This document shows, in pieces, positions 1 through 55,243 of a DNA stretch of 55,243 bases (positions within the stretch are counted from its first letter, which is position 1; the number at the start of each line of letters is the position of its first letter). The notes under the pieces were generated by a model. The model was not told the origin of the DNA. It saw only the letters and a list, made by a program, of their open reading frames with translations, and made no database searches. Source of the stretch: a virus (Duplodnaviria; Caudoviricetes). Location of the stretch: the IMG/VR virus record IMGVR_UViG_3300025669_000038, positions 1 through 55,243 of that record. One strand, given 5' to 3'. Both the position numbers and the translations under genes were made by a program.

Positions 1-126
1 ACAAGACCGTCTGGGCTGCATCCGAACAAGCCACTATCGTCAAGGCAGAATCCGACCTCATCAACCAGAACGTCTTGCTCCATTCCGTAGACTTGTCGGC
101 TTTCTTTCTCTCGCCGGATGCCTTCC
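1..126. repeat. Terminal direct repeat / circular overlap (copy 1)
   Basis: Matches 55118-55243 except at 4 positions (6, 9, 12, 18), all synonymous in the exonuclease GCSPDGL codons. Confidence 0.95.
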
Positions 127-323
127 GCGGTCGCACGTGATGAGTAACCTTCTTCAACGATCCCTGACATCCTCTGAGCTACTAGCGTATGCAGATAGCC
201 CTCTCGCGACTTCGATATCTCGCCCTTGCTGGTAATGATCTTGCTGAAGTTCGATGACGTAGGAACTCCGCACCGCTCGTCAAACCACTCTTGCGAACGC
301 TGCTCGCACATCAAGATCCTCAT
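1..323 (-). CDS. YqaJ/lambda-exonuclease family recombination nuclease, 5' part (continues across the circular join)
   Basis: Read by hand, not in ORF track: ATG at 323 gives MRILMCEQRSQEWFDERCGVPTSSNFSKII..., the lambda-Exo QxSxEWxxxRxGxxTxS motif; overlaps the stop of 320..988 (ATGA); in frame with 54829..55200. Confidence 0.9.
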   Translation of the reverse strand, partial: MRILMCEQRSQEWFDERCGVPTSSNFSKIITSKGEISKSREGYLHTLVAQRMSGIVEEGYSSRATAEGIRREKESRQVYGMEQDVLVDEVGFCLDDSGLFGCSPDGL

Positions 324-988
324 TTCGCATCCAGCTTTCTGAGCGTCTGCATGAAGCCCTCATGGACCGCCCCCGCTCCTGCAATTTGACATTCTTCCTT
401 GATCTGATCTGCGTGCGTCGGCCACCAATTCTTGAACTCTTCAACGTCGCGGTCTTCCGATGCCTTCTGGCAAGCAATCAACCACGTAGCGACCTTGTCA
501 CCATCGGCCGGGATGTTGTACTTCGATCCGTCCCACCGGCCGAAGTAGATGTCAGCACCGAATCCAAGCGCCTTACACGCAACGCTAATGGCATCTGTGA
601 CCGCCATCTTGAACCCTTCGTCGTTCGTGTAGGCGTGGTCTTTTTCCTTCTCGACTAGCTTGTTGCCGCCGATACCTAGGATTGCTTCAGACCATTCGCC
701 GCCAATCTTGACGTGCAGCTTGATCTCTGCGCTGCATATCACTTCGTGGCACGCGGCTTCTTCAAGATACTTACCTTGATCCGTCCACGTCCTGACGATC
801 TCATACCGCCATCCGAATCCGATGACGCCGAACAATTCGGTGAGTTTTTGGATTCGCCACATCGGGTTGATGTCACTCTTGCCGCTTATCCGGCCGCCGA
901 CAATCGTCTTCAGTGCATCTGCTGGCGGCTGATGGACCAAGTCCCACAGCTTCATGCCTTCCAGCAGCGTCGTTTTTGCGTCGCTCAT
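320..988 (-). CDS. Sak/Rad52-like single-strand annealing protein
   Basis: DINPMWRIQKLTELFG-x-GFGW and FKMAVTDAISVACKALGFGADIY motifs; adjacent to exonuclease. Confidence 0.8.
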   Translation of the reverse strand: MSDAKTTLLEGMKLWDLVHQPPADALKTIVGGRISGKSDINPMWRIQKLTELFGVIGFGWRYEIVRTWTDQGKYLEEAACHEVICSAEIKLHVKIGGEWSEAILGIGGNKLVEKEKDHAYTNDEGFKMAVTDAISVACKALGFGADIYFGRWDGSKYNIPADGDKVATWLIACQKASEDRDVEEFKNWWPTHADQIKEECQIAGAGAVHEGFMQTLRKLDAK

Positions 989-1098
989 TCGTGCCTCCTA
1001 GATAAAGAGACTGGGTATCCCATCTGAAGCAATCCGCGACCAATTCGCGAATTGGACGTTCCTAACTCTTCGTAGGGATACCCAATCAGTCTGCTCAT
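985..1098 (-). CDS. 37-aa leader ORF translationally coupled to the annealase
   Basis: SD GGAGGT, ATG at 1098, MSRLIGYPYEELG...RRHE*; stop overlaps annealase ATG; lies within a long hairpin. Confidence 0.4.
   Translation of the reverse strand: MSRLIGYPYEELGTSNSRIGRGLLQMGYPVSLSRRHE
1009..1087 (-). other. Long imperfect hairpin with central perfect 16-bp palindrome
   Basis: GACTGGGTATCCC...GGGATACCCAATC arms around CCAATTCGCGAATTGG; the arm mismatch is a G-U pair on the minus-strand RNA. Confidence 0.7.
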
Positions 1099-1127
1099 TC
1101 GTCTAACCTCCGCAGATCAGATGATCC

Positions 1128-1160
1128 ATCCTATCATTTTTCGAGAGGTAGGTCAAGAGG
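1128..1160 (-). promoter_or_regulatory. Sigma70-type promoter with CCTCTYGA direct-repeat operator (copy 1)
   Basis: CCTC-TTGACC-17-TAGGAT with TG extension; CCTCTTGA-N4-CCTCTCGA. Confidence 0.75.
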
Positions 1161-2553
1161 CCTCTGCTTCCTTCTCCTCTTCTGCGGGACTGAGTTCTTC
1201 TGCCCTCAACGCCAGCATTTCCTTCTCTCCAACAACGTACCCGCCATCAATCAGTATTGAGACTTCTGGGCCATTCCCAACGCGCTCGATCCAGATATGG
1301 GCGTCATACTCCTTCGCCAGCGCGTACATCAATTCCATGTTCTTGTCATCCAATAGCGAGCCATCGTGAATCAGCATGATCGGCAGCATCGGCCTGTTCT
1401 CATCTGGGCAATCATCAGTCGTCGCTAGGGCTAATCCCATACCTACTGATACTCGCCACATCTCGGCCTGAGAACATTGCTCGAACGGGATCTCGTTGAA
1501 CGTCACGCCGGCATCGCCAAACCCAAGCCCTGCGACAGGGAACTTGGCCTTTTTCACCGCATCTGTTTTCTTCTGCACGAGAGCTTTAATCTCCGCAGTC
1601 AATGCAGCGGACTTCTCCGTAGCTGCGCTCAGAAACTCTATCTGGTTCTCATAGTCCGCGTTCTCGGATATCTTCGCGTTCAGTCCTTGTGCCCCTGAGA
1701 TCTTGTCTCGGATTTCGTCTTCGTCCTGATCAACCAAATCATCGATAGCTAGAGCTCCGGCATTGCGTTTCTTCGTTGCCGCGTCAAGCGCGCGTTGCTT
1801 ATCAGCTAACAGTTTTTCCGCTTTAGCCACATTACTCTCAAGCGTATCAACATCACGCAGTATCGAGTCCACAGTCAACGCCAGATTCTTTTGCTCGCTG
1901 CGCTTTCCCTCGTTCGTGGCATTCACGTTCTGGCGAGATGACAGCTCATCCATCAAGTCGCTGACGGACACCATCAGTACCGGCGCATCGTCGTGGAATG
2001 TCATCTCCTCGAAGACGGCTTTCAGGGCAACGGCTTCCTTATTGACGGTGGTTCGTTCTGCATACTTCGCAGCTCGTTGTTCTTCGAGCTTCGACGTATC
2101 AACGCCCGTCAGCATCTTCAGGGTTTCCAACTGCTTCGGCGGTTTCTGATTCACAAACGCCAAAGGATCGAACGTGAGGATCCCAACCAGTTCATCGAGG
2201 ACGTCTTGGGGTGAGTTCGGCTCCCATCCTTCGCTGTTCGTGACCTTCAGATACGAATTCGTCAACGTAAATGTCCGAGTGACAATCAGCCACGGTTTCC
2301 ACGTCTTATTTACTTTCTTTGAGATCGTCACCCCGATAGAAGCGTGATCCTCACCGTCTCGTATCGGCTTCTTAGGGCAAAGAGCCATGCCACCCAACGC
2401 ATACGAAATACAGTCAATCGTCGATGATTTCCCAGCTGCGTTCTCTCCACCAATCACAATCACGTTCTCGCCTTCTGGCGGCGTGATGTCGATAGCGTGA
2501 ATTCGCTTGATGTTCTCGGCCACTAACCTTGTGACTCGAACGGTTTCGCGCAT
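1153..2553 (-). CDS. SMC/Rad50-like coiled-coil ATPase
   Basis: Walker A GENAAGKS, long coiled coil, signature-like SQAE, Walker B MLIHDGSLLD. Confidence 0.8.
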   Translation of the reverse strand: MRETVRVTRLVAENIKRIHAIDITPPEGENVIVIGGENAAGKSSTIDCISYALGGMALCPKKPIRDGEDHASIGVTISKKVNKTWKPWLIVTRTFTLTNSYLKVTNSEGWEPNSPQDVLDELVGILTFDPLAFVNQKPPKQLETLKMLTGVDTSKLEEQRAAKYAERTTVNKEAVALKAVFEEMTFHDDAPVLMVSVSDLMDELSSRQNVNATNEGKRSEQKNLALTVDSILRDVDTLESNVAKAEKLLADKQRALDAATKKRNAGALAIDDLVDQDEDEIRDKISGAQGLNAKISENADYENQIEFLSAATEKSAALTAEIKALVQKKTDAVKKAKFPVAGLGFGDAGVTFNEIPFEQCSQAEMWRVSVGMGLALATTDDCPDENRPMLPIMLIHDGSLLDDKNMELMYALAKEYDAHIWIERVGNGPEVSILIDGGYVVGEKEMLALRAEELSPAEEEKEAEAS

Positions 2554-2575
2554 TTCATTTCCTCCTCTTTTCTCC

Positions 2576-2645
2576 GCTCGCTTGCCTCGTCGGACACAGA
2601 TACGAGCCTACTGTGTGACGATCCCGCCCCGGAGAGCAGGATCGT
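2576..2645 (-). promoter_or_regulatory. Structured intergenic leader (two hairpins, possible pseudoknot)
   Basis: 12-bp stem 2618-2645; 6-bp stem 2594-2616 whose loop GCUCGU can pair with GCGAGC just upstream of the SD. Confidence 0.45.
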
Positions 2646-2650
2646 TTCGG

Positions 2651-3457
2651 CTAGGGTGCTGAACACAGGCCGGGAGGAAAATCGGCACACCCTATCCCCT
2701 CTACTAGCTCTTTCTCCCACGTCACGTCTTGCTCATCGAGATACTGCGATACGTCAAACCAAATCTTGAAGCTGTTCCAGACAGTCTGCCATCGTTCGTC
2801 CGGCTTGATCGCTTTCAGGTCAACCAGGCGAATCGCATGGCGAACCATTGCAGCTCGCAACTTCTCGATGTCTTCAGGCCAGGTGAAATTTGACAGGCTC
2901 GCTATCATCCCGTCTGACAGGTCTCTGATGTCTTGAACGACCTTCGCTTCGCTCCGACCTCGCCGATGTACCAGCTCTTCTGCAAACTCTTCTGTCGGCA
3001 CAAACACGTGACATCCTTCGGCCGTTGGATCTTCACATGCCTCGAGCCCGTTGTTGAATTTCACACAGTTTCCGCAGATGCCCCAGCCTTCTAGATTCAC
3101 GATTTCAATCCCAGCGGGCGCAGGCTTTATGGCGTCAGCCAGTACCCGCTTGCCTGTTCCGCCGCATTCGCCGCAAACGCACGGCACATCTTCGACCGCG
3201 AATCCGCTTCCTCCTCGTTCCTTCTCGTACTCGCCGGTGCCATCACACGCTTCGCAGATCTCATATCCCCGGTTCGCCATCCACGCGTCGAGCGAATCTT
3301 TAGCCTCGCCCCACGACATACCGAACGATTCCATGAGAGCCGGAATTGCAGCAATCATGTTTCCAGCCCAGGACCCCGCCCTACCAGCCTTGAAGCCGTC
3401 GAGGAATAGCGCGGAATAATACGGCCAATTTTCTGGCCTGGCTCGTGATTCGCTCAT
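2651..3457 (-). CDS. Multi-module protein with DnaJ-type Zn-finger repeats
   Basis: CEACDGTG and CGECGGTG (CxxCxGxG) plus a further Cys cluster; start placed at ATG 3457 after SD GGAGG. Confidence 0.65.
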   Translation of the reverse strand: MSESRARPENWPYYSALFLDGFKAGRAGSWAGNMIAAIPALMESFGMSWGEAKDSLDAWMANRGYEICEACDGTGEYEKERGGSGFAVEDVPCVCGECGGTGKRVLADAIKPAPAGIEIVNLEGWGICGNCVKFNNGLEACEDPTAEGCHVFVPTEEFAEELVHRRGRSEAKVVQDIRDLSDGMIASLSNFTWPEDIEKLRAAMVRHAIRLVDLKAIKPDERWQTVWNSFKIWFDVSQYLDEQDVTWEKELVEGIGCADFPPGLCSAP

Positions 3458-3498
3458 TTCGTTTTCCTCCTGTTGTCTGTTCCCTGTGTCCATGACTT

Positions 3499-3531
3499 AC
3501 CTTAGCACGTTTCGAGAGGTTTGTCAAGAGG
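3499..3531 (-). promoter_or_regulatory. Sigma70-type promoter with CCTCTYGA direct-repeat operator (copy 2)
   Basis: TTGACA-17-TAAGGT with TG extension; CCTCTTGA-CAAA-CCTCTCGA. Confidence 0.8.
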
Positions 3532-3560
3532 AAGCAGCAAAGGATTTGCAAAGGGTTATC

Positions 3561-3592
3561 AAACAGAAAAGCCCGTCCGCGAACGAACGAGC
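3561..3592 (-). terminator. Intrinsic terminator
   Basis: GCUCGUUCG-UUCG-CGGACGGGC stem followed by UUUUCUGUUU. Confidence 0.8.
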
Positions 3593-3645
3593 CTTCCCTG
3601 AATGAGCGAAACACGCACTACGCTGGAAGAAGTACGGGTTTACCC
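3561..3645 (-). ncRNA. Putative ~83-nt small RNA (sRNA-A)
   Basis: Bounded by a near-consensus promoter (3650-3678) and an intrinsic terminator (3561-3592); no SD-led ORF inside. Confidence 0.65.
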
Positions 3646-3649
3646 GGAC

Positions 3650-3678
3650 ATCATAGCACAGCTCTGTCTTGCGGTCAA
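3650..3678 (-). promoter_or_regulatory. Sigma70-type promoter of sRNA-A
   Basis: TTGACC-17-TATGAT with TG extension. Confidence 0.8.
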
Positions 3679-3801
3679 CACACAACTCTTGCAGTCATCG
3701 TCCGTACGGCCCCATTGCCTTCGTATAGGGTTGTAGGTGTAATTGCCCGGTTGAAGACGTTTACGACCCCGCTAACTTCCTCGTGGGGGCTCATGGCAAG
3801 G

Positions 3802-3894
3802 CTATAGATTCCCGGTTGTCAACAACCCGAGGAATATCCCAATCACAATACCGATCAGCGCTGCAATGATCCCTTCAAGCATCCACCAGATCAC
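3802..3894 (-). CDS. 30-aa single-TM peptide
   Basis: GTG overlapping lipoprotein stop; MIWWMLEGIIAALIGIVIGIFLGLLTTGNL. Confidence 0.5.
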   Translation of the reverse strand: MIWWMLEGIIAALIGIVIGIFLGLLTTGNL

Positions 3895-4739
3895 AGCACG
3901 CTCGAAGGCGTCTGAACTGATCCACACCCGATGTACGGGTTGGCCGGTATCATCTGAACGTCCAGCGTTGTAGCACCTTGCTCATCTTCCCACGTTGTCG
4001 TGATTGTTACGTCTGTGCCTTGCCGCGTATCTGTCGGCCACTTCAATCCGCATGTAGCGCCTCCAGGATAGCCAGACACCCCCCAGTCAGGCGGCGAGTA
4101 TGGAAGCATCGTAGGATTAGAACTGTGACTGTCGATGAACAAACCCCACCCCTGAATGAACATGAAGGCATTGTAGATCATCCGCCCAGTGTCAAGCCTG
4201 ACGTGATACTCTTCGATCGTGCCATCCCACGGGAACGCCCCAGTATAAGGAGGGCAGAACACGGCAAGCCCTCCGTATATCCCCCACTCGACTGTGGCGT
4301 CAATTAGTTTGATGGGCCCACCTTCAGGATCGTAGGCGCGGGGATAGGTTATGATGTACCGTTCCCTCGCGTGCAGTGTCCACTGATTAGTGATGAAGTT
4401 GATAACAAGCCGCCCAGGGACAGGGCCAGTATTGCGAAGCCAGATCGTCTCAGTAGTCGTCTGTGAATCGCTGCCATCGAACCAAACTACCGTCACATCA
4501 GTTGGCAGCGCATTGATGGTAACGATCAGCGTGTTGTTGGTCTGAGTGTACGTCTTGCCTTCAACTGAGAACGTATATTGCCCTCCCGTCACACCAAGCG
4601 CAATCAAGGTCACTTCGCATGGCGGGTAGGAGGAATCGGGAACGGACAGAGTAAGCGTGCTGACTGTGCTTGTAGGGAAACACCCAGCCAACCAGCCGAG
4701 TGGAACAATTAACAGGAAAAGTAGAAGTATTCGCTTCAT
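3891..4739 (-). CDS. Lipoprotein with beta-rich (Ig/PKD-like) domains
   Basis: MKRILLLFLLIVPLGWLAG-C lipobox; SD GGAGGT before ATG 4739; YDPEGGPI motif. Confidence 0.7.
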   Translation of the reverse strand: MKRILLLFLLIVPLGWLAGCFPTSTVSTLTLSVPDSSYPPCEVTLIALGVTGGQYTFSVEGKTYTQTNNTLIVTINALPTDVTVVWFDGSDSQTTTETIWLRNTGPVPGRLVINFITNQWTLHARERYIITYPRAYDPEGGPIKLIDATVEWGIYGGLAVFCPPYTGAFPWDGTIEEYHVRLDTGRMIYNAFMFIQGWGLFIDSHSSNPTMLPYSPPDWGVSGYPGGATCGLKWPTDTRQGTDVTITTTWEDEQGATTLDVQMIPANPYIGCGSVQTPSSVL

Positions 4740-4744
4740 TCCGC

Positions 4745-4825
4745 ACCTCCAAGTACGAGAACGCGCGCGGGGCAACTCGTATTACCCCGCGACTGCGCAA
4801 GGAGGGCAACCTTCATCAGGCTGCC
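4745..4825 (-). promoter_or_regulatory. Structured intergenic leader (two hairpins, possible pseudoknot at SD)
   Basis: Stems 4805-4825 and 4766-4791; apical UACGAG complementary to CUCGUA at 4754-4759 next to the SD. Confidence 0.5.
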
Positions 4826-4827
4826 TT

Positions 4828-5352
4828 TTACAGATCGATGTCGAAGTCAATCCTCAGACCGAACAACGGGCGCAATAGCCAGTTGCTCGTGGATACCTGC
4901 CACGGGATATTCAGCCCGGCCCATATCTCGAGCGGACCAACATACCCGGACGTCATGAATCTAGGAACCAAGGCCACCATTAGAATGTCCGCCGGATAGT
5001 TCATGTTGTAGGTGATGTCGCACGCGAATGTAATCTCGCATCCGTAGATGAGCGTTCCTGCCGTGTTGACGATCGCCTGTTGGTCGAATCCGATGTTTGA
5101 TTCAAACCCCAAACCCATGTCGTTGTCTGAGTCTAGAAGATCGGCGTCGTCATACGTAAATCCGACGTTGATAAACCACGCAGGCGAAAGCATCCCCTCG
5201 AGCGTAATCCCTGCATCCAGAGTGGGCGATGGTACAACGCCGCCGACAATCTCAGGAACGTTCACCTCAACCCACGGATTCAAACTCGGCCCTGCGAAAG
5301 CGACCGCCGACATTGCCAACATCAAAAGCGATAGAACTAATGCCTTTTTCAT
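4828..5352 (-). CDS. Secreted protein, probable small outer-membrane beta-barrel
   Basis: Signal peptide MKKALVLSLLMLAMSAVAFA; alternating amphipathic beta strands ending LFGLRIDFDIDL. Confidence 0.55.
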   Translation of the reverse strand: MKKALVLSLLMLAMSAVAFAGPSLNPWVEVNVPEIVGGVVPSPTLDAGITLEGMLSPAWFINVGFTYDDADLLDSDNDMGLGFESNIGFDQQAIVNTAGTLIYGCEITFACDITYNMNYPADILMVALVPRFMTSGYVGPLEIWAGLNIPWQVSTSNWLLRPLFGLRIDFDIDL

Positions 5353-5573
5353 TGTGTTGCCTCCTGCTCTTCGTCGTCGTCTGGAATGTCAAGAGCCTTC
5401 CGAATTCCAGCAACAAACCTATCGTCGAGAGTGTTGTCCGTTCGCGCTGCCAGCTCCTCAAGGCCATCAAGGATCATGTCCGCGAACGACCTCCAATTTT
5501 CCTTTGTGACAAAGTGGCTAATTGCGCCACCAATCACATCATTGAGAACCTTCTTCTTGAGCCATGTAAACAT
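5349..5573 (-). CDS. Small amphipathic protein (TDNTLDD motif) in lysis-gene position
   Basis: SD AAGGAG; coupled to downstream gene; function not recognised. Confidence 0.6.
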   Translation of the reverse strand: MFTWLKKKVLNDVIGGAISHFVTKENWRSFADMILDGLEELAARTDNTLDDRFVAGIRKALDIPDDDEEQEATQ

Positions 5574-5611
5574 GTTTCCGCTCCTTTTCGTGGATCGGCC
5601 CTAGCGTATCG

Positions 5612-5869
5612 TCACGCTTTAGTCAACCCGTACTGTATCGCCATGAACGCCAAAGCCCCGGCCGCCGACAGAAACGTAGTCAGCATCAAGATAACCAGCG
5701 CCCACAACTGCTTCCTGATCGTATCCAAGGCTCCGTTTTGAATCGTTTGATAGGTCTTCAGGTTTGACACTTCTACTGATATGGCCGCGCCCTGAGCGCA
5801 TTCTTCCCGCCTCTCATGCCCTGTGTAGTCCCTCGTCAGGCTCCGTCCGTTTGTCATCAGCTTCGCCAT
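5612..5869 (-). CDS. Membrane protein with C-terminal TM helix (holin/XhlA-like position)
   Basis: Coiled segment then LWALVILMLTTFLSAAGALAFMAI. Confidence 0.5.
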   Translation of the reverse strand: MAKLMTNGRSLTRDYTGHERREECAQGAAISVEVSNLKTYQTIQNGALDTIRKQLWALVILMLTTFLSAAGALAFMAIQYGLTKA

Positions 5870-6299
5870 CCTTCTCTATGATCGGGTCAAGCCCTAGAAG
5901 TATTGACGGCAAAACCGTAACCGGCTCTCCGTCTTTCCCTTTGTATGCATTCCCTGAAGCTCTCAACGTAAGCAGGTCAAGCGAGATAGGATTGATGTCC
6001 AGCTCAACATCCTCGTTCACTAGAATGGAGAATGCCTTTCCGAACTTCTCTTGCTCGCCTTCGTCGAACTTCACTGGGCCATTCGGCGTACCGTCTTCAG
6101 TTACCAACTTGCCGTCTTCCGTCTGGCCGAACTCATTCAGCAGTTGAATCCTACGCGCTTCAAATGCCTTCTGTGCAAGTCCGACCTTCTTCGCAACCTT
6201 CATCAGCTTGTACGCCGCGCTTATCTCAAGCGGGATGGCACTCACGATAGCGCCTAGTGAGTCTGCCAATTGTTTGATGTTGCCCGCAAGTATCTTCAC
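5814..6299 (-). CDS. Hypothetical protein after tail fibre genes (DUF1617-like)
   Basis: AYKLMK...FEARRIQLLNEFG pattern and position; SD GGAGG with GTG start. Confidence 0.5.
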   Translation of the reverse strand: MKILAGNIKQLADSLGAIVSAIPLEISAAYKLMKVAKKVGLAQKAFEARRIQLLNEFGQTEDGKLVTEDGTPNGPVKFDEGEQEKFGKAFSILVNEDVELDINPISLDLLTLRASGNAYKGKDGEPVTVLPSILLGLDPIIEKDGEADDKRTEPDEGLHRA

Positions 6300-6359
6300 G
6301 TTCCCTCCCTCAGATTTTCCAGCTAAACGTTACGAACGACCATTGTTCATATCTATCCC

Positions 6360-6387
6360 ATTGTATAGAACTGCCATCCCCGTTCAA
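6360..6387 (-). promoter_or_regulatory. Possible promoter for the membrane/moron module
   Basis: TTGAAC-16-TACAAT in an intergenic gap. Confidence 0.4.
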
Positions 6388-6395
6388 AATATTCA

Positions 6396-8042
6396 CTACG
6401 CTTCTTCCCTGAATGCAATATATCTAGTGGCCCCTCCAACATCACAGGTTATCAGCCCTTCATGCCCGATCTTCAAAGAGACAGAATCCGTCGCCACGAT
6501 GCCTGTTATAGTCAGCACGGACGATGCGTTTACCTGTACGATTAAATCATCCTCTGAATCCAACCTCAGATCACCACCAGAGTAAATCAGGAAGTCTTTA
6601 TTCACTCCGGATGTCATATTGATGTAATTCGTCAATGACACTTCCCATAGACCATTCCCGAGGTCTAGCCACTGGTGAGCCGCAATGTCCTTTGTGATAT
6701 AATCGCAGCCGGTAATGTTGTGATATGTCGCTCCGTCCTTGAAAACAACAGTATCATTGATATTGAGTTTGTTTACGGTTACAGCGCCATCAACGATTGC
6801 CGAAGAGCCAACTGAATTGTTCTCCATCATAGTCGCGATGATCTCTACTGACGCCGGGCTGATCCGAGCGAAATTCATTGTCCCAGAATCAATATCGTCA
6901 GCTACTAGCGTTCCCCTGATGTCAGCGCCAGTACAAAACAGCTTCCCGGCCTTCGTCACGCGAAATGGGGCAGAAGCAGGGGTTGCATGCCCGGCATAGA
7001 TTCTATAGGTTGCGTCAGCGCCGTCCAACACACCAACGTCGTTGCCAGTTCCTGCCGTAATGGTAGTGGCGGACGAGATTTTGTCGCCAGTAATAGCATT
7101 CGCCTTGATGCTGTCAGCGACAACCTCTCCAAGACACACGATGTTCATTGCGAAGATCGAGATGGCTACTAGGTTGTTATTGTTCGCCGCGCAGACTGTA
7201 GTCGAGCCGCCTGCCGTGTCTGGTATTGAGCTTTCGGTTGTGTCGTCCTCTCCGATGAACGTGGCGGAATAACGATAGGCACGCGTGCCGATGTTCGTCT
7301 GCATCAGGACGTCTTTGTGCATGCACCCAATCAGCCCTTCAGGGAACAGCTCTGTCCAATAAGTACCAGAATCCCAGGAAGACGGTGCAGGATCTACGTT
7401 GCCGTCCTCATCACGCCAGTTCGTCCCTGCGTCGTCCGTGTACTGGAACCACAGTCTAATGCTGCGAAGCCCTACAACGCTCGATGGTGGTGTCTGGAAG
7501 GCTATCCCCATCATGGCGTAACCCTCAACAACGCCGTCGCCGCCGATAGAGTCTTTGAAGATTAGGCCGTTTGCGTCATCTGGGATAACAGGAGCCGTAC
7601 CAATAGGAGTGTTTGACGTATCGCTCAGCTCAGCGCTTGCCGCTGATTCATTGCCGCTTGTGTCGATAGCCGTGATGACGAAATAGTATGTCTTCGTCGT
7701 ATCGCTTGCGGGATATGTGTATGCCTCAGTCGTGCCAACCAGCGTCTTTTTGTCGTACGTCTCATCGTCCGTTATGACAATGCTGGCGGACTCAGAGCGG
7801 TACACCGCAATGTCTGAGAGGTCATAGCACGGGTTCCCATCATCGTTGAGTGTAGGGTTCACCCATGTCAGGGTAATCCCTTCGGCTATTCCGGCAATGG
7901 CAAACGAGGACGGCGTAAGAGGAGCAACGGTATCAACAGCAGCCGTGACGTGAACCTCTTCGCTGAAGTCGCTCGCCCATTGGCTAGGCAGTGCGTGCAG
8001 CGTGTCAAGATTCCGTACACCCCTAAGCGTTGAATAGCTCAT
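6396..8042 (-). CDS. Tail-tip/host-specificity protein, C-terminal half (FN3 domain plus fibre repeats)
   Basis: FN3 (ITLTW...YYFVITAIDTSGNES), IKANAITGDKI repeats, APFRVTKAG motif; SD GGAGGA before ATG 8042. Confidence 0.75.
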   Translation of the reverse strand: MSYSTLRGVRNLDTLHALPSQWASDFSEEVHVTAAVDTVAPLTPSSFAIAGIAEGITLTWVNPTLNDDGNPCYDLSDIAVYRSESASIVITDDETYDKKTLVGTTEAYTYPASDTTKTYYFVITAIDTSGNESAASAELSDTSNTPIGTAPVIPDDANGLIFKDSIGGDGVVEGYAMMGIAFQTPPSSVVGLRSIRLWFQYTDDAGTNWRDEDGNVDPAPSSWDSGTYWTELFPEGLIGCMHKDVLMQTNIGTRAYRYSATFIGEDDTTESSIPDTAGGSTTVCAANNNNLVAISIFAMNIVCLGEVVADSIKANAITGDKISSATTITAGTGNDVGVLDGADATYRIYAGHATPASAPFRVTKAGKLFCTGADIRGTLVADDIDSGTMNFARISPASVEIIATMMENNSVGSSAIVDGAVTVNKLNINDTVVFKDGATYHNITGCDYITKDIAAHQWLDLGNGLWEVSLTNYINMTSGVNKDFLIYSGGDLRLDSEDDLIVQVNASSVLTITGIVATDSVSLKIGHEGLITCDVGGATRYIAFREEA

Positions 8043-8056
8043 TTTTCCTCCGGCTG

Positions 8057-9316
8057 TTATCCCCAAGCCATTATAATGTTGGCCTGAACGCCTGATTCCG
8101 CGTCACCTGTTGCATATAGGCTTATTGCAGTACCCTCAGATAGTGTGTATGTCTGTTCTCCTGCGCCAGTTTGATCGCCGCTCTTGAAGTATACGCCGGA
8201 GAATCCCGCAAAATCTGCTTCGATGTCTCCACCTGAATCGTCTTGAAAGTATATGCCGAGGTAGTCCCCGGCCTTTACTTCAAGAGCAATAGGGTTAGAC
8301 GATTCGTCGGTTGTGATTGTTTGTTTTGATCCAGCAGTGACATTCCCAATGGTGACGGAATCACGCGGCGTGAACTTAGCCCCATCCCTAGAGGCGGTAA
8401 CGATCTTGATCGTGCCTACTAACATCGAATCATGAGCCCATATCTCTACGCTGGTAATCGTTCCAGATAAATTTGCTGGATTGTCTAACCCGAAGCTGGT
8501 TAGTCCATCAGAGTAGAACGACGCACGATTTATCGCTCCTGCCCCCATATCAATAGGTTCGCCTAATGTTTCGAAATCATACGACACGCCGTAGCTAGTA
8601 CCCTCAGAGTTAACGGCGTAAGCTCTTATGCGGTAATCTGTCGCAGCTGAAAGACCCGTCAGCCCTTTGGTGTACGCGCCAGTTCCAAAGTCGCCGTCAT
8701 CGTACGCGACGCTATCAGCCGTTGTTGGATCTCCTGACGTTCCGACCCTATAACAGAATCCGCGCCTGGTAGCGTTCACTCCACCTGTATCTGTAATGTT
8801 CCCATTGCCAGTCACCGTGGTTTGTTCAATCGCGCTCGCCGCTTGTGTCGTGACTGTAGGCGCTTCATGAGCAGTTCCTTCTCCATATACACTTATATCA
8901 TAAGCAGCGTCGTACAGAAAATACAGTTGCTGTCCTGCGCCAAATTGATCTCCAGCCTTATACCAAACACCAGAACCACCCGTATCAGATTTTTCTAGAC
9001 CTCCAACGGAAAAGTACATTCCAACTATATCGTCAATGGTTGCATCGCAGTCAAGGCCGCTAAATGTCTGCGTGCTGCCAGCGGTCACTGTTCCGATAGT
9101 CTCAAAGTCATTGGGTGTGTAATTACCTGATCCATCAACACTAAATGTGCCGACTTTGTTGGTTCCAGTCATGCTGTACCCTGTAAATGCGTAAATCTCA
9201 AAACTTGTAATTATTCCTGTGGCATTTACCGGGTTTGAGATATTCAGATATGTAGTTCCTGCGGTAACAGCTGAATCGCGGTCAATCGCCGCTGCCCCTA
9301 CATCAATCGCAGCCAT
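8057..9316 (-). CDS. Putative virion adhesin: repeat domain-FN3-repeat domain (paralogue of 22720..24000)
   Basis: Two IDxGAxAIxR...NPxNxxG.ITSxE...GDQxGAGxQ domains flanking FN3 (YRIRAYAVNSEGTSYG). Confidence 0.7.
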   Translation of the reverse strand: MAAIDVGAAAIDRDSAVTAGTTYLNISNPVNATGIITSFEIYAFTGYSMTGTNKVGTFSVDGSGNYTPNDFETIGTVTAGSTQTFSGLDCDATIDDIVGMYFSVGGLEKSDTGGSGVWYKAGDQFGAGQQLYFLYDAAYDISVYGEGTAHEAPTVTTQAASAIEQTTVTGNGNITDTGGVNATRRGFCYRVGTSGDPTTADSVAYDDGDFGTGAYTKGLTGLSAATDYRIRAYAVNSEGTSYGVSYDFETLGEPIDMGAGAINRASFYSDGLTSFGLDNPANLSGTITSVEIWAHDSMLVGTIKIVTASRDGAKFTPRDSVTIGNVTAGSKQTITTDESSNPIALEVKAGDYLGIYFQDDSGGDIEADFAGFSGVYFKSGDQTGAGEQTYTLSEGTAISLYATGDAESGVQANIIMAWG

Positions 9317-9339
9317 CTATCTCACCCCGCTCTGCCTTA

Positions 9340-10932
9340 TTAAGGCAACCTAAATACAAGATTCACGCTCAAACCATTTGGCGCTGTCCCGCTGTGTATG
9401 GCATCTACGTCTACATAAATTTGGTCGCCAGTATTGACATCATCATTTGACGCGTTAACAACCCCATCAGAAGCAAAGAATTCGTCGCCCAATGTGATTT
9501 TGGTTGACAACATATCGGCGTCTGATCCAGCTCTACGTCTCCTCACTTGGATGTCTGTCGCCCCTGTGACTCCCTTGTCCGTCACTGAGGCTGTTGCGTC
9601 AACCAGATCCCACCCATTGAATGTAGCTGGAATTGTGAACGCATAGGTGCCGTTAGCAACCGTAACTGCCGTTCCACTCGCAACAGGAGCTATGCAGAAA
9701 CCTTTTTCTCCATAATTTGACCCAGCCAATGAATCTGGCGTCACTGCCAATGTCACGCTTGTGCCCGTGTCTACCTCAGATGCTATAGTGAGTTCGACTA
9801 TTCCTGCCACAGTTGTAGAAGAATCCGAAACTCCAAGAGTTGCTCTCGCCGTAGCTGCATCAGCGTCGTCAAGGATCGATTGAGCAAAACCAGTGCATGA
9901 AATCATGCCAATAGTGCCTGCTCCAGTTCCAACGATGATTTGGTCATCTGCGAATGTAAGACCAGCTAAAGCCGTTAGTTCAGCATCTGCCGTCTGGAAG
10001 TAGCTTGCTGCATGGCCTTCCAATTGAGAGGCGTTCAGATTCGCCACAACGGTCGTGCTGGCTACTGTGAACGGTGCTGTGCCCGTGGCTTGATCGCTAG
10101 CAAATCTTAATGCTGTAATCGTATAAGCTGCAACATCCCAATCAGCTGTAAGAGGAACCGATCCATCAGCTAGAAGATCACCTCCACCGGCAGCAGCGGC
10201 CCAAGCAGGGATTCCACCAACAACTTTCAGATAGTATCCAGCTGTGCCAATTCCTACGTTATCCCAATTCCCGCCTGCGTTTCTGTACAGGATGTCTCCT
10301 GTCGCCTCAGTCATTGCAGCGACGTCAGTATGAGTTGCAGAATCTAGCGCATGCGCAGTTCCGCCGCCCTCTGCTTCCCACGCAGGAGCGCCAGTATTTA
10401 CTTTAAGAACGTGGCCGTTGGTCCCAATAGGAAGTCTTGTTAATATCCCGCCTGCGCTGCGATAGTACATGTCGCTGGTGGCATCTGATCCGAGAGTCAT
10501 TGTCACGCCAGCAATAATAGCTCCAGCAGAGAGAGTAGCTGTTGTTACTGTTCCTAGTGTCGTGATGCTTGCAGTGCCAACCCAAGACGATAGTGCTGTG
10601 TTTTCTACGTTGTTTAGAGACAGGTCGGTTTTCACTTCCGAGTAACTTCTGCCCGCTATCGTGTCTGCGTCTGTGAATCGCGCGAAGTCATTAGCAACAG
10701 GCGTTCCACTGGTATCTACTGATCCGCCACCGATATTAGCATCGACATAAGCCTTGATCGATTGTTGCGTCGCCAGCTTCGTAGCAGAGTTAGACGCCAT
10801 TGTGTCTTCATCAAGGCAGTCTGAAATGTTCGCAGTTGTCGGGAAGTCGATGTTATGGCCGGCAAGATTTAGATCGCCAGTCAGCGCAGTCGACAGAGCC
10901 ACAGGCAGTCGTACCGCTGGATTATTAGCCAT
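9340..10932 (-). CDS. Tail fibre-like protein
   Basis: Ala/Thr/Gly-rich; GDILYR...LPIGTNGHVL repeats; AGIVELT...AVTP motif; shares a ~55-aa block with 25780..27273. Confidence 0.7.
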   Translation of the reverse strand: MANNPAVRLPVALSTALTGDLNLAGHNIDFPTTANISDCLDEDTMASNSATKLATQQSIKAYVDANIGGGSVDTSGTPVANDFARFTDADTIAGRSYSEVKTDLSLNNVENTALSSWVGTASITTLGTVTTATLSAGAIIAGVTMTLGSDATSDMYYRSAGGILTRLPIGTNGHVLKVNTGAPAWEAEGGGTAHALDSATHTDVAAMTEATGDILYRNAGGNWDNVGIGTAGYYLKVVGGIPAWAAAAGGGDLLADGSVPLTADWDVAAYTITALRFASDQATGTAPFTVASTTVVANLNASQLEGHAASYFQTADAELTALAGLTFADDQIIVGTGAGTIGMISCTGFAQSILDDADAATARATLGVSDSSTTVAGIVELTIASEVDTGTSVTLAVTPDSLAGSNYGEKGFCIAPVASGTAVTVANGTYAFTIPATFNGWDLVDATASVTDKGVTGATDIQVRRRRAGSDADMLSTKITLGDEFFASDGVVNASNDDVNTGDQIYVDVDAIHSGTAPNGLSVNLVFRLP

Positions 10933-11328
10933 TTACACCGCCTCCATGTCCTGAGTCGTCCTGGTTACGATGACGTTATGGATGTCTTCTGTCCCATCGT
11001 TCACAACCATCACGCAAGCATAGAGAGGATCGCTCCAAATTCCCTTCGTGATCTGTTCTCTTCCTCCCGCTGTTGCGATCAAATCGAACGAGCTATAGTC
11101 TTGCGTGTCCCACACATTCTCGTCTGTGCCTCCTACTGGAGATGTCCTTACGTGCGCCGTCACAGTCCCTGCTACAGAGAATGTTCCTTCCATTGTCAGT
11201 GCAAACGAGCTTGATACGTCCATGTCAATAGTTGCGCATTCTGTCCCGCCCGGAGAAGCAGGAATGGTTGATCCTGCTGGGAGAGTTCCTATCGTCATAA
11301 TTATCTCTTTGCTTTTGTCGAAGCTCAT
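10933..11328 (-). CDS. Small beta-rich virion/adaptor protein
   Basis: SD AGGAG inside the upstream gene; truncated paralogue at 22555-22689. Confidence 0.6.
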   Translation of the reverse strand: MSFDKSKEIIMTIGTLPAGSTIPASPGGTECATIDMDVSSSFALTMEGTFSVAGTVTAHVRTSPVGGTDENVWDTQDYSSFDLIATAGGREQITKGIWSDPLYACVMVVNDGTEDIHNVIVTRTTQDMEAV

Positions 11329-11329
11329 G

Positions 11330-12892
11330 CTATCTCCTTCCTTGCGGCGACATAGATATTGCCGGGAAATTCCTCAACTTGAAATACACGTCGACGCCAT
11401 GCGGCAGCGGGTCAATCGTCACCGAAGAACTCCTGGACGTTGTTGTAGGCTCTACAGGATAGTGCAACTGGTCTTCGTAGGATAGATAGACGGCTGTATA
11501 CCCATACCAGTACGCCTTGCACCGCGCCCATCTGATACTCATTGCGCTGCGCGTTTCACCCGTTCTCGTTTGATAAGCCCATCTACGAAAGCTCAATACT
11601 TGCGGTGTGGGCAGCTTCGTCATGCCTCCCTCGAGCCACTCAAGGCGCTGGCGTTGGCGCTCCTCTTCAGTCAGCTCGCCACTCAGCCACCGGCCCCTCA
11701 GACCGATCACCATGTCAGCAACTCCAGTGTATGTGGTTCGACCACCTACCAGAGCCGGAGACAAGTCGATCACAACACCAGTGATTCCAATCTGCATCGT
11801 GTAATCGAGGAACTGGAATTCCACCAATTCATTCAACTGGGGCTCTGCCCACAAGACATCCAGGTCAACCGCTACGCCTGGGCTTGGCGAACCCAGATCG
11901 TGAGCTGCGTAATCTCTCAACCGCTCGGCTCCTGCAAGTGTTCTGACTGGGCTATTGTTATCCAACACCAACCTCATCACTCGATGCAGTTTCGTCCCGT
12001 CGCCGGCTGGGGTACCGTACTTCGCACGAGCTGCTTCATCCTTGGCTGCTGTCGTTATTTTCTGCGCTCCGTTACTCAGCTCGAACACAACTTCAATGGA
12101 CGTCCGGACGTCCTCAAGGCCCGACCTAACGTTTCGGCGTTTGCATTCTTCTGCCCACGTGTGATCTGGCACGGTCTTGTCGCGTAGCGGGTTTACCAAC
12201 GTTAGATAGAAGCCCTCTTCGGGCGTGCTTTCTCCTGAGCCATCATCGTAGGCTACTCCCGCTGCATGATGTCTCGCTGACAATATGTATCCCGTAATTT
12301 CGATTGCAGTTTGCAGCGCATCCCACGTCGAACCTGTCTTCGTTATGTACTCAGTGACCTGGAGATATGGATCGTCCGCGATCACTACATGCGCCAGCTT
12401 ACCAAGGAACCCTGAATCCATCAGAATGCTTCTCAACAACGAGGTTGCCAGATCTCTGTCTTTGTAGACGATATTCACCAAGCGGTCGCGTTCCTTGATC
12501 GGCTGAGTGACGCCAAACGGAGCAAAGAGAACGGTGTGCATTTTCGAGTCAACAGCCAAGCTATCCACGTCCGCCCCGCAGTACCCTTGAAACAGCACAA
12601 CCCAGCCGGACCCGGTGTCGTAATCAACCTGGACTTCATGATTCTCTGTCAGTATCGGATCGTTCGCGGAGCTGCCGTCTTGGTTCAACGTGGACAGCTG
12701 GTCTTCAGGCTCAAGGGACAAATTCTGCGACACATAGTCATGGGCGTTGTCGAACGTGATCGAACACTCGTAATCAGCAGCGTCAATGTCACCCGCAACC
12801 ACAGGGCCAGTAATCACGCGATCCGACAGATCAACCTCTGTGCCGTCGTCGTGCCAGACACGTACTCTCGTCTTGACGATGTTCCTTGGCAT
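11330..12892 (-). CDS. Baseplate hub/tail-tip protein, N-terminal half, ending in an incomplete FN3 domain
   Basis: First large gene after tape measure; AARAKYG and ELVEF..ITGV hub-like pattern; C-terminal FN3 strands B-F. Confidence 0.65.
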   Translation of the reverse strand: MPRNIVKTRVRVWHDDGTEVDLSDRVITGPVVAGDIDAADYECSITFDNAHDYVSQNLSLEPEDQLSTLNQDGSSANDPILTENHEVQVDYDTGSGWVVLFQGYCGADVDSLAVDSKMHTVLFAPFGVTQPIKERDRLVNIVYKDRDLATSLLRSILMDSGFLGKLAHVVIADDPYLQVTEYITKTGSTWDALQTAIEITGYILSARHHAAGVAYDDGSGESTPEEGFYLTLVNPLRDKTVPDHTWAEECKRRNVRSGLEDVRTSIEVVFELSNGAQKITTAAKDEAARAKYGTPAGDGTKLHRVMRLVLDNNSPVRTLAGAERLRDYAAHDLGSPSPGVAVDLDVLWAEPQLNELVEFQFLDYTMQIGITGVVIDLSPALVGGRTTYTGVADMVIGLRGRWLSGELTEEERQRQRLEWLEGGMTKLPTPQVLSFRRWAYQTRTGETRSAMSIRWARCKAYWYGYTAVYLSYEDQLHYPVEPTTTSRSSSVTIDPLPHGVDVYFKLRNFPAISMSPQGRR

Positions 12893-12949
12893 TCGCTATC
12901 CCCTCGCTCTCAGCCCAGCACCTGTGGTGGATCGTGGTCCTTGCGCCTC

Positions 12950-12984
12950 AAAAATGGAAAGGCTCTGAGCGCCAACTCAGAGCC
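12950..12984 (-). terminator. Intrinsic terminator-like hairpin inside the tail operon
   Basis: Perfect 9-bp stem GGCUCUGAG/CUCAGAGCC followed by UUUCCAUUUUU. Confidence 0.7.
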
Positions 12985-13023
12985 AAAGACGCCTTCTCAT
13001 CACGAGAGTTAAGAGGTCTATTG
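12950..13023 (-). ncRNA. Putative ~70-nt small RNA or attenuator (sRNA-B)
   Basis: Between promoter 13030-13058 and terminator 12950-12984. Confidence 0.5.
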
Positions 13024-13029
13024 AGTAGT

Positions 13030-13058
13030 AGTATAGCTAAATTCCAGAGTATAGTCAA
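13030..13058 (-). promoter_or_regulatory. Sigma70-type promoter
   Basis: TTGACT-17-TATACT. Confidence 0.75.
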
Positions 13059-13077
13059 ATTAAGCGACCTCATGATC

Positions 13078-16000
13078 TCACCTCGCCTCCCTGAGCCCTG
13101 CCGAGGTCGATTTCTTCCCCGTCAGTCTCTTTCCTCTTCGTTGGATCGAGCGCACCGTGTAGTCGCTGACCTCTCGGCCGCCGACGTACACGTGAACCTC
13201 AGTTGTTCCACCACCGCCGTTAAGCCCAGCCAATACCCCCGCCTGTTGCGTTTGATTCAAGATGATTTCTTGTCCATGAGTGAGCGACATACGGGGCTGC
13301 CCAATCGGCCCGGGGACCACACCGCCCTCTGCGAATGGTAGGAGTCCCATTCCTGACCCGCCTCCACCAAGGTCAGCTAACCAAGCATTTCTCTCTAAGA
13401 ACCCAACTGCATCTTCGAGATTCGTAACAAGATCAGTCAGCGCCGCCTCAAGTCGAGTGAGCAATATCCTCTCAATCGTGTCCCAATGTGTGTCAATGAA
13501 GTTAATGAGTCGGATTAGGACAGGCTCTACAGTTGTCCACACACTTGCCAGCACTTCCAAAACCCCCTCCAATAGCGGAACTATATACGGCGCGAGAATA
13601 TCCACGATGCTTTTCAATTGCTCCCACAAACTCGATAGGATTTCTCCCAACAGCGGGAATGCCTTGCCCTTCAAGAATGGCTCCATCTCTGTTGTCCACC
13701 ACTCGCCAAACCCAGCAAAGAACTTTTGGAAGCTCGGCATGAGATCTGTGATAATAAACTCCGAGAGTGGAATCAACGCACCTTCTAGCAGCGTGTTGAT
13801 CACTGGAGAAATCGCATTAGATAGCGCTGCGAAAAACTCCGGCAGCTTTCTTCCTATCGTTCCAAGATTCACAGAGAATGCCGCGAGATTAACGGCTGTC
13901 GCTTCAAACGTGTCAACGATGAATCTCGCCACACCAAGTATGTACCCCAGGAACAGATCGAGACCACCCTTGAGAATTTTAGGCAACGTGTTTTTCAAAA
14001 GCGTTTTCATATCAGAGTCAATGTAAGACGCAAGCGCAACTAGCCCTTCGCCCAGCCACTCTAATGAATCCAGCACCGCTGCCATAATTGGCTCGCCAAC
14101 TGCTGCCCATACGGATTCTAGTATCTCAGCTGCGTTTTTGAACAGCTGGATCATGTTTTCGATTTGCACTCCGAATCTTGTAATCAAATGATCGACCCAC
14201 GTAAGCGTATCGTCTAGTTCGTCTTCTAGCGGTTCATCTCCTGGCCATATAGCTCCAGGGCTTGCCGCCTCGTATGCTCTTGCAGCTCGTTTCCAGGATC
14301 TAGGAACGCCAACCTCAGTTAACTTGGATTTATCAATCGCGGTAATCACAGCTGCGGTAATCCCAAATATGCTTTGAATGAGGCTGAATACAGGCTTCAA
14401 GAACCCCAGCAACAGATTAAATATCATGCTTTGAAGATCGCTAGCAGCCTTCTGCATTGCCTGATAGTTTTCGGTCGAAGTTATGAGATCGTTGAAACTG
14501 TCAGCCAGCTTAGTCGCAGCATTCTCTATTACGCTCCACATATCAACGATCCTGTCTTTCAGCCATGTGAACGTATCGAGTATCTTCTGCCTTGCAGCAG
14601 TAGCCATATCATTCAACGCAGTGAAGATAACGGCGATCCCTTGAATGGCGCCAGCTATTGGATTGACTAGAAATGTTTGGAGTGCGCCGAACATGCCGCT
14701 TGCAAACGCCGCTACCTTCTCAGGCAACATTCCAATCACCGCGTCAATTGCTTCGCTCCATCCTTCAGCTAGCCAATCGGCGATCTTCGTTTGCCATGAT
14801 CCTGCGGGGTCAGGCACATCCGCAGGTGCAGGTGCAGTCCCTGTCCCTGTCCCCTCTCTAGGGCCATGCTGAGGCGGCGCCCCAAACAATTCAAACGGGT
14901 TCACGCCTGGTGTCATATCCCAAGCATTCGCAACGTCCCTAGCAGCCGTCTTTGATTGCGCCACTATCTTATCTAGAACAGTCGCAATACCGGGGACTAG
15001 GTCTTGGAATGATCCAAGAATGCTAGTGACTCCATCAGACCACGCATCTGCCATATCGCTAGCCGAGTCTCCTGATGCCACAATCTCTATCCTGAGTTCG
15101 TCTAGCTCGCCAGCAATTCTTGACAGCGTTCCAATATCCATGTCAAATAGCTTGTCAAGTTCTGATCCTGCCATATTGATTGCCATCGTTAATATCTCAG
15201 ACACCTCTGCGGCTCTATTCGCAGAATCGGCCAGATCTTCAAATGACCCTACCATGTCGCCAACGCGCTCCACATTCATGCTAGCGGCTTCGGCTAGAGG
15301 AGTGAGAATGCCTTTCAAGATCTTAAATGATGTATACGCGGCAACAGCAGCAATCCCGACAGGGCCAAGAGCTACCCCTAATCCCTTAATCGCCAGAGTC
15401 AATGTCTTAAATGCGGTGATTATTTTCGCTGCAACTAGGAGCCCTGTAACTGCGAGGATTGCCTTTAGCCCTATGACAACCTTACCGTAATTCTTGATGA
15501 ACCACTCGACCCCTTTCTTAATAGTTTCAAATAATGACGACAGCCCTTCCTCGAGCGCATCGCTCTCCTCTGCCCATACATTGAACTCATTCACAGCTGG
15601 GATGATTGCATTTTCAACCAGATCCTGGATTATAGGAATTATCTTATCGCCAATCGTAACAAGCATCGCGTTCCATGATCCGGCTAGTATTGTCATCTGC
15701 CCAGATAGCGTATCCATCCTAGTGTCAGCCATTTCCTGCGCTGCGCCAGCTGCGTTCTTTAGCAAAGTCGCTAGCTCGCCAAGCCCATCATTCTCTTGAA
15801 CAAGAGCAGCGATTGCAGGCCCTGCGCGTTTTCCCATCATGTCTAGGATATCGCCAGTATCTGCGCCAGCTTCTTCTAGTATGTTCATGATGTCTATGAA
15901 GCCCATCAACTCTCCGTTAGGGTCGCTAATGTCCGCCATTGTGACGCCGACATTCGCAAGCGACTCCACAAATCCATCTGTCTCTGCTATCAACTCAGCG

Positions 16001-16683
16001 AATGCATACCGCAACGCAGTCCCGGCCTGTGATCCCTGGATACCAGCATCGCCCAACTTTGCAATCGCAGCTACCGTCTCTTCCAAAGAGAAGCCAGCAG
16101 CACGGGCAAGCGGAGCAATGTACTTCATCGACTCGCCAAGCATAGACACGTCTACGTTCGCACTAGCGGCAGCCTGAGCGAAGACATCAGCGACCCTTCC
16201 TGCGTCAGATGCTTCAAGCCCCATCGCACGAATGGTCTTCGACGTAATATCGGCTGCTTCTCCAAGAGAGATAGAAGCGGCGGCGGCAAGCGATGCAGCC
16301 CCGTCAACACCACTTAGAATCTCTTCAGTAGAGAATCCAGCGCGTCCAAGGGCCTCCATCCCAGCGGCGATGTCTACCATTGTGAATTTGGTATCACGCC
16401 CTAGCTGCTTAGCCTTATCTGATAGGAGTTCAAACTGCTTCGCGGTAGGCTGTGTTACTGCCTTTACGTCAGCCATCGCTTGCTCAAACTCTGACGCAGC
16501 ACTTACCGCTTTGGTGAGTAAAACAACAGAAGCGACGACTACGGCTGCCCCCATAACCGCCACTGCTTTCGTGAATTTCGCTGTGGCGGCGCCTGCGCTC
16601 ATCATGGCTCTGTTGTAGCCAGCCGCATTCCCGCCTACGATGACGTTGATGTTCTTCGCAAATCCTGTAGTCCCAAACATCAT
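13078..16683 (-). CDS. Tail tape measure protein (TP901-family core)
   Basis: 1201 aa; FEQAMADVKAV, AKQLGRDTKFT, GIQGSQAGTALR, DTLSGQMTILAGSW; C-terminal FAEGGVV. Confidence 0.93.
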   Translation of the reverse strand: MMFGTTGFAKNINVIVGGNAAGYNRAMMSAGAATAKFTKAVAVMGAAVVVASVVLLTKAVSAASEFEQAMADVKAVTQPTAKQFELLSDKAKQLGRDTKFTMVDIAAGMEALGRAGFSTEEILSGVDGAASLAAAASISLGEAADITSKTIRAMGLEASDAGRVADVFAQAAASANVDVSMLGESMKYIAPLARAAGFSLEETVAAIAKLGDAGIQGSQAGTALRYAFAELIAETDGFVESLANVGVTMADISDPNGELMGFIDIMNILEEAGADTGDILDMMGKRAGPAIAALVQENDGLGELATLLKNAAGAAQEMADTRMDTLSGQMTILAGSWNAMLVTIGDKIIPIIQDLVENAIIPAVNEFNVWAEESDALEEGLSSLFETIKKGVEWFIKNYGKVVIGLKAILAVTGLLVAAKIITAFKTLTLAIKGLGVALGPVGIAAVAAYTSFKILKGILTPLAEAASMNVERVGDMVGSFEDLADSANRAAEVSEILTMAINMAGSELDKLFDMDIGTLSRIAGELDELRIEIVASGDSASDMADAWSDGVTSILGSFQDLVPGIATVLDKIVAQSKTAARDVANAWDMTPGVNPFELFGAPPQHGPREGTGTGTAPAPADVPDPAGSWQTKIADWLAEGWSEAIDAVIGMLPEKVAAFASGMFGALQTFLVNPIAGAIQGIAVIFTALNDMATAARQKILDTFTWLKDRIVDMWSVIENAATKLADSFNDLITSTENYQAMQKAASDLQSMIFNLLLGFLKPVFSLIQSIFGITAAVITAIDKSKLTEVGVPRSWKRAARAYEAASPGAIWPGDEPLEDELDDTLTWVDHLITRFGVQIENMIQLFKNAAEILESVWAAVGEPIMAAVLDSLEWLGEGLVALASYIDSDMKTLLKNTLPKILKGGLDLFLGYILGVARFIVDTFEATAVNLAAFSVNLGTIGRKLPEFFAALSNAISPVINTLLEGALIPLSEFIITDLMPSFQKFFAGFGEWWTTEMEPFLKGKAFPLLGEILSSLWEQLKSIVDILAPYIVPLLEGVLEVLASVWTTVEPVLIRLINFIDTHWDTIERILLTRLEAALTDLVTNLEDAVGFLERNAWLADLGGGGSGMGLLPFAEGGVVPGPIGQPRMSLTHGQEIILNQTQQAGVLAGLNGGGGTTEVHVYVGGREVSDYTVRSIQRRGKRLTGKKSTSAGLREAR

Positions 16684-16898
16684 TCACGTCCTTTTAGCTT
16701 GGCATTCATCCCCGCCAGCTTTCGCAGATCAGAGTCACGCGGCTTCGCAGAGCCATCTTCGTTGAGCTTCGCGTACCCCCTTTGCAATCTTCCTATTTCG
16801 TTCAGTGTCAACCGATACATGGAGTTCGGGCCGATATAGCAATAGCCCTGCGTGTGCATCCACGCCTCAAACTCCTCTTCTAGCTCTATTCGTTTTTT
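16680..16898 (-). CDS. Tail assembly chaperone -1 frameshift extension (gpGT-like)
   Basis: Slippery A AAA AAC at 16898-16892; -1 frame open for 70 codons (RIELEEEFEAWMHTQGY...KGRE*), ending on the tape measure start. Confidence 0.85.
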   Translation of the reverse strand, partial: KKRIELEEEFEAWMHTQGYCYIGPNSMYRLTLNEIGRLQRGYAKLNEDGSAKPRDSDLRKLAGMNAKLKGRE

Positions 16899-17263
16899 TC
16901 CGTGACCACCAAGTTCCCGTCTTCGTCGGTTTCAACATCTACCTTGTCGGACAAACCAGACGCCTTGACGATTGCCGTGACAAGCTCGTTGACGGTCTTC
17001 CCTTTGAACTCTTTCTCGACGTACTCAGGGGTGATGTGGCTCATGCTCGGTTCCACCATGTGCTTCTTGAGGAACTCCGTGAGCGTCTTCGTGTTGTCCA
17101 GCTTTCCTGCACCCGTCAGCGCATTGGCATCGCCATACGTCATCGGGATAACTAACACCGTTCCGAACTCTGTCTGTTCCTCCAAGGGTACGATCTTGTC
17201 ATCTCCGTCACGCTTGACGGTCATCGACTCAATCGTTGCACGTTGATCCTGCCTTACTTCCAT
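16886..17263 (-). CDS. Tail assembly chaperone (gpG-like)
   Basis: Between tube and tape measure; SD GGAGGA before ATG 17263; ends in a slippery site. Confidence 0.8.
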   Translation of the reverse strand: MEVRQDQRATIESMTVKRDGDDKIVPLEEQTEFGTVLVIPMTYGDANALTGAGKLDNTKTLTEFLKKHMVEPSMSHITPEYVEKEFKGKTVNELVTAIVKASGLSDKVDVETDEDGNLVVTEKNE

Positions 17264-17312
17264 CAGTGTCCTCCTGTCTTTTCCTTTACCCATTTGGTAA
17301 CTCCTAACGCTG

Positions 17313-17349
17313 CTCGTGCCGCCGCCGACCAATTCGACGGCAGCACGAG
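17313..17349 (-). other. 16-bp GC-rich RNA hairpin after the tail tube gene
   Basis: CUCGUGCUGCCGUCGA/UCGGCGGCGGCACGAG; fully paired only on the minus strand (G-U pairs); no U tract. Confidence 0.7.
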
Positions 17350-17355
17350 AGCAGG

Positions 17356-18543
17356 TTACGTAATTGCGATGGACGTACCCTCAAACACGTTATTGAGCTG
17401 CATGTACGCCTGTCCTTCTGTCACGCTCTTTTCACCTGGAGTGATGAGAGCACATCCTCCAATCGTGAGCACCGAAGATGTCATTGTCCACACAATATCT
17501 GCTATGGTAGACATCAAGTGTCTCTCGATTTGATTCTGGTACTCACGTTCACCAACCACAGTCGCAGAAAGCTGAATCGTACGATTGCCTTCAACGACAC
17601 GCTGCGCTCTTGAGTTAGATCGCGGGAGAACAGTCACGCTGTTGTCAATCGACAGCTCAATCGAGTTGATGTCATACGCCAAATCACCACCGCCATAGGT
17701 GATGGTGTCGCCAAGGAACTTCTCGTACACATCGCCAGTACCAAGAGCGGCAACACGCGTCGCGCCGGTAGGCAAAATCGGCACTCCGAGATCCCCTTCA
17801 GCATTGGCGTAATCGTTCTTGCCGTAGATCGTGACGAGCGTTGCACCTTCAACCGTAACAGCCCACACCGTCCCGTCGCACTGTGCGCCTAGCAACGCAG
17901 CATCAATCGAGGCGAAAGTCGTTGTACTGGTCCCGCTGATTACGATGGCTTCCTGCACACCATCGTCGTCTTCTACCGTGAGCGTAGCATCATCGCCAGC
18001 TTCGCTTGAGGTGACAATCAACGTAGATCCAAGCACCGGCTGATGGATCTCGTACTGTCGGCCTTTCTCTGCCATGTACGTGATCTCCGCGAGCATCGGA
18101 CCCGCCGACGACGGATCTCCTGATAGCTTCCCTGACCCTGGCTTTGCGCCGTCAATGACAACGTAGGTACGAATACCACCCGCATCATTGCCGCCCTGGA
18201 AATGTTCCTCACGAGCAACGATCGTTCGTGCTTCGAGCAACTGATCCGTGTCGCGGGAACAAACCTCGTAGAATGGCGTGTCTGCAGCAATTGTGCCCTG
18301 GAGTCGATACAACACTGTGAAAGTATGCGTCTCCAACCCAGTGTCGTGCTCTAAGGGATCTACCCCGCCAATTCCTCGACGCGCTTCTGCCCCTGCGTCG
18401 GGATTCCAAGACCAACTTTGAATCACATCGCTGAACGGGGAGAACGTCCCGCTAGCAGGCAACGTCCCACCACATTCCTGGTACGAATCGAGTCGCTGAT
18501 TGCGAATACCAGCTTCAAACACCGTCTTTGTCAAACATGGCAT
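17356..18543 (-). CDS. Major tail tube protein
   Basis: Directly upstream of the chaperone; beta-rich; DINSIELSIDNSV...GNRTIQLSATV motif. Confidence 0.75.
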   Translation of the reverse strand: MPCLTKTVFEAGIRNQRLDSYQECGGTLPASGTFSPFSDVIQSWSWNPDAGAEARRGIGGVDPLEHDTGLETHTFTVLYRLQGTIAADTPFYEVCSRDTDQLLEARTIVAREEHFQGGNDAGGIRTYVVIDGAKPGSGKLSGDPSSAGPMLAEITYMAEKGRQYEIHQPVLGSTLIVTSSEAGDDATLTVEDDDGVQEAIVISGTSTTTFASIDAALLGAQCDGTVWAVTVEGATLVTIYGKNDYANAEGDLGVPILPTGATRVAALGTGDVYEKFLGDTITYGGGDLAYDINSIELSIDNSVTVLPRSNSRAQRVVEGNRTIQLSATVVGEREYQNQIERHLMSTIADIVWTMTSSVLTIGGCALITPGEKSVTEGQAYMQLNNVFEGTSIAIT

Positions 18544-18544
18544 A

Positions 18545-18748
18545 CTACTCACCACCCTCTACTACTTCTTTCTTGACTGGTTTCGCTTCGACCACTTCGA
18601 CGGAAGAATACTTCTTGACCATAGCTTGGCCGATCTTATCCGTCACAACCGCCTTGCCGCGTTTGTCGAACTCAACGGGAGCGTCCATGATCGCTGGATC
18701 AAACAGACGCTTCGTCCCGCTATTCGTGCATTTGATCTGCATGAACAT
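18545..18748 (-). CDS. Small protein upstream of tail tube
   Basis: SD GAGGAG; PVEFDKRGKAVV motif. Confidence 0.6.
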   Translation of the reverse strand: MFMQIKCTNSGTKRLFDPAIMDAPVEFDKRGKAVVTDKIGQAMVKKYSSVEVVEAKPVKKEVVEGGE

Positions 18749-18759
18749 CTCCTCTACTC

Positions 18760-19275
18760 CTACGGTTTCTCGGCAAAAGCCATCGCGCCAAACGGCGTGA
18801 CGTTGTAGCCTTCTGCCTCCAATATCGGCACCAACTTGTCGCCCTTTTCCCCTCCAGGTGAGTAAACGTCGTCGATCAAAAACGCGGTCATAGGACCGAC
18901 CACAAATCGCAGCCTCTCGTACAGCCCCACTATCTCGTCTGCATCGTTTTCTGTATCCAACAAGATGAGGTCAAATGGCAGCAAAGGCGGCAACTTCTCG
19001 ACACTCGGCAGGAACACTACCTTGCCCGCTCTCACAGCCTCTTCAATGGCTCTGAACGTCAAGCACTCGGCCAAGGTGCCTGGATCAATATCGATGGACA
19101 CAAGACCCATCACATCGTCGCTCTCGGCAAACCTGAGCGTTGACCATCCGTCGCCTTCAGCGTATTGAGGTTGCGCGTTCCTCAATCGACCAAGCTCCAG
19201 TACCTTAATTTCGGATCCTAACCGCACTGCTTGTCTTTCTATCGCAACGGCGATCGCTTCACTCTTCTTTATCAA
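18760..19275 (-). CDS. Class I SAM-dependent methyltransferase (Methyltransf_24-like)
   Basis: VLELG, SIDID, DLILLD, FLIDD strand motifs. Confidence 0.65.
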   Translation of the reverse strand: MIKKSEAIAVAIERQAVRLGSEIKVLELGRLRNAQPQYAEGDGWSTLRFAESDDVMGLVSIDIDPGTLAECLTFRAIEEAVRAGKVVFLPSVEKLPPLLPFDLILLDTENDADEIVGLYERLRFVVGPMTAFLIDDVYSPGGEKGDKLVPILEAEGYNVTPFGAMAFAEKP

Positions 19276-19420
19276 GGGCTATCTTCTCCTGTAGCTCAGC
19301 AATCTTTTCCAGCTCCTCGCGGAATCCCTTTGCTTCACATTTCGCCAACTTGAGTTGTTCGATCAATGTGCCCAGATCCTCCACGACAACCCTGACCTCA
19401 ATCGGGTTAGGTATCTCCAT
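19259..19420 (-). CDS. 53-aa coiled-coil protein
   Basis: Hand-read ORF MEIPNPIEVRVVVEDLG...DKEE* fills the gap and overlaps both neighbours. Confidence 0.5.
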   Translation of the reverse strand: MEIPNPIEVRVVVEDLGTLIEQLKLAKCEAKGFREELEKIAELQEKIALDKEE

Positions 19421-20195
19421 TAGACTCTTCCTCGACAATCTCTGTCCACGGCAACTTGCTCACTTGTCGCCATCGTGCGCTCTGCAACGGCTTCTGCTCG
19501 CATCTGAATGCTTCTTCAGCAGTCACCGTCTCAAACGGGGATTCGATGTCATCTCTTAGGAAGAATGCGTTCACGCCAACGGGGTTACACCCGATCAAGC
19601 GATAGCCTTTCTTCCGTCCGAGGATTTCGAGCGCGGCCAACGACGCCCCGAAGTAGAACCCTGAGAAGTTCGTCTGCCACTTGAACTCGGAATTGTACGG
19701 CATTACAACGGCGCGCTTCTTGCCTGGGGCCGGGTTGTATTCGATGACGACCAACCGCGCTGACAGCTCCAGTGCTTCCCAAATCCAGTAGTCATTTCCA
19801 TCAAGGTCGATGGACAACAGATCGACTTCTTCAGGGGCACTGACAAGATCCATCGTCGCGCTCAGGGTCTCTAGTGTGATGCGTGATTGCCAAGCCTTCA
19901 CAGCGCCTCGATCGATCTTCATTCCCTTTGTCACAGCGATGAACTGTCGCACCACGTTTCTGTCAGCGTCAATGAACGTACCGCCGAAGCCTTCTTCATC
20001 CATCAACCGCCATGCGTTGCACTCAGGAACTCCGAATCCCATCTCAAGAAACCGCTTCGACACAAAACCGATCTCCGAGAAAATATGGGCAATAATTCCG
20101 TCCTCACCATTCTGAGAGAACCTCTTTGCAGCGTTCTCCGATAGCCATTTTGTCTTGTCTACAACCGTAGTTTTGTCGTCCGTCTTATCAGACAT
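19407..20195 (-). CDS. FkbM-like methyltransferase
   Basis: FSQNGEDGIIAHIF, FLEMG, LLSIDLDGNDYWIW, VVIEYN, GASLAAL...KGY, NAFF motifs. Confidence 0.8.
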   Translation of the reverse strand: MSDKTDDKTTVVDKTKWLSENAAKRFSQNGEDGIIAHIFSEIGFVSKRFLEMGFGVPECNAWRLMDEEGFGGTFIDADRNVVRQFIAVTKGMKIDRGAVKAWQSRITLETLSATMDLVSAPEEVDLLSIDLDGNDYWIWEALELSARLVVIEYNPAPGKKRAVVMPYNSEFKWQTNFSGFYFGASLAALEILGRKKGYRLIGCNPVGVNAFFLRDDIESPFETVTAEEAFRCEQKPLQSARWRQVSKLPWTEIVEEESNGDT

Positions 20196-20206
20196 AGTTT
20201 CGCTCC

Positions 20207-22393
20207 TTATCCCCTCACCACGAATTTATCGACCGTAGATTCATCGAACTCAAATTGCAGTGTATCACGGAAGCCCATGTTCCGATACAGTTGCTCATTC
20301 CCGAACATCCCTACCTTGCCGATGTACCTGGCTCGCGGAATCACCGTCGCAACTCGCTTGATACCTTTGATGTCACACCACTTATCGAACACGCCATCGA
20401 ACCCTGAGATGTGGACTCCGTATTTCGCACATACGGCACGATGAGGGATGTTCCAATGGCTATCGCCTACAAATTCCAGGTACTCATCAAACTCAGGCTT
20501 GAGCTGATCGTACACGCTTCGAGGCATCAGGTATCCAAGCCATCGCCATCGACCGGGACGCGCTACAACGTCTCTCGATTGCTTCAACGTCACGCCTACT
20601 TCATTGAGCTTGGCATCTGTCGGAATATGGCGCTCTTCTGTAGCCTGTGCGCCTACAATCGCATTCGGGAACTGGTTATGCAGCTTCAACAGAACGTCAA
20701 TGTAATCGCGGCTCACCACATGGTCATCATCGAAGAACATCGCTGCTTCATAACCAACATCGTCGAACACTTCGGCCATTGCGCTGTGTAGCTGATGGGC
20801 AATGCACCAATTCAGTTCTTTCACGTCAACAACAGCGGCCTTGAATGGCGCCGCGTTGAGCAGTTTGGCACAATTGCCAGTCAGCTCTTGGTTCTTCAAC
20901 ACATGCTCTTCAATCCCGTATGGCAACTCCTGATTCTTCCACCCATCCTGTCTCAGGAACCAATCCACAAGGTCAGCCATCGTGTTCTCAGCCAGCGCGT
21001 GGAGCGTCGGGGCAAGATACTCTGCCCGATTGAACGAGAACACACAGCCCGCAATGTCGTTTAATCCCAGCATGGCTGTTCTCGGATCTCTTACTAGCAT
21101 ACCGGCCTTCTCAGGATCGACGTTCTCAACCGGCTCCACTGGAGACGACCAAGACACCTTCTTGGGCTTCAGGTTCTTCTCGATCTCATCGAACCGCTCG
21201 ATCCACTGATCTCCGATATTCTCCCACGAGAATTGCTGGACCCACTGACAAGCGACCTTGCCTTTCTCTTCAAGTCTAGTTCTGACCGTATGCGCCCTGC
21301 AAAGAGCTTCGGCAACATCTACAGCCTCAAAGGTAAATCGAGTGCTTTGCTTTCCAAGCGTCCACTCTTCACCGGACATAGGAACAAGCCAGCCGTGAGG
21401 CGCTTCGATAACATCAGGCTCACCAAGAACCGTCTTCCTCATCCGAATCCCTTCAGGCATCCCTAGCAGCTCTGGCATCGAACTATAAGCAGTCGCAATC
21501 ACCGGCTTGCCACAAGCGAACGCCTCTACAATCGGCATCCCGAATCCCTCGCCAGCATTCGTGTTTAGGATCACGTCACAGGCGTTATAGAACTTCGCCA
21601 TTTCAACGTGACTGACGCCGTGCCTGATGATGTCTGGATGAGGCATGAACACCTTGCCGGCCAATCCGAAATGCTTTGCCATCTCCTCGACGTTGAACGC
21701 GCTCGAGCCAGTTCGGTTGCAGTGGAGATACAGCCTCGCCTTGTCATCCCCAGTGCGTTCAAGGAACATAGCAAACGCCTTCAGGTTCACTTCATACTTC
21801 GCTCGTGTTCCCTGGTTGTTTTTGAAGATCCCAACCATGAAATCATCTTGAGCCATCGGTTGCTGAAATACTTCTTCCTTTGAGGTGGCTCTAGGCTTCA
21901 TTACCCGCACGTCAACACCGTGATAGATGGGTTTGCCAATCGGGTACACGTCACCGATGCCCTCTCTGATAACGCGCTCTCCAAACTGGCAGTACGGAAT
22001 GATGTGTACTGCGCCCTTCATGAGCTTCGTCCATAGCGGTGAAAGCGGATCATGGTCAACTGGAGGGTAAAGCGCGTACCTCAGGCCAGAATTCGCGACC
22101 GGCTGACCTCCCGACCAAGCGTCAAAATTCAATAGCCACAAGTCAGGCTTCTCAAGTGACTGCACAATGGGCCAATCTTGAATACCGAATTTGCCTCCCT
22201 GGTTTGTTGAACTGTAGACAGTTACACCATCCCAATCGAACGGTTCGCAGTGGCTCAGACCTGAAATGGCAAACTCTACCATCTGGTGGTCTGAGTGTTT
22301 CTGGACGTGTTGGACGATGTTTTTGCACAGCCGTCCATAGCCCGTAGCCTGCAAATGAGCGTTGCCTGACCATACTATTTTCATAGGAGTCAT
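20207..22393 (-). CDS. Two-domain glycosyltransferase (GT4/GT-B fused to GT2-like GT-A)
   Basis: TGYGR, IYHGVD, EGFGMPIVEAFACG (EX7E); C-terminal FSFNRAEYL and FFDDD (DxD). Confidence 0.85.
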   Translation of the reverse strand: MTPMKIVWSGNAHLQATGYGRLCKNIVQHVQKHSDHQMVEFAISGLSHCEPFDWDGVTVYSSTNQGGKFGIQDWPIVQSLEKPDLWLLNFDAWSGGQPVANSGLRYALYPPVDHDPLSPLWTKLMKGAVHIIPYCQFGERVIREGIGDVYPIGKPIYHGVDVRVMKPRATSKEEVFQQPMAQDDFMVGIFKNNQGTRAKYEVNLKAFAMFLERTGDDKARLYLHCNRTGSSAFNVEEMAKHFGLAGKVFMPHPDIIRHGVSHVEMAKFYNACDVILNTNAGEGFGMPIVEAFACGKPVIATAYSSMPELLGMPEGIRMRKTVLGEPDVIEAPHGWLVPMSGEEWTLGKQSTRFTFEAVDVAEALCRAHTVRTRLEEKGKVACQWVQQFSWENIGDQWIERFDEIEKNLKPKKVSWSSPVEPVENVDPEKAGMLVRDPRTAMLGLNDIAGCVFSFNRAEYLAPTLHALAENTMADLVDWFLRQDGWKNQELPYGIEEHVLKNQELTGNCAKLLNAAPFKAAVVDVKELNWCIAHQLHSAMAEVFDDVGYEAAMFFDDDHVVSRDYIDVLLKLHNQFPNAIVGAQATEERHIPTDAKLNEVGVTLKQSRDVVARPGRWRWLGYLMPRSVYDQLKPEFDEYLEFVGDSHWNIPHRAVCAKYGVHISGFDGVFDKWCDIKGIKRVATVIPRARYIGKVGMFGNEQLYRNMGFRDTLQFEFDESTVDKFVVRG

Positions 22394-22405
22394 TCTCCTT
22401 TCTAT

Positions 22406-22446
22406 TCAGCCAGCGTCACGTTGGCACTGGCTGACGTATTCTACCA
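22406..22446 (-). promoter_or_regulatory. Extended -10 promoter and 5' hairpin of the glycosyltransferase cassette
   Basis: TGG-TAGAAT then 10-bp stem UCAGCCAGUG/CGCUGGCUGA, then SD AAGGAG; no good -35. Confidence 0.45.
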
Positions 22447-22489
22447 CGAACACGCGGCTCAGACTATTCCACGCCACGCTCATTCACCC

Positions 22490-22689
22490 CTAGCTTGTGT
22501 ACACGAAATACCTGAAATGCACGAGCAGCGCCTTACTTCCTGCCGTAGCGCACATTACCCGCGCATAGATCGTCTCGCCTGCCCTGTGTTGAATACCGCG
22601 CACTCCGTTCCGCTGATAGCCGCAGGGAGAGTCGCTGTCGCTGCAAGCGTCCCAAGGTTCATAATCTCAACTAGCGAATACTCAGACAT
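22490..22689 (-). pseudogene. Deletion remnant: truncated paralogue of 10933..11328 joined out of frame to another gene's 3' end
   Basis: SD AGGAGG, ATG 22689, EIMNLGTLAATATLPAAISGTECAVF vs EIIMTIGTLPAGSTIPASPGGTECATI; stop at 22555; second frame AGETIYARVMCATAGSKALLVHFRYFVYTS*. Confidence 0.65.
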
Positions 22690-22719
22690 CGTTCCCTCCT
22701 GCCATACTTAGTCGTTCTT

Positions 22720-24000
22720 CTAGTCCACATTCGATATTCCGAGAATCGTCTTGTATGACGCGATCGGTTCGCCATTCCACGTTGCGAGTTCAGCGATCGG
22801 TGTTCCCAAGAGAGTCTTGATGCTTGTTACCGCCGCTGCACCTACGCCATAACAGCTCATAGCGGCTGTGGAACCTCCATCAGCGTACGTTTGCTCCCCA
22901 GCCCCAAATTGATTTCCGGATAGGCAATAAACTCCGCTTCCGCCGCTTGTCGCACGTTCTATTGCGCCGGTGGGAGTATAGTAGTTGCCCATGTAATCGC
23001 CTGAGGTAACATCAATATCGAGACCCGTGAATACTTGTTTCGAGCCTTTCGTTACGGCGCCAATAGTGTGCGAATCACGCGAGGTGTAATCAGTACTAGA
23101 ACCAAAGAATGTCCCAACAACAACGCCTGCCCCATCCGCCGTATCAAACCATAGTTCTACAGACGTTATTGCCCCGGTATCGTTCGCGGGATTTGTAAGA
23201 TCAATACGGGTATAGCCCGTGCCAAAGTTACTGTCGCGATCAATCGCCGTACCGCCTATATCAATATCCGTTGTCTTAAACGACTGCGCCGCGCCGTAGT
23301 ATGTCCCTAGCGAGTTAGTCGCATAAGCACGGTAGTAGTAGGTGGTCCCGCCTGTCAATCCAGTCTCTGCCGAAGTGAACGCGCCTTCTGAGCCTGCGCC
23401 TTCCTCAGTATAGTCATCCGCCCCTGCGATGTTTACAGGATCGCTTCCGGCTTTCCAGCAGATACCGTGCTGGGTAACGTTCCCGTCACCGTCGTCTGTG
23501 ATATTGCCATTCCCTGTTACGGTCGTTGCCCGGACGAGAGTCGCTGCTTGAGTGGTGACGACAGCAGCAGTGCCGCCTGTGCCGTATAGACTCATTATGT
23601 AACCAGCAAGCAATACGTATGTTTGTTCACCGGCAGCGAATTGATCGCCAACCTTATAGTAATATCCAGCTCCGCTACTACTTTCTCGATCCATGAGACC
23701 AGCAGACCAGTAAGCGCCGATGTATTCGCCAGAGGCCACATCGATAGTCAGTCCTGTAGCCGTCTGCTTGCTGCCGCTGGTTATGGCGCCGATGACTTCC
23801 GAATCATTGGGAGTGTAATCTGTCCCGCTGCCAGAGAACGTTCCGGCTTTTAAGTCAGAGAGATTGAGCAAACACCATACCTCAATACTTGTTATAGTCC
23901 CCGTACCATTTGCAGGGTTATCTAGCGTTGCGAATGTAACACCATAGCTTTGTACGCCCGACCGATTAACTGCGGCAGCACCAATATCAATTGCAGCCAT
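22720..24000 (-). CDS. Putative virion adhesin: repeat domain-FN3-repeat domain (paralogue of 8057..9316)
   Basis: Same architecture; FN3 YYYRAYATNSLGTYYG; extra C-terminal IKTLLGTPIA...YKTILG segment. Confidence 0.7.
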   Translation of the reverse strand: MAAIDIGAAAVNRSGVQSYGVTFATLDNPANGTGTITSIEVWCLLNLSDLKAGTFSGSGTDYTPNDSEVIGAITSGSKQTATGLTIDVASGEYIGAYWSAGLMDRESSSGAGYYYKVGDQFAAGEQTYVLLAGYIMSLYGTGGTAAVVTTQAATLVRATTVTGNGNITDDGDGNVTQHGICWKAGSDPVNIAGADDYTEEGAGSEGAFTSAETGLTGGTTYYYRAYATNSLGTYYGAAQSFKTTDIDIGGTAIDRDSNFGTGYTRIDLTNPANDTGAITSVELWFDTADGAGVVVGTFFGSSTDYTSRDSHTIGAVTKGSKQVFTGLDIDVTSGDYMGNYYTPTGAIERATSGGSGVYCLSGNQFGAGEQTYADGGSTAAMSCYGVGAAAVTSIKTLLGTPIAELATWNGEPIASYKTILGISNVD

Positions 24001-24003
24001 AAT

Positions 24004-24471
24004 CTATCTCGCCACCTCTAGCCCTTCATTGACATCCACGAGCCGCGCATTCAGTTCATCTCTTTCGGTTGACTTTTCTTGATAGGTCCCCGCCTCAACG
24101 GGCCGCCCAGAGCCTGTCTTACGCGCCATGATGCGTGAGGCTGCTTTGGAATCATCACCGCTCAATGCATCGTCTAAGCTGGATATTGTTACTCCGTCGA
24201 ACGTCTCAGCTATCAGGGCGTTCAATTCAGCCTTGGTGATGTCAGGATCAACAGTGATGAAGTGGCAAAGACACGGATTCAGCTCTTTTGCAGTGGGAAC
24301 AAGTTCCCTCAGCTTTTCGTCTGCGAGTTCCTTCTCTGTATACGGCCGCGTCGGCTTGTCCACATAATGGATCGCATACGTCTTGTCTCCGATGTCTGGA
24401 TACACATCGAGCCTCACCTTCAGCTTGCCTTTGTGCTCATGCGTTCCTGTTGTGTTTACTTTTACTTTCAT
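24004..24471 (-). CDS. Hypothetical protein in fibre cluster (possible chaperone)
   Basis: SD GGAGG; NPCLCHF motif. Confidence 0.6.
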   Translation of the reverse strand: MKVKVNTTGTHEHKGKLKVRLDVYPDIGDKTYAIHYVDKPTRPYTEKELADEKLRELVPTAKELNPCLCHFITVDPDITKAELNALIAETFDGVTISSLDDALSGDDSKAASRIMARKTGSGRPVEAGTYQEKSTERDELNARLVDVNEGLEVAR

Positions 24472-24480
24472 TGTTCCCTC

Positions 24481-25212
24481 CTATACCAGCGTTGCATATG
24501 TATGCCCGCCCTTGAAAGATATGCTGTCAGCTGTTGGGGCCGCGGCCACAATTCTAACAACGAAGTCAGTAGTTCCAGTAGGTGCCGTAGATGTCAGGAG
24601 TCCAGCCGTAGCTGCGCTCAAGAAGACAGGCTTATTGACAGTGAATGTTGGGAACTCGTCATCCGCCCGGATCATTCCGTCCATCAACAGAGTTCCGGTT
24701 GCATCAGTTACAGCTGCAATGACACACATGCCAACCTCTCCGAGAGCAGTAGCAACGCCAGTAGCATTCGTCTTTTCCCACTTGCCGGTGGATGCCATGT
24801 AGTAGCAGTACCCGTAGACAAGCCCTGTCGTTCCTGCTGTCACATCACGCGTGATCCCTGTCCACTTAGTATCGGCACTGAGAACAGGGTCCAGCTTGAT
24901 CGTCACATTCTCGGGCAAGGCCGCGGACAAGATCAGCGTTTGCATCTCAGCTACACTCAATGCCTTGACATCACCACTCGTGATCCTTCCTAAGATCGTT
25001 TGTTCACCGATAGTCAGTGCCGTGGGTGTATTGTTAGTGGTGGCCGCTAAGACACTCTGCGCGTCGTACAAGTGATGCATAAGGAATTCCCAGTTCACAG
25101 CACCGTCGCCGATGAAGACTTGATCTGTGTCGGTGCAATACGCCAACTCGGCCTGTGAAAGCGTGATCAAGTCCGTGAATAAGCCGCGCCTCACCTTCAC
25201 TGTATTAGCCAT
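24481..25212 (-). CDS. Fibre protein with Mtd_N-like N-terminus
   Basis: VKVRRG...LSQAELAYCTDTDQVFIGDG; N-terminal ~95 aa paralogous to 25780..27273. Confidence 0.65.
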   Translation of the reverse strand: MANTVKVRRGLFTDLITLSQAELAYCTDTDQVFIGDGAVNWEFLMHHLYDAQSVLAATTNNTPTALTIGEQTILGRITSGDVKALSVAEMQTLILSAALPENVTIKLDPVLSADTKWTGITRDVTAGTTGLVYGYCYYMASTGKWEKTNATGVATALGEVGMCVIAAVTDATGTLLMDGMIRADDEFPTFTVNKPVFLSAATAGLLTSTAPTGTTDFVVRIVAAAPTADSISFKGGHTYATLV

Positions 25213-25214
25213 GT

Positions 25215-25724
25215 TTATACCTTCTTTGTCCGTTTCTTCAGTAGTTGATCATATCGGGCTTTTAGCTTCTCGATTTCGAGTTCCTTGTCGTGAATCGCAA
25301 CAGCAAATTCACAATGTGCGACTTCTAGATCATTTCTTGCGGCCTTTGCGTCGTCGACCAACACCTGCTTCAGGGCTTCCATAGCGTCTATATCCGCGAT
25401 CGCCTTGTCCCGGTCCGCGATATCACGCCTTAGTCCATCGATGGTATCAGCCAATTTGACATTCTTGTCTCCCAGCAACCCATTCGACTTCTTGAGTGCA
25501 TCCCGTTCCTGAATCTGGGCTACTTGCTCTTGTATAAGCGTAGCCATTGCATTTATGCGCCCGACCGCCACATTCAACATCTTGTCCTTGTTCAGAGAAG
25601 CTACCACCCATTCACCGATCTCGTGCTTGAGGTCATCGTCTGTGACCAATGACGGTCTTGCTTGTTGAACCGGTGCTGCTGGCTGAACCGGTGTCGCTTC
25701 TTGCGTTACCTTTGCCTCTTCCAT
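25215..25724 (-). CDS. Coiled-coil protein
   Basis: Heptad pattern; SD GGGAGG. Confidence 0.6.
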   Translation of the reverse strand: MEEAKVTQEATPVQPAAPVQQARPSLVTDDDLKHEIGEWVVASLNKDKMLNVAVGRINAMATLIQEQVAQIQERDALKKSNGLLGDKNVKLADTIDGLRRDIADRDKAIADIDAMEALKQVLVDDAKAARNDLEVAHCEFAVAIHDKELEIEKLKARYDQLLKKRTKKV

Positions 25725-25743
25725 TCTATTGCCCTCCCAGGAT

Positions 25744-25772
25744 GCCGTGAGGGGGCGTTAACCCCCTCAGGC
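25744..25772 (-). other. Intergenic hairpin
   Basis: GCCUGAGGGGG-UUAACG-CCCCCUCA(C)GGC. Confidence 0.55.
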
Positions 25773-25779
25773 GTTATTC

Positions 25780-27273
25780 CTACACAAATGATCCTCCATC
25801 CACAATATTCGCCGCTGCCGTCAGAAGTAGATACCCCGACTTGTCCGGCGCTGTAATCGTGCGCGTCCCCGAAGTGGATGCGCCTGTCAATTGGTAATTG
25901 TTCGTCGCTGGGGTTCCTGAACTACCAGCGAACCACAGATCTTTGAACGGCAAAGTGGCTGATCCGAAGTCATCGGCCGCGGCTACATCAGGAAGCAATG
26001 CAGTGTTAAGCGCGACGCTTGCAAGATTGTCCAATGCAGGAGTTGCAGCAGTACCGGACGTGAAGTTGTCGGTGACCCACTTCTTGGTTGCCGCGTCTTG
26101 GTCCGACACAGGATCGAGGACGCCAGTGATCAGCTGCGCATTCATTGCAAATGAAGCCGTAGCTCCACCGGACAGCAAAGCCATTGTCTCAGCTTTGGAT
26201 AGGCCGTTGATACCAGTCGCAGTCCACACTGCAACCTCTGTGTCTAGTGGCGTGCCATCGACTTCAACAAGGTTGTTGTCAGCAATGCCGATTGTCTGCT
26301 CTGCAAGGACATTCGTACCAGGAACGACACCAAGCGTAGCCTGAACAGTCGCTTGATCTGCGTCGTCAAGAATGGTCTGCGCAAATGTCGTACAGTCAGC
26401 CGTAGTGACAGTGCCAGCGCCATTACCAACGATCATCTTCTGATCTGCGAAGGTGAGGCCGGCGAGTGCTAGCAATTCCGTATCGCTGATCGCAATGTCG
26501 TTGCCAGTCTTCGTCAGGCCGGTTCCGGCAGTGACGTATCCTGTGCTTGAGAACTGCGCGAAGGCGATCGCAGTCGTGTCAACAACGATGTCTTCCGGTT
26601 CGTTACTACACACCCAACCAGTAGAACCAAGCGTTGTGCCGTCATCGATGAACACAAAGCCGCCTGCGAATTCAGTAGCCGCGTCCATATCGGCAGCGCG
26701 CGCCCATGCGCCTGCGGCCGAAACGTAGACACCATTCTCTTCAGTAGCTGTCTGGCTCTTAACAAGAACACGGTCCGTCGATGTCAAGATACCGTCAAGC
26801 GTCTGTTCGCCCGACAACGTAATGTTCGCAGTCGTAGCACACGCCACAGAAGCATGGACTGTCAGTCCTTGTGCAACAGCATCAACGTACGCCTTGGTGG
26901 CGGCATCCTGCGCGCCGGTAGGGTCAGTGACGCCCGTGATCTTGTGGGAGTTCATCGCGAAGTCGGCACCGGCTTGACCAGTCAGGATCGCTATAATCTC
27001 TGCACCTGTCAGTGCGCCAATATCGCCAGACGCCTTACGGCCGACAATACGACTTGCCGCAATCGTCGTCGCCACAGGAGTATTGTCCGAAGTAGCGATC
27101 AACATCGTGTTCGCGCCGAACAGTTGGTGCATCAAGATTTCGTAGTTCGCAGCCCCGCTACCAACGTGCATCTGGAATGTGTCTGTACTGAACCCCATTT
27201 CACCCGCTGCAAGGTTGCCCTTAGACACGAGTTCGGCGGCGGTTCCCCTCATAATCTGGATCTGGTTAGCCAT
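25780..27273 (-). CDS. Fibre/whisker protein
   Basis: Mtd_N-like start; DPTGAQDAATKAYVD stalk motif twice; NITLSGEQTLDG...DRVLVKSQT...ENGVY domain; C-terminal DGGSF. Confidence 0.75.
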   Translation of the reverse strand: MANQIQIMRGTAAELVSKGNLAAGEMGFSTDTFQMHVGSGAANYEILMHQLFGANTMLIATSDNTPVATTIAASRIVGRKASGDIGALTGAEIIAILTGQAGADFAMNSHKITGVTDPTGAQDAATKAYVDAVAQGLTVHASVACATTANITLSGEQTLDGILTSTDRVLVKSQTATEENGVYVSAAGAWARAADMDAATEFAGGFVFIDDGTTLGSTGWVCSNEPEDIVVDTTAIAFAQFSSTGYVTAGTGLTKTGNDIAISDTELLALAGLTFADQKMIVGNGAGTVTTADCTTFAQTILDDADQATVQATLGVVPGTNVLAEQTIGIADNNLVEVDGTPLDTEVAVWTATGINGLSKAETMALLSGGATASFAMNAQLITGVLDPVSDQDAATKKWVTDNFTSGTAATPALDNLASVALNTALLPDVAAADDFGSATLPFKDLWFAGSSGTPATNNYQLTGASTSGTRTITAPDKSGYLLLTAAANIVDGGSFV

Positions 27274-27286
27274 GTTTCTTCACCTC

Positions 27287-27679
27287 TTAATCTGAGAACG
27301 ACCCGCCATCGATCGACTCACTATTTTCCCACTCTCCACTTGTGGAGTTGTACACCAACCGTTCGCCATTAACGATTGCCGATATTGTCACGTCGTCCAG
27401 ATCTGTAAGCGAAATCGTCTCCGCCACAGATTGCAGTCCGAAGTCTGCCCATGCGCTGCCGTTGTATCGTCTGAATCCCATCGCGCCTGATGCCGTGTTC
27501 GTCCCGTCGTCAAGATACACATACCCCTCAAGTGGATCGTCAGGCTCAACAGCAGATGGCGTCACGTTCTTAAAGAGCGTCACCATCGATGTGAAGCTCA
27601 ATGGTACTTGGGGCGGAATTAACGAGCTCAGCCCGACAGGGGTTGCAGTGGTCGTGTTGTTGATCGTTATCGAAGCCAT
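27287..27679 (-). CDS. Short fibre/adaptor protein
   Basis: LTDLDDVTI...GERLVYNSTSGEWEN repeat unit; DGGSF terminus as in 25780..27273. Confidence 0.6.
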   Translation of the reverse strand: MASITINNTTTATPVGLSSLIPPQVPLSFTSMVTLFKNVTPSAVEPDDPLEGYVYLDDGTNTASGAMGFRRYNGSAWADFGLQSVAETISLTDLDDVTISAIVNGERLVYNSTSGEWENSESIDGGSFSD

Positions 27680-27985
27680 CTACGACACATCCTCTGTTAT
27701 GATGATTGTCAGGTTTTCGTCATTCGGAAATGTCTGAATGGAATCATCCGCGAACGTCACCTCGAATTCAGCAGGGTAACATCCAGCAGTTACCGTATCA
27801 GCAGCAACCCAGTCATACCTCGCTGTGCCAGCCGTTCCGTCGACAACGACGGCAGTTGCGTCCACGTGCGTGCCCATGTGGAACACAACAGTTGCGGTTG
27901 AAAGGTCTACTACCACGCCATCCTGTGCCAACGTAACGGACAAGGATGGGTTCGTGTCGTTCCGCTTAATGAATACCTCTGTCAT
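27680..27985 (-). CDS. BppU N-terminal-like fibre anchor protein
   Basis: IKRNDT, VDLSTATVVFHM, GTARYDW..DT..AG.Y.AEFEV, TFP motifs. Confidence 0.7.
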   Translation of the reverse strand: MTEVFIKRNDTNPSLSVTLAQDGVVVDLSTATVVFHMGTHVDATAVVVDGTAGTARYDWVAADTVTAGCYPAEFEVTFADDSIQTFPNDENLTIIITEDVS

Positions 27986-28024
27986 GGTGATCGCCCCACT
28001 GCATTCACGGCTATAGGGCTGGAC

Positions 28025-28480
28025 TTATGAGCACTTGAGGTATCCATATTGCACCTCCGCAATAAACCTGAACGTCGGCGGCTTCGTTTTGGCATCTACT
28101 TGACCGAACCCACCACCCCACGCTATAAAATCGATATCTGTGATGTCTTCATAGTGAGCCAATAAAATCCGTTGAATTTCTTGGACAAACTCAAACCGTG
28201 CTTGCTTCGGATTCATAGCCGCTGTCGCCCGTGTTACCCAGACGTTCAGTGCCAGCGTACACATGATGTACTGATGAGGTGCCCCGTTGACTGCCAAGCC
28301 AAAGAACTTCACAGGCCCGTTCGAGATCGGCGTCTCTACCGGGTGCGTCAACGACACTACCGGCCTCTTTGCTGCCAGGTCGTACCATCCTGTCGAAATG
28401 TCAGGCGTGATCGCGCTCGTGTTGTCATCATCCCAGTTGTCTTCTAGGAGACTTTTGAGAGACATCACCGGATCATTCAT
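28025..28480 (-). CDS. Tail terminator/completion protein
   Basis: Position after neck genes; LKSLLEDNW...LNVWV...EIQRIL; start at ATG 28480 overlapping upstream stop. Confidence 0.65.
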   Translation of the reverse strand: MNDPVMSLKSLLEDNWDDDNTSAITPDISTGWYDLAAKRPVVSLTHPVETPISNGPVKFFGLAVNGAPHQYIMCTLALNVWVTRATAAMNPKQARFEFVQEIQRILLAHYEDITDIDFIAWGGGFGQVDAKTKPPTFRFIAEVQYGYLKCS

Positions 28481-28902
28481 GCTTTGACCGCCTTCAGAAT
28501 CTCCGAGCTTTGCCGCAACTGAGGACACACACCAAATACCATCTTAATGCCCAGCTTTTCACACACCTCTGTCTCTGGAATCGTTTCCGCCGTCTGGTCG
28601 CCGCCGTTGGCGAATATCCATTCGTCGCCTTCATCAACGGCTTCGTGAACCATCTCAATCGTCCGACATACAGACCTGTCGAAATCCATCGACACAAAGA
28701 CTGTTGACACAGATCTCAACGCCTTTACAATCCGCGCCCTGTCTGCAACGCCCATGAATTCTATCGAACCCTTTAGCTTGACCTGTTCATCGTTATTAAC
28801 GAGGACAATGAGCTCGTCGCCCAACTTTCTCGCAGCTTCAAAATACTCAAGATGCCCAACGTGAACAGGGCTGAAATATCCCGATACCAGAATTCGTTTC
28901 AT
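28477..28902 (-). CDS. HxGH nucleotidyltransferase (cytidylyl/adenylyltransferase family)
   Basis: SGYFSPVHVGH, FANGGDQ, IPE, SSEIL motifs. Confidence 0.85.
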   Translation of the reverse strand: MKRILVSGYFSPVHVGHLEYFEAARKLGDELIVLVNNDEQVKLKGSIEFMGVADRARIVKALRSVSTVFVSMDFDRSVCRTIEMVHEAVDEGDEWIFANGGDQTAETIPETEVCEKLGIKMVFGVCPQLRQSSEILKAVKA

Positions 28903-29252
28903 GGTCCGTTCCTTTCCGTTTTCACTGTGATCTGACCGTTCCGCTGGTCATCCGCCTCTTGGACTGAAAAGGTGGCTCCGTCATCCACGATCGCTGACGG
29001 CTGAGTTGATGATCCGTCATACAGCGTAACCGTGTCTTTGACGTGGAACGTAGCTCGGTTTGTGGGGGTGGCCCCGCCTTCATTCATCTCATTCTCAGGG
29101 TAGTCTCCCATCACACGAATGGCCTTGATCGTACTGGAGGTTGCAATAAGAGTGGCATCACCGTAATCATCCTCGCCGCCAAGCGTGTAGTTAATCAGAA
29201 CGACATCATGGCCGTACCTTTCGATGTGCCGTCTTGCCGCACCGCCGCTCAT
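28899..29252 (-). CDS. Head closure (stopper) protein
   Basis: Size, position, DDYGD motif, beta-rich. Confidence 0.6.
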   Translation of the reverse strand: MSGGAARRHIERYGHDVVLINYTLGGEDDYGDATLIATSSTIKAIRVMGDYPENEMNEGGATPTNRATFHVKDTVTLYDGSSTQPSAIVDDGATFSVQEADDQRNGQITVKTERNGP

Positions 29253-29596
29253 TTCATCTCCTCAGATTGGACGCCTTTCATCAGATCGCCAGTGTCGATG
29301 ATCTCCTTCTCCTGAATCAGTTTCTTCACGTTGGCTTCGGTCCGCAAGGCCACAAGTTGGATAAGGTGCTGGACGCTATGAGCCTTCAATGCCAATTCCC
29401 CAATCGCGGCCTCTGCTGCCTGGGCTCCAGGTCGCCAGTGAGGTCGTGCTTCAAAGGATGCGGTCCCCAACTCTTGATAGATGTCATACGCAACATCTCC
29501 TTGGAATACTCGCCACGGATGTGGGGTTGCCTGGACAGCAGAAGAGAACATCTTCGTCACAGCGGTCATCCCAATCGCTTGAACCATAAACGCCAT
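29249..29596 (-). CDS. Neck protein (HK97 gp10-like)
   Basis: YDIYQELGT..EARPHWRP and IDTGDL motifs, in permuted order. Confidence 0.65.
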   Translation of the reverse strand: MAFMVQAIGMTAVTKMFSSAVQATPHPWRVFQGDVAYDIYQELGTASFEARPHWRPGAQAAEAAIGELALKAHSVQHLIQLVALRTEANVKKLIQEKEIIDTGDLMKGVQSEEMK

Positions 29597-29607
29597 GACA
29601 GCCCTTC

Positions 29608-29997
29608 CTACGTTTCTTTCATTACTCCATCGACTGCTTCACGCCCCAAGTACGATATTCCAGCCTTTCGCAAATCCATCTTCCGCAGCGTCCCTGTTGG
29701 ATCGAACGCCAGAGCTTGCTGACCGAATCGAGTGAACTCCAACCCCATCGCAGTCTTGCCGCCATAGATAAATGTAGTATCTCCAACATCGCTCGACTGT
29801 TCTTGACGTTCGCGTATTGCTGTGAAATGAGCCGCAAGCCATCGCTCGATTTCAAATAGAGTAGCGGCGGTTACACCTGAGTCTGCCGCCGCCACCCTAT
29901 CAGTCAAGTTGCTTGCCGCCGTAATGAACGCAGAGAGATTCCTAAGTTCCGTCTCAATTACTTCCCTAACATCCGCACTCCTTACCCTGACGGCCAT
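29608..29997 (-). CDS. Head-tail adaptor
   Basis: Follows capsid; EIERWLAAHF, TRFGQQALAFDPTG; start moved to MAVRVR because the upstream extension overlaps the capsid gene. Confidence 0.7.
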   Translation of the reverse strand: MAVRVRSADVREVIETELRNLSAFITAASNLTDRVAAADSGVTAATLFEIERWLAAHFTAIRERQEQSSDVGDTTFIYGGKTAMGLEFTRFGQQALAFDPTGTLRKMDLRKAGISYLGREAVDGVMKET

Positions 29998-29999
29998 CT

Positions 30000-30989
30000 C
30001 TAGCTCTGTCCGAGGTTGTCGTCGAAACAGATGCCAGAGTTGCCATCGTAATCCGACTTCACTCGTGCCGCCATGACGGCCATGACCTTGAAGTTCGACT
30101 GCATACCACCGTAGGTATCCCATTCAACGACCATGAGATCTACTGCAATCGAGAGGTCGACGACTTCCGCCATCATCTCAACCAGCACGATGTCGCCAGA
30201 TCCAAGCACACCCGTCATCTTCACGTCAGCGATCTGAGGAAGGGACTTGAGGATTTCGAGGTACGTCCGGTCTGCGTAGCTGTCGCGCTTGAGCAGATCC
30301 ATCCATTCCTTCGATGTCACGTACAGGATAAATGGCCCGTAGTGATGTGCATTCTCAGCAGCCAAGATCATCTTGAGGACGTCAATCTCGATGTTCGCCG
30401 GCGTGCCTGTCCAGTTACCCGTACAGGCCACTTCATTGGCGTCCGAGTGGTTGATGTATCCAGGTAACGTATGCCCTCCAACCACAATCGCGCTACCGTT
30501 GAACAGCGCATCTTCGAGCTTGTCGACAACCTTGCGAGTGGCCTGACTCACCATCGTAGTGTCGATCGGAGATCCGTTCTGCTCGCTGGCAATCAACTTC
30601 CTGATCGGAATCTGGAAATCGACGTGAGTGATAGGGATCGGAATCGTCACTTCTCCGTAGTCAGGAGCGTTGTTCGCGCCAGGAGTGATGCCGCTCATTG
30701 ACTGCTCGGCCACGAGGTCGTCACTCAACGTCTGCCAGTAATCATACATGTACCCGATTCCGCCCAGATTGCGAGTCAACCCACGAGACTGAAGGTCAGC
30801 GATGCCGTTCAACCTTTGTTGGGCGACCTCAATCACCTTGCTGTCGATGGCAGTCCACGCGTCCTTCGGAAGCGTTGCGTTCGTTCGGAGAGCCTTTGCA
30901 ATATCCCAATTGTTCGCCCGCAGTTTCTGCAGGATGTTCCCAGTAAACAACTGCGCGGGAGACGAAACCTGAACTTGTCCCTTCATCAT
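30000..30989 (-). CDS. Major capsid protein (HK97 fold, encapsulin/Linocin-M18-like)
   Basis: LRTNATLPKDAWTAIDSKV, PIPITHVDFQI, HHYGPFILY; downstream of protease and decoration genes. Confidence 0.85.
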   Translation of the reverse strand: MMKGQVQVSSPAQLFTGNILQKLRANNWDIAKALRTNATLPKDAWTAIDSKVIEVAQQRLNGIADLQSRGLTRNLGGIGYMYDYWQTLSDDLVAEQSMSGITPGANNAPDYGEVTIPIPITHVDFQIPIRKLIASEQNGSPIDTTMVSQATRKVVDKLEDALFNGSAIVVGGHTLPGYINHSDANEVACTGNWTGTPANIEIDVLKMILAAENAHHYGPFILYVTSKEWMDLLKRDSYADRTYLEILKSLPQIADVKMTGVLGSGDIVLVEMMAEVVDLSIAVDLMVVEWDTYGGMQSNFKVMAVMAARVKSDYDGNSGICFDDNLGQS

Positions 30990-31429
30990 AGCACCTCACA
31001 TCTGATTTGCGTAATACCGTCAGCTGCGATTGTCGCCGTTTCCATCACTTCAGCAATCGCCTCCCCAACAATCGGACTGGCTGCATAGATCCCAAAGCCA
31101 GCACCATCTGAAACGAGCTTGTTCGTTGCGGACAGCGTAGCTAGAGCCGATGACGTAGCGCACAAAACAATCTCATCGCCAGCTCGAGGCATCACAAACG
31201 GAACTGTGTCGGCCGCCGCATACGTCGCGCTAATCACCTTGTCGCCAGATTCGATGACGACTCTGAGAGTCGGATCGAGCGTGCCGCTGAGAACCTGGAT
31301 CGAAGTGCCCGAGGCATATTCGACCAGCATACCTGGACGCAGCGCAGCGTCAGCAGGCCATTCCTTCTTCAGCGGATCTGACGGCGTTGATCGCACTACA
31401 ATTGTTCGTCTTGACATATCAACCACCAC
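30986..31429 (-). CDS. Head decoration/cement protein
   Basis: ALRPGMLVE, YAAADTV, PRAGDE, LVSDGAG; paralogue of 31433..32245. Confidence 0.65.
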   Translation of the reverse strand: MVVDMSRRTIVVRSTPSDPLKKEWPADAALRPGMLVEYASGTSIQVLSGTLDPTLRVVIESGDKVISATYAAADTVPFVMPRAGDEIVLCATSSALATLSATNKLVSDGAGFGIYAASPIVGEAIAEVMETATIAADGITQIRCEVL

Positions 31430-31432
31430 CTC

Positions 31433-32245
31433 CTACAGGGCTTCTACCTTGATCTGCGCTATCGCTGAAGTCGTTGTGACGGCTTCTATGGCACGAGCCA
31501 AACCAGATGCGCGAATAGCTGTTTCCAAGTCACTGGCGCCAGACGTAATTTCTCCAACGTCTACGCCACCGGATAGCGTTCCATCGTTCGTCGCTTCAAC
31601 AACACCGGCGCTTGTTCCTAGCGTAGCAGCAAGCACCAACTGAGCAACACTGGTATTCGCATTCAACAGCGTAACCAGATCGGACGCAATCGCCGTTCCA
31701 ACTTCGCACGTGATGTCATTACCAATCACTGAGATACCTCCAGCGTCAGCTGTTCCATCAACGTAGTCAATCGAGATTCCGTTTCCCGCAGCCCCAGCAT
31801 CAACCGCTGTGAAATGGATCGCGTTGTTCGTACCGTCAGCCGCTTGAGTCCCGTCAAACCCAGTCGTCAGAGAAGCAGAAACAGCTGTTCCTGCAATTCC
31901 AAGGTCGAGAGGTATAAGTGTCCCAAGCCGACCACTGCCTACCGACTGGAGAACTTCATTGATCGTGATCACCTGTGTACCGTCGAGCCAGGCATAGAAC
32001 TCATCGCCAGGACGCGGACAAACGAACGGAACGGTATCTCCGCTCGCATACGTGCCACCGACAACAGTGGTCCCACTTTCGATCACAACCTTCACCGAAG
32101 GGCAGATCGTTGCAGACAGAGCACCAATCGTTCCGTCGCCACTCCATTCAACCAGTTGTCCTGGTTGGAGTGCGGCATCACTGGTAGCTTCCTTCCGTAA
32201 CGGCCCTTCAGGGGTCGTCCTAATGACAATCGTTCGCTGCGCCAT
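31433..32245 (-). CDS. Head decoration/cement protein with ~120-aa inserted domain
   Basis: N- and C-termini align with 30986..31429; insertion FTAVDAGAAGNGISI...LSGGVD. Confidence 0.65.
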   Translation of the reverse strand: MAQRTIVIRTTPEGPLRKEATSDAALQPGQLVEWSGDGTIGALSATICPSVKVVIESGTTVVGGTYASGDTVPFVCPRPGDEFYAWLDGTQVITINEVLQSVGSGRLGTLIPLDLGIAGTAVSASLTTGFDGTQAADGTNNAIHFTAVDAGAAGNGISIDYVDGTADAGGISVIGNDITCEVGTAIASDLVTLLNANTSVAQLVLAATLGTSAGVVEATNDGTLSGGVDVGEITSGASDLETAIRASGLARAIEAVTTTSAIAQIKVEAL

Positions 32246-32246
32246 T

Positions 32247-33704
32247 TCAGCTCGCCGCCTTCAGAAGTACAGACGGAGGTGCCGGAATAGCATCTGCTGC
32301 GTTCGTCCGAGGAACACCTGCCCCAAGGAATGACACCGGCGTGAAATGGGCGCTCAGTTGCGTCAATGCGTCTACCGACATCGTGGCGAGGACTTCAGGA
32401 GTCATCGTGCACGCTTCGTTCGCTGCCAGTGCATCAAGCATCCCTTGGCGGGATTGTGCCAGTTCGATCTTGGAGTTGGCGACATAGGCTGCGACTTCAC
32501 CGAACGTCACGCCTGTATTCCCGATGGGCGTATTCTCGTTCAGTGCCACAGGCTCGCCAGGTGCAAGCTCGACCGGCTCGACAGGCACAGGTTCGCCAGG
32601 CACAGGCTCGACCGGCTCGACAGGTACAAGAACGGCAGGCTCGCTGTGTTCCATCATCCACGCCAACTGATCATCCGTCGTGTTGGCAACCAAATCATCC
32701 GCTACGCCTCGTTCTGACAGCGCTTGGATCATCTCTTCTCGACTCATACCGTCCACCTCCCGTAAAACTCTCATCAGTCCAGTCTTGAACCGACTCCAAA
32801 CACTTACTGCTTGTTCTTCGCACGGTGTCTTCACAGGTATCTCCTCGTTAGCAACCACGTAGGTCACTGTTCTATCAACTTCCGTGGCGTCTCCAAGCGT
32901 GATACCGGTGTCTGTAATCTGATAGCTCACTTGGAAATATGACTCTGCGCCGTTCTCAAACACGTTGAACACCACTGAATCTTCGTATAGGTCTGAAATC
33001 CAGACGCTCTCTTCATCCTCGCTCCGTACGGCACGAATGGCTTCGAGGACTGCATCTTCTCGCTGCCTGACGCTTTCGCCTTCGCGGAGGTTTATCCTCA
33101 TGCCAACCCCCTTCTCATTAACACGTCCTGCGCCGCAGCCATCAGCCCACGAGCAAGCTCCAATCGCGTTCGGCAACACAGCAATGTGATCGGGTCTCAG
33201 GTTATGCTGAATTCCCACGTATTCTTCGCCATTGAACGATCCTTCGACCACTTCAAGATCCAGCAGATAACCTGTGGAGACTTCAAGCGGCTCGCCGTTC
33301 TGTAGCTTGTTCAAAGCTACTTCAGCGTCACCACCAAGCTCCAGAGCCTTCTCAATGTCAATCCACAGCTCGCCCTTCAGTGTGGCGCCAGCATAGATGG
33401 GATTGTAGAGCCGCCCTATCACTTCCTCGTCAATGATGTCTCTCGTTCGCGAAGACACATTCTCGCCATTCTCCGTTGGATGACCTACTGGCACTGGAAT
33501 ATCCGACCATTGATCCAACGACACTGACAGTAGCTCTTCTGCCGAAAGATACTCGCCGTTCATCACGCCTTCTTTGACAGCAACTACCGGAACCACGATG
33601 TACTTCCGTCCATCACGTTCTTCTTCTCGTGACTCTGTAGCAATCGTGTTGAAGGTCATCATTCGTTCTTTCATCACACCACCGGACCCCATGCGCATTG
33701 GCAA
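32247..33704 (-). CDS. Prohead protease-scaffold fusion (DUF2213-like)
   Basis: PVPVGHP, EVSTGY, PDHIAVLP..GACS..DGCG; acidic scaffold with PVEP repeats; start may be 33675. Confidence 0.8.
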   Translation of the reverse strand: MPMRMGSGGVMKERMMTFNTIATESREEERDGRKYIVVPVVAVKEGVMNGEYLSAEELLSVSLDQWSDIPVPVGHPTENGENVSSRTRDIIDEEVIGRLYNPIYAGATLKGELWIDIEKALELGGDAEVALNKLQNGEPLEVSTGYLLDLEVVEGSFNGEEYVGIQHNLRPDHIAVLPNAIGACSWADGCGAGRVNEKGVGMRINLREGESVRQREDAVLEAIRAVRSEDEESVWISDLYEDSVVFNVFENGAESYFQVSYQITDTGITLGDATEVDRTVTYVVANEEIPVKTPCEEQAVSVWSRFKTGLMRVLREVDGMSREEMIQALSERGVADDLVANTTDDQLAWMMEHSEPAVLVPVEPVEPVPGEPVPVEPVELAPGEPVALNENTPIGNTGVTFGEVAAYVANSKIELAQSRQGMLDALAANEACTMTPEVLATMSVDALTQLSAHFTPVSFLGAGVPRTNAADAIPAPPSVLLKAAS

Positions 33705-34531
33705 TTAGGATGAGCTGGCTGCATCCCATGAGCCTCTGCAATCGTGAACTCTACTCCGTTATTTGGAGGGCAGATATTCTGAGGGCAAGGACCGCCGCCG
33801 AAGATCCAAAACACCTTGCTCACACGGTAGTCAGTGTAGCGATTCAAGCTCGCCTCACTCTGAGCGAAAGCAGTCTCGGTTCTCGCAAGTGTCCGTGCCC
33901 TCGCAATACCTATCCCTTCAACTCGCCCGGCCATCATCGTGGCAATCTGACGCGGGCCTTTCCCAGCCACCATCCCTTCGACCAACACACGGGAAATCTG
34001 TTGGCTCATCGTTTGCGTGATTCCGTTCAGTTGGTCAAAGGCCCGAGTGAACATGAGTCCCAAAGCATCTGCATGAACTGGGGCTGAAAGGACAGCACCA
34101 ATAGCCTGCGCTGAATCTACGGGGACCAGCCCCAGCTCTTGCATCCTCAGCTCTGCCCACTCTACACCCTTCACGTAGGATCGCTTGATGTACGTGTTCT
34201 GCCATCCGGTATGAGCCACCACACTACGGCCCTCGAATCTCAACACTTCCAAGACTCCAGCATCTTCTTGAATCGCCAACCATCGCATGAACGCGCTGGC
34301 TTTGTCCGCTGCCCTCGGATACGTATAGACAGCGTTCAATCTGAGCGTGTTAGTTGCAGCCTTTTTTACCGTGCCCCCAAGAGCGTTCTCCTCAATCAGC
34401 GCGTTCTTGATCTCGCCAATCAGCCACTTAAACCGGTTTGTCACGTCAGCTTCATACTGATCCCAGATTGGCTTCAACCCGACCCCCGGATCTTGTTCTG
34501 CGTGAACTGCTATACTAACGGCTTGACACAT
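33674..34531 (-). CDS. Minor head morphogenesis protein (SPP1 gp7/Mu gpF family)
   Basis: RARTLARTET and PAHPNCQC motifs. Confidence 0.85.
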   Translation of the reverse strand: MCQAVSIAVHAEQDPGVGLKPIWDQYEADVTNRFKWLIGEIKNALIEENALGGTVKKAATNTLRLNAVYTYPRAADKASAFMRWLAIQEDAGVLEVLRFEGRSVVAHTGWQNTYIKRSYVKGVEWAELRMQELGLVPVDSAQAIGAVLSAPVHADALGLMFTRAFDQLNGITQTMSQQISRVLVEGMVAGKGPRQIATMMAGRVEGIGIARARTLARTETAFAQSEASLNRYTDYRVSKVFWIFGGGPCPQNICPPNNGVEFTIAEAHGMQPAHPNCQCAWGPVV

Positions 34532-35849
34532 GCGCTCTCCTGATTCTTGCGAACTGTCTCTGGATCTCTGGATTCGCTTCGTCCAATGACTGTACGACCA
34601 ACTGGGTTTCGTCGCGCTCTGCTGAGAAGCCTACCGCAACTCGAATCTCCGCTTCGCTGAAGTAATCCAGCGGCATCCCGTTTGTAGCGTCGTGCATTGC
34701 TTTTGCTCTCTTCTCATAGATCTCTGCTATCTCCAGGTCTGTCAGGTAGAACAACTTGGGCCATTGCACTTCGTACTCCCCATTCGCCGGGGCCTTCAGT
34801 ACGCCTATGTCGACAAACCTGTCGATCAAGCGTCGCAACATCATCGGCTCGGCAAACTGTTCTTGGCGTTCGGCTACACGGCCAAGCCAGTTCGCTTCGT
34901 CTTGAGACGATGCCAGGTCGCCGCGTTCACTTCCAAGGAGGATTCGCTGCGGGATTCCGGTCTTCCCTGAGATGAGCTGGATCAGCACCTTGAAGACGCT
35001 AGCCGGATCGGATGGATCTGCGCCAAGCTCTTTGAAGTCGATGCCTTCCACCGAGATGATTCGTTGAAGGTTATGGATGTAGTTCTGCCATGCTTCTTTC
35101 GCAGCCTCTTCAGCGTCTTCGTCAACCTCGTACCCCTCTTGTGCCACGAGGGCATATCCCTTGATCGCATTCTGCCAGAAGGACTCAGCCGATGCTCCAA
35201 CAACCTTGCTCACGTCGAACAGATAATCGAACACTTTTTGAAGCCGCGGTTCGCCATACACTTCATTGTCGAGCAACCCTTCCGCCACATGGATGACACG
35301 GCTCCAATGGACTTTGGTCTTCTGTGTTGACCCCCCGAAGTCAAGATCGCCTGCGGTGTCTACCTCGTAGTATTTCGGCTGGCCGAAGCGTTCGTTATTC
35401 GTATCCGTTTCAAACTCTTTGATCGTTGCGTACTTCTCACTGTACGGCTGCAAGAATATAATGGAATCTTCGGGCACGGAGCCAATCTCTTGATCAAGTA
35501 GTCCATCCTTCGTACCAATCAGGATAATCCCGTAGCGACCAATACCAGAGAGCCGATCAGCACGCTCGAGGAAATGGAAGATCTTGAGTCGCTTGGCAAG
35601 CGCTGCCCATGCTTTCGCAAAGGAACCTTCTTCGCCGCCAGAGTCAAGTACCTTTGGTGTCTTTCTCCAAGTCGTCTTCGCTGGGGCATCTACGATAACG
35701 CTGGCAAGGCCATTGCGATCGTAGTAGCCTTTGAAATCGTCAATCGTGGGATCCGTCTTGTATCCGAGGTTGGCGTCGATATCGCGGTCTGAACCAAACT
35801 GCAATCCAGCTTTCCTAGCCAGATTTGATCGTGCCAAAAGGTCGTTCAT
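34515..35849 (-). CDS. Portal protein (DUF1073-like)
   Basis: RNGLASVIVDAPA, RFGQPKYY, VHWSRVIH, GIPQRILLGSERGDLASSQD. Confidence 0.85.
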   Translation of the reverse strand: MNDLLARSNLARKAGLQFGSDRDIDANLGYKTDPTIDDFKGYYDRNGLASVIVDAPAKTTWRKTPKVLDSGGEEGSFAKAWAALAKRLKIFHFLERADRLSGIGRYGIILIGTKDGLLDQEIGSVPEDSIIFLQPYSEKYATIKEFETDTNNERFGQPKYYEVDTAGDLDFGGSTQKTKVHWSRVIHVAEGLLDNEVYGEPRLQKVFDYLFDVSKVVGASAESFWQNAIKGYALVAQEGYEVDEDAEEAAKEAWQNYIHNLQRIISVEGIDFKELGADPSDPASVFKVLIQLISGKTGIPQRILLGSERGDLASSQDEANWLGRVAERQEQFAEPMMLRRLIDRFVDIGVLKAPANGEYEVQWPKLFYLTDLEIAEIYEKRAKAMHDATNGMPLDYFSEAEIRVAVGFSAERDETQLVVQSLDEANPEIQRQFARIRRAHVSSR

Positions 35850-35878
35850 ATAGCCCCCAGAAGCTCCACCGTGGGACT

Positions 35879-35908
35879 ACTCTACCACTTCTTGGCACTC
35901 AACGTCAA
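35879..35908 (-). promoter_or_regulatory. Promoter of the morphogenesis operon
   Basis: TTGACG-18-TAGAGT with TG extension, upstream of portal. Confidence 0.55.
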
Positions 35909-35941
35909 TGTTTTTGCGATATTCCTTGCAGCGGGTTTTTC

Positions 35942-36187
35942 TTAGAACTTGAGCGGTTGAGGACGGAGATACAGCAGACTGCCATCAGATGGCTGCGTTG
36001 ATGTAGTCACAGTCGTTATTTGCGTCGAGTGCCCGCAGTTCATACACGTGATAGTCGTCACGTTTTTTTCGACGTGTTTTTCTGACTCACTCGAATGGCA
36101 TTTATTGCACTCACGCACTTCGAGGTCATCGCACTGGACGAACATTGGCTTTCTCCTTCTTCGGGTACTGGGGCCTATGGCGCTCAA
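35942..36187 (-). CDS. Small Zn-ribbon protein
   Basis: CNKC...CMNC; true start probably MFVQ after SD AGGAG. Confidence 0.5.
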   Translation of the reverse strand: MSAIGPSTRRRRKPMFVQCDDLEVRECNKCHSSESEKHVEKNVTTITCMNCGHSTQITTVTTSTQPSDGSLLYLRPQPLKF

Positions 36188-36311
36188 GCAAGGCGTCCGC
36201 TCGTGAGATGATGAATGGTATTGCTTCGATTTGGTGACTGTGAGGGGCTAAGGAGGCCCGTATCTCCTCTATCTCATCAAGTAGGGTTGTTATAGTGTCA
36301 CTTCGGCTCAT
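36126..36311 (-). CDS. Hypothetical protein
   Basis: Fits tight gene packing. Confidence 0.45.
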   Translation of the reverse strand: MSRSDTITTLLDEIEEIRASLAPHSHQIEAIPFIISRADALLERHRPQYPKKEKANVRPVR

Positions 36312-36340
36312 CGGCTTGTACCGTCCTTTGGTTTCACTCT

Positions 36341-36754
36341 CTATGGCTTTCCTTCTAATTGTCCGTATGGCGCTGCGTCTAACACAACAAGCAGCTCGTT
36401 CGCCAACTCAACAGCCTTCACACCTGACCCCGCTGCAGCCATATCACCAAGTGGAAGCATCGCAATGGATCTGACGTAGCCTCTAGCTGTTGCGATCACT
36501 TTGTTTGCATCCTTAGTCCACTCACTGAACGGGATGGCTCTGTTGTTGATCCCATTGTCGTTAGTCATCTCAATCTCCTTGTGTCTGCGTACTTGCCCCG
36601 TAGCTCTATTGTCACGAAACGCTCTGAACTGTGGCTGTCCATCTTCTATGCGAAAGTCCATCTTGTGAACTAGCCCGCAATCACAGCACGCCATCTTGTA
36701 TCCTTCAAGAACCGGCTGAACCCATTCGCCTTCATCTGGCTGTTCGTATCTCAT
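36341..36754 (-). CDS. Hypothetical protein (CCDCGLVH motif), probably two fused genes
   Basis: Internal SD AAGGAG plus ATG (MTNDNG). Confidence 0.55.
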   Translation of the reverse strand: MRYEQPDEGEWVQPVLEGYKMACCDCGLVHKMDFRIEDGQPQFRAFRDNRATGQVRRHKEIEMTNDNGINNRAIPFSEWTKDANKVIATARGYVRSIAMLPLGDMAAAGSGVKAVELANELLVVLDAAPYGQLEGKP

Positions 36755-37047
36755 CGCTCATCCTCGACAGGCATGGCCAGGAACGTAACCGGGAACTTCC
36801 AGGTTTTGCTGTAGACCACCCGACACCTCACTGTGCCTTTGAACTCATCACGAACTCCAACATCGTAGACCGCAACGGTATTCGTCCTCTTCTCAATCAG
36901 CTGGCAGTTGCCTTTGCGAATGTCATCCCCTATCTGCAGAATCGTATCAGCTCCGATGAAGATTCCATACCGCTGTTTGGCTCTCTTGATCGCATGAAGG
37001 ATCTTGCACATGCGCCATTTGTCTTTGCGCTGTTTGTCTCGTATCAA
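36751..37047 (-). CDS. Hypothetical protein (HAIKRAKQRY motif)
   Basis: 4-nt overlaps with both neighbours. Confidence 0.5.
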   Translation of the reverse strand: MIRDKQRKDKWRMCKILHAIKRAKQRYGIFIGADTILQIGDDIRKGNCQLIEKRTNTVAVYDVGVRDEFKGTVRCRVVYSKTWKFPVTFLAMPVEDER

Positions 37048-37328
37048 TTCACTGACACTAGGCGTCCTTTTCCAGCGTTCCGGTACTCCAACCGTTTCCC
37101 CGTCTCTGCCATGTCCTTCATGCCACTCGGAGCGAATCCGAACGATAGCAACCTGTCATTTCTCAGCTTCAGAGCAACCGGGAAGACGCCATCTGCTCGC
37201 AGCTCAAACCCGATGAACAACCATCTGCCTTCACCAACTGTGAAATCAGTACAACCGCCAACGTCGTTCACGCTGACGACATACCCACGATTCACCTTCT
37301 TCACTTCGGCTACCGTATGGACGATCAC
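37044..37328 (-). CDS. Hypothetical protein
   Basis: Gene packing. Confidence 0.45.
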   Translation of the reverse strand: MIVHTVAEVKKVNRGYVVSVNDVGGCTDFTVGEGRWLFIGFELRADGVFPVALKLRNDRLLSFGFAPSGMKDMAETGKRLEYRNAGKGRLVSVN

Positions 37329-37416
37329 TCAAATCCCTTTGCTGTGTCCATACAATGTGATGCAGGTATTGGCAGGAATGGAGAGCGAGCTAAGGCAAGG
37401 GCAACCCTGTTATCAT

Positions 37417-37851
37417 TCATCCTCCCCCGTGCTCATTCATCGTCTGAGGCTTGAACATCCACCACGGCGAAATCGTGATATATTCTGCTTTGGCGATGAG
37501 ATCGTTCAGATCGCGTATTGTGTTTTGGATCTCGCGCTTGATCTCAAGCCCTTCTAGTCCTTGTCCGAGTGTTGCATCGTCAGATATTAGAGCTGTCTGC
37601 TGCTCTATTGTGCGCTCTAACGCCGCAATCTTGAATGGGATTGATAAGCACGTCGTGTGCTGACTGATTGTTATTAGCACACTAATCCCTAGGGCTACAA
37701 TTAACAGCACACTTCCTAATGCTGATAACCATTCAGCTCCTTTATGTTTTATAAACGCCAACCCTGTGACAATCAGGCTGATAGACACCACGCACAAGCT
37801 ACACAACAACCACACAGTAAACACCACGCCTCCTTTGAAACAAACCACCAA
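37417..37851 (-). CDS. Membrane protein, two TM helices plus coiled coil
   Basis: Two hydrophobic segments; AT-rich. Confidence 0.6.
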   Translation of the reverse strand: MVVCFKGGVVFTVWLLCSLCVVSISLIVTGLAFIKHKGAEWLSALGSVLLIVALGISVLITISQHTTCLSIPFKIAALERTIEQQTALISDDATLGQGLEGLEIKREIQNTIRDLNDLIAKAEYITISPWWMFKPQTMNEHGGG

Positions 37852-37872
37852 TCTCCTTCAGCTTAATTGGAA

Positions 37873-38139
37873 TCAAGCAAACGCGTCAAAAACAATCTTG
37901 CTGGCCCCACATTCGGCGCATGTAACCTTTAGGTATCCTCCTGTCCAAGGTGCGTCAATCCAGTTCACTAGAAACTTGCTCGAGCCACACGTACATTTAA
38001 CTGTTGACTTCTCCTCTCGCGCAGTTTCATCGAGATAGTGTTTTTCCGCCTCTCTGTTGGTGTTCGCTTTGTATTTCATCTCTATGTTCATTTCTTCTCC
38101 CTCTTTACCACCCGAAGTCAGGGCAGCAGAACTCCACAT
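37873..38139 (-). CDS. Small Zn-ribbon protein
   Basis: CTCG...CAECG; start probably MNIEM. Confidence 0.55.
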   Translation of the reverse strand: MWSSAALTSGGKEGEEMNIEMKYKANTNREAEKHYLDETAREEKSTVKCTCGSSKFLVNWIDAPWTGGYLKVTCAECGASKIVFDAFA

Positions 38140-38341
38140 CCGACCTGTCCGTCAGTTCTGCACAGCACAAGGGGTACTTACCTATGTCTGGATTTGCTTC
38201 CAAGTACAGCTCTTTTGCCCGTGCCTCAGTAGCGGCTAGAACTATCGTCCCAGACGAACCATAGCATTCTGGTTCTACGTGATAGATCTTCATCCGCGCC
38301 TCGTCCAAGATCGCTTCATTCTGAATCATCCGTTCCTCCAA
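38105..38341 (-). CDS. Hypothetical protein
   Basis: IVLAATEARAKEL motif. Confidence 0.5.
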   Translation of the reverse strand: MEERMIQNEAILDEARMKIYHVEPECYGSSGTIVLAATEARAKELYLEANPDIGKYPLCCAELTDRSDVEFCCPDFGW

Positions 38342-38459
38342 TCTGATGCCCCTTGCTCTGCTGCGTATTTGCAGGACTCACATCTCACTGCGCGTTCAAT
38401 CGGATTGTGATATACGATGTTGATCAACACAGCCCCGCAGTTAGGACATAGTTCATTCA

Positions 38460-38669
38460 TCATAGACCTCCGTCCATTGATCCATCAGCCGGGATTGATC
38501 CACCAATCAAGAGCGGGCACCAATCTGGCGGCGGACCATATTCATGAACAGCCCCAGGGGTGTAGGTGCCTGAAACATCCGGCACATCTATAAGCGGATG
38601 GACACAGCTAGTCCACATGAAGAAATCCTTTATGTGCGTACATTCACCGCACGTCTTTGGATCTTTCAT
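38460..38669 (-). CDS. Cys-rich protein (PDWCPL motif)
   Basis: CGEC...C...PPDWCPL; SD GGAGGTG. Confidence 0.6.
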   Translation of the reverse strand: MKDPKTCGECTHIKDFFMWTSCVHPLIDVPDVSGTYTPGAVHEYGPPPDWCPLLIGGSIPADGSMDGGL

Positions 38670-38681
38670 TTGTCACCTCCT

Positions 38682-38939
38682 CTAACCAGAATGGACTATA
38701 TAGTACAGCCCGCAGACAACACACCGCGCGGATGTTTCCCATTCGGCTGTGCGTAACACCTCAAACCTCTTCGATCCGCAGCCACGGCAAACTAGACGAT
38801 CAAACGGTTCGTTGTCTGACGTAAACTCCTCTGTGCGTCTACCTTTATTCCATGTTTTAAGCGTTCCTTCACTCCACGTCATATCATTGCGCTTGACATT
38901 ATCCGCGCTAGGATTTAATACTCCTTCACACTCATTCAT
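38682..38939 (-). CDS. Small Zn-ribbon protein
   Basis: CRGCG...CVVCG; SD GGAGGA. Confidence 0.6.
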   Translation of the reverse strand: MNECEGVLNPSADNVKRNDMTWSEGTLKTWNKGRRTEEFTSDNEPFDRLVCRGCGSKRFEVLRTAEWETSARCVVCGLYYIVHSG

Positions 38940-39102
38940 CGTCTTGTTCCTCCCTCACTAAATCCTGCCCTTCTAACAACCCCTCGTGAGGATCGCTTTC
39001 AGCTTTTCTTTGGTGTCGTCATCCAATGACGGGGACGCAATTAAGGCATATAGTAAATCGGTCATGTCGTTGTAGCGACTCATCACTCCTCCCTGAGAAT
39101 AT

Positions 39103-39426
39103 TCACTGCCGGGATGCGCCCTTCCTATCAAGCGGAAACGACATAGAGAATCCGCAAGTGTTGAATTGTAGGTCTATCGCCGCATCCTTGGCTTCGGCGA
39201 TCATCCGACTACGCTTGACGGCCTCTTCGTATTCTCCCTGACTTCCAGCGAAATTGAACATCCATGCCTCTGTTTCATTGTGTGGTTCCATCGAACCCAC
39301 AACACAAGTCATCCATAGTGCACTCACCTCTGGCGGTATCCTACACGCATTGTAATCGTGCTCGTTGGCTCTACATTCCAGTATGAATACTTGGCTTTCT
39401 AAAGCTTTGATACGCCTATTAAACAT
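39103..39426 (-). CDS. Hypothetical protein
   Basis: SD GAGG; gene packing. Confidence 0.5.
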   Translation of the reverse strand: MFNRRIKALESQVFILECRANEHDYNACRIPPEVSALWMTCVVGSMEPHNETEAWMFNFAGSQGEYEEAVKRSRMIAEAKDAAIDLQFNTCGFSMSFPLDRKGASRQ

Positions 39427-39463
39427 TATTCCTCTTTATGGGAGATCATCCGAGCACCGCTCT

Positions 39464-40057
39464 TTACTCTTCCAGGTATTTCGTAAGCTTCATTATGCCA
39501 GTCGCTTCATCTACCCAACTGCGTGGCACTAATACCATCGGTTCAAGCGGTCTATATTCGTGCATCCCTCCAAACCTCGAACAGCAATCAGGGCACCCCA
39601 GATACACTCCTGGGCATCTGTACCCAGGGAATCTCGGTGTTGGGTCTGTAATCGTTATCCATCTGGCGTTGTGACTGCCGCAACAAGTGCATTCGACTGT
39701 GCCATAAAGCTCTTCCTTTGCCGCCCTGAGCTTCTGATTCATTTCCTCCTTAATCTCTTTCTCTATAATGGTGCCTATTGGAACCTCTGCCCAGTATGTA
39801 ACTCCCTTCACCTGCCTATCGTACGATCCGAAATCAACCCATCCGCGAGGACCTGGGCCTCCTCCCAAAGCGCAACCTCCATTTTGCGACATGGCGACAT
39901 CTTCGCTCACGAACCGCGCCATTCTCATCGTCGGTGTTTCTTGCTTAGTATCCACGACAACGAAAAACTCCTTCGCGTAATTGTATTCTGGCAATCTATC
40001 AGCAGCAGATACAAAGTGTAGCTCTACAATTGTCTTATCCATAACGCACTCATTCAT
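39464..40057 (-). CDS. DUF551-like domain plus Zn-ribbon protein
   Basis: SAADRLPE...VTYWAEVP; CTCC and CPDC; SD AGGAGG. Confidence 0.6.
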   Translation of the reverse strand: MNECVMDKTIVELHFVSAADRLPEYNYAKEFFVVVDTKQETPTMRMARFVSEDVAMSQNGGCALGGGPGPRGWVDFGSYDRQVKGVTYWAEVPIGTIIEKEIKEEMNQKLRAAKEELYGTVECTCCGSHNARWITITDPTPRFPGYRCPGVYLGCPDCCSRFGGMHEYRPLEPMVLVPRSWVDEATGIMKLTKYLEE

Positions 40058-40087
40058 CGTCTTGCCTCCTGTTTTTATGCGTGACTC

Positions 40088-40120
40088 ATACTAGCGCGTA
40101 TCGAGAGGATTGTCAAGAGG
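40088..40120 (-). promoter_or_regulatory. Sigma70-type promoter with CCTCTYGA direct-repeat operator (copy 3)
   Basis: TTGACA-17-TAGTAT; CCTCTTGA-CAAT-CCTCTCGA. Confidence 0.8.
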
Positions 40121-40133
40121 TCTTCGCGATCAC

Positions 40134-40292
40134 TCAAATCCCTTTCCTGATCCGCCTTTCCGTTCTGCGCCGGGCACTTCTATTCCGTGCCTCAGCTTCG
40201 AGGCGCTCTAGTCGGACTGCAAGCCACACGCTCAGGCACACTAGGACCACAAAGCCAGCCGCCAGCACCCATACAACGCCCTCTAGATTCAT
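40134..40292 (-). CDS. Small membrane protein with basic C-terminus
   Basis: MNLEGVVWVLAAGFVVLVCLSVWLAV; ATGA overlap with upstream gene. Confidence 0.5.
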   Translation of the reverse strand: MNLEGVVWVLAAGFVVLVCLSVWLAVRLERLEAEARNRSARRRTERRIRKGI

Positions 40293-40597
40293 GGTCGATC
40301 CCTGAACTCGTGCTTGTCTCCACGCTGGCTCATGTACCAGTGAGCTCCCCACCACTCCACATTCCCCTGCAAGGCTTCAAAGATCTGCGTGTGCCGTGGA
40401 GAGGCCATCGTCATCGCTAGCTTTCTCGAACTCCTCGACAGAACTCCTGCTTGATCCCAGGCTTGCATGATGAATTTGGTCAAGCCGTCAAAGTCATCAG
40501 CATCCCACTCCTTGATTGCCTCGAGTGATTCAGCCTTCAACTCTCCGTTGTCCGTGAACTGCGGTTTCGGGTCTTTCTTTGCCATCTCAACCTCCAT
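40289..40597 (-). CDS. Hypothetical protein
   Basis: Follows TerL; SD GGAGG before MAKK. Confidence 0.55.
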   Translation of the reverse strand: MEVEMAKKDPKPQFTDNGELKAESLEAIKEWDADDFDGLTKFIMQAWDQAGVLSRSSRKLAMTMASPRHTQIFEALQGNVEWWGAHWYMSQRGDKHEFRDRP

Positions 40598-40599
40598 TT

Positions 40600-42189
40600 C
40601 TATTTCTTACCCATCGCTCGTGCCTTCTTCTTGCCCTTACGCGACAACCCGAATAACTCAGCAAGCCCATGCACTACCGCATCGAGATCATCAGGAGAAA
40701 GCATCGGCGGTCCTGTCCATGTCGTCTGCTGCAATTCAAGCGCCGGATATTTCCCTACATGATGGATCCTTCTTTGCGTGTACAGCCCTGACACGGGTTC
40801 AGCGCGGCCCTTCTTTGACTCGGAGGCGGTTATCCCGAGGTAATGTACATTCGGGTTTCTACCCCTTATGGCGGATCCTAGCCACTCGCCACCCTGGTTG
40901 ATCTCCGCGACAACCAAAGTCGCATCGAACCTATCATACGCCTCGATGACTTTCACAACAGCTCCATCAGGTGTGTAGATCCCCGAGAAGTTGGCCCGGA
41001 CATATCCATGCATCGTGTCCAACGCACCTATCATCGACTCCTCGCCTTCCCGGTAGAACGGGGCACCTGAAGACAAGACATAGATCCCATGCTTGGCACT
41101 CGTCTTCTTCGATGTCGTTGCAGGATCCCATCCGATAATGGTCCTGTACAACTTCGGTACCTGGCCATCCCCGATCCTCAGTGCCTCAATCAGTCCCATC
41201 TTCCACAGCGCACCGGTAACATCAGCAGACGGATTCTGTTCATACATCGCCTGCCACATTCGTTCATTGGCCATAACAGCGCGAATCTGCATCAATCTCT
41301 TCTTGCCGAACCTCTTAGGCCACAAGGCATCGCCAATCTGCTTTCGTCCAGTACCATCATTGATGGGCTTTCCCGTTCCATTCTCACCCTCGCCCACAGG
41401 TATACCAGTGGGCTTGCCATCAACACCAATGCCCTCTTCCTGTGCGGTGGCGGCAAACTCCACCACTTCCCAGACAACCCCGCTACTCTCTGCCTCTGCC
41501 TTCAACTGGCCTACTAGATCCTTGACGTGAAGGCGAGACATAACGAGGATGATTGCTGCGCCTGGGGCCATTCGCGTCATCAGTGTTGACTTGATCCACT
41601 TGAGGTCTTTTGCCTGATACGTTGGCGACTCAGCCTCTTCCATGCTCTTGTGTGGATCCTCGATCAATGCAAGCGCGGCACCTCTTCCCATCAGGGGGCC
41701 ATCAACTCCGGCCGCCTGTACCTTCCCTCGATGGTTGGCAACGTGCCATAACTCCACAGCGGATGTCTCTTTGGATAATTCCAGATCGAACAAAGGGGCT
41801 GCATAGTCCACGAATAGCCGTCTTGCATCTCTGGACATGTCCTTGGCTAGACTGGCTGTGTGTGCCCCTATGATGACTTCTTGATCTGGATTGCGGCCCA
41901 AGAACCACGCAGGTGCATTCCTTGATACAACCTCACTCTTGCCGTGGCGAGGCGCGATACACACCATGATTAGCTTGATCTCTTCATGCCCTCCATTGAT
42001 CCACGCCTCAGCTTCTTCAACCTTCTCGCATAGGATCTCCAAATGCTTATTACTCTTCCATCCGTTGTTGTCGCAAGTCCCACCTGAATATTCACAGAAC
42101 GCAGACAGACTTCCCTTCGCTTTCTCTCTGAGCGTCAGGCGTCTTTGTTCAATCGCTGTCTGGAGTGTTTTCGGCAATGTACTTATCAA
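40600..42189 (-). CDS. terL: Terminase large subunit
   Basis: Walker A APRHGKS, Walker B ALIEDP, AMYEQNP, nuclease GWDPA...AEINQGG...PDDLDA. Confidence 0.92.
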   Translation of the reverse strand: MISTLPKTLQTAIEQRRLTLREKAKGSLSAFCEYSGGTCDNNGWKSNKHLEILCEKVEEAEAWINGGHEEIKLIMVCIAPRHGKSEVVSRNAPAWFLGRNPDQEVIIGAHTASLAKDMSRDARRLFVDYAAPLFDLELSKETSAVELWHVANHRGKVQAAGVDGPLMGRGAALALIEDPHKSMEEAESPTYQAKDLKWIKSTLMTRMAPGAAIILVMSRLHVKDLVGQLKAEAESSGVVWEVVEFAATAQEEGIGVDGKPTGIPVGEGENGTGKPINDGTGRKQIGDALWPKRFGKKRLMQIRAVMANERMWQAMYEQNPSADVTGALWKMGLIEALRIGDGQVPKLYRTIIGWDPATTSKKTSAKHGIYVLSSGAPFYREGEESMIGALDTMHGYVRANFSGIYTPDGAVVKVIEAYDRFDATLVVAEINQGGEWLGSAIRGRNPNVHYLGITASESKKGRAEPVSGLYTQRRIHHVGKYPALELQQTTWTGPPMLSPDDLDAVVHGLAELFGLSRKGKKKARAMGKK

Positions 42190-42559
42190 GTATCTTCAGC
42201 CTCTCCTCTAGCTCTTCGTTGCTCAGCTTAGATAGGTCGTTGACTTGTATCGGGCCACCGTCTGGCCCTGAGTGCTCGTGCTTAGACGCATCAGACTGGC
42301 CAAGCATTTGGGTGCCCATCCACTTCAACATCTGCGGGTTGCCGTCTTTGATGGCTGACTTCAACTGCGCTTTCCTAAGCGATATCCGTATGCGCGCGCG
42401 CCCGCGCACGATAGCTTCCGCAATGCCTGGCTCTTCCTTCCTGCGTCGATCGAGAGTATCAGTTGAGACGCCAAGGCCACTTGCGATCTCTTCCATAGTA
42501 CAATCATACGATGCTAGCGTCTCTACTTTTGCGGAATCGAGCTTGATCTTCTTACCCAT
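42149..42559 (-). CDS. terS: Terminase small subunit
   Basis: HTH (CTMEEIASGLGVSTDTL), EHSGPDGGPIQ, DLSKLSNEEL; overlaps terL. Confidence 0.8.
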   Translation of the reverse strand: MGKKIKLDSAKVETLASYDCTMEEIASGLGVSTDTLDRRRKEEPGIAEAIVRGRARIRISLRKAQLKSAIKDGNPQMLKWMGTQMLGQSDASKHEHSGPDGGPIQVNDLSKLSNEELEERLKILDKYIAENTPDSD

Positions 42560-43817
42560 CGCACTTCACCGGCTCTAGTCCGTGTAATGCCATGCGCTCT
42601 AGCACCACAGCGACGTACTTCGGCTCCAGTTCCATGCCGTAACAGACGCGGCCCTCTTGCTCGGCAGCGACTACGGTTGTGCCTGAGCCGAGGAATGGGT
42701 CAGCTACTTGCCCCTCATGGTTGCGGATAGGACGCGCCATGCACTCGATAGGTTTCTGGGTCCCGTGGCCTTTGTCGCCCTTATCATCAACGACCAGCTT
42801 GATGTCCCATACCGTTGACTGGCTACGATCACCGATCCATTGAGCCTTGTTCCCCTTTCGGACAGCATACCAGCATGGTTCATGTCGCCAGTGGTAGTGG
42901 CCTCTCGAGATGGCAAAAATTGTCTTTCTCCAAATGATCTGGCTTCTGATTTGGAATCCAGCAGCGAGGATCGCACTTCCCGTTTCTATAATGTGGTCAC
43001 CGGGTGGTGACCAGGAATATAGGACTTTGCATGGCCAGTCACGAAAGACCTCTCCCCAATCCGTGCGATCGTCGTTCGATACCTCTCCTATGCGGCGAGC
43101 CGCATAGCTTATGTGTCCTTTCGCTGCAGCCTCGTTGCGCCAGTTCGGATCGTATTCAACTCCGTAAGGCGGATCAGTGACCATCAGATAAGGCTCTACC
43201 CCATCGAGCAGCACCTCCACATCCCCAGTGTCAGTTGAATCCCCACACATCACACGATGCGTCCCAGCCTTGCCGGGTATCTCCCATATCTGCCCACGCT
43301 CAACTTCCCACTTCTCAAGCAACTCGGCAGCCTTGTCAACCATCTTAGATGTGGCCTCGCTATCGTCTTCAGGCTCCTCTAAGTCCTCGAACCCCATCAC
43401 GTCCAGGTCGATGTCTTCGATCTCTCCGAGCAGGTCACCAAGCATATCATCGTCCCACTCAGCCAACGTTGAGATCTGATTATCTGCCAGCGCCAGAGCC
43501 TTGCGCCGTGGATCGTCCGTCTTCAGATCAACGCGGCGGACAACGATAAGCTCCTTGCCGGATGTCTCAATCTCTTTCACGGGGATGCCTAGTTTGATGG
43601 CCTCCTCGTAGACTGCGTTTCCCCCTATAACAACCCCAGAAGCGTCTACAACGATGGACCGACCAGCACCTAGTTCACGTAGAGACTTCTCAACGGCAGA
43701 CTTGTTGCGCTCAGGATGCGTTCGTGCATTACGCGGATCCAGCTTGTACGTCTTTTCCTTCTTCGCTTTCGGTACAGTCCGTGCGGCGTTTTTTTTGGGC
43801 ATGTTTTTCGTCGTCAC
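42552..43817 (-). CDS. ParB-like domain fused to N6A/N4C DNA methyltransferase (beta class)
   Basis: DPRNAR, ADNQIS; HRVMCGDST, TDPPY, HGTQKP, DPFLGSGTT. Confidence 0.9.
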   Translation of the reverse strand: MTTKNMPKKNAARTVPKAKKEKTYKLDPRNARTHPERNKSAVEKSLRELGAGRSIVVDASGVVIGGNAVYEEAIKLGIPVKEIETSGKELIVVRRVDLKTDDPRRKALALADNQISTLAEWDDDMLGDLLGEIEDIDLDVMGFEDLEEPEDDSEATSKMVDKAAELLEKWEVERGQIWEIPGKAGTHRVMCGDSTDTGDVEVLLDGVEPYLMVTDPPYGVEYDPNWRNEAAAKGHISYAARRIGEVSNDDRTDWGEVFRDWPCKVLYSWSPPGDHIIETGSAILAAGFQIRSQIIWRKTIFAISRGHYHWRHEPCWYAVRKGNKAQWIGDRSQSTVWDIKLVVDDKGDKGHGTQKPIECMARPIRNHEGQVADPFLGSGTTVVAAEQEGRVCYGMELEPKYVAVVLERMALHGLEPVKCDG

Positions 43818-43872
43818 CTTACGTCTCCTTTAGCCCCTTATTTACTGTCAGCCCTATTACACCGCTGTCTTT

Positions 43873-43929
43873 TCACTCAAGATACTTCAGGCACGCGGTC
43901 TCTTGTTTCGCTGTTAGTCCAGCCATCAT
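43873..43929 (-). pseudogene. Possible remnant of a different terminase small subunit
   Basis: MMAGLTAKQETACLKYLE* resembles the LTxKQExFCxEYL start of TerS proteins. Confidence 0.35.
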
Positions 43930-44288
43930 TCATCCTTCGGCTCCACAACAACATGCCCGAATGCCAGTGCCTCCAGGTTATCCAACAGTCGCCCTATGGC
44001 TATAGATTGCTCTTGTGCCATCCAATCGGTGTCCGGTTCTCCGTCATGGCTGGTTGCCAACCACCGTCTCTTTAGATGCTCCTCTATCTTCGCTAGCAAC
44101 AGAACCCAAACTCTATCTATCAGTATTCCATCCATATCACTTTTGAACCTCCATCCGTGCTCTCTCGCTTGCTGGTACGTGTCTCGCTTGTCATATCCTG
44201 CAAATGATCCAGGATTCCGCGTATCTTCACCTACGCACTTTGGACAGTCACAATACAAGTCGATCGAATATCCTCCAACTATCGGCAT
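43926..44288 (-). CDS. Zn-binding hypothetical protein
   Basis: LYCDCPKC...AREHGW. Confidence 0.55.
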   Translation of the reverse strand: MPIVGGYSIDLYCDCPKCVGEDTRNPGSFAGYDKRDTYQQAREHGWRFKSDMDGILIDRVWVLLLAKIEEHLKRRWLATSHDGEPDTDWMAQEQSIAIGRLLDNLEALAFGHVVVEPKDE

Positions 44289-44289
44289 G

Positions 44290-44481
44290 TCATAGCTTCT
44301 TCCCTCGTTGCTGTACTTCCTTGCCGGTTCTGCTCTTCATCGTCTTGCCGGTGATGGCCTTCGTGGTGCAAGCAAGGCAAAGTCCGTTGGCGCACCTTCC
44401 TGGCTTGCCGCACTCATCGCACTTGCTATCGTAGTTCACGTTAATGCTAAATCCCTTGCCCGTCGTTACTCCCTTCACCAA
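44290..44481 (-). CDS. Small Zn-finger protein
   Basis: CDEC...CLAC. Confidence 0.5.
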   Translation of the reverse strand: MVKGVTTGKGFSINVNYDSKCDECGKPGRCANGLCLACTTKAITGKTMKSRTGKEVQQRGKKL

Positions 44482-44743
44482 TCAGCTCGTCAGCACAATT
44501 CTGGCATAGCGTTCGGTTTCCTATCTTGGCGAAGGCAGCCAATGCCATCAGTTCGCCATCCTCGTGCGGCCTCTTGCACCAATAGCATCGATTCAAGTTC
44601 GCGATGTTTCTCGCCCTGGCGTCCCTAAACTTCGTTGACATCCTATGATAGTCGCGCTTACACCATCGGGCGCGGATCGTCTTCTTGTGAGCTGGGATAA
44701 TCCTAGACAGTTCCAGCGGCATAGCACTCATCCCCTTCAACAT
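44447..44743 (-). CDS. Small Zn-finger protein
   Basis: CYWC...CQNC. Confidence 0.55.
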   Translation of the reverse strand: MLKGMSAMPLELSRIIPAHKKTIRARWCKRDYHRMSTKFRDARARNIANLNRCYWCKRPHEDGELMALAAFAKIGNRTLCQNCADELIGEGSNDGQGI

Positions 44744-44913
44744 GGCGGATACGTCTCGCGCAAAGGCTCTTTGGCTGGCAGTGGACGTTGATAGGCGTCT
44801 CGCATCTTCTGAACTTCAGCAGCCGGCATGAAAAACGCATACGGACCAAACGTTACGCTGAGGATCTTTCTCCAATTCTCAATCTGCTGCGGCGTAAGCT
44901 TGCTATCCATCAT
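44737..44913 (-). CDS. 58-aa hypothetical protein
   Basis: Hand-read; SD GGAGGGAG; MMDSKLTPQQIENWRKIL. Confidence 0.55.
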   Translation of the reverse strand: MMDSKLTPQQIENWRKILSVTFGPYAFFMPAAEVQKMRDAYQRPLPAKEPLRETYPPC

Positions 44914-45167
44914 CTCCCTCCTCGAACCAAGCTAGGAACCTTCGTCATCCTTTGGCTGCATCGGTGGCCCATCACAGGGCGAGCGTCATGCTGCAATCCA
45001 CCATACCGTCGCAGCTCATTCAGTCTATTGCTCACAATCACCCACGCACATACGGCTGTCCACATTCCATCGATTGCTGTAGTCATAGAACTGAACGTCA
45101 TTTCCATCTTACTGAGCAAGTCGTCCATCACCACAGGAAGCATTTCTACTCTAGGCTCTAGGTGCAT
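44910..45167 (-). CDS. Hypothetical protein
   Basis: Gene packing. Confidence 0.4.
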   Translation of the reverse strand: MHLEPRVEMLPVVMDDLLSKMEMTFSSMTTAIDGMWTAVCAWVIVSNRLNELRRYGGLQHDARPVMGHRCSQRMTKVPSLVRGGR

Positions 45168-45333
45168 TTCTTCCCGCCTTCTCGTAGCCTAAGTGAGTTT
45201 CTGCCTGGGCTATACGTCGAGCGCGATAGGACCCGAGTACTACACGTGGCTGTCGATCAAATGCACCTATCCCGATCAGCCATCCGATAACGAACAATCC
45301 TCCGACACATTCGAGAACCACGAATCCGCTCAT
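45151..45333 (-). CDS. Small membrane protein
   Basis: MSGFVVLECVGGLFVIGWLIGIG; SD GGAGG. Confidence 0.5.
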   Translation of the reverse strand: MSGFVVLECVGGLFVIGWLIGIGAFDRQPRVVLGSYRARRIAQAETHLGYEKAGRNAPRA

Positions 45334-45590
45334 AGCCCCTCCCACTTATCCGGCGCGGCGAGCGCAGCCAAGTCGTGAAAATCCACAACCCTCACCGACA
45401 GTCCAAAAGCCGTCTCGTGCGAAACAAAGATGTCGTTCCCATGACCCCCGCCACAGATCTCCTCAGCCTCTTCACGAGAATACTTCCCAGCGTTAGTCAA
45501 GCTTGACGTGTACCCTGCTCTCAGTGGTTTCCAGAACAGGCACTTCCCTTGAGCCTTCTCCTTGGTCGTCACTATCACGAATCCGCTCAT
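45330..45590 (-). CDS. Conserved-looking phage protein (FW..xxxGYT..AGxYSxEEA motif)
   Basis: FWKPLRAGYTSSLTNAGKYSREEAE; SD GGAGGA. Confidence 0.6.
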   Translation of the reverse strand: MSGFVIVTTKEKAQGKCLFWKPLRAGYTSSLTNAGKYSREEAEEICGGGHGNDIFVSHETAFGLSVRVVDFHDLAALAAPDKWEGL

Positions 45591-45659
45591 TTATCCTCCA
45601 GTACTATGCCGTCGAGCCAACCGCACTTTCCTCAGACAGCATCTATATCCTTGTTTCTG

Positions 45660-45950
45660 CTAGGAAACCTCCGTTGTTGTCGTAACTGAAGACAGCGTCC
45701 ACTTCCCGCGTACCCGTCTTGGAATGTGCTCCCCGACCCAATCCAGTTCGGCTCGATGGAAACGCACCGTCTTGTTCCCGTCACGGATAGACACTACGTC
45801 ACTGCTGCATGACACGCTATCCACAAAGTACCTATAACCGTCGATTCTGACATACTGCCACCTCTGGCTCTTTGATAAACCTAATTTCAGTCTGAACGCC
45901 TGGCCATACATGCCATCTCCATCCCACGGCTTATCGGCTTTCAGGTACAT
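45660..45950 (-). CDS. Hypothetical protein
   Basis: SD GGAGG. Confidence 0.45.
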   Translation of the reverse strand: MYLKADKPWDGDGMYGQAFRLKLGLSKSQRWQYVRIDGYRYFVDSVSCSSDVVSIRDGNKTVRFHRAELDWVGEHIPRRVRGKWTLSSVTTTTEVS

Positions 45951-45978
45951 ACATCAGCCTCCTCTATTGAATTGCCCT

Positions 45979-46314
45979 TCATGCCAACTTCTCGCCATGA
46001 CGATGAGGCCGTGTGGTGTTGTAAGCGATCTTCGCGGCCATAGCCCCTTCGATGTCCAGTCCGTGCTTGCCGGCGTGATCTAACAGGCGAATGATGGCAT
46101 CGGAAATCTCTTCTTCGTGATGACTGAACGCAGGGATCTTGTCAGACGGTGCATCCAGGTCTCCATCACGGTAATGCTCGTAGCACTCTGAAAATTCCGT
46201 GTTGACCAGAGTGAAGATGTCGCCTAGCGAACGATCCTCTTCCCACCAACCCTTCTCAACGGCAATCGCGTGGATGTCATTCTGAAGCTCTAATATGAAT
46301 TTCCTGATCATCAT
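45979..46314 (-). CDS. MazG-like nucleotide pyrophosphohydrolase
   Basis: KGWW, TEFSECYE, EEEISDAIIRLLD, KIAYNTTRPHRHG. Confidence 0.8.
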   Translation of the reverse strand: MMIRKFILELQNDIHAIAVEKGWWEEDRSLGDIFTLVNTEFSECYEHYRDGDLDAPSDKIPAFSHHEEEISDAIIRLLDHAGKHGLDIEGAMAAKIAYNTTRPHRHGEKLA

Positions 46315-46316
46315 TC

Positions 46317-46760
46317 CTAAATCTCCTTCAGCAACGCGGCGAGCTCGCAGCCAGGATTATGTTCCCACAAAGAGCCAGGCGTCTTATCTCTCCCCGCCGC
46401 GCACACCGGACATGCAGATAACACAAAGTCGATCTTCTCAAGCATTTCACGATCCATCACCACCTTGTCTGTCGGCGTCGCCCTAATGGCGAATTCCGCT
46501 TGCTTCGTCAACTCGTGTACGAGGAATCGTGATGGTGTATTGAGCAGGCTTTCTGTGGTCAGGGATGTTGCTGCTGCACATAGTTCCTTCAGTATTGGTC
46601 TGAGAATCGCGTTGTCGATGTTCGCTTTGTTCAGCGCAATCATTATGGCAGCTAGCTCTGCGTGGGCTTGCTTCCTAAACGACTCCATCTCGTCCGGGTT
46701 CGTTTCTGTTGATTCCCCCCCGGCCATCTTGATACATTCACAGATTGTGTCAGCGTTCAT
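46317..46760 (-). CDS. Hypothetical protein with C-terminal CPVC...H..C Zn site
   Basis: Shares LREIE/LEKID-CPxC-H-C module with 47056..47535. Confidence 0.55.
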   Translation of the reverse strand: MNADTICECIKMAGGESTETNPDEMESFRKQAHAELAAIMIALNKANIDNAILRPILKELCAAATSLTTESLLNTPSRFLVHELTKQAEFAIRATPTDKVVMDREMLEKIDFVLSACPVCAAGRDKTPGSLWEHNPGCELAALLKEI

Positions 46761-47059
46761 GGCGACTCCTCTTCAACAACGCGCTCGACGAGCTTCTTGC
46801 CGCAATAGCAACAGAATTTAGCGTCATTGTCGGACGGTGTTCCGTCGATGTACACAAACTCGTGCCCGCAATCCGTTTGCCATGTATCGCAGAAGTCTCC
46901 GAACGGATCTTCTTGCACCCATTCGCACTCGCCATTCTCCTCCAGCAAAGACTCGATGACGCGAATAAGATCATCTGTCTCATCAATCAGGCCGTGGCCT
47001 CGCGCCACTTGATTGCCTCTGGTCTTCTCCAACAGCGGCCTGATGTCTTCTCGTTTCAT
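46757..47059 (-). CDS. Zn-ribbon protein
   Basis: CEW...WQTDCGH...FCCYCGK. Confidence 0.6.
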   Translation of the reverse strand: MKREDIRPLLEKTRGNQVARGHGLIDETDDLIRVIESLLEENGECEWVQEDPFGDFCDTWQTDCGHEFVYIDGTPSDNDAKFCCYCGKKLVERVVEEESP

Positions 47060-47535
47060 GGCGACTCCTCAGAATGTCCGATGTCTTCAGCCGTCATTAG
47101 GACCGTACTCACGTCACGATACAACTCGCTCCACTGCTGCGCTGACATCTCAACCGATGACGTGTCTGCGAAGATGTACTCAAACCTCTCGGCCGCGAAC
47201 ATCCGATGCCATGCGTAGATTCCTTGGGCCTTGTTGCCCAGATGCTCTTCCAACAACAACCAAGCTGCGTGCGGTGTATCCGCGATCACCCAGGCGCTAT
47301 AGCAACCAGCAACCCCTACCCACAATCTGATTTCGCTCATCCCTTCCTCCATCGCCGCATCCTTCAGAGCTTTGTCGATCCAACAGGTAGGACCATGCGT
47401 TTGCGCCAACCCGCAAGCGGGGCACAGCAGGAACAGCCCTGATACCTCGCCATGATCGGTTTCAGGCACACAGTGTTCGATCTCTCGCAGCTTCTCGCCA
47501 TCAACCAGCACCCACTTCAATCTTGGTTCGCTCAT
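47056..47535 (-). CDS. Hypothetical protein, probably two fused genes
   Basis: Internal SD GGAGGAAGGG plus ATG 47340 (MSEIRL). Confidence 0.55.
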   Translation of the reverse strand: MSEPRLKWVLVDGEKLREIEHCVPETDHGEVSGLFLLCPACGLAQTHGPTCWIDKALKDAAMEEGMSEIRLWVGVAGCYSAWVIADTPHAAWLLLEEHLGNKAQGIYAWHRMFAAERFEYIFADTSSVEMSAQQWSELYRDVSTVLMTAEDIGHSEESP

Positions 47536-47910
47536 TCGTTTAACCTCCTCAGATCAGATGGTTCATCCTACCCCTTTTTGGCAAATACCTTCTCAAGACC
47601 CATATAGGCCAGAACAGCATTGTCGCCCCAGCAGCCACATTGTCACCATATTTGTAGTTGCGAGAAGCGTGCCAGATACCTATCGCCAAATATGTAACGA
47701 TTGATACAATGATTCCCGCTGTCATTCGTCCAACTCCTTTCGCTTACAGTCGATCCTGCAGCTTCATCATCAAGACGGCTGCTTCTGACGTAGAACATTT
47801 GAGCAGCTGATAGTTTCCACTAGCATCAACCACTCCGACATAGATGTGTACCACGCCTTTCCTTATCTCCACTGTCACGCTTTGCATGTCGCTCATTCAT
47901 CCTCCCCGCA

Positions 47911-48450
47911 TCACTCATGGCTCTCCTGTTTAACATAGCTCGGCACAACGATACATTCCGAGCAAATCCCTCCTGGGCACGGGCCACCGGCATCGCCTGG
48001 GGTATTAACGCAGAGAGTTCCTTTGATACCTCTCTTCTTCTCAGGATCAGGAGCAACAATCTGGACAGGATGCTCCCCTTTCGCAAGAGGACAGGCATCG
48101 CCATCATGCAGCCAGGTGAACAGCTCAGTCATCAGCCAGTAATCACGGTTGCACTTCTCAGTCTGTTCGTACAGCTCAAACAGCAGATTGCACTTCTCGC
48201 AAGGCCCGACAACAGCCACCCAATTCCTCATAAATAAAACCTCGTGCTCCCCGAACTTACCTACATTCCGACTCCTCATGGCATCGTAACCAACAACCTC
48301 AAGCCTCTGCCCCCGACTTACCTCTAGGGGCGTAGTTGAGTCACGCCCGAATGTTCGCTCGTCTTTCATAGCAACTACTGTTCCGATCGGGAGCTTGTCC
48401 ATCACATATTCCTCCTCGCACATTCTCGTCACGCCAGAAAATTGGCCCAA
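47911..48450 (-). CDS. Cys-rich hypothetical protein
   Basis: Start probably MDKLP after SD GAGGAG. Confidence 0.5.
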   Translation of the reverse strand: MGQFSGVTRMCEEEYVMDKLPIGTVVAMKDERTFGRDSTTPLEVSRGQRLEVVGYDAMRSRNVGKFGEHEVLFMRNWVAVVGPCEKCNLLFELYEQTEKCNRDYWLMTELFTWLHDGDACPLAKGEHPVQIVAPDPEKKRGIKGTLCVNTPGDAGGPCPGGICSECIVVPSYVKQESHE

Positions 48451-48457
48451 TTTTTCT

Positions 48458-49027
48458 TCATGACACAGATTCTACTTCGGCGTCACTGCGATCTCCTGAG
48501 AGGCCCAGAGCACGTTCATGGTGTATTGGGTTGTTTGCGTCGCCGCGAACGCTTGGGGCGGTCATAGGATCTCTGACACCGGCTGTTCTGAGTATGCGGA
48601 GGGCTTCACGAATCTCAAAGTAATACCGGGCCGCGGCACCATCCCCAGCGTATACCGGATCGCCTTGCCCTTCATCTAACACATCGTTATTGGCTACGAA
48701 CAATCCGAGCGCACCAGTTAACGCTCTCGCAACTCGCTCCAGATCGGCTCCTGTCAACTTGTCTTGTGGTTTCGGCCATCCACCATTCTCGTATTTAACT
48801 TCACCGTTGTACACTACGCCACGCGACATGTGAGCCAGCCCTGTGTTATCGAGGGATGATCCATCCAGCGTATTCACGTAGTGGCCACAGTCCAGGCAGA
48901 AGACAACGTACATACTCTTGATTAGGAGATCTAGCTTGCCGTGGACTATTGCTATGGAACCAGCAGGGACATAATTCCTATGAAGGCATACATCCTGCTT
49001 CTCTTGCGGTTTCTGCTCATTCATCAT
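48458..49027 (-). CDS. Hypothetical protein with N-terminal Zn site
   Basis: CLH...CLDCG. Confidence 0.55.
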   Translation of the reverse strand: MMNEQKPQEKQDVCLHRNYVPAGSIAIVHGKLDLLIKSMYVVFCLDCGHYVNTLDGSSLDNTGLAHMSRGVVYNGEVKYENGGWPKPQDKLTGADLERVARALTGALGLFVANNDVLDEGQGDPVYAGDGAAARYYFEIREALRILRTAGVRDPMTAPSVRGDANNPIHHERALGLSGDRSDAEVESVS

Positions 49028-49226
49028 TTATCCTTTCTGCTCTGTCGAGCCTGTCGGCAACGGCCAGTGGAAAAACGCGCCGCGCTCGACGATAGTCGAT
49101 TTGTTCTGTTGGATTCCCATATACATCACCCCTTATTTCGGTTTGATGCGTCCATGCAAAGCGCTATACCGCCGAATACTGAGAAGATGATTACAGCTAT
49201 TCCGAGCAGTCTCCAGAATACGTCCA

Positions 49227-49610
49227 TCATTCCCTCCTTCCTATGTCCGGTCCATCAGCTAACTTCATACAAGCCGCCGCGATCTCTCTCAACAGTATGC
49301 CAGCCTCCTCTCCCTTTCTGCCGGCCTCCTCGAGCCTGACTGCGCGCCATCGTTCTGCGAGAATGTCCTCAACAGTTTGCCAGATGTTCCTACCTTCGCA
49401 CGTCTTCTCTGCTGCTACGACAACATCATCCCACGATCCAAGACGTGTATATACTGCATGGATTTCCGTTGTTGTTGCAATAGTCGTCACCGCGATCGCT
49501 CTCTCGATGCGCTCTCTCATCAAATCTGACGTGCTCGGCTCAGGTCTCAGCTTCTCAAGCGCCTTTATGGCTTCGTGGTATCGTCTGCATTGCTTAGAAA
49601 GGTCCATCAC
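49227..49610 (-). CDS. Hypothetical helical protein
   Basis: Coupled to AbrB-like gene. Confidence 0.55.
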   Translation of the reverse strand: MMDLSKQCRRYHEAIKALEKLRPEPSTSDLMRERIERAIAVTTIATTTEIHAVYTRLGSWDDVVVAAEKTCEGRNIWQTVEDILAERWRAVRLEEAGRKGEEAGILLREIAAACMKLADGPDIGRRE

Positions 49611-49819
49611 TGCGCCCTTGTGATCTTGAGATAGGTTTCGTTGCCGTCCGTCTTCAGCTCAACCCGTGCATCATCTCCAACTCGCAGATTCACGAGATCT
49701 TGAAACGCTGGCGGAATCGTTACCATCGCACTGCCGCCTTGGTCGCGAACCTTGCGGATCTGTCCTGCCTTCTTGTCTTCTGGCTTACTCATTTTCAGCT
49801 CCTCGTTCTGTTGGGGCAC
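49607..49819 (-). CDS. AbrB/MazE/SpoVT-family DNA-binding protein
   Basis: RKVRDQGGSAMVTIPPAF...LNLRVGD-like swapped-hairpin motif. Confidence 0.8.
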   Translation of the reverse strand: MPQQNEELKMSKPEDKKAGQIRKVRDQGGSAMVTIPPAFQDLVNLRVGDDARVELKTDGNETYLKITRAQ

Positions 49820-49849
49820 CGATCCTCCTGAGTTCTGTGTCCATGCTTC

Positions 49850-49882
49850 ATACTACCACGATTCGATAGGTTTGTCAAGAGG
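49850..49882 (-). promoter_or_regulatory. Sigma70-type promoter with CCTCTYGA direct-repeat operator (copy 4)
   Basis: TTGACA-17-TAGTAT with TG extension; CCTCTTGA-CAAA-CCTATCGA; directly upstream of AbrB-like gene. Confidence 0.8.
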
Positions 49883-49901
49883 CCACCTTATGCCTCCCTC
49901 A

Positions 49902-50075
49902 TCATGTTGCCGATGAATGCGAATGCCCCCCGACAGCGATGAGGGGGCCTCCTGCAATCCACCACCATCCAACGAACATCAGCCTGATGCCGCAGACCAT
50001 GACCACGAACCACGCGACTAACCATCGGCTCCTGTTCATGTGCCTTCCAACCCAAGCGTCAACCCTTTTGAACAT
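49902..50075 (-). CDS. Small membrane protein
   Basis: SD GAGGAGG before MFKRVDAW; hydrophobic Trp-rich segment. Confidence 0.5.
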   Translation of the reverse strand: MFKRVDAWVGRHMNRSRWLVAWFVVMVCGIRLMFVGWWWIAGGPLIAVGGHSHSSAT

Positions 50076-50325
50076 GTAGCGCCTCCTCGTATAGAAACGC
50101 CGCCTTCGCTTCGTCTGATAGAACCTTGAACCGCTCCCACATATCCCAGAAACCTTTTGGCGTATTCTTACGTGGATCAAGGTCCGATCTGCGCAATGGC
50201 ATCGGTCCGTGGTAGCGATGCACCTCGAATAGAAACCCGCCGTACTCGTAGATCGGATGGAAGCCGCATACAAAACCATCAGGTACGCCTGGCTTGTCGC
50301 TTTTTAGTCGTAGGCACGGCGCCAC
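50059..50325 (-). CDS. Hypothetical protein (FEVHRYHGP motif)
   Basis: SD GAGGAGGAG; gene packing. Confidence 0.6.
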   Translation of the reverse strand: MAPCLRLKSDKPGVPDGFVCGFHPIYEYGGFLFEVHRYHGPMPLRRSDLDPRKNTPKGFWDMWERFKVLSDEAKAAFLYEEALHVQKG

Positions 50326-50549
50326 TCCTCCTCGAATAGGTCGAGTAGCTCTACAAGAACCGCGTCCGCCTTGGAGGTCAACATGCTAGAGCCAGAACGA
50401 ACGCTCTCGATCTTCTTTCTCACTGGCTTAAGCTTCGCGGTGATGACTTCAATCATCCCTGCATCGTCAAGCCCGCCATCGTGCGTTAAGTTATGCTTGC
50501 CTTCTATCTCTCTGATAGTTGCGACGATCTCACTCGCTATCTTCATCAT
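50304..50549 (-). CDS. Hypothetical protein
   Basis: SD GGGGAGG before MMKIAS. Confidence 0.5.
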   Translation of the reverse strand: MMKIASEIVATIREIEGKHNLTHDGGLDDAGMIEVITAKLKPVRKKIESVRSGSSMLTSKADAVLVELLDLFEEEWRRAYD

Positions 50550-51487
50550 TCCTCCCCATCCGTTTCTTGCTCGATCTCGCTCAGGTCGTGGACGCAATCC
50601 TTGCCCTTGATGATCGAGCTTGACCGCATCAAAACCGTTGGCTTGATCCCTGCTTTCTCAATCATCCTGTCTGCCTCAAGTTCGTCCTTAGCTCTGAACG
50701 TGTGGATCGTCACGTCTCCCACGAGCGCCTTGAAAGGCGACGTCCCGTCTTCGCCCGGATACTTGTTGTTGTACTGTGACCACGCTTCTGCAGGAGGCAA
50801 TTCCGCGAACCATCCGGCGATCTCCTTTAACTCTGAAGCCGGAACGCTGCGGATCTTGTCCAGCACGTGAATCGAAACGCCTTCTGCGATGTCCATGATG
50901 TCAGACATCATCAACGCAACTCGCACCCGCTTCTTGGCCTCTTGACTCGACAGGCCAAGCTCTGACGTAATCTCCAGATAATCGACTGCGGCGTTAACCG
51001 CTTTTGCGATTCCTTTTTCCTTGATCCAACGAATAGTCTCAGCGGCTCCCATTGCGCTTTTACGTTCGGTCGCGAGCTGTGATCTCAGCGTTTTGTACTG
51101 TTCCTCGGTCTGCTTCCACGTCCATTTGTTGTAGAACCACAGTTCGTGTGGCAGCACTTCTATTTCAGATGGCGTGTAGATCACCATCCGGCCACGCTTG
51201 TCTTTGCCGTCCTTGTCGAATCCGTCACCACCATCAGGCTTGCCGGTAGCTCGCTCGAACGCTTCCCACTCCCACAAACCGTTAGGCCGAAATCTAGCGT
51301 GGCAAGCCGAGCATGATGCTTCCACATTTCCTGGCTGATTCAGCACGTGCGATGACAGTAGCCCGCCAATCCCTTGATGAACTCGATGGCTGATCTCTGT
51401 CGCCTTGACTGGCTCTGTGTGCCAGAACTGACATAGGCCGTCTGCGGCCTTCATCACTTTCTTGCGTACTGCTGCACTAACAGCCAT
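50546..51487 (-). CDS. Protein with degenerate N-terminal HNH-like domain
   Basis: VRKKV..ADGLCQFW, EISHRVH, NVEASCSACH. Confidence 0.6.
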   Translation of the reverse strand: MAVSAAVRKKVMKAADGLCQFWHTEPVKATEISHRVHQGIGGLLSSHVLNQPGNVEASCSACHARFRPNGLWEWEAFERATGKPDGGDGFDKDGKDKRGRMVIYTPSEIEVLPHELWFYNKWTWKQTEEQYKTLRSQLATERKSAMGAAETIRWIKEKGIAKAVNAAVDYLEITSELGLSSQEAKKRVRVALMMSDIMDIAEGVSIHVLDKIRSVPASELKEIAGWFAELPPAEAWSQYNNKYPGEDGTSPFKALVGDVTIHTFRAKDELEADRMIEKAGIKPTVLMRSSSIIKGKDCVHDLSEIEQETDGEE

Positions 51488-51496
51488 GGTCCTCCT

Positions 51497-51742
51497 CTAG
51501 GGCGCGGATACGAAGGATGATCCCGTTGGGCGGTGGAATTCATGCCGACTGACTTCCTTCCCTTCACGCATAACTAGAACGTAGCCTACATGGAACTCAC
51601 ACATGTCTCCTTTCTCGACGGGAATGTTCACCTTGTAGTCAATCTGGCCGTTCGTGGTCTGGGCTGTGATCCCGGTGATAGCTCCGCTAAGTCCTACTTT
51701 TCCTTCCTGTACTTTCATCATCCCATCTCCTTTTTTGGTCAC
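51497..51742 (-). CDS. Hypothetical beta-rich protein
   Basis: Gene packing; SD AAGGAG before MMKV. Confidence 0.5.
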   Translation of the reverse strand: MTKKGDGMMKVQEGKVGLSGAITGITAQTTNGQIDYKVNIPVEKGDMCEFHVGYVLVMREGKEVSRHEFHRPTGSSFVSAP

Positions 51743-52053
51743 ACATCGAAGCGCAACTGCCCTTGTTCTGTCGGCGGTTCAATCTTCACAAGCCGATAGT
51801 ACCAATGGATTCCCCGCCGCTCTCTCTCCAACTTCACTCTGGCTAGCCGTTCCGATCCAAGGTAGTAGTCACCATCAGGAAGCTGCTGCCTGATATGCGA
51901 TGTCCGTGTAGACAAAGCGTGAGTCTTCGCGACTTCAGCGAGAGTGCTGCCAATGAACCACCTTCCTAGGCTTTCTTCGAGATGCCGGAAGATCTTCGCA
52001 GTCGCATTCGTTCTGTACGTCCCGTCAGGATTCACCAGCTTGCATACGCTCAT
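51739..52053 (-). CDS. Winged-HTH-like protein
   Basis: KIFRHL...TLAEV...STRTSHIRQQL...YYRL. Confidence 0.5.
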   Translation of the reverse strand: MSVCKLVNPDGTYRTNATAKIFRHLEESLGRWFIGSTLAEVAKTHALSTRTSHIRQQLPDGDYYLGSERLARVKLERERRGIHWYYRLVKIEPPTEQGQLRFDV

Positions 52054-52067
52054 CCGAACACGCTCCT

Positions 52068-52313
52068 TTACTCTCCGGGCGCGTGGTTAAGTACTTTGCC
52101 GCCTAGCGGCGTTCCGCCCATCCATGACCTGCCTCCATGCTTCTCTCTATATGACTTCTCGGCGTCTCTCAACGCGATGTAGTCAATCGGCGGTAATCCA
52201 AGAGACGCTCTGAAAGCATTGAATCCATCCGCAACCTGTTTGCTCTCTGCCAAGACATCGAGAGCAAGATCTTTCACGTATTCTCCGTGGTACCCGTCTT
52301 CTGGAATAGCCAT
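52068..52313 (-). CDS. Hypothetical protein with ArgRS-like N-terminal motif
   Basis: IPEDGYHGEYVKDLA. Confidence 0.5.
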   Translation of the reverse strand: MAIPEDGYHGEYVKDLALDVLAESKQVADGFNAFRASLGLPPIDYIALRDAEKSYREKHGGRSWMGGTPLGGKVLNHAPGE

Positions 52314-52316
52314 TTC

Positions 52317-52505
52317 TCATTCCACCTTTCTCAATGGATCGTAATGCCAGCACGTGGGAATGAGGCAGTGGTATCCGGATCCGCCGTCATCATATTGAAC
52401 ATGCACGTTGTGGAAGCCATCTACTTCGTCAACTGTTCCAACATTGCCGTCATTATCCGCAACTTGATCGCCAACTTTCGGTAAGGACAGATACGGTTTA
52501 TCCAT
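52317..52505 (-). CDS. Small SH3/KOW-like protein
   Basis: PKVGDQV...GTV..V...VHVQYDDG; SD GGAGG. Confidence 0.55.
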   Translation of the reverse strand: MDKPYLSLPKVGDQVADNDGNVGTVDEVDGFHNVHVQYDDGGSGYHCLIPTCWHYDPLRKVE

Positions 52506-52518
52506 CACATCCTCCCTT

Positions 52519-52677
52519 TTACCTGCCCGGCATCTCTTCAATCTCGCGTGTGAAATAGTACGACTCTCTCCCGTCTTTTAGCTGAACGAGCCAAACACAG
52601 CACCTCTCCTCAGGTTGTTCCTTGCCGACAATGATGCCGTAGCCGTCCGCTGTCTTCACTTGTGATCCGATGTTCAT
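52519..52677 (-). CDS. 52-aa SH3-like protein
   Basis: Hand-read; ATGA overlap with loader stop; MNIGSQVKTADGYGIIVG. Confidence 0.55.
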   Translation of the reverse strand: MNIGSQVKTADGYGIIVGKEQPEERCCVWLVQLKDGRESYYFTREIEEMPGR

Positions 52678-53264
52678 TCCGCATCCCTTCTATCATCCCC
52701 GCGCAAAGAAAGCATCTTGCACGACCCTCGCCACCTAGACAGAACTCGATCTCCGTATCTCTTTGCCATCTCTGGAGCGTCAAGATTAGTTGTGACCATG
52801 ATAGGCTTTTCGTTCTCCCATCGATAATCAAAGATTGCCTGCAACGCTACCCAGATGAAGTCGCTGCCAACCTTCTCGTACTCAGTGCCTAGATCGTCGA
52901 TGAATAGAACGTCAGCTGCATTCGCATCTCCAACTGGATCAGTAAAGTCTACAACTGACGACCGGACCGCATTTGCTAGATCATTGGCCTTCCAATAGAC
53001 GTATCTTCGGTAAGGCGAATAGGATTCAAGACCATCCTCCAGTTCTCTCATGACAGGAATGTTAGCAGCCTCTATATCGTTCAGCGTAGAAATGATGATA
53101 TGAGTTTTGCCAGTACCTACTGGACCGCTTATGATGAGTCCGCCTATCTCCTCAGACACGATCTTCTTCGCATGCTCAACGGTTGATTTGTTAGCAGAAT
53201 TCACATTGCACGTTTCTAGAGATACGTTCTTGAACCGCGAGCCAATCTTTGATCCGAGTATCAT
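52674..53264 (-). CDS. DnaC/IstB-like AAA+ helicase loader
   Basis: GPVGTGKT, LFIDDLGTE, DYRW..KPIMVTTNL, RVLSR; start at ATG 53264 after SD GAGGAG. Confidence 0.88.
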   Translation of the reverse strand: MILGSKIGSRFKNVSLETCNVNSANKSTVEHAKKIVSEEIGGLIISGPVGTGKTHIIISTLNDIEAANIPVMRELEDGLESYSPYRRYVYWKANDLANAVRSSVVDFTDPVGDANAADVLFIDDLGTEYEKVGSDFIWVALQAIFDYRWENEKPIMVTTNLDAPEMAKRYGDRVLSRWRGSCKMLSLRGDDRRDAE

Positions 53265-53265
53265 A

Positions 53266-54135
53266 TCACTCCTCGTCGAACTTGAAGTCGTTTGGATCTC
53301 TGGTTTTCGATCTGTTCGGTTCGCCGTTACGGGATGGCTTCTTCGGCTTATCCCAGTCTTCCCAGTGACGATCCGGCCCAATGAATGTCGCCGCTCGCTT
53401 GATGAACTTAGGCTCAGCACCATCAGCGATACAGAACTCACGGTAATGCTTGGCCGCTTGAATGATTACAGATGGATCAACTGGCTTGTGGCCGTTCTCT
53501 TTCCCTGGGCGTCCATTCACAGTTGTAGTCGTCCATGCCTTTCGCGCCTTCGTCTTTTCTTCGCTGCGCTTCATTGCCAAGAATTCTTTCCAGAAGACTT
53601 CAAAGAGATCAGTCGAACCTTTTTCGACCAATAGTTTCTTTGGGTCTGGGTCTAGTCTTGTCTGGGTCTTGTCTGGGTCTAGGTCTAGAGGTACGTTTAC
53701 GGTACGTTTACGGTACGTAGACGTTACGTATTCTGAAAGTGCCTGTTCTTCTAGGTTTGAAGGCTCTCTCGGGAACCTATCATCAGGTGCTATGTCCTTC
53801 CTGAATCTCCTCCGTGAATTGATCAAATGGAGGTATTCTGTACCATTAACGGAATAGGTTGCTGCGATAGGTCCGACCGTACACGTAACGAGTTCGTTAC
53901 GCCAACGGGCCGTTTCCGTTACGTTTATCTCGCCATTAGACCAACGATGAGGAAACAGCGTAGCCAACAGCATTTTAGGATCAGCGTAGTAGTTGCCATA
54001 ATCGTCAGCCTGGGCTATAAGGCGGGTGAAAAGAGTCTCTGCGCCAAGCGACAGCGCATTGACCTTCTCGCTGAATGGATAGGATTTGAGTAGTGGATTC
54101 CATGGTTCGCGTTTTGTGGTACCTTTCGCTGGCAT
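53266..54135 (-). CDS. Replication initiator (replisome organiser)
   Basis: LFTRLIAQADDYG, FEVFWKEF, FIKRAATFIG..W motifs; upstream of loader. Confidence 0.8.
   Translation of the reverse strand: MPAKGTTKREPWNPLLKSYPFSEKVNALSLGAETLFTRLIAQADDYGNYYADPKMLLATLFPHRWSNGEINVTETARWRNELVTCTVGPIAATYSVNGTEYLHLINSRRRFRKDIAPDDRFPREPSNLEEQALSEYVTSTYRKRTVNVPLDLDPDKTQTRLDPDPKKLLVEKGSTDLFEVFWKEFLAMKRSEEKTKARKAWTTTTVNGRPGKENGHKPVDPSVIIQAAKHYREFCIADGAEPKFIKRAATFIGPDRHWEDWDKPKKPSRNGEPNRSKTRDPNDFKFDEE
53641..53730. repeat. Iteron-like repeats, putative replication origin inside the initiator gene
   Basis: GGTACGTTTAC x2 plus GGTACGTAGAC in tandem; GTCTGGGTCT x3. Confidence 0.6.
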
Positions 54136-54143
54136 TCCTTCAT

Positions 54144-54222
54144 CTCCCCTTTGGATAAGAGTGTGTGGGACGGCCTGCCTTCCAAAGACAGGCGCTGGCG
54201 CCTAGGTCAAGCCGCCCCACTA
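54144..54222 (-). promoter_or_regulatory. Structured 5' leader of the replication initiator
   Basis: 13-bp closing stem 54165-54177/54208-54220, inner hairpin; CUUUGGA complementary to UCCAAAG abutting the SD. Confidence 0.6.
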
Positions 54223-54227
54223 CCACA

Positions 54228-54256
54228 ATTATAGCATCCTACACGCTAGAATCCAA
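54228..54256 (-). promoter_or_regulatory. Promoter of the replication genes
   Basis: TTGGAT-17-TATAAT with TG extension. Confidence 0.7.
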
Positions 54257-54367
54257 TATCCAAACCGCGACATAGAACACGGCCACCACCTCGTAGGGCG
54301 AACGCCCCCAACCGCCAAGGGGCGTCCATGTGTGCGGAAGTCAAACATCGGCGGTTGATTTGTGTGC

Positions 54368-54832
54368 CTACTCTTTTGCCATCTCATCCTGCGCCGCCTT
54401 TCGTGCTAACATCACTGTTCCATCAACGAGCATCTGCATACCAGCATTGATTTTTTGTTGACCATCAGCAATTAGTTTCAGAGCGGCGATAGATGCGTCT
54501 GGATTGAGAGTCCCAGGCGCTGACGCGGGGGATGGTTTGTCTTCAGATTTCTCTTGCGGCGGTTTGTCCTTCGTGACAATCCCTTTGGCTACCGCATACT
54601 GGGCTACCAAATGCCAGCACAACTTCGTCGCTGGGCACATGCACGTGCCATTCAGAATGGACTTGTCTCCAGGGTCTTTTTTGTGCGGCTCGAGATGTGT
54701 CGTATGCACGTCTTCTGGATTCGTCTTCGACTGGACGTAGGCTAGCCCTTTCTCATCCAACGTGACCAGCTCGATCACGTTGGATGGGAGACTCGATATC
54801 TTCGCTAGGATGTCGGCCACGAGGATCTTCAT
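54368..54832 (-). CDS. SWIM Zn-finger protein
   Basis: CMCPATKLCWHL (CxC...CxH). Confidence 0.7.
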   Translation of the reverse strand: MKILVADILAKISSLPSNVIELVTLDEKGLAYVQSKTNPEDVHTTHLEPHKKDPGDKSILNGTCMCPATKLCWHLVAQYAVAKGIVTKDKPPQEKSEDKPSPASAPGTLNPDASIAALKLIADGQQKINAGMQMLVDGTVMLARKAAQDEMAKE

Positions 54833-55243
54833 CTCTGCATCTCCTTTTTGAAGCTCTTGCAGAGAGCGTCGATTTCCTTGGCCGCTGCTACCAGTGCCGC
54901 CCTCAGCTTCACATGAAAGTCTTCATCTGGGAACACGCGAATTATCAGCATCCTCATTCCTGGGTAGTACGAAACGAAGTCCCACCATTTCCTGCCGCTC
55001 ACCAATAGGCTTCCTTGCACCTGATGGAAGTATTGCGATGGCAGTTTCGGATCCAACAGCAACGCAACCTGTGTCTTGCCTTCAGGATTCTTCAGCTCGA
55101 CACCGCCATCTTCTCCAACAAGTCCATCCGGGCTACATCCGAACAAGCCACTATCGTCAAGGCAGAATCCGACCTCATCAACCAGAACGTCTTGCTCCAT
55201 TCCGTAGACTTGTCGGCTTTCTTTCTCTCGCCGGATGCCTTCC
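54829..55243 (-). CDS. YqaJ/lambda-exonuclease family recombination nuclease, 3' part
   Basis: GCSPDGLV, ELKNP, YFHQVQGSL, WDFVSYYP motifs (PD-(D/E)xK, lambda-Exo type). Confidence 0.9.
   Translation of the reverse strand, partial: EGIRREKESRQVYGMEQDVLVDEVGFCLDDSGLFGCSPDGLVGEDGGVELKNPEGKTQVALLLDPKLPSQYFHQVQGSLLVSGRKWWDFVSYYPGMRMLIIRVFPDEDFHVKLRAALVAAAKEIDALCKSFKKEMQR
55118..55243. repeat. Terminal direct repeat / circular overlap (copy 2)
   Basis: Matches 1-126. Confidence 0.95.

What the first reader, a model, noticed from the sequence alone, without database searches (positions are those of the whole stretch)
3561..3678. Stand-alone small RNA antisense to the start codons of many phage genes: candidate RNA-based lytic-gene silencing system
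Seen: a near-consensus promoter (TTGACC-17-TATGAT) and a UUCG-loop intrinsic terminator bracket ~83 nt with no SD-led ORF. Just 5' of the terminator the RNA reads UUUCGCUCAUUCA (3599-3611). This is complementary to minus-strand mRNA over AUGs at 981-990 (annealase, 10 nt), 1093-1100 (its leader ORF, 8), 3449-3458 (the next gene, 10), 47331-47340 (10), 47527-47537 (11), 47889-47899 (11), 49015-49023 (9), 45584-45591 (8), 38929-38938 and 40047-40056 (10 with one G-U), 37431-37439 (9) and 22477-22486 (10). The first genes behind operator promoters 1, 2 and 3 are all on this list. The RNA also carries a CU-rich anti-SD-like tract (CUUCUUCC). Established: P1 C4 and P4 CI RNAs give RNA-based phage immunity, but against one or two targets. 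Inference: one trans-acting sRNA represses translation of a whole early regulon in a phage with no recognisable CI. Caveat: ATGAGC/ATGAATGAG starts are common, so the enrichment needs a statistical test.
Basis: partly seen in the sequence, partly recalled or inferred. Interest (0 to 1): 0.85.

Follow-up and report, generated by a model that had tools for sequence, protein, structure and literature searches.

The report
Candidate phage antisense RNA to neighbouring gene
Between the late and early genes of an uncultured salt-lake phage lies a short promoter-to-terminator unit carrying an inverted copy of the first bases of the next gene, so its RNA could block that gene's start codon, but no RNA data or informative relatives exist to prove it.

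Summary
The sequence features are real. On the minus strand there is a sigma-70-like promoter (3678-3650, 10 of 12 plus TGn), an ~80-nt non-coding body and a 15-bp hairpin with a U-tail. All 12 quoted complementarities exist.

The strongest signal is not the "regulon". The RNA body (3628-3601) is an imperfect inverted copy of positions -1 to +27 of the adjacent gene (3458-3431): 21 of 28, with a 14-of-15 core and 10 perfect over the AUG. This is the top outlier among 93 gene starts. Genome-wide shuffles reach it in 11 of 1024 (15-nt window) and 5 of 1024 (28-nt window). None of 951 starts in 80 distant phage loci reaches it.

Multi-target support is partial.
- Seed matches exceed shuffles and nearly all other coding-strand windows.
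- Three quoted sites are not gene starts, and several targets are repeat copies.
- The early-versus-late contrast is not significant (p=0.07).
- Loop-tolerant energy scans do not favour starts.

There is no Rfam hit, no RNA run and no informative relative.

Best reading: an antisense element against the neighbour's start, acting in cis on read-through transcripts and/or in trans. Confidence is about 0.45.

The parts
3650..3678 (-). Sigma-70-like promoter: TTGACC (3678-3673), 17-nt spacer ending in TGc, TATGAT (3655-3650)
   Evidence: 10 of 12 with TG before the -10. It is one of only four >=10/12 sites on the coding strand of the whole window. Two of the other three are the repeated early promoters. 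This is a consensus match only; the total count of promoter-like sites is not above shuffles.
3562..3643 (-). Predicted ~80-nt non-coding transcript. The start is inferred 5-9 nt after the -10 (3645-3641); the end lies in the U-tract.
   Evidence: No SD-led ORF. No Rfam family at gathering score, or at E<=10 for any sRNA family of phages. No tRNA or tmRNA.
3609..3641 (-). 5' hairpin (stems 3641-3638/3612-3609 and 3636-3631/3619-3614) with an 11-nt apical loop at 3630-3620. The CUUCUUCC tract is at 3632-3625.
   Evidence: MFE and centroid folds.
3599..3611 (-).
   Evidence: Permuting only the 10-nt linker: 0 of 42 variants give as many start regions bound at <=-14 or <=-16 kcal/mol.
3601..3628 (-). 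Upstream arm of the inverted repeat: the RNA stretch complementary to the adjacent gene's start region
   Evidence: 28 nt, 75% complementary, 142 nt between arms. (14 of 15 core). (shuffles).
3561..3598 (-). Intrinsic-terminator-like hairpin (15 bp, UUCG loop; core stem 3588-3571) followed by UUUUCUGUUU (3570-3561)
   Evidence: It is also the first terminator after the last late-region ORF (3927..3802), so it would end the late operon too.
3499..3531 (-). Early promoter P_3527 (TTGACA-17-TAAGGT), one of four copies of a conserved operator-type promoter. It lies between the two arms.
   Evidence: Transcripts from here lack the upstream arm.
3431..3458 (-). Downstream arm: positions -1 to +27 of the adjacent gene, including the AUG at 3457-3455
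2651..3457 (-). Adjacent target gene: 268-aa near-orphan protein with a CxxC zinc-ribbon insert. It is the first gene of the ATPase / Rad52-like annealase / YqaJ exonuclease operon. SD AGGAGG, 8-nt spacer.

Best explanation
The unit is a short non-coding RNA element sitting between the end of the late region and the early promoter P_3527. Its body carries a decayed inverted copy of the first ~28 nt (-1 to +27) of the next gene downstream. RNA containing it can therefore pair across that gene's AUG and first codons and block 30S binding.

Two routes are possible and not exclusive.
- In cis: any transcript that reads through the terminator, from the element's own promoter or from the late operon, folds so that the early gene's start is sequestered. 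Transcripts from P_3527 lack the upstream arm and stay open.
- In trans: the terminated ~80-nt RNA, from its own promoter and/or as the 3' end of the late mRNA, pairs with P_3527 transcripts.

Cross-pairing with a few other early starts that share GAAUGAGCGA is possible but secondary.

Shown: the sequence features, the complementarity and its rarity, and the predicted folds. Inferred: that the RNA is made, that pairing happens in vivo, and that it represses translation.
For: - Inverted repeat 3628-3601 / 3458-3431: 21 of 28, with 10 perfect over the AUG.
- It is the top outlier of 93 gene starts for upstream self-complementarity: 14 of 15, with the next best at 13 and 11.
- In 1024 genome-wide dinucleotide shuffles, the maximum over all 93 genes reaches 14 of 15 in 11 and 21 of 28 in 5.
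- None of 951 gene starts in 80 distantly related phage loci reaches 14 of 15; the maximum is 13.
- Predicted folding: the AUG has P(unpaired) 0.69 in a P_3527 transcript but 0.07 in read-through transcripts, with seed:start pair probabilities of 0.8-1.0. The long-range helix is in both the MFE and the centroid of the 261-nt fold.
- The arm lies between a near-consensus promoter and a strong hairpin/U-tail, in a non-coding gap.
- The + strand ATGAGCGA occurs once in the window, here, against 6 on the coding strand.
Against: - No evidence that the RNA exists: no RNA holder was listed.
- No conservation test was possible. The only contig with the locus is identical across a 2.1-kb block, from 5390 to 3237. 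The covariance model finds nothing in 80 relatives' loci. The one diverged homologue of the target gene has a different N-terminus, and its DNA could not be fetched.
- A neutral inverted duplication would give the same repeat.
- Promoter-like sites overall are not more frequent than in shuffles.
- In a loop-tolerant duplex scan, the adjacent start ranks only about 9th genome-wide, behind internal sites that use G-U pairs.
- One low-depth contig of a near-identical strain diverges from the window just upstream of P_3527 (at 3531). The element may therefore be absent from some variants.
- Seed accessibility depends on the unknown start site.
Confidence: 0.45

Rival explanations
1. One reading: a stand-alone trans-acting sRNA represses translation of many early genes at once by pairing with a shared start-codon box. 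It would be an RNA-based silencing system for the early regulon.
For: - 12 of 94 start regions have >=8 nt complementarity, against a mean of 3.3 in 2000 shuffles (fraction reaching it 0.0005).
- This is the only coding-strand place of 11032 windows with that count.
- With both hairpins kept, 0 of 42 permutations of the 10-nt linker bind as many starts at <=-14 or <=-16 kcal/mol.
- Structure-aware cofold: starts are bound better than internal windows, 14 of 96 against 4 of 126 at <=-12, Mann-Whitney p=7e-5.
- Perfect 10-11-nt matches exist at 47535, 47896, 988 and 47340.
- The first genes behind three of four operator promoters match.
Against: - The targets are not independent. 47535 and 1098 share a ~45-nt leader cassette. 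40057, 38939 and 37440 share AGACGATGAATGAG. 45590 and 45333 are duplicates.
- 3 of the 12 sites are not gene starts.
- No target other than the neighbour shows complementarity beyond the core (read from the sequences).
- Early versus late: 7 of 54 against 1 of 40, p=0.073; at >=10 nt, 3 of 54 against 0 of 40, p=0.19.
- Plain duplex energies: starts are no better than internal sites, p=0.78.
- The top-scoring sites genome-wide are internal.
- Shuffling 16 nt, which also opens the 5' hairpin, gives as many or more bound starts in 28 of 32 variants at <=-12.
- AGC as second codon is simply common here, 10 of 94 genes.
- No expression or conservation data.
Confidence: 0.15
2. No RNA-pairing function. 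The hairpin is just the terminator of the late operon, the promoter match is fortuitous, and the inverted repeat is a decaying relic of a small inverted duplication or recombination at the gene's 5' end.
For: - The terminator is where a late-operon terminator is expected, directly before an early promoter.
- Promoter-like sites are no more frequent than in shuffles.
- The + strand copy even keeps a similar reading (MSETRTTLE against the gene's MSESRARPE), as a duplication would.
- This phage holds several duplicated leader/start cassettes.
- The locus shows no informative conservation.
- A variant contig diverges at 3531.
Against: - The perfect 10-nt core sits exactly over the AUG, and in the RNA it falls in the linker between two hairpins.
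- The promoter is one of the four best coding-strand matches in 55 kb, with an extended -10, and is correctly placed 60 nt ahead of the terminator.
- Such a repeat is absent from 951 other phage gene starts.
Confidence: 0.3
3. Invertible promoter switch: the two inverted-repeat arms flank a 142-bp segment holding P_3527 and the SD. Inversion would turn the early operon off and point the promoter the other way.
For: - Inverted arms flank a promoter, and both arms begin with the same AATGAGCGAA start.
Against: - The arms are only 75% alike.
- No serine or tyrosine recombinase is found in the window; the record is 76% complete.
- No strand-changing joint appears in the contigs of the 4 runs laid. 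This is low depth, and contigs drop rare forms.
- The + strand ORF has no homologue.
Confidence: 0.03
4. The + strand ORF 3602-3736 (44 aa, starting ATGAGCGAA) is a real small divergent gene. The 'seed' is merely its start codon read from the other strand.
For: - An open frame of 44 codons with the phage's favoured ATG-AGC-GAA start.
Against: - No SD upstream (read).
- No + strand promoter-like site in 2500-5000.
- No homologue by the word-based search at 24-77 aa.
- It would be the only + strand gene in the window.
Confidence: 0.02

Closest known systems
c4 antisense RNA of phages P1/P7 (immI operon c4-icd-ant)
   Same: A small RNA encoded upstream of, and co-oriented with, its target genes. 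It pairs with complementary sequence around the ribosome-binding site of the downstream message and blocks expression. (Passages read in PMC12197685, and PMC8198154. The original Citron & Schuster 1990 paper was seen only as a reference.)
   Different: No sequence or structure homology: there is no Rfam hit at gathering score or at E<=10. Here there is one contiguous arm over the AUG and first codons, rather than loop-borne segments. The unit has its own terminator, whereas c4 is, from my recall, processed out of the operon transcript. A separate promoter lies between the RNA and its target. The target's function is unknown, with no antirepressor similarity found.
IsrK of the Gifsy-1 prophage
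   Same: The layout is promoter, sRNA, Rho-independent terminator that is partly read through into the downstream genes. The short form acts in trans on the long read-through form. (Passages read in PMC4825925.)
   Different: IsrK activates translation of the downstream antirepressor, whereas pairing here would occlude the AUG. There is no homology. Read-through here is only assumed.
CI RNA of satellite phage P4
   Same: An RNA made from the same leader region pairs with complementary sites in nearby transcripts to shut down downstream early genes. (Passage read in PMC4825925.)
   Different: P4 uses two target sites (seqA, seqC) flanking CI and causes premature transcription termination. Here only one inverted pair is found in 3380-3900, and it covers a start codon.
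sar RNA of P22 and OOP RNA of lambda (cis-antisense regulators)
   Same: Small phage RNAs that block translation, or destabilise the mRNA, of a single neighbouring regulatory gene. (Passages read in PMC12197685.)
   Different: Those are transcribed from the opposite strand across the target and are fully complementary. This element is on the same strand, 142 nt upstream, with imperfect complementarity.
VpdS of vibriophage VP882 (Hfq-bound trans-acting phage sRNA)
   Same: A phage sRNA reported to influence several phage and host mRNAs. It is the nearest precedent for the multi-target reading. (Passages read in PMC12197685.)
   Different: VpdS promotes replication and is experimentally shown. 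Here multi-target action is only a statistical hint.

Membership tests
C4 antisense RNA family (Rfam) | Match to the family covariance model | tested here: not met
   There were 0 matches at gathering score over the whole window. At E<=10 in 3400-3800 only four weak, unrelated matches appeared, none of them C4.
C4 antisense RNA family (Rfam) | Encoded upstream of and co-oriented with the target, with complementarity at the target's ribosome-binding region | tested here: met
   The arm 3628-3601 lies 142 nt upstream of the complementary 3458-3431 on the same strand and covers -1 to +27. This is a functional resemblance only.
P4 CI RNA type immunity | Two complementary target sites flanking the RNA, and termination control | tested here: not met
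   Only one inverted pair is found in 3380-3900.
Trans-acting base-pairing sRNA (generic, Hfq-type layout) | Own promoter and Rho-independent terminator with a U-tail | tested here: met
   Consensus matches only. No transcript data.
Trans-acting base-pairing sRNA (generic, Hfq-type layout) | Single-stranded seed | tested here: inconclusive
   P(unpaired) over the 13 nt depends on the start site. With a start at 3645 most positions are about 0; with a start at 3641 most are about 1.
Trans-acting base-pairing sRNA (generic, Hfq-type layout) | Seed and structure conserved in relatives, with covariation with targets | tested here: inconclusive
   The only other copy is identical. There is no homologue in 80 relatives' loci, in IMG/VR by exact 19-mer, or by promoter pattern.
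Trans-acting base-pairing sRNA (generic, Hfq-type layout) | A discrete transcript is expressed | not testable with these tools
   No RNA holder was listed among the 24 runs.
Invertible promoter segment (inverton) | Inverted repeats flanking a promoter | tested here: met
   but the arms are only 75% alike.
Invertible promoter segment (inverton) | A site-specific recombinase, and both orientations present in reads | tested here: not met
   There is no PF00239 or PF00589 match in the window, which is a 76%-complete record. No strand-changing joint appears in the contigs of 4 runs, which is weak evidence.

The most novel reading that the evidence does not exclude
A single ~80-nt phage RNA, made from its own promoter and also as the 3' end of the late operon, shuts off translation of several early operons late in infection. 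It would do so by pairing with a shared start-codon box (GAAUGAGCGA) at the first genes behind the operator-type promoters. This would be an RNA counterpart of a protein translational repressor of early genes, having evolved from an inverted copy of one target's 5' end.
Probability: 0.15. Interest if true: 0.75.

Novelty: new member of a known kind. Interest (0 to 1): 0.35.

Why it matters
If real, this is a new, Rfam-unlisted phage regulatory RNA in an uncultured salt-lake phage. Its mechanism would resemble P1 c4 and Gifsy-1 IsrK: a same-strand upstream RNA that masks the start of the first gene of an early recombination operon.

It would also show an antisense regulator caught close to its origin as an inverted duplication of its target's 5' end. 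And it would give a simple way to insulate an early operon from late-operon read-through.

The broader claim, one RNA controlling many early genes through a shared start box, would be of more interest but is only weakly supported. As it stands this is a reasonable candidate, not a demonstrated system.

Tried and rejected
- Rfam: nothing at gathering score, and nothing relevant at E<=10. tRNA/tmRNA: none.
- Relatives by the adjacent protein: none in IMG/VR or in genome contigs. One JGI contig, L004, was found but is identical over the locus. It has 45 differences in 4772 aligned columns, none between 5390 and 3237, so there is no conservation signal.
- Relatives by the ATPase: no close ones. 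80 loci at 34-42% identity were fetched, and covariance model R1 found nothing in them below E=1.8.
- Exact-pattern scans: the 19-mer in IMG/VR gave 0 hits. The promoter pattern in IMG/VR gave 0 hits. The promoter pattern in genome contigs gave 4 single hits, about what chance predicts by my own estimate.
- Sequencing runs: no RNA holder was listed. Contigs of 4 DNA runs were laid. They give low, patchy cover with no difference listed inside 3550-3700, but 11 rows were not shown and one record carried 4 unlisted differences. No conclusion can be drawn. One contig runs on unlike the window from 3531, and its loose end is not elsewhere in the window.
- Plain duplexfold energies: uninformative, because they build long looped duplexes.
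- The 16-nt seed shuffle is a poor control because it also opens the 5' hairpin. It was replaced by linker-only permutation. Both are reported.
- The + strand ORF has no homologue.
- The adjacent protein has only one full-length relative among 1.84 billion representatives, so the target's function stays unknown.
- Supplementary files of papers were not consulted. Supplementary Table S1 of PMC12197685 (38 uncharacterised phage sRNAs) might list something similar.

Full report
**Context.** The window is a whole IMG/VR virus record of 55,243 nt. It is linear and CheckV estimates it as 76% complete. Salt-lake metagenomes hold it. All plausible genes are on the minus strand. Read 5'->3' on that strand:
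- The late/structural region runs down to small envelope-type genes ending at 3891 and 3802.
- Then comes a ~340-nt non-coding gap.
- Then an early operon: a 268-aa zinc-ribbon near-orphan at 3457..2651, an SMC/SbcC-like ATPase, a Rad52-like annealase and a YqaJ exonuclease.

Replication genes, a ParB-methyltransferase and the terminase lie at the other end of the window.

**What is at 3561-3678.** On the minus strand:
- TTGACC-17-TATGAT with TG before the -10 (10 of 12). It is one of only four >=10/12 matches on the coding strand of the whole window, and two of the others are the repeated early promoters. The total number of promoter-like sites is not above shuffles, so this is a good motif and not proof.
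- The predicted RNA (about 3643-3562) folds into a 5' hairpin, a 7-10-nt single-stranded linker and a 15-bp hairpin followed by UUUUCUGUUU. The fold is -29.6 kcal/mol with z -3.48.
- No SD-led ORF is present.
- Rfam gives nothing. ARAGORN gives nothing.
- The hairpin is also the first terminator after the last late ORF, so late transcripts should end here and carry the same sequence at their 3' end.

**The quoted complementarities.** All 12 are in the sequence. Three are not gene starts: 22483, 37436 and the internal AUG at 47340. At 49027 the match is offset from the called start. The "anti-SD" tract is complementary to GGAAGAAG, not to the phage's GGAGG.

**Is the match to start codons more than chance?**

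By exact k-mers, yes.
- 12 of 94 start regions match at >=8 nt and 3 at >=10 nt. The means over 2000 dinucleotide shuffles are 3.3 and 0.19, and the fractions of shuffles reaching the observed counts are 0.0005 and 0.0015.
- Among 11,032 natural 83-nt windows of the coding strand, this is the only place with 12 at >=8 nt, and one of two at >=10 nt. If the match must overlap the start codon, it is one of four places at >=8 nt and one of two at >=10 nt.
- With a structure-aware cofold measure, starts are bound better than internal windows: 14 of 96 against 4 of 126 at <=-12 kcal/mol, p=7e-5.
- Permuting only the 10-nt linker never reproduces the native counts at <=-14 or <=-16 (0 of 42). It reaches them in 2 of 42 at <=-12 and 3 of 42 at <=-10.

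Against:
- Plain duplex energies do not separate starts from internal sites (p=0.78).
- A genome scan puts internal G-U-containing sites first.
- Shuffling 16 nt, which also opens the 5' hairpin, gives as many or more bound starts in 28 of 32 variants at <=-12 and 15 of 32 at <=-16.
- Early versus late starts is only a trend: 7 of 54 against 1 of 40, p=0.073.
- The targets are not independent:
  - 47535 and 1098 share a ~45-nt leader/SD/start cassette.
  - 40057, 38939 and 37440 share a 14-mer.
  - 45590 and 45333 are duplicates.
  - AGC is the second codon in 10 of 94 genes, although it is about 1.3% of internal codons.

**The stronger finding.** The RNA body is an inverted copy of the neighbouring gene's 5' end.
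- Arms 3628-3601 and 3458-3431 are 21 of 28 complementary. The core is 14 of 15, with 10 perfect bases over the AUG.
- Even the + strand reading (MSETRTTLE) resembles the gene's MSESRARPE, as a duplication would.
- Of 93 genes tested for complementarity between their start region and their own upstream 250 nt, this one is the clear outlier: 14 of 15, with the next at 13 and 11.
- In 1024 genome-wide shuffles the maximum reaches 14 of 15 in 11 and 21 of 28 in 5.
- Among 951 gene starts in 80 distantly related phage loci, none reaches 14 of 15.
- None of the other quoted targets extends beyond the shared core (read).

So the specific partner is the adjacent gene. The other matches follow from the start motif that this gene shares with other early genes.

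**How it would work.**
- Folding predicts that the AUG of gene 3457 is open in transcripts from P_3527 (P(unpaired) 0.69).
- In any transcript that includes the upstream arm, the AUG is paired (0.07), with seed:start pair probabilities of 0.8-1.0.
- The element could thus silence the early gene on read-through from the late operon or from its own promoter (cis). As a terminated ~80-nt RNA it could also act in trans on P_3527 transcripts.
- This is the logic of P1 c4 and of Gifsy-1 IsrK's short and long isoforms, and partly of P4 CI (passages read in PMC12197685, PMC8198154 and PMC4825925). There is no homology to them.

**What could not be tested.**
- Expression: no RNA holder was listed.
- Conservation: the one other copy is identical within a 2.1-kb identical block.
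- A low-depth contig of a near-identical strain diverges from the window exactly upstream of P_3527. This hints that the element may be a mosaic insert.
- No integrase or resolvase is in the window, so a lysogenic-immunity role has no support.

**Verdict.** The "early-regulon silencer" interpretation is only partly supported. The best-supported reading is an antisense element against the neighbouring gene's start, acting in cis and/or trans (confidence about 0.45). A non-functional relic of a duplication plus an ordinary terminator is the main rival (about 0.3). It would be a new member of a known kind of phage regulator. Interest is moderate to low until an RNA is shown.

Noticed in passing
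window 12951-13058 (minus strand): A second promoter / short RNA / terminator unit in mid late operon. It has TTGACT-17-TATACT (10 of 12) and a ~70-nt AT-rich body, then a perfect 10-bp hairpin with a T-rich tail. It lies between the 1201-aa gene and the next gene. The 77-nt fold is -25.4 kcal/mol, z -2.4.
   Followed up: partly
window 1090-1135 and 47530-47575 (minus strand): A ~45-nt repeated cassette: TAGGAT, then ATCTGATCTG, then GGAGGTTA, then ACGAATGAGC. It covers a -10 box, leader, SD and start. It heads the 36-codon ORF at 1098 behind operator promoter 1, and also gene 47535 (which has no matching -35).
   Followed up: partly
window 40044-40062, 38926-38944, 37427-37445 (minus strand): Three copies of AGACGATGAATGAG. 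Two are at SD-led starts of genes beginning M-N-E-C. The third lies inside the 3' end of gene 37848..37417.
   Followed up: no
window 3537-3554 (minus strand): Direct repeat CCTTTGC-N4-CCTTTGC with an 11-bp period, just upstream of the -35 of P_3527. It lies between the terminator and the promoter and could be a protein-binding site.
   Followed up: no
window 3304-3531, run X18 record 3: A low-depth contig (depth 3, with 3 differences) matches up to 3531. It then continues for 41 nt with sequence found nowhere in the window. This points to a strain variant or a chimeric assembly with different DNA upstream of P_3527.
   Followed up: partly
window 2651-3457 (minus strand): The target protein is a near-orphan, with one full-length relative among 1.84 billion representatives. 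That relative lacks the ~43-aa CxxC zinc-ribbon insert and has a different N-terminus.
   Followed up: partly
whole window: AGC is the second codon in 10 of 94 called genes, against about 1.3% of internal codons. ATGAGCGA occurs 6 times on the coding strand against 0.84 expected.
   Followed up: yes
whole window: No tyrosine or serine recombinase domain was found by six-frame family search. The record is 76% complete, so the lifestyle is undecided.
   Followed up: partly
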